IMG/VR virus record: IMGVR_UViG_3300043416_000038
Coordinates: 1 to 25,814 of that record
From: a virus
Taxonomy: Duplodnaviria > Caudoviricetes
Direction: 5' to 3' (one strand)
Length of the DNA stretch: 25,814 nt
Every line of letters begins with the position of its first letter. Within the stretch, counting starts at the first letter, position 1. The notes under the pieces were generated by a model. It had not been told where the DNA came from, made no database searches, and saw nothing but the letters and a program-made list of their open reading frames with translations. A program made the position numbers and the translations under genes. Shown here piece by piece: positions 1 to 25,814 of this stretch.

Positions 1-2
1 TT

Positions 3-584
3 GTTGACCGACCAAAACACAAGGTTGATATTGACGAGAGGTTAAAGAATATTAATTTGTCAATAGCAAATGCAGAGAACAGAATGAATCTGTGGCATTA
101 TAAAGATAGATTAAGCAGACTTAGCGGTGGTGTTGCAGTTGTGCACGTAGGAGCTAATAGCGAGCTTGAGATGAAAGAAAAGAAGGATAGGGTAGATGAT
201 GCTATCCATGCAGTTAAAAGTGCCTTAGAAGAAGGTATTTTGCCTGGTGGTGGAATTGCATTGAGAAACTTGATGCTAAACAATTTTCCTAGAGTAAACA
301 ATAAAAGCTATATCGCTGGTTGGTATTCTGTATTGAATTCTTTATACTATCCATTTGCTCAAATAATAGATAATGCCGGAGTAAATGCATTAGATATTGT
401 TAGTGGTTTAAATACACATGATTATTCTTTTGGATATAATGTATTGACTGAGGAATTTGGAGACATGTATAAGATGGGTGTTATCGACTCAACTAAAGTA
501 ATTAGAAATGCAATTGAGAATGCTGTGTCTGTATCAGCTACATTATTAACAACCGAAGCAACGGTTACAAACAAAAGAGCATAA
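3..584 (+). CDS. groEL: Chaperonin GroEL (Cpn60), C-terminal part; gene begins upstream of the window
   Basis: The frame is open from position 3. It contains GroEL signatures RLSRLSGGVAVVHVGA-x-SELEMKEKKDRVDDAIHAVKSALEEGILPGGG and GVIDSTKVIRNAIENAVSV. The GGM tail is absent. Confidence 0.95.
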   Translation, partial: VDRPKHKVDIDERLKNINLSIANAENRMNLWHYKDRLSRLSGGVAVVHVGANSELEMKEKKDRVDDAIHAVKSALEEGILPGGGIALRNLMLNNFPRVNNKSYIAGWYSVLNSLYYPFAQIIDNAGVNALDIVSGLNTHDYSFGYNVLTEEFGDMYKMGVIDSTKVIRNAIENAVSVSATLLTTEATVTNKRA

Positions 585-841
585 TGAGAGCATTTGGAAG
601 AACATTGGTAATATCTGAGATAAAAGAAGAGGTAAAGAACAAGCTTGGTCTTATAATCACTGAAGCTAACGATAGAGATATTCGTTATAAACTAGGAGAA
701 GTGTTTATGGCTGGTGAAGATGTAAAAGAAATAAATGCCGGAGATAAACTTTACTACGATAAAGTTAATGCTAGTGAGTTGAGACTAGATGGTAAAAAAT
801 ACCTTATTATAAACTTAAGCGACGTAAGAGTCGTACTTTAA
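584..841 (+). CDS. groES: Co-chaperonin GroES (Cpn10)
   Basis: 85 aa, TAATG-coupled to groEL. It has a mobile-loop-like GLII and the GroES pattern GEV..AGEDVKEINAGDKLYY...LDGKKYLIINLSDV. Confidence 0.9.
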   Translation: MRAFGRTLVISEIKEEVKNKLGLIITEANDRDIRYKLGEVFMAGEDVKEINAGDKLYYDKVNASELRLDGKKYLIINLSDVRVVL

Positions 842-852
842 TTTAATTTAAT

Positions 853-1083
853 ATGTTTGGATTTAAAAAAGACGCTAGATATTTAGCGAAAAGAAAGAGC
901 AATGCTCTAGAAGTTTTTAATGTTGCTAAAAAGCAATTGAATTGGGTTCTTGCTGATATGGCGAACTATGCATTTCAGATTGAAGACCAAATCGAGGCTC
1001 TTGAAAAAGAAAAGAAAATTCTTGATAAGGAGTTCAAGTCAACTTCAAAAATACTTGATAAGATTGACGAGTTTTTAGGTTAG
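853..1083 (+). CDS. Hypothetical coiled-coil protein
   Basis: 76-aa ORF with an AT-rich initiation region and a heptad-like C-terminal half, followed by a terminator. Confidence 0.75.
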   Translation: MFGFKKDARYLAKRKSNALEVFNVAKKQLNWVLADMANYAFQIEDQIEALEKEKKILDKEFKSTSKILDKIDEFLG

Positions 1084-1091
1084 TAAGTTAT

Positions 1092-1122
1092 AGGGGTAGT
1101 TATTCTACCCCTTTTCTTTTTT
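1092..1122 (+). terminator. Intrinsic terminator between convergent genes
   Basis: AGGGGTAG-ttatt-CTACCCCT hairpin (1092-1112) followed by a T-rich tract. It overlaps the stop codon of the minus-strand gene. Confidence 0.75.
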
Positions 1123-1624
1123 CATTCATTTTCTTAATTAACTTAGCGTACATCTTATCACTAAAAGAAACATTACTTTTGAATAATGGATTAAGCTGTA
1201 CATTCTGTGGTACTGGCTCTCCTTCTAGATGTTTGTACATTTTAGCACAAGCCATTTTATACTTCTGAGTTAATGTGTACATCTTTGTATCTTTAGTACC
1301 TTCCCTCCATACTTTTATAATCTCTCTTTCCTCAAACTTATTAAGCCAATTCATTGTTGAGAAACCAAGAGTACATGCGTATCCATAAAAAGTTTCTTTA
1401 TTAAAAACATTTTCGTCATATAAAAATAAAAGTAACTCAAGTTCTGATAGATTAAGTTCGTACTTCTTTTGTATGTACATTCTAACTACTCTAAAGTACT
1501 TTAAGTAAGACGAAGCCTTTTCTTTGAAGAAGTAATTTTGAGGCTTCTCTGCAAGTTTCTTTTGAATACGAATCTGTTTATCTTCGCCTATCCTCTTCAT
1601 TTTTCTATATACCTTCCTAGCCAT
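1100..1624 (-). CDS. Putative winged-helix (MarR-like) DNA-binding protein
   Basis: The only credible minus-strand gene. The segment YELNLSELELLLFLY...LNKFEEREIIKVWREG...KMYTLTQK resembles a MarR-type wHTH. It has its own promoter at 1645-1652. Confidence 0.6.
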   Translation of the reverse strand: MARKVYRKMKRIGEDKQIRIQKKLAEKPQNYFFKEKASSYLKYFRVVRMYIQKKYELNLSELELLLFLYDENVFNKETFYGYACTLGFSTMNWLNKFEEREIIKVWREGTKDTKMYTLTQKYKMACAKMYKHLEGEPVPQNVQLNPLFKSNVSFSDKMYAKLIKKMNEKRKGVE

Positions 1625-1644
1625 TATATTTGATTAAATTAGTG

Positions 1645-1652
1645 CAAATGTA
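1645..1652 (-). promoter_or_regulatory. Bacteroidota-type -7 promoter element (TACATTTG-CA) for the minus-strand gene
   Basis: Matches TAnnTTTG on the reverse strand, about 20 nt upstream of the ATG at 1624. Confidence 0.7.
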
Positions 1653-1667
1653 AAATAAAAAAATATG

Positions 1668-1675
1668 TAACTTTG
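1668..1675 (+). promoter_or_regulatory. Bacteroidota-type -7 promoter element (TAACTTTG-CA)
   Basis: TAnnTTTG 23 nt upstream of the ATG at 1699, at the head of a long plus-strand operon. Confidence 0.75.
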
Positions 1676-1698
1676 CAAAGATTTATAATTTACTAGTT

Positions 1699-1965
1699 AT
1701 GGTTAATAAAAAAGAAATGTCTTGCAATAGTCCAAAAAGGACTCCAGATCATCCTAAAAAGTCTCACATTGTTAAGGCTTGTTATGATGGTAATGAAAAG
1801 ATCATACGTTTTGGAGAACAAGGAGCTAGTACTGCTGGTAAACCTAAGTCTGGCGAATCTAATAGAATGAAAGCAAAGAGAGCGTCATTTAAAGCGAGAC
1901 ACGGAAAAAATATAGCTAAAGGAAAGTCAAGTGCTGCTTATTGGAGTGACAGAGTGAAATGGTGA
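1699..1965 (+). CDS. Small basic conserved phage protein
   Basis: 88 aa, K/R-rich. The motif IRFGEQG...RASFKARH...SAAYWS is a pattern I recognise from uncharacterised viral proteins. Confidence 0.8.
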   Translation: MVNKKEMSCNSPKRTPDHPKKSHIVKACYDGNEKIIRFGEQGASTAGKPKSGESNRMKAKRASFKARHGKNIAKGKSSAAYWSDRVKW

Positions 1966-1987
1966 TATAAAGTTAAATGGTAATATT

Positions 1988-2155
1988 ATGATAAGAAAAT
2001 CAAAAGGATTTGGCGACTCAGTAGAAAAGCTAACTAAATATAGTGGGATAAAAGCATTAGTTAAAAAAGTATCTCCAAGTTGTGGATGCGAAGCTAGACA
2101 AGAAGCTTTAAATAATCCAAATCTATTAGTTAACAAGTTGTTTTATAAAAAATAA
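1988..2155 (+). CDS. Small basic protein with CGC motif (not in ORF track)
   Basis: Hand translation: [55 protein letters not shown] (55 aa). It fills the gap in the operon, and KSKGxGD...GIK...CGC..R...LN is a recurring phage pattern. Confidence 0.8.
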
Positions 2156-2159
2156 TATT

Positions 2160-2291
2160 ATGCCGTTAAAGAAAGGAAATAGCTCTAAAGTTATTAGTGC
2201 TAACATTAAGACAGAAATTAAAAGTGGTAAACCACAAAAACAAGCTATAGCTATTGCTTTATCAAAGGCTGGTAAATCTAAAAAAAAATAA
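2160..2291 (+). CDS. Small basic protein (not in ORF track)
   Basis: Hand translation: [43 protein letters not shown] (43 aa). The QAIAIALS motif is common in small phage proteins. Tightly packed between its neighbours. Confidence 0.85.
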
Positions 2292-2293
2292 TT

Positions 2294-2821
2294 ATGTCAG
2301 TAGATCCAAAAATTAAAACAAAGGTAACTATAGACCCAGATACTGGAGCTAGAGTTTTCAATCAATCATGGAGTTCTGAGATTAAAAAGAAAGAACCAAT
2401 AGTAAGAAAACCAGTTGGTAGAGATACTTTTGTAACTGAGAAAAAGATAGTTTCAAAAACAGTAGTTAAACCTACTGCGAAAGAAACAAATGTAAAAACT
2501 TCTGGAGGAAGAAAGTTTAGTGAAGTAGTATCTCCTAAACCAGCTAAAGCTGTCGGAATGGAATTAAAAGCAAAGGCGGATATTAAAGAAAGAGCTCCTC
2601 AATCTATAAAAAAAGAAAAGATTAAAGTGAAAGCTGAAATGGATGATAAAGGGCTTTTAATTAATAATCCAGGAATGAAGCTTGAAGATATAAAAAGAAA
2701 GATTGAGAAAAACAAAGAAGCTTCAATCAGAAAAAGTAATCGATCTGTTAAAGATAGTGGTGGATTATTTAGTAATGAAAAAAATAGAAGTTCAAGCGCT
2801 TGTCAAAGCGGATGTAGATAA
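2294..2821 (+). CDS. Lysine-rich hypothetical protein
   Basis: 175-aa ORF in the operon, low complexity, with a C-terminal CQSGC. Confidence 0.75.
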   Translation: MSVDPKIKTKVTIDPDTGARVFNQSWSSEIKKKEPIVRKPVGRDTFVTEKKIVSKTVVKPTAKETNVKTSGGRKFSEVVSPKPAKAVGMELKAKADIKERAPQSIKKEKIKVKAEMDDKGLLINNPGMKLEDIKRKIEKNKEASIRKSNRSVKDSGGLFSNEKNRSSSACQSGCR

Positions 2822-2838
2822 TTATAAAAAAACAAATC

Positions 2839-3003
2839 ATGAAAAAAGCAATGCCTAAAAAAGTTGTTGAAAAAGCAACAGGAGAAAAATACCCATCTAA
2901 GAAAGCTATGATGAAACACGAGAAATCAGAGGGTAAAAAAGTACAAAGTAAAGAGCAGTCTGCTTTTTTAAAAATGATAGCTTCTAAATCTAAAAAGAAA
3001 TAA
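2839..3003 (+). CDS. Small basic protein (not in ORF track)
   Basis: Hand translation: MKKAMPKKVVEKATGEKYPSKKAMMKHEKSEGKKVQSKEQSAFLKMIASKSKKK (54 aa). A-rich initiation region; fills the operon gap. Confidence 0.8.
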   Translation: MKKAMPKKVVEKATGEKYPSKKAMMKHEKSEGKKVQSKEQSAFLKMIASKSKKK

Positions 3004-3006
3004 GAA

Positions 3007-3306
3007 ATGTTACAGCCTAAAAAGAAAAGTACAAAAGTAATAGTAACTCCAAAGTTTACTATGTTTGGTCAAGCTAATGCTGCTAGAAATAACTCAGAAG
3101 GAGAATACACTGATACACCTGCTAAAAAACAAGATAGTCTAGAATATAGAGCTGGATTTAATTTAGGTGTTAGAAACAAAATGAAAGGTGAAAACAAAAA
3201 AATGTACCAAGAAACTGAGTTTCAAAAAATGGGTAGATGGGAAGGTCAGAATCACTCTTTTAAAAACAAAGACGCAGAGGTTATCTCTAAAAAAATAAAT
3301 AAGTAA
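3007..3306 (+). CDS. Basic hypothetical protein
   Basis: 99-aa ORF, TAATG-coupled to the next gene. Confidence 0.75.
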   Translation: MLQPKKKSTKVIVTPKFTMFGQANAARNNSEGEYTDTPAKKQDSLEYRAGFNLGVRNKMKGENKKMYQETEFQKMGRWEGQNHSFKNKDAEVISKKINK

Positions 3307-3557
3307 TGGGATTAGGTAGAACTGCTAAGTATTATAGAGAAAATCCAGAGGCTAGAAAAAAGCATCAGAAAACTTCTAAAGAAGCAGCAGCTAAACCTGA
3401 AGCTATTAAGAAAAGAATGGAAGCTAATAAGTTCAATAGAATGAAAGGAACTTATGGTAATGGAGATGGAATGGATGCTAGTCATGTCAACGGAAAGGTT
3501 ACTAAACTAGAGAAAGCAAAAACAAATAGAGCTCGTGGTGGAGCTTTAAAAAAGTAA
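3306..3557 (+). CDS. Small basic protein, possibly a minimal or degenerate HNH-like fold
   Basis: GDGMDASH....NRAR resembles the GDGxDxxH...NR core of small phage HNH-like proteins. Confidence 0.6.
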   Translation: MGLGRTAKYYRENPEARKKHQKTSKEAAAKPEAIKKRMEANKFNRMKGTYGNGDGMDASHVNGKVTKLEKAKTNRARGGALKK

Positions 3558-3561
3558 GTGT

Positions 3562-3897
3562 ATGAAAGACAGTTGCTATAAAAAAGTAAAGGCTCAGTAT
3601 GATGTTTTTCCATCGGCAAGAGCTTCTCAGGCAATTGCTAAATGTAGAAAGGCTAGCGGATCTGTTAAAAAAACAGAGAAAGGAACTAGTCTTAAAAGAT
3701 GGGAGAGTGAAAAATGGACAGATACAAAAACTGGGAAACCATGTGGAGCTGGTGGTAAAAATGAGTATTGCAGACCTAAAGTTAAAGTATCTTCTAAAAC
3801 TCCTAAAACCATATCTGAGATTAGCCCTTCAAAATTAGCGGCTAAGAAATCTGAAAAGAGCAGAGTTGGTATGGGTAAAAGAGTTTCTAAAGTATAA
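3562..3897 (+). CDS. Basic conserved phage protein with four Cys
   Basis: 111 aa. The pattern PSARAS..IAKCRK...LKRW..EKW.D...GKPCG......YCRP is one I recognise from uncharacterised viral proteins. Confidence 0.8.
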   Translation: MKDSCYKKVKAQYDVFPSARASQAIAKCRKASGSVKKTEKGTSLKRWESEKWTDTKTGKPCGAGGKNEYCRPKVKVSSKTPKTISEISPSKLAAKKSEKSRVGMGKRVSKV

Positions 3898-3920
3898 ATG
3901 TTGAAAAGAACAAAAAATAA

Positions 3921-4619
3921 ATGGCTAGAATAAGCACTTATGATATAGACCCAATTGTCACGGCAAATGATAAATGGATTGGTACTGATTTTAGCGGTGG
4001 AATAACTAAAAACTTCACTCCGCTAAAACTAGCTGATTTCTTTAACGAGTCTGGACTTATAGGTGTTGTTAATCAGATTAACTTCAAATACTACCAGACA
4101 TTTGTTGGTGATAGACCAGAAGGATCTATAACTACATTAACTCAAGCACCCACTTTCTCTTCGTTAACTAACATCAAGGTTAGTGAAAAGAATAGTGGGT
4201 TAAAATATATCGTAGATATTATGAATACTTTTATTCATGATAATATAATGATTTCAGATACATCAAATCCTAATAAGTTTGGTATATACAAATTGATAGA
4301 TATACAAGAAGATTTATCTGAAGTAGGTTTTTACAACCTTACTTTGGAACTTATAGAGGCAAATGGTAGTTTAGAAGATACTTATATATATGGAGTTACC
4401 TCTATAGCTGATAGCTCTTCTTTGGATAAAAATTATATACATACACAATCTTCTGCTTCAAATACTTGGACAATTACACATAATTTAAAAAAATACCCTT
4501 CTGTTACAATAGTTGATTCTGGAAATAATTCAGTTGTAGGAGAAATTGAATATACATCTTTAGATGTAGTAACATTAAGATTTAACGCCTCATTTTCTGG
4601 AAAGGCATATTTTAACTAA
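3921..4619 (+). CDS. Putative virion/tail-associated protein
   Basis: First gene of the tail block. Has a C-terminal beta-rich 'TWTITHNL..YPSVTIVD' domain. Confidence 0.65.
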   Translation: MARISTYDIDPIVTANDKWIGTDFSGGITKNFTPLKLADFFNESGLIGVVNQINFKYYQTFVGDRPEGSITTLTQAPTFSSLTNIKVSEKNSGLKYIVDIMNTFIHDNIMISDTSNPNKFGIYKLIDIQEDLSEVGFYNLTLELIEANGSLEDTYIYGVTSIADSSSLDKNYIHTQSSASNTWTITHNLKKYPSVTIVDSGNNSVVGEIEYTSLDVVTLRFNASFSGKAYFN

Positions 4620-4628
4620 AAGATAAAA

Positions 4629-5786
4629 ATGAAACACTTAAGTAATTTAGATTTAACTGGTAATGAATTACAAAACGCTGTAATACAACCACTTGGAACA
4701 CCACCTTCAGGAGCAAAAGAAGGTCAAATATATTTTGATTCAACAGCTGGTGATAAGAAATTGTATTTTTACAATGGAACTCAATGGGTTGCTATACAAG
4801 ATACAGATAATTATGTAGATGAAATTACATTTGCATCTGGTACTGGTGTTCTTACATTAGGTAGAAGTGGAGCTTTGGCTGACTTAACAGTTAATTTGGA
4901 TGGTAGGTATTTAACTGCTCATCCATCTGTATCTGCTGCTTCATCTGTAAATAATTCAGGAAGGACTTATATACAAGATATAACATTAGATTCTTTTGGA
5001 CATATTGTTGGTATTGTTTCTGCAACTGAAACTGTTGAGGATACAAATACTACTTACACTGTGAGTGTTGGTGTTGGAGGAAGTAATTCATCTACAATTA
5101 TTTTAACTGGTTCTGACGCATCAACTGATAGCGTTACTATCGCTGGTACTACTGGAGAAATACAAGTTACAGAGAGTGGAGACCAAATAACGATTGGATT
5201 ACCTGATGATGTAAATATTACTAATGATTTAGTTGTAGGTGGTGACTTAACCGTAAATGGTTCTGTTACAACTGTTAATACAGAAACTATTTTATTAGCT
5301 GACAATATAATTACTTTAAATAGTAATGCTACTGGTAGCGCTACTCAAGATGCTGGTATTGAAGTAGAGAGAGGAGATGATCCAAACCGTCAATTAAGAT
5401 GGAATGAAACTACTGATAGATGGGAGATCCAAGCAAATGATGGTAACTTCTATGCTATTCAATATGTAACTGGAAGTGCTCCAGTTCAAAGTGTTGCGTC
5501 AGCAGATAGTTCTGTAACTGTAACTAATACGTCTGGAGCTGTAGATTTAGCTATTAATAATGCTAAATACTCTTACGCTTCTACCATTGGTAATGGTTCG
5601 TCAACAAGTTACACAGTAACTCATAATTTAGGTTCTAGAGATGTAGAGGTTCAATTATTCGATTTGGTTTCATATGAAACTGTTATATCAGATGTTGTTA
5701 GATCTACTACAAATACAATTACAGTGTCATTTACAACAGCTCCTGCAACAGCAAGCATTAGAGTATTAGTTAAGAAAATAGGATAA
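4629..5786 (+). CDS. Putative tail fibre/tail-associated protein
   Basis: T/S/G/V-rich, with fibre-like motifs (EGQIYFDS, IQDITLDSFGHIVG, GDLTVNGSVTTVNT..I.LADNIITLN, AGIEVERG) and a C-terminal THNL domain. Confidence 0.75.
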   Translation: MKHLSNLDLTGNELQNAVIQPLGTPPSGAKEGQIYFDSTAGDKKLYFYNGTQWVAIQDTDNYVDEITFASGTGVLTLGRSGALADLTVNLDGRYLTAHPSVSAASSVNNSGRTYIQDITLDSFGHIVGIVSATETVEDTNTTYTVSVGVGGSNSSTIILTGSDASTDSVTIAGTTGEIQVTESGDQITIGLPDDVNITNDLVVGGDLTVNGSVTTVNTETILLADNIITLNSNATGSATQDAGIEVERGDDPNRQLRWNETTDRWEIQANDGNFYAIQYVTGSAPVQSVASADSSVTVTNTSGAVDLAINNAKYSYASTIGNGSSTSYTVTHNLGSRDVEVQLFDLVSYETVISDVVRSTTNTITVSFTTAPATASIRVLVKKIG

Positions 5787-5798
5787 TAAAACCTCGAT

Positions 5799-8700
5799 AT
5801 GAGTCAAAAAATAAAAACATCTGTTGAGATAGATGGTTCTTTAAAAGCATCTCAAATAGAAAACGCTACTGTTGATACTGATAAATTTTTAGTATCAGAT
5901 GGTGGTACAGTTAAGTATAGAACAGGAGCTGAAATGCTATCTGACTTAGGTGTAGTTGCTGGAACAGCTAATCATGTTCAACACCAAGTTAAAGCTGGAG
6001 TTGCAATAAGTAAAGGACAAGCTGTATATGTTACATCAGATGACGGAACAAACATGATTGTAGGATTAGCGTCTAATGACTCTGAAGCCACATCATCAAA
6101 AACAATGGGATTGCTTAACGCAACAGTTTTACCTAATGGTTTTGCTGACGTTATAACAGAAGGTCTTTTATCTGGTTTAAACACAAGTGCTGCTGTAGTT
6201 GGTAATCCAGTATGGTTAGGTGTAAATGGTAATCTTATTTACGGATTAGCAAATAAACCATACGCTCCAAATCACTTAGTATTTATAGGTATTGTTACCA
6301 GAGTAAATAATAATAACGGTGAGATATTTGTAAAAGTACAAAATGGATTTGAACTTAACGAAATACATGACGTAGATTTATACACAACAACACCAACTGG
6401 TGGAAATATACTTGCATTTGAAGGTGCACCTGTTAATCTATGGAGAAATAAAACAATACCATCTGTATTAGGTTATACACCTGTATCACAAGCAAGAACA
6501 TTAACAATAAATGGTACCACATTTGACTTGTCAGCAGACAGGTCTTGGACCATAGCATCAGGTGTAACTAGCTTTAATACTAGAACGGGGGCAATCACTT
6601 TGACATCAGGAGATGTTACAGGGGCTTTAGGATACACACCTTACAACGCAACTAACCCTAATGGTTATATTTCTTCCTATACAGAAACAGATCCAACAGT
6701 ACCATCCCATGTAAAAAGTATAACTACTACCGAGAAATCAAACTGGGATACAGCATACGGATGGGGCAATCATGCTTCTGCTGGGTACGCTTTGAATAAT
6801 CATACACATATTATTTCTGCTATTGCAGAATCAAGTGTATCTCCAAGTGGTATTTCTATTCAAGCTGGTCCAGGAGGTAGTAATACACAAGGATGGACAT
6901 ATCCTTATGGAACTAAGTTATCAGCTATAACAGGCGCTGGTAGAAGTTTTGAGATAATGTCTACAACATACCCTGATGGGCAATTAGTTTTAAGAACTTT
7001 GGGTAGCGGTGGAACATGGGATTCTTGGAAGACAATATTGGATACAAGCAATTATTCAACATACGCAGTACCACTATCAAGAACAATTACTATTAATGGT
7101 ACATCGTATGATTTATCAGCTAATAGAAGTTGGACAGTAACAGCTAATGAAACGGATACATTATCCACTGTAACAGGTAGAGGTAATACGACTACTTCAA
7201 ATATATCTGCTAACGGAGTTAGAATTGGTAGAAACTTCGGCTTAGCGAATAGAGCTACTGTTAGACTTGACTCTAATGGAGATTATCCAGCAGATGTTTT
7301 ATTTGGTAGAGATGTCAATTATGCTGATTCAAGTTGGAATGGCGTATATTGGTCACTTAGTTCTAGAGGGTCTAATGAAAGTAATTCATTTAGATTATAC
7401 AGGGGAATTGCAAATACAGGAACTACCGAATTAGTAGTTCTTGATGTTAGTACAGGAGGTTCTGTTGTCGCATCAGGCGATTTTAGAGCACCTATGTTCT
7501 ACGATTCAAATAACACAGGATACTACTTAGATCCCAATGGCGGAAGTAATCTAAACAATGTAACTGCTAATGAATTCTATTCTAATGGATGGTTTAGAAA
7601 TAACACTAATAATACTGGATTATATAATCAAGCAAACGCAAATCACTTTTATTCTAGGGGAGCTTCTAGATGGGGTATAACTGGAAATAGCACAGGAAGT
7701 GATATATACTTAGATTTTTACGGAAACCATCAAACAACTTATAGAGGATCAGTACATGCTGACACAAATAGCTCTATTGGATTTTTAACAAATGATGGCG
7801 GATGGGGTCTTAGAATAGAAACAAATAAAAACGCTCATTTTCACGGTAATACTGTATATATTGGAGCTGATGGGCAATCATCTTCTAATATTATAATGAG
7901 GGATGGTGATCATGGGGATAGACAGATACATTGTAATTCAAATAGAGTTGGGTTTTTAAATCAGAGTGGCGGATGGGGTTCATGGTGTGAAGATAACGGT
8001 AACTGGATAAGTGACACTTCAATACAATCACCTATATTCTATGACTATAACGACACGACCTATTATGTTAATCCAGATTCAACTTCTGTTATATCTACAT
8101 TAAAAACAGCTAGAGGAATAAAAGACACTAGTAATGTAAGAATATTAATGCCTGAAGGCGGTTCATACGTAACAACAGCATCAACAATTACTGGAGCAAT
8201 TAGAATATTGCTACCTACGCAAGGCTCCGCTATGATGATGACATGTACCGTTAAAGTATATGAGTACTCGACTAACAAGTCTTTTACTATAACATTTGGT
8301 GGCCATAGAAATTCCGCTAATTGGCATAACGAATTTTGTTATATGGATGGCGGAGAAAACAGAAATAATCTTACTGTAAGATTTGGTTTAGATAGCGGTA
8401 AAGATTGTGTGTATATTGGTGAAACAGACACGGTTTGGTCATATCCTCAAGTATTTGTAACAGACGTTGAATTAGGATATACAGGATATAATACAACTTG
8501 GGAAAGCGGGTGGAGCGTAGGATTTGTTACATCATTTCCTGACGTAAGAAGAACTCAGACTGCTTATAGAAAATTAACTACATCAAACTATAGTAGTTAT
8601 GCTCTTCCATTATCTGGGGGGGCAATGACTGGTCAAATATACGCGCCGTCTTTTGGTACTGGAGTTTACGATGGAGCTATACAGATTAGAGAAACTGGAT

Positions 8701-10103
8701 ATGTTTTAGCTACACAATATGATTGGGGATATGCACCTGCTATAACTTTCCATTGGGGTAATAGATTTGTTAAAAAATTCGGAGCTCGTAGCGATGGTCA
8801 GTTTGCTGTAGATGATGTGCCTATTGTTCTTGCTAATGGAGGTACGTGGTCAATTAATATAGCAGGTAATGCAACTACAGTAGGTAATGCAAGTGTAAAT
8901 ACTCTTAGAGGAAATGTAGGAGCAAATCCAGTAAACTTTACGGTTGGTGGAGATGCTAACACATATTATCCAGTTCAAATTAGTCCTGGAGGGCAGTATG
9001 GTTTTAATAGATATTCTATATATAGAGGATATAGTGAAGCAGCTCCTTGGGATCCAATTGGAACTGGAGTACACAAAGGAGGGTTAACTTTTACATTTGA
9101 TTGGTCAAGTGATATTGCTTGGGGAGGTAATGACCAGTCTTATAGAGTTATGCAGTTCAATGAAACCTATACAACAATGGTAGCTGGTATGACAAATCCT
9201 GTTACTGGAGGTATGATAGTATGGCTAAGAGGAGGTGGAGCTGCGTATCATTTACAAGGTCCAAATGGTATAAATCATGATGTAACCGTTTATTATAGCG
9301 GCTATACTGCTGCAAATGGAAGTTTTTTTGGAGTAAGAACTAACCTTACAAATGTAGCTGGAGAAATAATGTCTAAATATCCTATAAGGGATCATGGAGA
9401 TGGTCAAATGTTTGTAAATAATAGTAAAGTGTTATATGAAGGGTCTTGGATAAATAGTAAATATTTTGGTACAGACGGTAACATATATGCAGCTAAATTC
9501 TCAGATTCAGACGACGGAAGTTATTATGTTGAACCAGCCGCTTCAAGTATTTTATATAATTTAACATTAAATGGAGCTAAACATACTTATCTACATATAA
9601 ATCCAGGAAATGGATACGAAGCAATGGTTAGGTATGATGGAGGTTCTGGTAATACTTGGTATGTTGGTAAAAGAACAACAAGCACTACTCAGGTTGGAAC
9701 AGAAGGATTTCATTTTTATTCAACTGCTGCTGGAGATACTGTTGCGGGTATAGACACTGCTGGTACATTTAAAACAAAAGGTGATGTTGTCGCGTATTCT
9801 TCTTCTGATAGAGAATTAAAAGATAATATATCACCAATACAAAATGCTTTACAAAAAGTAAAACAAATTGGAGGGTACGAATTTGATTGGAATGACAAGC
9901 AGACAACTTACGAAGGTCATGATATTGGAATTATTGCTCAAGAAATTGAAGCGGTATTGCCAGAAGTTGTTACAACAAGAGATACAGGATTTAAAGCTGT
10001 TAAATACGAAAAAATAGTACCTTTACTTATTGAAGCAATCAAAGAGCAACAAACACAAATAGAAGAATTAAAAGAATTAGTAAACAAATTAATAAATAAA
10101 TAA
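5799..10103 (+). CDS. Long tail fibre with C-terminal intramolecular chaperone (peptidase S74)
   Basis: 1434 aa, G/N/T/S-rich and modular. The C-terminus YSSSDRELKDNI...Y.FDW...DIGIIAQEIEAVLPEVV...AVKYEKIVPLLIEAIKEQQ is the S74 autocleaving chaperone followed by a coiled coil. Confidence 0.9.
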   Translation: MSQKIKTSVEIDGSLKASQIENATVDTDKFLVSDGGTVKYRTGAEMLSDLGVVAGTANHVQHQVKAGVAISKGQAVYVTSDDGTNMIVGLASNDSEATSSKTMGLLNATVLPNGFADVITEGLLSGLNTSAAVVGNPVWLGVNGNLIYGLANKPYAPNHLVFIGIVTRVNNNNGEIFVKVQNGFELNEIHDVDLYTTTPTGGNILAFEGAPVNLWRNKTIPSVLGYTPVSQARTLTINGTTFDLSADRSWTIASGVTSFNTRTGAITLTSGDVTGALGYTPYNATNPNGYISSYTETDPTVPSHVKSITTTEKSNWDTAYGWGNHASAGYALNNHTHIISAIAESSVSPSGISIQAGPGGSNTQGWTYPYGTKLSAITGAGRSFEIMSTTYPDGQLVLRTLGSGGTWDSWKTILDTSNYSTYAVPLSRTITINGTSYDLSANRSWTVTANETDTLSTVTGRGNTTTSNISANGVRIGRNFGLANRATVRLDSNGDYPADVLFGRDVNYADSSWNGVYWSLSSRGSNESNSFRLYRGIANTGTTELVVLDVSTGGSVVASGDFRAPMFYDSNNTGYYLDPNGGSNLNNVTANEFYSNGWFRNNTNNTGLYNQANANHFYSRGASRWGITGNSTGSDIYLDFYGNHQTTYRGSVHADTNSSIGFLTNDGGWGLRIETNKNAHFHGNTVYIGADGQSSSNIIMRDGDHGDRQIHCNSNRVGFLNQSGGWGSWCEDNGNWISDTSIQSPIFYDYNDTTYYVNPDSTSVISTLKTARGIKDTSNVRILMPEGGSYVTTASTITGAIRILLPTQGSAMMMTCTVKVYEYSTNKSFTITFGGHRNSANWHNEFCYMDGGENRNNLTVRFGLDSGKDCVYIGETDTVWSYPQVFVTDVELGYTGYNTTWESGWSVGFVTSFPDVRRTQTAYRKLTTSNYSSYALPLSGGAMTGQIYAPSFGTGVYDGAIQIRETGYVLATQYDWGYAPAITFHWGNRFVKKFGARSDGQFAVDDVPIVLANGGTWSINIAGNATTVGNASVNTLRGNVGANPVNFTVGGDANTYYPVQISPGGQYGFNRYSIYRGYSEAAPWDPIGTGVHKGGLTFTFDWSSDIAWGGNDQSYRVMQFNETYTTMVAGMTNPVTGGMIVWLRGGGAAYHLQGPNGINHDVTVYYSGYTAANGSFFGVRTNLTNVAGEIMSKYPIRDHGDGQMFVNNSKVLYEGSWINSKYFGTDGNIYAAKFSDSDDGSYYVEPAASSILYNLTLNGAKHTYLHINPGNGYEAMVRYDGGSGNTWYVGKRTTSTTQVGTEGFHFYSTAAGDTVAGIDTAGTFKTKGDVVAYSSSDRELKDNISPIQNALQKVKQIGGYEFDWNDKQTTYEGHDIGIIAQEIEAVLPEVVTTRDTGFKAVKYEKIVPLLIEAIKEQQTQIEELKELVNKLINK

Positions 10104-10105
10104 TA

Positions 10106-10489
10106 ATGGCAATTACCTACACATTTTTAACAGACAACACAATGAAGCTGGAAATAGCTCCAGAATTAAATGGATTAGAAAAAGTAATTACTAGAGTAAG
10201 ATACAACTATGTTGGTGTAGATGAAAATGGTAATGAAGGAACATTTGCTGGAGTAACACCAATGGCTGCTCCAAATTCAGAAGGTTATAAACCTTTTTCA
10301 GAACTAACACCAGAAGATATAATATCTTGGTTAGAAGCTAAAGCTGATTTGGCTCACATGCAAGAAAGAATTTTAAAACAAATTGAAACTAAAATTACAC
10401 CTAAGTATGTTGAGACAGCTGCTCCTTGGGCTCCAGTTGAAGATATCGATGAATTAGCTGTAGAACCAGCTGTAGAACCAGAGGTATAA
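10106..10489 (+). CDS. Acidic hypothetical protein, possible fibre assembly/accessory factor
   Basis: Directly after the fibre gene; contains the motif PFSELTPEDIISW. Confidence 0.65.
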   Translation: MAITYTFLTDNTMKLEIAPELNGLEKVITRVRYNYVGVDENGNEGTFAGVTPMAAPNSEGYKPFSELTPEDIISWLEAKADLAHMQERILKQIETKITPKYVETAAPWAPVEDIDELAVEPAVEPEV

Positions 10490-10490
10490 T

Positions 10491-11306
10491 ATGACAATGC
10501 CAGCATCAAGTACTATTAGAATGTCTCAAATCAATACTGAGTTGGGACGTTCTAGTACAGCATTAATATCGCTAGATACTGCAGAGAACGGTGGATATGC
10601 TGCTATAAATCAAGCAAGTGTAAGTAGACCAAGCTCTAGTAATCCAGCTTCGCTTTCTGAATGGTATAATTATAATCACAATGCAACTGTATTGCAATAT
10701 ACATATACATTATATTATGGATCAGGAAATACGAGTAGTGGATTGTTTGGATTTACAACTAGTTCAGCAGCGTGCTCTTCGACATCTCCGTCTGTAACAG
10801 TTTACTCTAGTTCTAGCACTATAGCTCCAAATATGTATTTGTATTCTGATCAATACGGCAATATGCCAGCATGGTCGACATCTTATAATACAGGAACTCC
10901 TTATTTTAAACTAAATAGTTCTTTAATAAGAATGCAAGTTAATGACCTTGAAATACAAGTAGGTTATGGAGTATATGATGTATCAACATGTGTTGCTCCT
11001 TCTGTAGTTTTCAATAATACTTATTACTGGAGTTACACATCGTTTGGTCAAAGTGCTTCAGGAACTGTTACAATAACAGGTGCCGCTGCAACCTTCTACG
11101 CAAGAGGTGTTGTAATAAATAGTGGATCAGCAGTAGTTACAAATATAACTATAAATGGAATTTCAAGAAGTACAAGTAGATTTAGCACACCAGGTACAAA
11201 TGACTCAACAGGATTTACATTATCTCCTGGAACATACTCATATTCTGCTACTATATCATTACCACAAGCTGGAGCTATTGGTGGAGGGATCGTTTGGACA
11301 CAATAA
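10491..11306 (+). CDS. Putative tail-tip/receptor-binding accessory protein
   Basis: The N-terminal MTMPASSTIRMSQINTELG motif is typical of genes following S74 fibres. The remainder is S/T/Y-rich beta sequence. Confidence 0.6.
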   Translation: MTMPASSTIRMSQINTELGRSSTALISLDTAENGGYAAINQASVSRPSSSNPASLSEWYNYNHNATVLQYTYTLYYGSGNTSSGLFGFTTSSAACSSTSPSVTVYSSSSTIAPNMYLYSDQYGNMPAWSTSYNTGTPYFKLNSSLIRMQVNDLEIQVGYGVYDVSTCVAPSVVFNNTYYWSYTSFGQSASGTVTITGAAATFYARGVVINSGSAVVTNITINGISRSTSRFSTPGTNDSTGFTLSPGTYSYSATISLPQAGAIGGGIVWTQ

Positions 11307-11325
11307 TAAATAAATAAATAAAAAA

Positions 11326-11568
11326 ATGGCTAAAATTAACGAAAAAAGCTTAGAAGCTTTAAATAACATAAGTATAGAAATGTCAACTAATATGGAAATT
11401 CCAGGCGCTACTATATCTTATCATTTAACTAATGATTCAAATGAATTACAAAATGTAATATCATTTGGTAGTTTTAATGTTGATGAAGATTTTTATAATA
11501 CATACGCTACAAATAAAGAATACATAATCAACTGGGTTGTAGAACAATTACAGTTAAATTTGATTTAA
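11326..11568 (+). CDS. Hypothetical protein
   Basis: 80-aa ORF with an A-rich initiation region, ending YIINWVVEQLQL. Confidence 0.7.
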   Translation: MAKINEKSLEALNNISIEMSTNMEIPGATISYHLTNDSNELQNVISFGSFNVDEDFYNTYATNKEYIINWVVEQLQLNLI

Positions 11569-11569
11569 A

Positions 11570-11707
11570 ATGGCAAAAGCAAAAAACGAATCTATTAAAT
11601 TAGAAAAGAAAAATATTAGCAGACCAGGAGTTCACTCTAAGTCAAAGACATCCTCTTTAAAGGACTCTAAAAATTACAAGAAATCATATAAAGGACAAGG
11701 AAGATAA
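11570..11707 (+). CDS. Small basic protein ending YKGQGR (not in ORF track)
   Basis: Hand translation: MAKAKNESIKLEKKNISRPGVHSKSKTSSLKDSKNYKKSYKGQGR (45 aa). TAATG-coupled to the holin. Confidence 0.8.
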   Translation: MAKAKNESIKLEKKNISRPGVHSKSKTSSLKDSKNYKKSYKGQGR

Positions 11708-12141
11708 TGAAATATATTAACTACATATTTGCGTCATTTATACTATTTTTTGTACCTATATACGGTTTGTTGATTTCTGTAGGTGCTTCTATAATACTAG
11801 ATACTGTAACTGGTGTTTATAAGAGTATAAGATTAGAAGGATGGAGAAGTATTAGAAGTAGAAAACTTTCTAATGTTATAAGCAAGATGGCTTTGTACGA
11901 AGTTTGTATTATACTTTTATTTGTGATAGACAAATATGTACTTAATGAATTTGTTAAACACGCTTTTGGGTTTGACTTTATGTTTACTAAGATTTGCGCC
12001 ATACTATTGATATTCACAGAATTGGTTTCTATAAAAGAAAACATAGAGGAGACTTTTAAGATAGATATTTGGAAATTACTTAAAGGAACTTTCAATAGAG
12101 CAAAGGAAATAAAATCGGATATAAACGAATTAACAAACTAA
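11707..12141 (+). CDS. Holin
   Basis: Three hydrophobic segments, a D(T)[13 protein letters not shown] motif, ELVSIKENI and a charged C-tail. Immediately upstream of the endolysin. Confidence 0.8.
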
Positions 12142-12605
12142 TGACTACTCAACAAATAACTAAAAAATACGGAACTCCGAACGAGACTGGTAGTGGTTAT
12201 CTTGTAAAAATACAACTACCATATCCAATGAGGTTGGCTTGGGATACAGATACGGTAGTTAATACTATGATGTGTCACAAATTAGTATCTGCTAAATTTC
12301 TAGCTGTATTTAGTGAAATACACAGAGTTTACGGTTATGAAAAGATAAAAGAGTTAGGTATTGACTTATTCGGTGGTTGTTTTAACTATAGAAAAATGAG
12401 AGGTGGTAACTCTTGGTCGACACACTCTTGGGGTATAGCTATTGATTTAGATCCAGCTAGAAATCTTTTAAAAGAAACATCAAAGACTGCTAGATTTGCA
12501 AGACCAGAATACAAAACTATGATTGATATATTTTATAAACATGGTTTTGAATCTTTAGGAAGAGAGAAGAATTATGATTGGATGCACTTTCAAATAAAAG
12601 AATAA
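12141..12605 (+). CDS. Endolysin, M15-family zinc peptidase
   Basis: [17 protein letters not shown] (SxHxxGxAxD) and DWMHFQ zinc-ligand motifs. Confidence 0.9.
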
Positions 12606-13081
12606 TGAAAAAGATACTTATTATATTATTATTAATACTGAGTTCTTGTGCTGCAAGAAAAGTAGATGTTTCTAAAGAATCTATAAGTACAAAAGTAGAT
12701 AGCTCTTTAGTTGTAAAGGTAGATGGTACTTATGTAAAAGATAATAACGTATTTGTAAACGAGACTATTGAGGAGGTTGAGTATAAACCTTTAGATAGTT
12801 TAAAACCAATGGTTATAAACGGTAAGTCATACACAAACACAGTTATAAAGTCAAAGAAAAAAAGTTTAGTTAAAATAGATAAAACCAAAGCTATAGCTAA
12901 AGTATCTTCTTTAAAAAAGTTAAATGTAAAAAAAGAAGCTACTAAAAAAGTGTTTCTTAAAAAAGTTGATAAGAGAACAAACTATTGGATGTATCTTTGG
13001 TTTTTATTACCAGTTATTATTATATGGATAATAGATAAATACGGTAAGTTAGCATTTCCATTTACAAAGTTTTTTAAATAA
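12605..13081 (+). CDS. Lipoprotein with C-terminal TM helix, putative unimolecular spanin
   Basis: The true start is probably 12605 (TAATG coupling). [15 protein letters not shown] forms a lipobox signal peptide, and YWMYLWFLLPVIIIWII forms a C-terminal TM segment. Last gene of the lysis cassette. Confidence 0.7.
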   Translation: MKKILIILLLILSSCAARKVDVSKESISTKVDSSLVVKVDGTYVKDNNVFVNETIEEVEYKPLDSLKPMVINGKSYTNTVIKSKKKSLVKIDKTKAIAKVSSLKKLNVKKEATKKVFLKKVDKRTNYWMYLWFLLPVIIIWIIDKYGKLAFPFTKFFK

Positions 13082-13088
13082 AAATAAC

Positions 13089-13096
13089 TATATTTG
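13089..13096 (+). promoter_or_regulatory. Bacteroidota-type -7 promoter element (TATATTTG-CA)
   Basis: Intergenic TAnnTTTG 25 nt upstream of the ATG at 13122. Confidence 0.75.
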
Positions 13097-13121
13097 CATA
13101 TTAATTTAATTAAATACAAAC

Positions 13122-13400
13122 ATGAAAGACAAAAAAATTTCAGATATGATTGAAAATCGTATCACAGAACATCAATTAGGAAAGTTACGTAACTTTGAAG
13201 AATCATTTGCCAAAGGAAGAGACATGGTTGGAGGGATGACTCTTCAGTATGAGTTCCAAAAATCTTCTTTATTAGCTCAAATCGCAGAGTTGGACAAAGA
13301 CTTTCAAAAACTTAAGTCAGATTTAAAAGATCAATATGGAGATATTGATATAGATTTAAGCACTGGAGTATATACTCTGAAAGAAGTTACAGAAGAATAA
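13122..13400 (+). CDS. Hypothetical coiled-coil protein
   Basis: 92 aa, ending in L.DQYGDIDIDLSTG. Flanked by a promoter and a terminator. Confidence 0.8.
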   Translation: MKDKKISDMIENRITEHQLGKLRNFEESFAKGRDMVGGMTLQYEFQKSSLLAQIAELDKDFQKLKSDLKDQYGDIDIDLSTGVYTLKEVTEE

Positions 13401-13405
13401 AGAAT

Positions 13406-13429
13406 AAGCCATCCTAACCGATGGCTTTT
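13406..13429 (+). terminator. Intrinsic terminator (short U tract)
   Basis: AAGCCATC-ctaacc-GATGGCTTTT. Confidence 0.65.
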
Positions 13430-13442
13430 AAAATTTAATATA

Positions 13443-13658
13443 ATGCAAGAAATAAGAAAAGTCAGCATAGGAAATGACTACAAGAATTCTATGCACTACG
13501 TTGTTGGACAACCTGTGTTTGGCAACTATGTAATACATGTAATACAAAGAGTAGAAACTGGTGTTATTATATGGATAGAGAAAGATAAAGAGGTTCTTTG
13601 TTGGAAAGAAATAAACAACAATACTCCAATGGTATTAGAATTTAATATTAACTTCTAA
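13443..13658 (+). CDS. Hypothetical protein
   Basis: 71 aa (IRKVSIGNDYKNSMHYVVGQ), TAATG-coupled to the next gene. Confidence 0.75.
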   Translation: MQEIRKVSIGNDYKNSMHYVVGQPVFGNYVIHVIQRVETGVIIWIEKDKEVLCWKEINNNTPMVLEFNINF

Positions 13659-14233
13659 TGAGGTCTCCGTATAACTTTATAATATCTCCAATAGGGGATC
13701 AATATTCCAATACAAAGAATATAGGTGGTGTAGAGGTAACTTTTAATACTTCTTTAGATTTAGCTAAATATGTAAATAGAGTTGGAGTTGTTATTGAATT
13801 ACCAACTTACTACAAAGGAAATATAAAAGTAGGAGATGTTGTTGTTGTTCATCATAACATATTTAGAACTTATCATGATATGAAAGGTAGACAGACTAAA
13901 TCTCCAGAATTCTTTAGAGATGATTTGTATATTGTTAGTCCTGATAGGGTTTATCTTTATAAGTCAAACGGAATATGGAGGTCTAACTTAAACTACTGTT
14001 TTGTAAAACCAATTGCTAGAATACAAAATGAATTACTACACTCTACTGATAAAGAAGAGAAACATGTAGGAGTTGTTGTATATCCTAGTAGAAACCAAGA
14101 AGATAACTTAAATCTTAAGAGCGGTAGCTTTGTGGCTTTCACAAAGAACAGTGAATATGAGTTTGAAGTAGATGGTGAAAAGATTTACAGAATGTACGAT
14201 AGAGACGTTGTAATAGAATTAAATGAATTATGA
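13658..14233 (+). CDS. GroES-like co-chaperonin with two tandem Cpn10-like domains
   Basis: Both halves show the GroES pattern: FIISP...GVVIELP...IKVGDVVVV and CFVKP...GVVVY...LKSGSFVAF...EYEFEVDGEKIYRMYDRDVV. Confidence 0.65.
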   Translation: MRSPYNFIISPIGDQYSNTKNIGGVEVTFNTSLDLAKYVNRVGVVIELPTYYKGNIKVGDVVVVHHNIFRTYHDMKGRQTKSPEFFRDDLYIVSPDRVYLYKSNGIWRSNLNYCFVKPIARIQNELLHSTDKEEKHVGVVVYPSRNQEDNLNLKSGSFVAFTKNSEYEFEVDGEKIYRMYDRDVVIELNEL

Positions 14234-14523
14234 AACACGATCACGCACAACTAAAAGAAATGATCATAGAAGCCGCTTATAAGTCCGTTATAGAGCTTAT
14301 AAAAGTATTGGCTGATGAGATCATATCTGACGATACACTTGATGATATATCTGCTGACAAAATGAGGAATGCTGTTTTAGCAAAGAAAACTGCTTTAGAC
14401 GATGCGTTTTATATCTTATCAAAGATAGAGAGTGAAAAAAATATGCTTGAAGGTAATAAAGAAGAAGAAGTAGATGAAGTCAAATTCCAATCATTCGCAG
14501 AAAAAAGAAGTAAAGGAAGATAA
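14230..14523 (+). CDS. Putative terminase small subunit
   Basis: Helical 97-aa protein directly upstream of, and overlapping, the large terminase. Assigned by position only. Confidence 0.5.
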   Translation: MKHDHAQLKEMIIEAAYKSVIELIKVLADEIISDDTLDDISADKMRNAVLAKKTALDDAFYILSKIESEKNMLEGNKEEEVDEVKFQSFAEKRSKGR

Positions 14524-16741
14524 TAGTCTATTCAGAATTATTGATAAGATAGACTCAAAAGATATTGATAGATTAAACAAGAAGAAAGAATGGAAGTATG
14601 GGTACAACCCAGAATTCGATGTTGTTGTTATATCTAAAGATGGTACCATTGGAGAGGTTTATGAAATACAGGGATTACACGTAGCATTACCTTCTACTCC
14701 TAAAGGAGTGTATAAGAGAGATAGAAAGAAAGAGGAACAGTACTGGACTCCTTTTGAATATCCTAAAGAACTACAGAAAATAACGTCTGTATTCCAATGG
14801 AACGAATATCCGAATGAATTCAAAAATAAATACGTTGAGTATATAGAAAATGAATTTGATAGAAGAGATGAAGGATTCTGGTTTTACAATAATGGTAATC
14901 CAACGTATGTAACTGGTACTCACTACATGTACCTTCAATGGACAAAGATAGATGTTGGTCATGCTGAATTTAGAGAGGCTAACAGAATATTCTTTTTGTT
15001 TTGGGAGGCTTGTATTGCAGACGAAAGAAGTTATGGAATGTGCTATTTGAAGAATAGACGTTCTGGTTTCTCATTTATGTCTTCTGCTGAATTAGTAAAT
15101 ACAGCTACACTTGCACGTGATAGTCGTTTAGGTATTCTATCTAAGACTGGTAATGATGCCAAGAAGATGTTTACAGATAAAGTTGTCCCTATCTCTGGTA
15201 ACTATCCATTTTTCTTTAAACCAATCATGGATGGTATGGATAAACCTAAGACTGAATTAGCTTATCGTGTACCAGCTTCTAAGATAACAAAGAATAATAT
15301 GTCTTCTTTAAAGGATGATGTAGATGGTCTTGATACTACAATTGACTGGAAGAATACTGCTGATAATAGTTATGATGGGGAAAAGTTATTAAGACTAGTG
15401 CATGACGAGAGTGGTAAGTGGGAAGTTCCTAATAACATTCTTAACAACTGGAGGGTAACTAAAACTTGTTTGCGTTTAGGTAGAAGAATTATTGGTAAAT
15501 GTATGATGGGTTCTACATCAAACTCTATATCAAAAGGTGGTGGGAATTACAAATCATTATACAATGATTCAGACGTTACAAAAAGAAATGCAAATGGACA
15601 GACACTTAGTGGACTTTATGCTTTATTTATCCCAATGGAGTGGAATTTTGAAGGATACATTGATATATATGGTCAACCAGTTTTTAGAACGCCTGAGAAG
15701 CCAATTAGAGACATTCAGGGAGGCTTTATTTACACAGGTGTTATAGATTACTGGGAGAACGAAGTTAGTGCCTTAAAAAACAATTCTGACGCTTTAAATG
15801 AATTCTACAGACAATTTCCAAGAACAGAGAGTCATGCGTTTAGAGATGAAGCTAAAAACTCTTTGTATGATTTAGCTAAGATATACGAACAGATAGATTA
15901 TAATGATGGATTAGAGATAAATAGAATTGTAAATACTGGTAAGTTTGCTTGGAAGAATGGTATTAAAGATAGCGAGGTTATTTGGATTCCTAGTAAAGAT
16001 GGTAATTTCAAAGTTACTTGGTTCCCTAACAAAGATATGACCAATAAAATAGAGGTCAAGAACGGTAAGAAATATCCAGCGAATATACACGTAGGTGCTT
16101 TTGGATGTGATACTTACGATATATCTGGAGTAGTAGGTGGTGGCGGATCTAAAGGATCACTACATGGTTTGACTAAGTTCAATATGGATGATGCTCCTAG
16201 CAACTTTTTCTTTTTAGAATACATTGCTAGACCTAGAACATCAGAAGAATTTTACGAAGACTGTTTGATGGCTTGTGTTTTTTATGGTATGCCAATACTA
16301 ATTGAGAATAACAAGGTTGGTCAATTAAGATATTTTTACAATAGAGGATATACTGGATTTTGTTTAAGAAGACCCGATAAGCACAAAAATGATTTAAGTT
16401 CCTCTGAAAAAGAACTAGGAGGTATACCTTCATCAACTCAGGTAATTGAATTGCACGCAAATGCATTAGAAGCTTATATAGATCAATACGTTGGTATTGA
16501 TTATAGTGGTCAGTTTAGAGAGGCAGGAAAGATGGGTAATATGTTCTTTAATAGAACGTTATTAGATTGGGCAAACTACGATATAAGTAATAGAACTAAG
16601 TTTGATGCAACTATTAGCAGTGGTTTTGCTATAATGGCTAATCAAACGTATGTATCTAAGCCCATTAGAAATAATAAAGAAATATTGTTTAATTTTGCAA
16701 GATATTCCAATAAAGGATTACAAAGCGAATTACTAAAATAA
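14474..16741 (+). CDS. terL: Terminase large subunit
   Basis: Walker A-like KNRRSGFS, Walker B LVHDESGKW, coupling motif MMGSTSN, and RNase H-like nuclease residues FGCDTYD, LIENN, FDATISSG. Start codon uncertain. Confidence 0.9.
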   Translation: MKSNSNHSQKKEVKEDNSLFRIIDKIDSKDIDRLNKKKEWKYGYNPEFDVVVISKDGTIGEVYEIQGLHVALPSTPKGVYKRDRKKEEQYWTPFEYPKELQKITSVFQWNEYPNEFKNKYVEYIENEFDRRDEGFWFYNNGNPTYVTGTHYMYLQWTKIDVGHAEFREANRIFFLFWEACIADERSYGMCYLKNRRSGFSFMSSAELVNTATLARDSRLGILSKTGNDAKKMFTDKVVPISGNYPFFFKPIMDGMDKPKTELAYRVPASKITKNNMSSLKDDVDGLDTTIDWKNTADNSYDGEKLLRLVHDESGKWEVPNNILNNWRVTKTCLRLGRRIIGKCMMGSTSNSISKGGGNYKSLYNDSDVTKRNANGQTLSGLYALFIPMEWNFEGYIDIYGQPVFRTPEKPIRDIQGGFIYTGVIDYWENEVSALKNNSDALNEFYRQFPRTESHAFRDEAKNSLYDLAKIYEQIDYNDGLEINRIVNTGKFAWKNGIKDSEVIWIPSKDGNFKVTWFPNKDMTNKIEVKNGKKYPANIHVGAFGCDTYDISGVVGGGGSKGSLHGLTKFNMDDAPSNFFFLEYIARPRTSEEFYEDCLMACVFYGMPILIENNKVGQLRYFYNRGYTGFCLRRPDKHKNDLSSSEKELGGIPSSTQVIELHANALEAYIDQYVGIDYSGQFREAGKMGNMFFNRTLLDWANYDISNRTKFDATISSGFAIMANQTYVSKPIRNNKEILFNFARYSNKGLQSELLK

Positions 16742-16743
16742 AT

Positions 16744-19167
16744 ATGAGTCAAGACTTTTCATTACCTAACGTATATTTTCCAGACCAATTAGCAGATGAT
16801 ACTACTAAAATGAGTGAGGAATACGGTAGAAGTGTAGGACACGCAATTCAAGGGGAGTGGTTTAGAAAATCATCTCTTAATGGTTCTAGATTCTATACAA
16901 ATAGAGACCACTTTCACAAACTAAGATTATACGCAAGAGGAGAACAACCTGTTCAAAAGTATAAGAAAGAGATGAGTGTTAATGGAGATATATCTTATCT
17001 AAATTTAGATTGGACTCCAGTTCCTATTATACCTAAGTTTGTAGATATTGTTGTTAATGGAATGTCTACAAGACAGTATGAAGTAAAAGCTGAAGCTATT
17101 GATAGTATGTCTTCAGAAAAAAAAGGAGCTTACAAATTTGAATTAGAAAAAGCAGTAGCTGGTAAAGATATTTTAAAAGACGCTAAAGAGCTTTTAGGTA
17201 TAAATATGTATCCAATTCCAGAAGACCAAATGCCTGATACAAAACAGGAACTTGAACTTCATATGGAATTTTATAAAGATGAGATAGAAGTTGTTGAAGA
17301 GAAAGCTATTAATAATGTTTTAAAAATAAATAACTACGATTTAACAAAAAGAAGATTAGATGAAGATGCAACTGTATTAGGTGTATCTGCTGCTAAACAC
17401 TCTTTTGACACTCACAACGGTATAAAAATAGAATGGTGCGATCCAGCAAATATGGTTTGGTCTCCAACAGAAGACCCTACTTTTCAAGATTGTTACTACT
17501 TTGGAGAAGTTAAAAATGTAAATATTACGGAGTTAAAAAAGATAAATCCTAGTTTAACTCAAGAAGATATTAAAGAAATATCTAAACTAGCTTCTAAATG
17601 GGATGCTTATCAAAATATACAAGGTGGAAATTCACTTGGAGGAAACTTAAATAATAATAGTGCTACGTTATTATTCTTTGCTTTTAAAACAGATATGAAT
17701 GTTGTTTATAAGAAAAAGAAAAATGGTAATGGAGGAGATAAGATTATAAAAAGAGATGATTCTTTTCAAGGACCTAAAACAGGAGATGCTCAATTTGAAA
17801 AACTATCTAAAAGAATAGATGTTTGGTTTGAAGGAGTATTGGTTTTAGGAACTAACTACATATTAAAATGGGAGGTTATGAAGAATATGGTTAGACCTAA
17901 GTCTTCTATATCAAAAGTTTACCCTCCTTATGTATTATCAGCTCCTAGAATGTATAGAGGATCTATTGATTCATTAGTAAAGAGAATGATTCCTTTTGCT
18001 GACCAAATACAATTAACACACTTAAAATTACAACAAGTAGTATCTACTATGAAGCCAGATGGTGTTTATTTAGATATTGATGGTTTAAGTTCTATAAATT
18101 TAGGTAACGGAATGTCTTACACTCCGGAAGAAGCTTTGAATTTGTATTTCCAAACTGGTAGTGTTATTGGTAGAAGTATGACTGAAGATGGTGAATTTAA
18201 CAATGGTAAGATACCAGTTCAAGAGTTAACTGCTTCAGGAGCTAATGCTAAAATACAATCACTAGTTGGTATGTATAATCAATACTTAGGTATGATTAGA
18301 GCTGTAACTGGATTAAACGAGGCTAGGGATGGAAGTATGCCGGATGAGAATAGTCTTGTTGGTGTTCAAAAATTAGCAGCATTAAATTCAAATACAGCTA
18401 CAAAACATATTTTAGAAAGTGGTTTGTTTACAACTAGAAGACTTGCCGAATGTATTTGTTACAGAATGTCTGACGTATTGGAGTATTCCGATATGAAAGA
18501 AGATTTTGCTAATATGATTGGTGGAAGCTCTATGGATACTATAGAAAAAATTAAAGATTTACATTTATATAACTTTGGTATTTATATTGAGTTAATGCCT
18601 GATGAGGAAGAAACTCAAATTCTTAATCAAAATATACAAGCTGCATTGTCGGCTGGTAAAATTGATATTGATGATGCAATTGATATTAGAAATGTAAAAA
18701 ATGTAAAAATAGCTTCTCAATTATTAAAATTAAGAAAGAGAAAGAAAGAAGAGAAAGATCAAGAGCTTCAAAAACAAAATTACGAATCTCAGGCTCAATC
18801 TCAAGCTAAATTAGCTGAATCTACTTCTCAATCTAAAATGCAATTAATACAAGCTGAGTCTCAGTCTGATATTCAATTAGAACAATTGAAACACCAAAAT
18901 GAGATGGAAAAACTTAAGATGGAGTTTGAAATGAAAGCTGAGTTAATAAAACTTCAAGAAGGAATGAAAGCTGAAGTTAAACAAGGTGAGATGACAATGC
19001 TAAATCAAAAAGAGCAAGAAAGAGAAGATAGAAAAGATAAGAGAACAAAGTTGCAAGCGACTCAACAATCTAAAATGATTAAACAAAGATCTAAAGACGA
19101 AGATGCAATAGACTTTGAAGATGAAGATGATTTTGGTAGTATTGATGAGATATTTAATACTATTTAA
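16744..19167 (+). CDS. Portal protein
   Basis: 807 aa after terL. Contains PIIPKFVDIVVNG and IRAVTGLNEARDG motifs and a long Q/E/K coiled-coil C-terminal barrel, as in podovirus/crAss-like portals. Confidence 0.85.
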   Translation: MSQDFSLPNVYFPDQLADDTTKMSEEYGRSVGHAIQGEWFRKSSLNGSRFYTNRDHFHKLRLYARGEQPVQKYKKEMSVNGDISYLNLDWTPVPIIPKFVDIVVNGMSTRQYEVKAEAIDSMSSEKKGAYKFELEKAVAGKDILKDAKELLGINMYPIPEDQMPDTKQELELHMEFYKDEIEVVEEKAINNVLKINNYDLTKRRLDEDATVLGVSAAKHSFDTHNGIKIEWCDPANMVWSPTEDPTFQDCYYFGEVKNVNITELKKINPSLTQEDIKEISKLASKWDAYQNIQGGNSLGGNLNNNSATLLFFAFKTDMNVVYKKKKNGNGGDKIIKRDDSFQGPKTGDAQFEKLSKRIDVWFEGVLVLGTNYILKWEVMKNMVRPKSSISKVYPPYVLSAPRMYRGSIDSLVKRMIPFADQIQLTHLKLQQVVSTMKPDGVYLDIDGLSSINLGNGMSYTPEEALNLYFQTGSVIGRSMTEDGEFNNGKIPVQELTASGANAKIQSLVGMYNQYLGMIRAVTGLNEARDGSMPDENSLVGVQKLAALNSNTATKHILESGLFTTRRLAECICYRMSDVLEYSDMKEDFANMIGGSSMDTIEKIKDLHLYNFGIYIELMPDEEETQILNQNIQAALSAGKIDIDDAIDIRNVKNVKIASQLLKLRKRKKEEKDQELQKQNYESQAQSQAKLAESTSQSKMQLIQAESQSDIQLEQLKHQNEMEKLKMEFEMKAELIKLQEGMKAEVKQGEMTMLNQKEQEREDRKDKRTKLQATQQSKMIKQRSKDEDAIDFEDEDDFGSIDEIFNTI

Positions 19168-19174
19168 AAATTCA

Positions 19175-19182
19175 TAACTTTG
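19175..19182 (+). promoter_or_regulatory. Bacteroidota-type -7 promoter element (TAACTTTG-CA) for scaffold/capsid genes
   Basis: Intergenic TAnnTTTG upstream of the ATG at 19211. Confidence 0.75.
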
Positions 19183-19210
19183 CAAAAAATTTAATTTAAT
19201 ATTTAATATA

Positions 19211-20320
19211 ATGGAAGGATTTACTTTTAAAGTCTTAGATGACGATAGTGAAGTACAAAGTCAAGTTGAAGATACTCAAGTTGATGATACAATTGTAGAA
19301 GATGACTCACAAGTTGACGATACAAATAATGACGATTCACAAGGTGATGACTCACAAGTTGATGAAACATCAATTGAAGATACACAATCTGACGATGTTG
19401 AGCCACAAGATATTGATGATGCTAGGGTATTAAGTTACTTAAAAGAGAGATATCAAAAAGAGTATAACTCTTTAGATGAAGTTCTTACGCAAAAAGAAAA
19501 AGCTGAGTTACCAGAAGACATTAGGAAACTTATGGAATTTGGTGTTGATAATTATCTTAAGATAAATAGAGACTGGGATTCAGAGAATGATGCTACTATT
19601 CTTAAGGAATATTACAAACAAACAAAACCTCATCTTGATGATGAAGACATTGCATACTTATTAGAAGAAGAATACTCTTACGATGAAGATGTAGATGACG
19701 AAAGAGATATCAAAAAGAAAAAGGTTTTATTAAAAGAAGAATTGTTTAGAGCTAAAGGCTATTTGAATGATTTAAAGGAACAATATAAAGTTGATTTAGG
19801 GTCTAATTCAACTGAAGTTACTGAAGATTATAAAAAAGCTTTTAATTTCTATCAAGAATATACTGAGACTTCAAAAAAAGAAGCTGAAATTGCTCAACAA
19901 AAGTCAAATGTATTTTTAGATAAAACAAATAGATTGTTCAATAGTGAATTCAAAGGTTTTGAATTTAATCTAGGAGACAAGAAACAAGTTTTTAAACCTA
20001 GTGATGTACTAGAAACTAAAAATGCACAATCTGATATTAGTGGCGTTATTTCTAAACACCTAGATGAAAACGGGTATTTAAAAGACGAACACCAATATCA
20101 CAAGGCTTTGGCAATGTTTAGAGACCCAGATGGTTTTGCTAAGTTCTTTTACGAACAAGGTAAATCAGATGCTACTGATACTGTTATCAAAGACGCTAAG
20201 AACATTCAAATGTCTGTAAGAGATAACAAAGATGTAACTCCAAAAGGAGATGGTCCTAAAATGAGAGTTGTTTCTAGCGATGATTTTGAAGGTGGTATGA
20301 AAATTAGAAAAAGAAAATAA
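19211..20320 (+). CDS. Putative capsid scaffolding/assembly protein
   Basis: Lies between portal and MCP. Very acidic low-complexity N-terminus, helical core and basic C-terminal tip. Confidence 0.65.
   Translation: MEGFTFKVLDDDSEVQSQVEDTQVDDTIVEDDSQVDDTNNDDSQGDDSQVDETSIEDTQSDDVEPQDIDDARVLSYLKERYQKEYNSLDEVLTQKEKAELPEDIRKLMEFGVDNYLKINRDWDSENDATILKEYYKQTKPHLDDEDIAYLLEEEYSYDEDVDDERDIKKKKVLLKEELFRAKGYLNDLKEQYKVDLGSNSTEVTEDYKKAFNFYQEYTETSKKEAEIAQQKSNVFLDKTNRLFNSEFKGFEFNLGDKKQVFKPSDVLETKNAQSDISGVISKHLDENGYLKDEHQYHKALAMFRDPDGFAKFFYEQGKSDATDTVIKDAKNIQMSVRDNKDVTPKGDGPKMRVVSSDDFEGGMKIRKRK
19251..19400 (+). repeat. Degenerate (D/E)D(S/T)QV coding repeats
   Basis: EDTQVDD, DDSQVDD, DDSQGDD, DDSQVDE. 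The 17-mer GATGACTCACAAGTTGA occurs exactly at 19301 and 19346. Confidence 0.8.
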
Positions 20321-20342
20321 TAATTAAACACAAACACAAAAC

Positions 20343-21710
20343 ATGGCTCAAGCTGTAAATTTTTCAACTAATGCTATCACTGGTGGAGCTCAATTAACTC
20401 CAGCTCCAGTTAAAGCAACATTATCTACTAACTATGTAGGTACATTTGACTTTTTGTCACATGAATTACCAGACCTTTACGAAAAAGAATTCGAGAGATT
20501 TGGTAACCGTTCTATCGCATCTTTCTTACGTTTAGTAGGTGCTGAAATGCCTTCTACTTCTGATTTAATCAAATGGAGTGAGCAAGGTCGTCTTCACGTA
20601 TTTGGAACTGCTACTAAAGCAACTGCATCTACAATTACTTTCTCTGCGGCTCACAACGTACGTTTGAACCAAACTGTAGTTATTAATGATACTTCTAACG
20701 GAGTTACTATTAAAGCTTTAGTTACTGGTATTGATGTAGATGGTGTAACTGTAACTGTTGCTCCTTATAGCGCTGCTAACTTAGCTGCTTTGAGTACTAC
20801 TTCAGGAGCTTTGAAAGTATTCGTTTATGGTTCTGAGTTTAAAAAAGGAACTAACGGTATGTCTGGTTCTTTGGAAGCTAAATCTGACATCTTAGAAACT
20901 AACCCAATTATCATCAAAGATAAATACGAGGTTAATGGTTCTGATATGGCTCAAGTTGGTTGGATTGAGGTTACAACTGAAAATGGTGCTTCTGGATACT
21001 TATGGTATTTAAAATCTGAGCATGAAACTCGTTTACGTTTCGAAGATTACTTAGAAATGTCTATGGTTGAAGGTGAGCCTGCTGCTGTAGGTTCTGCTGT
21101 AGCTGCTGCTGGTTACAAAGGTACTAAAGGTTTGTTCTACGAAATCGCTAATAGAGGTAACGTTGGAACAGGTGCTATCACTGAAAGAGCTGACTTAGAA
21201 AACATCATCAAGGTGTTGGATAAAGAAGGTGCTATTCAAGAGAACGTATTGTTCGTTAACAGAAAAACATCTTTCGAGATTGACACTGTATTGGCTGCTC
21301 AAAATAACTTCGGTTCAAGTGGAGCTTCTTACGGTTTGTTTGACAACGAACAAGACATGGCATTGAATCTTGGTTTTAAAGGATTTAACTTAGGTTATGA
21401 TTTCTACAAAACTGACTGGAAATACCTTAACGATGCTACAACTAGAGGTTCTATCTCTGACATCGATGGTGTATTAGTTCCTGCTGGAACATTGACAGTT
21501 TACGACCAAGTTCTTGGTAAAAACGCTAAACGTCCGTTCTTACACACACGTTATAGAAAATCTGAAACAGAAGATAGAAAATACAAATCATGGATCGTAG
21601 GATCTGCTGGTGGTGCTTCTAACTCTGAATTAGATGCGATGCAAGTTAACTTCTTATCTGAAAGAGCTTTGGTTGTTTTAGGTGCTAACAACTTCATGTT
21701 GTTGAAATAG
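20343..21710 (+). CDS. Major capsid protein
   Basis: 455 aa after the scaffold, with strong high-expression codon bias. Motifs IKWSEQGRLH, PIIIKDKYEVNGSD and GTKGLF. Followed by a strong terminator. Confidence 0.85.
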   Translation: MAQAVNFSTNAITGGAQLTPAPVKATLSTNYVGTFDFLSHELPDLYEKEFERFGNRSIASFLRLVGAEMPSTSDLIKWSEQGRLHVFGTATKATASTITFSAAHNVRLNQTVVINDTSNGVTIKALVTGIDVDGVTVTVAPYSAANLAALSTTSGALKVFVYGSEFKKGTNGMSGSLEAKSDILETNPIIIKDKYEVNGSDMAQVGWIEVTTENGASGYLWYLKSEHETRLRFEDYLEMSMVEGEPAAVGSAVAAAGYKGTKGLFYEIANRGNVGTGAITERADLENIIKVLDKEGAIQENVLFVNRKTSFEIDTVLAAQNNFGSSGASYGLFDNEQDMALNLGFKGFNLGYDFYKTDWKYLNDATTRGSISDIDGVLVPAGTLTVYDQVLGKNAKRPFLHTRYRKSETEDRKYKSWIVGSAGGASNSELDAMQVNFLSERALVVLGANNFMLLK

Positions 21711-21739
21711 TAGTTAATAAGTTTCTTATTAATATCATT

Positions 21740-21766
21740 AAAGGTAGACTTCGGTTTACCTTTTTT
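21740..21766 (+). terminator. Intrinsic terminator after MCP
   Basis: AAAGGTAGAC-TTCG-GTTTACCTTTTTT, with a cUUCGg tetraloop and six Ts. Confidence 0.9.
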
Positions 21767-21770
21767 GTTT

Positions 21771-21778
21771 TATATTTG
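21771..21778 (+). promoter_or_regulatory. Bacteroidota-type -7 promoter element (TATATTTG-CA)
   Basis: TAnnTTTG immediately after the MCP terminator. No protein gene follows before the next terminator. Confidence 0.6.
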
Positions 21779-21782
21779 CATG

Positions 21783-21852
21783 TACGAATTTTGATTTTTT
21801 CTCTCATTTTTTTTAAACCACTAATTAGTTTATTCTTTTTAGTGGTTTTTTT
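21783..21852 (+). ncRNA. Candidate ~70-nt small RNA
   Basis: Bounded by the promoter at 21771 and the hairpin/U tract at 21815-21852. The 5' part is U-rich and single-stranded. Confidence 0.4.
21815..21852 (+). terminator. Intrinsic terminator
   Basis: AAACCACTAA (21815-24) pairs with TTAGTGGTTT (21839-48), followed by further Ts. Confidence 0.7.
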
Positions 21853-21880
21853 GTTTATATAAAAATAAGTTGTATATTTG
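21850..21880 (+). promoter_or_regulatory. Bacteroidota sigma-A-type promoter of the leader/tRNA operon
   Basis: TTTG (21850-53), a 19-nt spacer and TATATTTG (21873-80): the full -33/-7 consensus. Confidence 0.85.
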
Positions 21881-21884
21881 CACA

Positions 21885-21956
21885 ATGAAAAATACAAAAA
21901 ACAATAGTCTACGTCACCCGCAACAAGATAATCTCTTGGGTGGAACTAGTGTGTAG
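21885..21956 (+). CDS. Putative attenuator leader peptide MKNTKNNSLRHPQQDNLLGGTSV
   Basis: The ATG is 5 nt after the -7 element. Codons 9-14 are CTA CGT CAC CCG CAA CAA, cognate to all five downstream tRNAs, and overlap attenuator segments. Confidence 0.8.
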   Translation: MKNTKNNSLRHPQQDNLLGGTSV

Positions 21957-22011
21957 TATTGTTATATAAATACATTTAAACTAAAGCCATCCATATCGGG
22001 TGGCTTTTTTT
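21913..22011 (+). promoter_or_regulatory. Putative transcription attenuator with alternative 1:2, 2:3, 3:4 pairings
   Basis: Segment 1 CACCCG (21915-20), segment 2 TGGGTGG (21937-43), segment 3 GCCATCCA (21986-93), segment 4 GGGTGGC (21998-22004) plus T7. Confidence 0.75.
21983..22011 (+). terminator. Intrinsic terminator (attenuator 3:4) directly upstream of the tRNA genes
   Basis: AAAGCCATCC-atatc-GGGTGGCTTTTTTT, ending 4 nt before tRNA-Pro. Confidence 0.85.
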
Positions 22012-22015
22012 ATTT

Positions 22016-22088
22016 CGCGTAGTGACAAAATTGGTTACGTGCCCGCCTTGGAAGCGGGAGACTGTAGGTTCGAGTCCTGCCTATGCGA
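22016..22088 (+). tRNA. tRNA-Pro(UGG)
   Basis: Acceptor CGCGTAG/CTATGCG, C1-G72, A73. Anticodon arm CCCGC-CTTGGAA-GCGGG. T arm GTAGG-TTCGAGT-CCTGC. D stem is poorly paired. Confidence 0.85.
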
Positions 22089-22093
22089 CAAAA

Positions 22094-22165
22094 TACAGTA
22101 TGATGCAATGGTTAGCATACGAGACTTTGACTCTCGCTATCTAGGTTCGAGTCCTAGTGCTGTAA
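22094..22165 (+). tRNA. tRNA-Gln(UUG)
   Basis: Acceptor TACAGTA/TGCTGTA (U1-A72). D arm ATGC/GCAT. Anticodon arm CGAGA-CTTTGAC-TCTCG. T arm CTAGG-TTCGAGT-CCTAG. Confidence 0.95.
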
Positions 22166-22170
22166 CAAAT

Positions 22171-22244
22171 GGTGTTATTGCGCTTAATGGTAAGGCGGTT
22201 GGACTGTGAATCCAATTATATGAGTTCGAATCTCATATAACACC
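22171..22244 (+). tRNA. tRNA-His(GUG)
   Basis: Encoded G-1:C73. Acceptor GTGTTAT/ATAACAC. Anticodon arm TTGGA-CTGTGAA-TCCAA. T arm ATGAG-TTCGAAT-CTCAT. Confidence 0.95.
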
Positions 22245-22247
22245 CAA

Positions 22248-22319
22248 TTTAGTATAGTTTAATGGATAGAACAACAAGCTACGAACTTGTAAATGGGAGT
22301 TCGAATCTCTCTACTAAAA
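22248..22319 (+). tRNA. tRNA-Arg(ACG)
   Basis: Acceptor TTTAGTA/TACTAAA. D loop with A20. Anticodon arm ACAAG-CTACGAA-CTTGT. T arm GGGAG-TTCGAAT-CTCTC. Confidence 0.95.
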
Positions 22320-22324
22320 CAAAT

Positions 22325-22406
22325 ACCGAAATGACATAAAAACGAATTGGCAGAGTATCCAGTCTTAGAAACTGGGGTTTTATGGGTTCGAGTCCCATTT
22401 TCGGTA
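22325..22406 (+). tRNA. tRNA-Leu(UAG), atypical (short variable region, enlarged D region)
   Basis: Acceptor ACCGAAA/TTTCGGT, A73. Anticodon arm CCAGT-CTTAGAA-ACTGG. T arm ATGGG-TTCGAGT-CCCAT. Confidence 0.75.
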
Positions 22407-22423
22407 CAAATAAAATAAATTCG

Positions 22424-22431
22424 TACTTTTG
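22424..22431 (+). promoter_or_regulatory. Bacteroidota-type -7 promoter element (TACTTTTG-CA)
   Basis: TAnnTTTG between the tRNA array and the ATG at 22459. Confidence 0.75.
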
Positions 22432-22458
22432 CATCTTTAATTTTAATATAATTTAATT

Positions 22459-23235
22459 ATGGCAAGACCAGTTACAAAGAAGGAGCTTCCTTCTAAGAAA
22501 GAATTCGAATTTAAAGATAGAGTATATCTGTTAAAAGGGAATTCAACACCAATCTCTTATATGCTTCGTTCAAAGCATTCACCAAACAAACCATTATTGT
22601 ATTTTGACCAAGAGTTCAAAGTAAATCGTGCTTTAAGATGGAGTGATAATCAAACATCTCCTTTTATTGACGAGCAAGATGGATACGCTATAGCAACACC
22701 AATCATTTTTGAAAATGGTTCTTTGTACGTTAAGAAAGAACAAGTTGAGTTGCAGAAGTTTTTATCTATCTATCATCCAGATAACAACAATGCTTATTAC
22801 GAGTTTGACGCTGAAGAAAAAGCAGCTGAAGAGTATGATGAGTTAACAGCTAAGTTAGATGCTCAAAATACAGTAAGAGAAATGCCTATTGAAGACTTAG
22901 AAGCTATTGCTAGAGTATTATTGAAAGGCAAGGTAGAATTAATGACTTCTTCTGAATTAAGAAGAGATATGTTGATTTTTGCAAGTAAGAATCCACAAGA
23001 GTTTACATCTTTAGTTAATGATGATTCTATTAAGTTTAGAAACATTGCTATTAGAGCGGTTCAAATGGATATCATAAATGTAAGTTCTGATGGAAGAACT
23101 GTTAATTGGAGTGGTAAAGATGGTGGTAGAATAATCACTGTTCCATTTGGTGAGAATGCTTATTCTGCACTAGCCGCATTCTTTTTGACAGATGAAGGTA
23201 TGGATGTACTATCTGATATTTCAAACAAATTATAA
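22459..23235 (+). CDS. Conserved hypothetical phage protein in the structural region
   Basis: 258 aa, with its own promoter and terminator. No function recognised. Confidence 0.85.
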   Translation: MARPVTKKELPSKKEFEFKDRVYLLKGNSTPISYMLRSKHSPNKPLLYFDQEFKVNRALRWSDNQTSPFIDEQDGYAIATPIIFENGSLYVKKEQVELQKFLSIYHPDNNNAYYEFDAEEKAAEEYDELTAKLDAQNTVREMPIEDLEAIARVLLKGKVELMTSSELRRDMLIFASKNPQEFTSLVNDDSIKFRNIAIRAVQMDIINVSSDGRTVNWSGKDGGRIITVPFGENAYSALAAFFLTDEGMDVLSDISNKL

Positions 23236-23271
23236 AGCATAACGCACCCATATAGTTGTTTGACTATATGC

Positions 23272-23303
23272 AAAGCACTCTCGGAAGGGGGTGCTTTTTT
23301 TTT
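23272..23303 (+). terminator. Intrinsic terminator
   Basis: AAAGCACTCTC-GGAA-GGGGGTGC followed by T9; GNRA loop. Confidence 0.85.
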
Positions 23304-23305
23304 AT

Positions 23306-23313
23306 TAACTTTG
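23306..23313 (+). promoter_or_regulatory. Bacteroidota-type -7 promoter element (TAACTTTG-CA) for tail genes
   Basis: TAnnTTTG directly after the terminator, 16 nt before the ATG at 23330. Confidence 0.75.
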
Positions 23314-23329
23314 CACAAAATAAGATATT

Positions 23330-24013
23330 ATGATGATTAACGATGTAAGAAACATGGTTGACTTTATACTGAATAAAGAAAGCCGTGGATACATAACACC
23401 TTTGCAGTTTAATACTTTTGCTAAACAAGCACAACAAGAAGTTGTTGATGAGTTTTTTTACGATTATAATAAAAGCATCGTTAGCAAAAACCAAAGAACT
23501 GCATATAAAGAACTTGTAAAAAAAGCTAAAGAAGGAATGGATGTATTTGCTGTTCCTCCGACTACTTTAACTTACGATAGTGGTAGTGGTTTATTTGTTC
23601 CGCCATCTGATTTTTATACTAGTATTAGTTTAATATACAATGGAAAAGAAGTTGAGGAAGTTCCTAGGGACAAATTAAGTTATTTCTTAACTAATACAGT
23701 TGTAGGTCCTAGTGTATTTTATCCTTCTTACATAAAGTATAATGATAAATATAAAGTTTATCCAGAGACAATACTTGCTGATGTGAAGTTAATCTACTTT
23801 AGAAACCCTAAAGATCCAAACTGGACATATGAAATGATTGGAGGTAACGCTATCTTTAACCAATCTAAATCTGGTTTTCAAGACTTTGAAGTTGGATTTG
23901 AAGACAAGTTTAAATTAATAACCAAGATACTTAAGTATGCTGGTTTAAACATAAGAGAGTCTGATGTTGTTGGTGCAGCTATTGCATTTGAAAGCAGAGA
24001 TGACGCAAAATAA
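23330..24013 (+). CDS. Putative tail tubular/ring (head-tail adaptor) protein
   Basis: N-terminal LNKE.RGYITP.QFN.FA.QAQ helix and Y.R.P.DP.W motif, similar to crAss-like ring proteins. Position after the capsid genes agrees. Confidence 0.6.
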   Translation: MMINDVRNMVDFILNKESRGYITPLQFNTFAKQAQQEVVDEFFYDYNKSIVSKNQRTAYKELVKKAKEGMDVFAVPPTTLTYDSGSGLFVPPSDFYTSISLIYNGKEVEEVPRDKLSYFLTNTVVGPSVFYPSYIKYNDKYKVYPETILADVKLIYFRNPKDPNWTYEMIGGNAIFNQSKSGFQDFEVGFEDKFKLITKILKYAGLNIRESDVVGAAIAFESRDDAK

Positions 24014-24027
24014 AAGTTAAATAAGAT

Positions 24028-24900
24028 ATGGCTCAAATTACAGATTTTGAATATTATGAGAATAGTGGAAACAACCCTAAAGATGAAAACTGGGGTGACT
24101 ACCAATATGTAGCATTGAAAGATGTTATTAATAACTTTTATATGATGTACGTTGGTGATGATAAAATCATAAACGATTGCAAAAGATATGAAGTTATTTT
24201 TCACGCAAAAAGAGGATTGCAAGAATTAAATTATGATGTTGCTAAAGAAATAAAATCTTTAGAGCTTGATTTACCAGACAACTTGCAACTAGCTGTACCT
24301 AAAGATTATATAAATTACGTTAGAATTAGCTGGGTTGATGAAGACGGGAAGTTTAGACCTATAGTTAAAAATAATCAGTCTGGTATTGTAACAGCTTATC
24401 TACAAGACAATAATTATAACATCTTGTTCGACAATGATGGACAAGCTTTAGAAGGTACTTCTACAACAGAAACAAATAGCAAGAATCCAAAATCAAACAA
24501 TCTTAATGATAGTGGAACTGAATACTTATATGGAAGTAGATTTGGAATGGATGGAAAAACAGCTAATCAAAATGGTACTTTTGTAATTAATAAAAACCTA
24601 GGAGTTATGAGATTTAGCTCTGATTTAATGGGTAAAACAATTGTTGTAGAATATATATCTGATGGATTATCTGATTTATCAGAGGACGAAATAAAAGTTA
24701 ATAAGTTAGCAGAAAAGTTCTTGTATCAATTTATAAAATATGAGATACTAACTAATAAGTTTGGAGTACAAGAATACATAGTTCAAAGAGCTAGAAACGA
24801 ATATAGAGCAATTAGAAATAATACCAAAATTAGAATGATGGATGTTCGTTATGACGAAATACTACAATCTATGAGAGGAGCAAGTAATTGGACAAAATAA
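24028..24900 (+). CDS. Putative tail ring/structural protein
   Basis: VPKDYINYVRISW and IVVEYISDG motifs resemble the preceding ring-protein fold. Lies in the tail operon. Confidence 0.55.
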   Translation: MAQITDFEYYENSGNNPKDENWGDYQYVALKDVINNFYMMYVGDDKIINDCKRYEVIFHAKRGLQELNYDVAKEIKSLELDLPDNLQLAVPKDYINYVRISWVDEDGKFRPIVKNNQSGIVTAYLQDNNYNILFDNDGQALEGTSTTETNSKNPKSNNLNDSGTEYLYGSRFGMDGKTANQNGTFVINKNLGVMRFSSDLMGKTIVVEYISDGLSDLSEDEIKVNKLAEKFLYQFIKYEILTNKFGVQEYIVQRARNEYRAIRNNTKIRMMDVRYDEILQSMRGASNWTK

Positions 24901-24901
24901 T

Positions 24902-25814
24902 ATGGAGTTAAAAAAAACTTTTATAGGTGGGTTAATGAACAAAGATTACGATGTTCGATTAATACCAGAAGGAGAATATATTGATGCTGAGAATATAATA
25001 GTATCAAACTCTGAGGGATCTAATGTTGGTCTTGTTCAAAAATCTAATGGCTTAGATAAATTAACAAATATAAGTATACCTACAGACGCAATAACCATAG
25101 GTAGTGTTTCAGAAGAAGGTAACGAGTGTATTTATTGGTTTGTAACATCAAGTGTTGGTAATTTTATATATGAGTACAATATATTGGATAATAATTCATT
25201 ATCTGTTATTTTATCAGATAATAGAGTTGGCGATGCAAATGTTTTAAATTTTAACTCAGAGTACAAGATAACTGGAGCAAACGTAATATACAATTCGTTT
25301 AATAAAGAAAAATTACTTATATGGACTGATGATTTAAACCCTATACGTTGTATAAACGTAAATAGAGCTAAATCACTTGCGATAAACGGTTTTAATACAC
25401 AAGACATCAGTTTGTATAAAAGAGCGCCTTACAAAGCTCCTAAATGCAATCCAACGCAATTTGGTGATGGAAGTGAAAACAACATAAAAGAAAGATTTTT
25501 ATCTTTTGCTTATAGATATAAATATTTAGATGGAGAATATAGTGCGGCTTCTGCGTTTAGCAACCCTCAATTTTACCCATCTAATTTTTCATTTAATTTC
25601 TCTACTCAAGAAAACCTTGGGATGATAAATTCTTTTAATGCAATCAATATTGGTTTTAACACTGGGGATAAGAACGTAACTGATGTTCAGTTACTTTTCA
25701 AAGAAAGTAACGGTACTAATATATATGTAATTGAGAATCTAAATAAAAAGAAAGAAAAATACGGAGACGACTCTGATAAAACATTTTTATTTTCAAACAA
25801 TAAGATATACTCTA
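24902..25814 (+). CDS. Tail stabilisation (muzzle-like) protein, N-terminal part; runs off the window (not in ORF track)
   Basis: Open frame from ATG 24902: MELKKTFIGGLMNKDYDVRLIPEGEYIDAENI...LLIWTDDLNPIRCINV...FAYRYKYLDGEYSA, matching the pattern I recall for crAss-like/P22 gp10-like stabilisation proteins. Confidence 0.75.
   Translation, partial: MELKKTFIGGLMNKDYDVRLIPEGEYIDAENIIVSNSEGSNVGLVQKSNGLDKLTNISIPTDAITIGSVSEEGNECIYWFVTSSVGNFIYEYNILDNNSLSVILSDNRVGDANVLNFNSEYKITGANVIYNSFNKEKLLIWTDDLNPIRCINVNRAKSLAINGFNTQDISLYKRAPYKAPKCNPTQFGDGSENNIKERFLSFAYRYKYLDGEYSAASAFSNPQFYPSNFSFNFSTQENLGMINSFNAINIGFNTGDKNVTDVQLLFKESNGTNIYVIENLNKKKEKYGDDSDKTFLFSNNKIYS

Follow-up and report, generated by a model that had tools for sequence, protein, structure and literature searches.

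A stretch of phage DNA of 25,814 nucleotides (the window) carries a five-gene tRNA array behind what is very probably a ribosome-mediated transcription attenuator, one whose output is the same set of tRNAs that its leader senses, as far as computation can establish it. An earlier note on this sequence had proposed a leader-peptide attenuator over a phage tRNA operon, and the proposal is supported by co-variation of leader codons with tRNA content, by covariation in the antiterminator (2:3) and terminator (3:4) helices, and by folding of the nascent RNA with ribosome-covered nucleotides masked. According to this modelling, the tRNAs are most likely made only when ribosomes stall for lack of those tRNAs. 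What we computed is the anatomy of the locus, its conservation, the codon-tRNA co-variation, the helix covariation, and the geometry of the switch.

The tRNA cassette and its leader

The window is a partial virus record that includes the genes for terminase, portal, capsid and virion proteins. At 51-57% identity, the best matches listed for the capsid protein come from Maribacter phage Panino and the Flavobacterium elemo phages, and Cellulophaga phages are present among the 85 records that match it; because these are its capsid relatives, we infer a host within the Flavobacteriaceae. The cassette and its neighbours comprise the following features.

20343-21710: major capsid gene, the upstream neighbour of the cassette
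21740-21769, + strand: intrinsic terminator 3′ of the major capsid gene, which would isolate the cassette from capsid transcription
21773-21853, + strand: second −7 box, transcript of about 70 nt and terminator; a candidate small RNA
21850-21880, + strand: Bacteroidota primary-sigma promoter, −33 box TTTG at 21850-53 and −7 box TATATTTG at 21873-80
21885-21956, + strand: predicted leader ORF of 23 codons, MKNTKNNSLRHPQQDNLLGGTSV, kept in relatives L005-L009
21900-21963, + strand: long 5′ hairpin (−19.9 kcal/mol), predicted to hide segment 2 when the leader is untranslated
21909-21926, + strand: sensor codons CTA CGT CAC CCG CAA CAA (Leu Arg His Pro Gln Gln)
21937-21993, + strand: antiterminator (2:3), pairing 21937-43 with 21987-93, with extensions 21947-50:21980-83 and 21956-60:21969-73
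21983-22011, + strand: intrinsic terminator, stem 21986-92:21998-22004, T-run 22005-11
22016-22089, + strand: tRNA-Pro(UGG), A37, by Rfam
22094-22166, + strand: tRNA-Gln(UUG), A37, by Rfam
22172-22245, + strand: tRNA-His(GUG), A37, by Rfam
22248-22320, + strand: tRNA-Arg(ACG), A37, by Rfam
22325-22407, + strand: atypical tRNA-Leu(UAG), A37, with a short variable loop and a D-arm insertion
22424-22431, + strand: −7 box of the 258-aa gene, the right edge of the cassette
22459: start of the 258-aa gene, the downstream neighbour

Both promoter boxes lie where a full Bacteroidota promoter had been claimed, with a 19-nt spacer between them. Start-site mapping puts the TAnnTTTG box at −12 to −5 (PMC9723704; consensus and position also in the accessible text of PMC7366714), so the predicted transcription start is the A of the ATG, at 21885. 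The leader transcript is probably leaderless, a point absent from the earlier note. The same 4-nt spacing from box to ATG occurs in 19 of 63 related leaders, and 24 of the 63 have no such box.

The claimed 23-codon ORF is present, and its codons 9-14 read exactly as described, placing the sensor run 10-15 codons upstream of the leader stop. The chance that six cognate codons stand in a row and include every one of the five amino acids is about 4e-7 over 17 positions, a figure computed after the fact from the codon usage of 12 window genes. The peptide had no match in Pfam or NCBIfam, and a BLAST search with the leader among annotated phages produced partial matches only.

Downstream, four of the five tRNAs that had been read from the sequence are solid by Rfam (Pro-UGG, Gln-UUG, His-GUG and Arg-ACG, 55-65 bits). 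Leu-UAG is weak, scoring 26.4 bits against a gathering score of 29 because of its atypical form, which is shared with at least seven other loci (L009, L178, L262, L274, L306, L334 and L339) and is conserved with paired stem changes in relatives. The long variable arm is also missing from many other phage Leu(UAG) genes. All five window tRNAs decode C-starting codons and all have A37; other tRNA blocks group U-starting or A/G-starting codons, and this grouping resembles the classes of position-37 modification. G37 is the site of TrmD. The 12 tRNA-Pro-like matches across five Flavobacteriales genomes carry G37; six were confirmed as Pro-UGG, and six other matches contained no tRNA. Position 37 was A in six and G in six of the phage Pro tRNAs in a set not selected for A37, so A37 is a lineage trait. 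Over 5,674 codons, the window phage uses CGT 20 times and other CGN codons never, as against 172 AGA, and CTA 36 times as against 217 TTA; this avoidance of CGN and CUN codons argues against codon matching as the purpose of the tRNAs.

A terminator 3′ of tRNA-Leu was looked for at 22408-22459 and not found, so read-through could enter the 258-aa gene, as far as the terminator at 23272-23297. RNA-library contigs from four freshwater runs, which may include DNA, contain pieces over the capsid gene and the 258-aa gene, and low-depth contigs (X1, 22198-22403; X2, 22142-22315; X4, 22105-22329) span several tRNA genes and their spacers. None of these contigs, which carry no information on ends, strand or level, lies over 21781-22104.

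The candidate small RNA unit at 21773-21853 is retained also in relatives without the cassette. Its CTCTC(A)TTTTTT motif is present in L001, L002, L005, L009, L010 and L013 and missing from L014-L016, and the RNA would be complementary to A-rich start regions ending in ATGAGAG; a start-codon target was not found within the window. At the left end of the window (1-841), GroEL-like and GroES-like reading frames were recognised by eye.

Leader codons and tRNA content across loci

That sensor codons co-vary with array content in related loci had been named as a check on the attenuator, and they do so in both of the leader sets described here. Loci were gathered as at least 120 viral loci with a promoter-ATG-tRNA pattern, at least 120 with a T-run followed by tRNA-Pro (no ORF requirement), and at least 120 genome loci, to which three annotated phages were added. 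As the promoter-ATG pattern scans give mostly chance matches, only terminator-headed blocks were kept. Among the matches listed there were 321 tRNA blocks, 104 with a terminator just upstream, of which 80 were distinct. A leader ORF (ATG start, length 14-40 codons, stop 40-66 nt upstream of the T-run) was found in 72 of these 80 blocks, as against 77 of 407 terminators without downstream tRNAs, under a rule that is blind to tRNA content and whose distance window was chosen after inspecting the data. The rule takes the wrong frame in the second Calle_1/phi38:1 block, where some 85 nt separate the end of the true leader from the T-run, and it overlooked L271, whose leader starts with GTG; wrong-frame and missed leaders were left in the counts. 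Removal of similar peptides left 63 leaders.

Among these 63 non-redundant leaders (from the matches listed), the fraction of codons 5-15 cognate to the downstream array was 0.47, as against 0.26 when arrays were permuted (0 of 10,000 permutations), in a set whose counts overstate independence because many Pro-led leaders are kin. With 19 dissimilar array types the fractions were 0.52 and 0.23 (0 of 20,000). The excess peaks 9-18 codons upstream of the stop and is missing from the last six codons and from codons 2-4. Taken one by one, 14 of the 19 amino acids that could be assessed showed an association at p<0.05 without correction, among them Pro (p=5e-10), Glu (2e-6), Arg (2e-6), His (3e-6) and Tyr (1e-5); the association was not significant for Asn, Gly, Ile, Met and Thr. 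In 23 arrays of Pro/Gln/His type, a Glu codon stood in the zone of seven of nine leaders with a tRNA-Glu and one of 14 without (p=0.001). Individual leaders read QQQQQQ upstream of three Gln tRNAs (L158), SLYLSFCYSL upstream of Tyr, Phe, Leu, Ser and Cys tRNAs (L178), and KSNNPKP upstream of Pro, Lys and Asn tRNAs (L409). The peptide sequence is not conserved between array types.

The rules were then frozen and applied to a held-out set of 120 loci found by a T-run followed by tRNA-Tyr, a few of them from genomes already sampled at other blocks. A terminator preceded 39 of the 74 Tyr genes that lead a block; a leader was recovered for 26 of these 39, and 23 remained once redundant ones were removed. 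Tyr stood in the leader zone of 16 of the 23 Tyr-led leaders and five of 39 Pro-led ones (p=1e-5), and Pro in seven of 23 and 34 of 39, respectively (p=1e-5). Permutation within the Tyr set matched the observed value in 5 of 10,000 trials, and the antiterminator preferred its own terminator arm in 17 of the 23.

Cultured carriers include the Cellulophaga phages phi19:1, phi38:1 and Calle_1 and the Maribacter phage Panino, in each of which a leader-terminator head precedes a Pro block. Phage phi38:1 has three tRNA blocks, each with a matching leader: IATDIRTKGVK before Ala, Lys, Ile, Gly, Met, Asp, Thr, Val and Arg; YNNFSWYSNCSFSS before Tyr, Ser, Asn, Trp, Phe and Cys; and LLHQEPLEQLRLP before Pro, Glu, Gln, His, Leu and Arg. 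Leader-terminator-tRNA units, prophage or chromosomal, also occur in five bacterial genome assemblies. No leader-terminator head was found at six host tRNA-Pro loci or in a 12.5-kb stretch of T5 with 15 tRNAs.

A Chryseobacterium-labelled locus (L497, 1-1700, minus strand) carries a Trp-Trp leader, a terminator, tRNA-Trp and then a trpE-like gene, and its leader scores 31.4 bits against Rfam Trp_leader (cut-off 41). Judged from its sequence, this is a trp-type attenuator with tRNA-Trp as its first gene, a bridge to the attenuators of amino-acid operons. By eye, the leaders of L246, L254, L256 and L467 have sigma-70-like promoters or Shine-Dalgarno-like sequences, which suggests that the system also occurs outside the Bacteroidota. 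In L283 and L270 the leader 3′ end and terminator are intact, but the ATG has disappeared or been joined to a longer frame upstream; read by eye, these look like decayed or captured leaders.

Leader RNA structures, the modelled switch and rival readings

The intrinsic terminator claimed between leader and tRNAs was recovered together with its 3:4 pairing; its predicted end lies 4 nt upstream of tRNA-Pro, and the fold of 21968-22015 has a z of −5.5. The 2:3 helix, with both extensions that had been named for it, is the minimum free energy (MFE) fold of 21930-95 (−16.3 kcal/mol, z −2.8). The 1:2 pairing proposed between CACCCG (starting at 21915) and TGGGTG did not hold, as its probability is 0.00 in the untranslated fold, where a shifted register (21918-21:21940-43) lies within the longer 21900-21963 hairpin. 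Covariation was not significant for the claimed register or the MFE register (35 and 117 of 500 shuffles, respectively), and conservation of a 1:2 helix is thus unsupported in either register.

Compensatory changes in related phages, also named in advance as a check, were found for the other two helices. In an alignment of 15 sequences picked for a similar leader end, the 2:3 helix is 86.7% paired with compensatory changes at four of seven pairs, and the 3:4 helix 96.2% paired with compensatory changes at six of seven; none of 500 shuffles matched the paired percentage of either, in a control that ignores relatedness. The 3′ part of the leader (44-86 nt before the T-run) binds its own terminator arm at −12.6 kcal/mol, as against −7.9 for the arms of other loci, and the own arm was preferred in 59 of 63 leaders among the matches listed. 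Control terminators gave −6.6 and −6.8 kcal/mol and preferred their own arm in 63 of 150 cases, that is, no preference. The 2:3 partner is locus-specific.

Ribosome positions were modelled by masking the nucleotides that the ribosome covers, on nascent or full-length RNA. With the window RNA transcribed to 21995, masking up to codons 14-15 brought 2:3 near 1.0, a ribosome from codon 16-17 onward brought it to 0, and ribosome-free RNA gave 0.04. The contrast that had been expected between a stalled ribosome and one at the stop codon is therefore a predicted switch on nascent RNA, but not at full-length equilibrium, where the terminator prevails whatever the ribosome state (P(3:4) at least 0.60, and at least 0.98 for stalls at codons 9-14). 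The switch must then be kinetic, which requires 2:3 to arise first and to last until polymerase is past the T-run. Across leaders among the matches listed, the terminator arm was sequestered in 56 of 63 when the A site lay 13 codons upstream of the stop, in 36 at nine codons, in 13 at seven and in two at the stop. The modelled switch point thus falls 8-10 codons upstream of the stop, where the codon enrichment also has its edge, at the onset of stalls that permit the antiterminator.

Leader translation, termination, their coupling and the feedback are what we infer from this geometry. Host RNA polymerase would start at the leader AUG. Prompt decoding of Leu-Arg-His-Pro-Gln-Gln would carry the ribosome to codon 16 or later, where it covers segment 2 (21937-43), so that the terminator forms and transcription ends 4 nt before tRNA-Pro. 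Were a Pro, Gln, His, Arg(CGN) or Leu(CUN) tRNA missing, cleaved or uncharged, the ribosome would stall in the sensor run and segment 2 would pair with 21987-93 before the 3′ arm of the terminator exists; the five tRNA genes would then be transcribed, and their products would relieve the stall.

The leader might instead be a general sensor of slowed translation, in which any stall in the first 14-15 codons, or failed initiation, opens the switch and cognate codons only bias it, and we consider this unlikely. In the model, masking anywhere in codons 4-15 yields 2:3 on nascent RNA, so that stalls at the non-cognate codons 4-8 likewise free segment 2; 39 of 63 leaders antiterminate when ribosome-free, with no protection by 1:2, and non-cognate codons also stand in the sensor zone. 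Yet codon identity, which tracks the array amino acid by amino acid in the held-out set as well, would be superfluous for a general sensor, and the untranslated state of the window leader terminates.

How the cassette is distributed among close relatives bears on a further reading, in which the attenuator works elsewhere and the cassette in the window phage is a relic, a passenger with a leaky terminator. A search with the downstream gene gave 33 loci, of which eight have the tRNA cassette. L001, with 99.8% capsid identity, lacks it, and comparison with L001 sets its extent at about 21853-22426, a block whose presence or absence implies gain or loss as a unit. Six relatives with at least 84% identity in the next gene have no cassette. 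A capsid-based search gave 80 loci, of which L034, which shares its contig with L005, was the only one with tRNAs, a result of the patchy occurrence of the cassette. In L010-L012 the tRNAs are retained, but a 60-nt non-coding leader with a terminator of its own takes the place of the peptide leader. This patchiness, the different leader of L010-L012 and a Leu tRNA under the Rfam cut-off are what a relic might look like, but in L005-L009 the peptide ORF, the unchanged sensor run, segment 2 and the terminator are all intact despite changed spacers and loops, and relatives keep the atypical Leu form through paired changes in its stems. We regard a relic as improbable, more so than the general sensor.

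Last, the leader could be a separate small-peptide gene or small RNA, in which case the tRNAs would arise from constitutive read-through or from antitermination by the phage, and their agreement with the leader codons would be incidental; a similar ORF does occur by chance at 19% of control terminators and an unrelated promoter-terminator unit lies just upstream, but the codon match is limited to one zone and shifts with the array, the antiterminator is locus-specific and missing from control terminators, and the peptide is not conserved across array types, which leaves this reading very little room.

The 60-nt leader of L010 (3472-3546; also in L011 and L012) has two hairpins along with its terminator and is possibly a different type of switch; it had no Rfam match and occurs in the same three records only. 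Reading frames are inserted at the same post-capsid site in L035 (5359-6334) and L074 (2372-3165), and the site looks like an insertion hot spot.

Precedents, trigger and meaning

The leader-peptide attenuators of amino-acid operons include trpL, hisL and the multivalent thrL and ilvL, the multivalent ones sensing several amino acids, as the window leader would. The window differs from them in that the regulated genes are five tRNAs rather than proteins of biosynthesis, transport or aminoacylation, in that each tRNA is represented by roughly one codon instead of a run of the same codon, and in being phage-borne and probably leaderless. No Rfam leader family reached its gathering score in the window, the best being Phe_leader (28.8 against 55 bits, E 0.72). 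T-box riboswitches likewise sense tRNA status and switch a terminator, but they bind uncharged tRNA directly with no ribosome, whereas the window would act through the ribosome; no T-box (stem I specifier loop, T-box bulge) was matched by Rfam in the window up to E=5.

The pheL-pheA attenuator, as set out in the accessible text of PMC3082878, resembles the window in its short control-codon ORF, its 2:3 pairing that excludes 3:4, and read-through upon stalling. In the Flavobacteriaceae, clues to attenuation have been described upstream of amino-acid biosynthesis operons (PMC9723704), and the Bacteroid-trp motif RF01692 is known (PMC2864571). These share the host phylum and promoter type of the window, which has no match to RF01692; they control biosynthetic genes, with no tRNA array mentioned in the accessible text of either source, whereas the window would control tRNAs. 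The Anabaena trn operon is, like the window, a spare tRNA array that is normally silent and induced under translational stress, but in this cyanobacterial case the DNA-binding repressor TrcR acts at initiation with no codon-specific sensing (PMC10272220, PMC8421152, in their accessible parts; neither ‘attenuat’ nor ‘leader’ occurs in that of PMC8421152). By analogy, the TrcR-repressed operon is the nearest functional counterpart, with a different mechanism. Among phages, the tRNA-Tyr of T5 and SP15 counters retron-Eco7, and phage tRNAs rescue infection from tRNA-cleaving defence (PMC11555353); PARIS and Schlafen defence provide further cases of phage-tRNA counter-defence. Such tRNAs replace destroyed host tRNAs, likely the same purpose as in the window. 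Those of T5 and SP15 have a strong promoter, and ‘attenuat’ occurs 0 times in the accessible text of PMC11555353, whereas the window has a leader-terminator head.

The literature searched, in which subscription journals are thinly represented, contained no description of an attenuator over tRNA genes, and an earlier one may exist. What would be new is leader-peptide attenuation whose output is the sensed tRNAs; the mechanism, of trp/phe type, is known.

The trigger is the least certain part of the account. By analogy it would be loss of host tRNAs during infection, which we hold to be about evenly balanced against starvation or modification stress. Loss is favoured over amino-acid starvation because extra tRNA would not cure starvation, and replacement is favoured as the purpose because of the avoidance of CGN and CUN codons and the published rescue from tRNA-cleaving defence. 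More tentatively, at a little short of an even chance, the units may form a widespread, modular counter-defence circuit of tRNA-loss-gated blocks in phages and some bacterial loci, whose leaders are rewritten as tRNAs are gained and lost and in which A37 is protective. Each block would then come on only when host defence or infection destroys its tRNAs, and A37, in place of the G37 of host tRNA-Pro, would make the replacements TrmD-independent or nuclease-resistant.

The reason that phages carry tRNAs has long been debated among codon bias, host tRNA decay and counter-defence. A codon-stall sensor over tRNA genes implies replacement tRNAs made on demand, and would widen attenuation into a closed loop that acts on the machinery of decoding itself. 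Cultured carriers make the system testable, with phi19:1 and phi38:1 on Cellulophaga baltica, Calle_1 and Panino, and each leader predicts the tRNA loss that should fire its block. If the counter-defence circuit is true, the leaders would be a record of attacked tRNAs and ready-made, codon-specific reporters of tRNA loss.

Follow-up and report, generated by a model that had tools for sequence, protein, structure and literature searches.

A phage tRNA cassette for C-starting codons preceded by a candidate ribosome-stalling attenuator

The tRNA array and its upstream element

The window analysed here is a whole IMG/VR virus record of 25,814 bases, a contig that represents a genome fragment without the early genes. 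A 455-aa protein encoded at 20343-21710 matches a structural protein of Maribacter phage Panino (57%) and of Flavobacterium elemo phages (51%), and was taken as the major capsid protein by its position. Since 83 of the 85 records matching this protein are named after Flavobacterium or Cellulophaga, the host is presumed to be a flavobacterium, and the DNA runs containing the window sequence place the phage in freshwater. Near the start of the window, a GroEL-like C-terminal fragment followed by a GroES-like ORF occupies 57-841, the fragment showing 83% identity to a contig in a Flavobacterium MAG; a series of short, very lysine-rich ORFs, one of them with DUF5872, lies at 1699-3897.

Exactly five tRNA genes were found by ARAGORN in the window, with starts at 22016 (Pro-UGG), 22094 (Gln-UUG), 22172 (His-GUG), 22248 (Arg-ACG) and 22341 (Leu-UAG). 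All are on the plus strand and all carry A37: tRNA-Pro(UGG) at 22016-22088, with C1-G72 and A73; tRNA-Gln(UUG) at 22094-22165, with U1-A72 and A73 as in the Flavobacterium copy; tRNA-His(GUG) at 22171-22244, with an encoded G-1 and C73; tRNA-Arg(ACG) at 22248-22319, with A73; and a non-canonical tRNA-Leu(UAG) at 22325-22406, with A73 and without a long variable arm. The synthetase identity bases are intact in all five. A sequence-only reading of this DNA had described five loops with C32, G36 and A37 around the anticodons UGG, UUG, GUG, ACG and UAG, and no other tRNA in the array; the loops were confirmed as given, and the count of five holds across the whole window, itself a fragment of a genome that may hold further tRNAs elsewhere. 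Four of the five tRNAs score above the Rfam cut-off, while the non-canonical structure of tRNA-Leu puts it below (26.4 vs 29). This tRNA in fact starts at 22325, not at the ARAGORN position, and an insert of seven bases behind base 9 pairs with its short variable region. In 13 distinct homologues both insert-variable positions are Watson-Crick in 13/13, with three and two pair types, respectively (variants A-T, G-C and C-G), and the insert measures 7-8 bases. Homologues of this fold were located in L001, L082, L106, L523, L527, L529, L538, L545, L594, L596 and L598. One copy of the odd-fold tRNA has the anticodon UAA, and the fold was miscalled or overlooked by ARAGORN.

The array had been read as a minimal set for the whole row of C-starting (CNN) codons. 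One tRNA is indeed present for each amino acid of the row; by the wobble rule, Arg-ACG should not read CGG, and therefore at best 15 of the 16 codons are covered. CGG does not occur among the 6,783 codons of the 22 window genes, and CGC and CTC are likewise unused. CNN codons make up only 658 of these codons (9.7%), with TTA and AGA commoner than their C-starting synonyms, which agrees with the earlier statement that such codons are not favoured in this genome. C32 was shared by the five window tRNAs as described; it is not conserved in the related sets described below (kits), where 19 of 89 tRNAs have U32, and was rejected as a key trait.

A candidate leader-peptide attenuator lies 131 bases upstream of the array and had been overlooked in the sequence-only reading, despite the Salmonella mgtL precedent given there. 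Ahead of it, an intrinsic terminator (21740-21768, plus strand; 10 pairs and a T run) closes the major capsid protein gene and is predicted to insulate the cassette from upstream transcription. An RNA contig from run X15 ends close to this terminator, at 21780, a weak indication. A Bacteroidota-type promoter follows at 21850-21880 on the plus strand, composed of TTTG (21850-21853), a 19-base spacer and TATATTTG (21873-21880), which we take to be the consensus of the phylum; a sigma-70 promoter scan found none, as expected for Bacteroidota. The ATG of the leader ORF lies 4 bases after the TATATTTG box, so the transcript is probably leaderless, and a similar box stands 3-5 bases ahead of the start in 20 of 22 kit leaders.

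The leader ORF (21885-21956, plus strand) encodes 23 aa, MKNTKNNSLRHPQQDNLLGGTSV. Its codons 9-14 (21909-21926, plus strand) form a sensor run of six C-starting codons, CTA CGT CAC CCG CAA CAA, for Leu, Arg, His, Pro, Gln and Gln, that is, at least one codon for each tRNA of the array; the longest CNN run elsewhere in the window genes is three (6,783 other codons). Homologous leaders keep this architecture, with the CNN run at about codons 7-16, and differ otherwise in sequence. The sensor run overlaps region 1 of the attenuator. Region 2, TTGGGTGG (21936-21943, plus strand), was computed to pair either with region 1 or, as an antiterminator, with the 5' arm (21987-21993) of a switchable intrinsic terminator, which occupies 21983-22015 on the plus strand and ends directly before tRNA-Pro. 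A promoter, a leader with a CNN run and a terminator abutting tRNA-Pro thus give the anatomy of a ribosome-stalling attenuator, and we consider it very probable that the element is a transcription attenuator of this type.

The leader and terminator fold with a z of -4.9, none of 200 shuffles being equally stable. In a covariation test with 20 hand-picked leaders (ORF and terminator required, some related), the duplex of region 2 and the terminator reached -13.8 kcal/mol for cognate vs -8.4 kcal/mol for non-cognate pairs, and none of 100,000 permutations was as good. A switch model that rests on an assumed ribosome footprint gave an antiterminator pairing in the window of 0.7-0.8 while the A site is at any of codons 5-14, 0.5 for codon 15 and 0 from codon 16 onward; in nearly all of the 20 leaders this limit coincides with the last codon of the CNN run or comes just after it. 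When no ribosome is included, the window switch is modelled as off (0.04), with values from 0.01 to 0.99 for other leaders. Leader translation and the switch itself are predictions. The leader matches no Rfam family above the cut-off; the best match, Phe_leader (28.8 vs 55), covers the terminator part only.

Behind the array, a second promoter-like box, TACTTTTG (22424-22431, plus strand), presumably of the same consensus, is available for the next gene, and the cassette can therefore be regarded as a self-contained insert. An RNA contig from run X16 starts downstream of this box at 22460, again a weak indication. Two freshwater studies yielded RNA contigs that are nearly identical to the window; these cover the capsid gene and the downstream gene, and contigs of low depth span 22142-22315 and 22198-22403 in the array, bridging adjacent tRNAs, where DNA carry-over is possible. 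The contigs of X15 and X16 leave the leader uncovered, and contigs can neither rank genes nor show transcript ends or levels. In three loci that are near-identical to one another and close relatives of the window (L527, L535 and L539), the promoter, tRNAs and terminator are kept and the leader ORF is replaced by an unrelated RNA. In this RNA (L527:1119-1197) two short hairpins overlap a different terminator; it matches no Rfam family, was not found in 61 Flavobacteriaceae genomes, and is possibly a ligand- or protein-sensing switch.

Recurrence of the kit and base 37 of its tRNAs

The CNN-only kit recurs in unrelated phages. Cellulophaga phi19:1, an unrelated siphovirus with a complete genome of 57,447 bases, has the same five anticodons, all with A37, as its only tRNAs, which are 58-77% identical to the window copies. 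A 39,304-base contig rated 100% complete (G137) also has these five tRNAs only. Partial contigs (G001, G134-G136 and G872-G876) have 5-6 tRNA matches, all inside the cassette, and three others (G133, G140 and G141) have 1-2 matches outside it. The same kit is found in phi19:1 (Assiduviridae), Calle_1 (Pervagoviridae) and Panino. The genes flanking the cassette fall into many unrelated groups, which indicates that it moves as a unit. Among 80 capsid-related loci only one (L001) has tRNAs in the fetched flank, and a close relative with a complete genome (G002, 85% capsid identity) has none; therefore the kit is dispensable. In a tRNA-free relative (L002, from 11470 onward) the cassette site is occupied by an unrelated ORF, which by eye is endonuclease-like.

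In an automatic survey of 403 array starts, a terminator with a CNN-rich leader was present in 22 of 33 CNN-dominant arrays (2 of the 22 had been fetched by the leader motif), in 4 of 139 other arrays of at least three tRNAs, and in 1 of 231 smaller ones. A metagenome scan with the leader motif returned 117 loci, two of which gave kits. No plasmid match to the cassette was found, and 401 Flavobacteriales genomes held no full copy, with single-tRNA matches in eight. Calls for additional tRNAs that lack G36, among them Glu, Leu-UAA, Tyr and Ser, occur in seven of the 22 kits, and the leader codons follow these additions; the window kit is G36 only. Glu-UUC or Leu-UAA, neither of which is a TrmD substrate, was added in several kits. 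A further locus (L117:735-1340, oriented) carries tRNAs for Pro, Ala, Gln, Leu and His behind a sigma-70-like promoter, and CNN and Ala codons abound in its leader, which suggests that the attenuated-array design may also exist outside Bacteroidota.

TrmD requires G36-G37. Base 37 was compared between hosts and phages. One Flavobacterium genome in a single contig (G022) gave 49 Rfam matches, and 39 distinct sequences were read; in it, G37 is present on Pro-UGG, Gln-UUG, His-GUG, Arg-ACG, Leu-UAG and Leu-GAG, Arg-UCG has A37, and one odd Glu-like gene has G37. Across 61 Flavobacteriales genomes, G37 was found in 50/50 His-type rows, after 10 of 60 rows had been set aside by eye as other tRNAs or chance matches. 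Among 41 Flavobacteriaceae genomes, with rows classed by eye, G37 is on Arg-ACG in 40 and on Arg-UCG in 39; Gln was pattern-matched in 19 and Leu-UAG in 13, all matched copies having G37. The earlier statement that Bacteroidota His, Gln and Arg(ACG) tRNAs have G37 was borne out in the readable Flavobacteriaceae counterparts, and the same applies to Pro and Leu-UAG in G022. TrmD (PF01746) is encoded in both Flavobacterium genomes tested (G004 and G022), which stand in for a presumed host, and by analogy with work on E. coli and Salmonella the host G37 is probably methylated (m1G37) and needed. The proposal that the array replaces the entire class of TrmD substrates holds in so far as its G36 tRNAs all have G37-bearing host counterparts; it fails for host Leu-GAG and Arg-UCG, which have no copy.

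Among distinct viral genes, G37 and A37 were counted in 63 and 13 Pro-UGG, 9 and 8 His, 7 and 9 Leu-UAG, and 14 and 15 Gln tRNAs; Arg-ACG gave 0 with G37, 10 with A37 and one other. This sample comprises 122 loci with hosts pooled, and the search pattern is blind to base 37 of Pro and favours G37 Gln. With hosts pooled, A37 is the exception on phage Pro, frequent on His, Leu and Gln, and the norm on Arg, so the possibility raised earlier that A37 is simply the phage default does not apply to Pro-UGG and does apply to Arg-ACG (10/11). A phylum-wide pattern for Pro with A37 mostly caught Gln-UUG with G37 (25 loci checked).

In the kits, base 37 is A in 85 tRNAs, U in two and G in two (n = 89). 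In many searches one or two tRNAs had to be non-G37, and none was built for G37 kits; after removal of the tRNAs for which the fetching pattern prescribed base 37, 72 of 73 unconstrained kit tRNAs are non-G37 vs 18 of 35 in other attenuated arrays, one G37 Pro of L141 being lost by this step. G37 is retained in the attenuated arrays of L393 (Gln and Pro), L141 (second Pro) and L526 (Arg). The His tRNA of the closest relatives of the window has U37, and hence G appears to be avoided rather than A required: an A37-only set, as first described, is found in the window and in phi19:1, whereas for kits at large the rule is "not G".

Proposed function and rival explanations

The cassette is real, conserved and mobile, and it is probably of a sense-and-replace type. 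From its sequence features we think it likely to be an on-demand back-up for the host tRNAs with G36-G37, and the phage probably makes the kit tRNAs only when the host versions fail. In the proposed mechanism, a host-type promoter would give rise to a short transcript, and its leader would present the run of six C-starting codons to the ribosome. As long as the host tRNAs work, the ribosome would pass this run and cover region 2, and the terminator would halt transcription before tRNA-Pro. If Pro, Gln, His, Arg or Leu(CUN) tRNAs failed, the ribosome would wait in the run, region 2 would pair with the 5' arm of the terminator, and RNA polymerase would enter the five tRNA genes. The products would retain the synthetase identity bases and have no G37, so that TrmD would not be needed and the common feature of the host set would be absent. 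Their function as replacements is a prediction. It has been reported, in the available text of PMC8643618, that trmD mutants gain A37-bearing recoded Arg tRNAs and, citing Masuda et al., that loss of m1G37 leads to A-site stalling. Points that count against the back-up reading are the replaced leader ORF of L527, L535 and L539, the wide range of the ribosome-free model in other leaders, the attenuated arrays that retain G37, the kits with Glu-UUC or Leu-UAA, the A37 of chromosomal accessory arrays, and the lack of tRNAs in G002.

If the back-up reading is right, the foremost candidate for the insult, with a chance a little short of even, is a nuclease or tRNA-modifying toxin of the host that attacks G36-(m1)G37 loops. 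General tRNA damage, where A37 would only speed maturation, is a less likely insult, and a shortage of TrmD activity slightly less likely again. Taken as a whole, it is a tentative proposal that a flavobacterial defence or toxin not yet described inactivates tRNAs through G36-(m1)G37 and thereby removes the whole C-starting row, and that unrelated phages carry a 550-base cassette that uses ribosome stalling to sense the attack and provides tRNAs without G37, among them a Leu of unusual fold.

The explanation that competes best, though improbable in our judgement, is general insurance against tRNA damage, in which an ancestral full tRNA set of three attenuator-gated modules included the kit as one of them, A37 is simply what Bacteroidota accessory tRNAs have in the loop, and CNN-only genomes arose by module loss without G37-specific pressure. 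Calle_1 and G132 do have a full tRNA set in three modules, each behind its own codon-matched leader (one for A/G-starting codons, one mostly for U-starting codons, one for C-starting codons and Glu), and Panino has a CNN module with a leader and further tRNA blocks that are similarly sorted. The sensor is therefore general, with the CNN kit as one module that recurs. Such modular sets were located at L082:9000-12700, L884:15500-18100 and L1182:3380-6300. The G132 genome encodes an integrase and has its CNN module on the opposite strand. In 850 loci, 74 leader-terminator units were found, of which 61 passed filters; the share of leader codons read by the own array was 0.547 vs 0.282 when permuted (0/100,000), and the match also holds for the 39 non-kit units alone (0.536 vs 0.271; 0/100,000). 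In mixed accessory arrays on Flavobacteriales chromosomes, A37 on G36 tRNAs is common and base 37 is also altered on Asp and Glu, so that A37 may be inherited from that pool. Against the insurance explanation, two complete genomes and several partial ones have the CNN module as their only one, while 5/5 non-CNN modules checked, a small sample of fragments, are on contigs with 9-28 tRNA matches; most loops of the sister modules equal those of the host, whereas every CNN loop differs at base 37; and G37 is retained in 17 of 35 cases among other attenuated arrays.

Bacteroidota chromosomal arrays with A37 Pro (L1178, L1179 and L1180 in G229, G051 and G241, and L1183-L1191) are a possible source pool. 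Several of them lie behind units of a short ORF and a terminator, and the arrays of G229, G051 and G241 adjoin genes for RtcB, an RF-1-domain protein, RlaP, RNA ligase and a Band-7 protein; this proximity to RNA-repair genes counts in favour of the insurance explanation. In a Flavobacterium MAG, a 25-tRNA array (L1181, G004:C46) also stands behind a short ORF and a terminator, with G37 on Pro, His, Gln and Arg and A37 on Leu-UAG.

There is a slim chance that the leader senses amino-acid starvation or generally slow translation and that the tRNAs supplement codon supply. Classical leaders do sense uncharged tRNA, and a stall anywhere in codons 5-14 antiterminates in the model. However, Pro, Gln, His, Arg and Leu share no common pathway, extra tRNA would be no remedy for a lacking amino acid, and the low CNN usage of the window genes, with TTA and AGA outnumbering the C-starting synonyms, argues against a supply problem; the G36-only content and the loss of G37 would also be left unexplained.

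Marginally slimmer is the chance that TrmD is disabled or SAM depleted by the phage, for instance as a measure against restriction, and that the kit repairs the collateral damage. TrmD needs SAM and Mg2+ (PMC6335274, available text). A search for a SAM lyase, TrmD inhibitor or tRNase had been proposed from the sequence; a Pfam scan of 231 proteins from four carrier contigs and the window detected neither a SAM lyase nor TrmD or a tRNase, and a direct search of three carriers found no TrmD. The scan covered few of the large structural proteins, and most of the 231 are without a Pfam match, which leaves room for a novel inhibitor; the window is also a fragment that lacks the early genes. On the other hand, no protein is common to the unrelated complete carriers G132, G137 and G138, so a shared trigger gene was not found there; three carriers (G137, phi19:1 and G134) encode DNA methylases that themselves require SAM; and a self-made shortage would need no sensor. 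It is hardly credible that the cassette is now functionless, as a selfish or decaying insert, because, patchy as it is (one of 80 capsid-related loci, with another ORF at the site in L002), it shows compensatory changes in terminator, antiterminator and tRNA stems, intact identity bases and recurrence in several phage families.

Comparison with known systems and significance

Classical attenuators control the trp, his, thr and ilvGMEDA amino-acid operons. Like these, the cassette has a short leader ORF, a run of sensor codons, 1:2, 2:3 and 3:4 pairings and an intrinsic terminator, and like thr and ilv it would sense several amino acids together. It differs in that the output is tRNA genes instead of enzymes, the codons are grouped by first base instead of pathway, and the element is phage-borne and probably leaderless. 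In Salmonella mgtL-mgtA, the speed of leader translation likewise reports m1G37-dependent decoding, according to the available portions of PMC6335274 and PMC8643618; mgtL acts through Rho, with mainly Pro codons and a Mg2+ transporter as output, whereas the cassette has an intrinsic terminator and replacement tRNAs for a whole class.

Phage tRNAs with an anti-defence role (van den Berg 2023, PMC10264068; Azam 2024, PMC11555353; partial texts) resemble the kit in that altered anticodon loops could replace damaged host tRNAs. Rescue in Azam et al. depends on a strong promoter, unlike the attenuator-gated kit, and the accessible text of PMC10264068 does not mention G37, TrmD, attenuation or a leader. 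The literature on PARIS/AriB, OLD, Schlafen and HepS defences, as far as accessible, names no G36-G37 nuclease, and the substrates of P2-OLD have an invariant A37. The cryptic trn operon of Anabaena and bacterial L-arrays (PMC8421152, partial text) are similar to the cassette as silent tRNA arrays induced by impaired translation; the Anabaena operon is co-regulated with rtcB and is regulated by direct repeats in its promoter, and the text available mentions neither sorting by codon class, as in the cassette, nor attenuation or a leader. The polycysteine sORF attenuators of mycobacteria (bioRxiv 10.1101/834739, partial text) also use a leaderless short ORF as a stalling sensor; they control translation initiation of protein genes and respond to one amino acid. 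No account of attenuator-gated tRNA genes, of a G37-directed defence or of a host nuclease that would cut the host tRNAs and spare these phage copies was found in the accessible full-text literature, which included PMC12445682, PMC13191261, PMC13056530 and PMC13043305 and few subscription papers.

The purpose of phage-borne tRNAs is a decades-old matter of debate. If a leader names the codons of the tRNAs it gates, it would show which shortage the phage guards against, and it may be used as a reporter. The stand-alone CNN kit singles out the class of TrmD substrates and thus predicts either a host weapon directed at G37 or conditions of infection under which an essential methylation fails. Since phi19:1, Calle_1 and Panino are cultured carriers, the idea is testable now, and natural Pro, Leu, His, Gln and Arg tRNAs with A37 would probe the bypass of TrmD by tRNA sequence alone.
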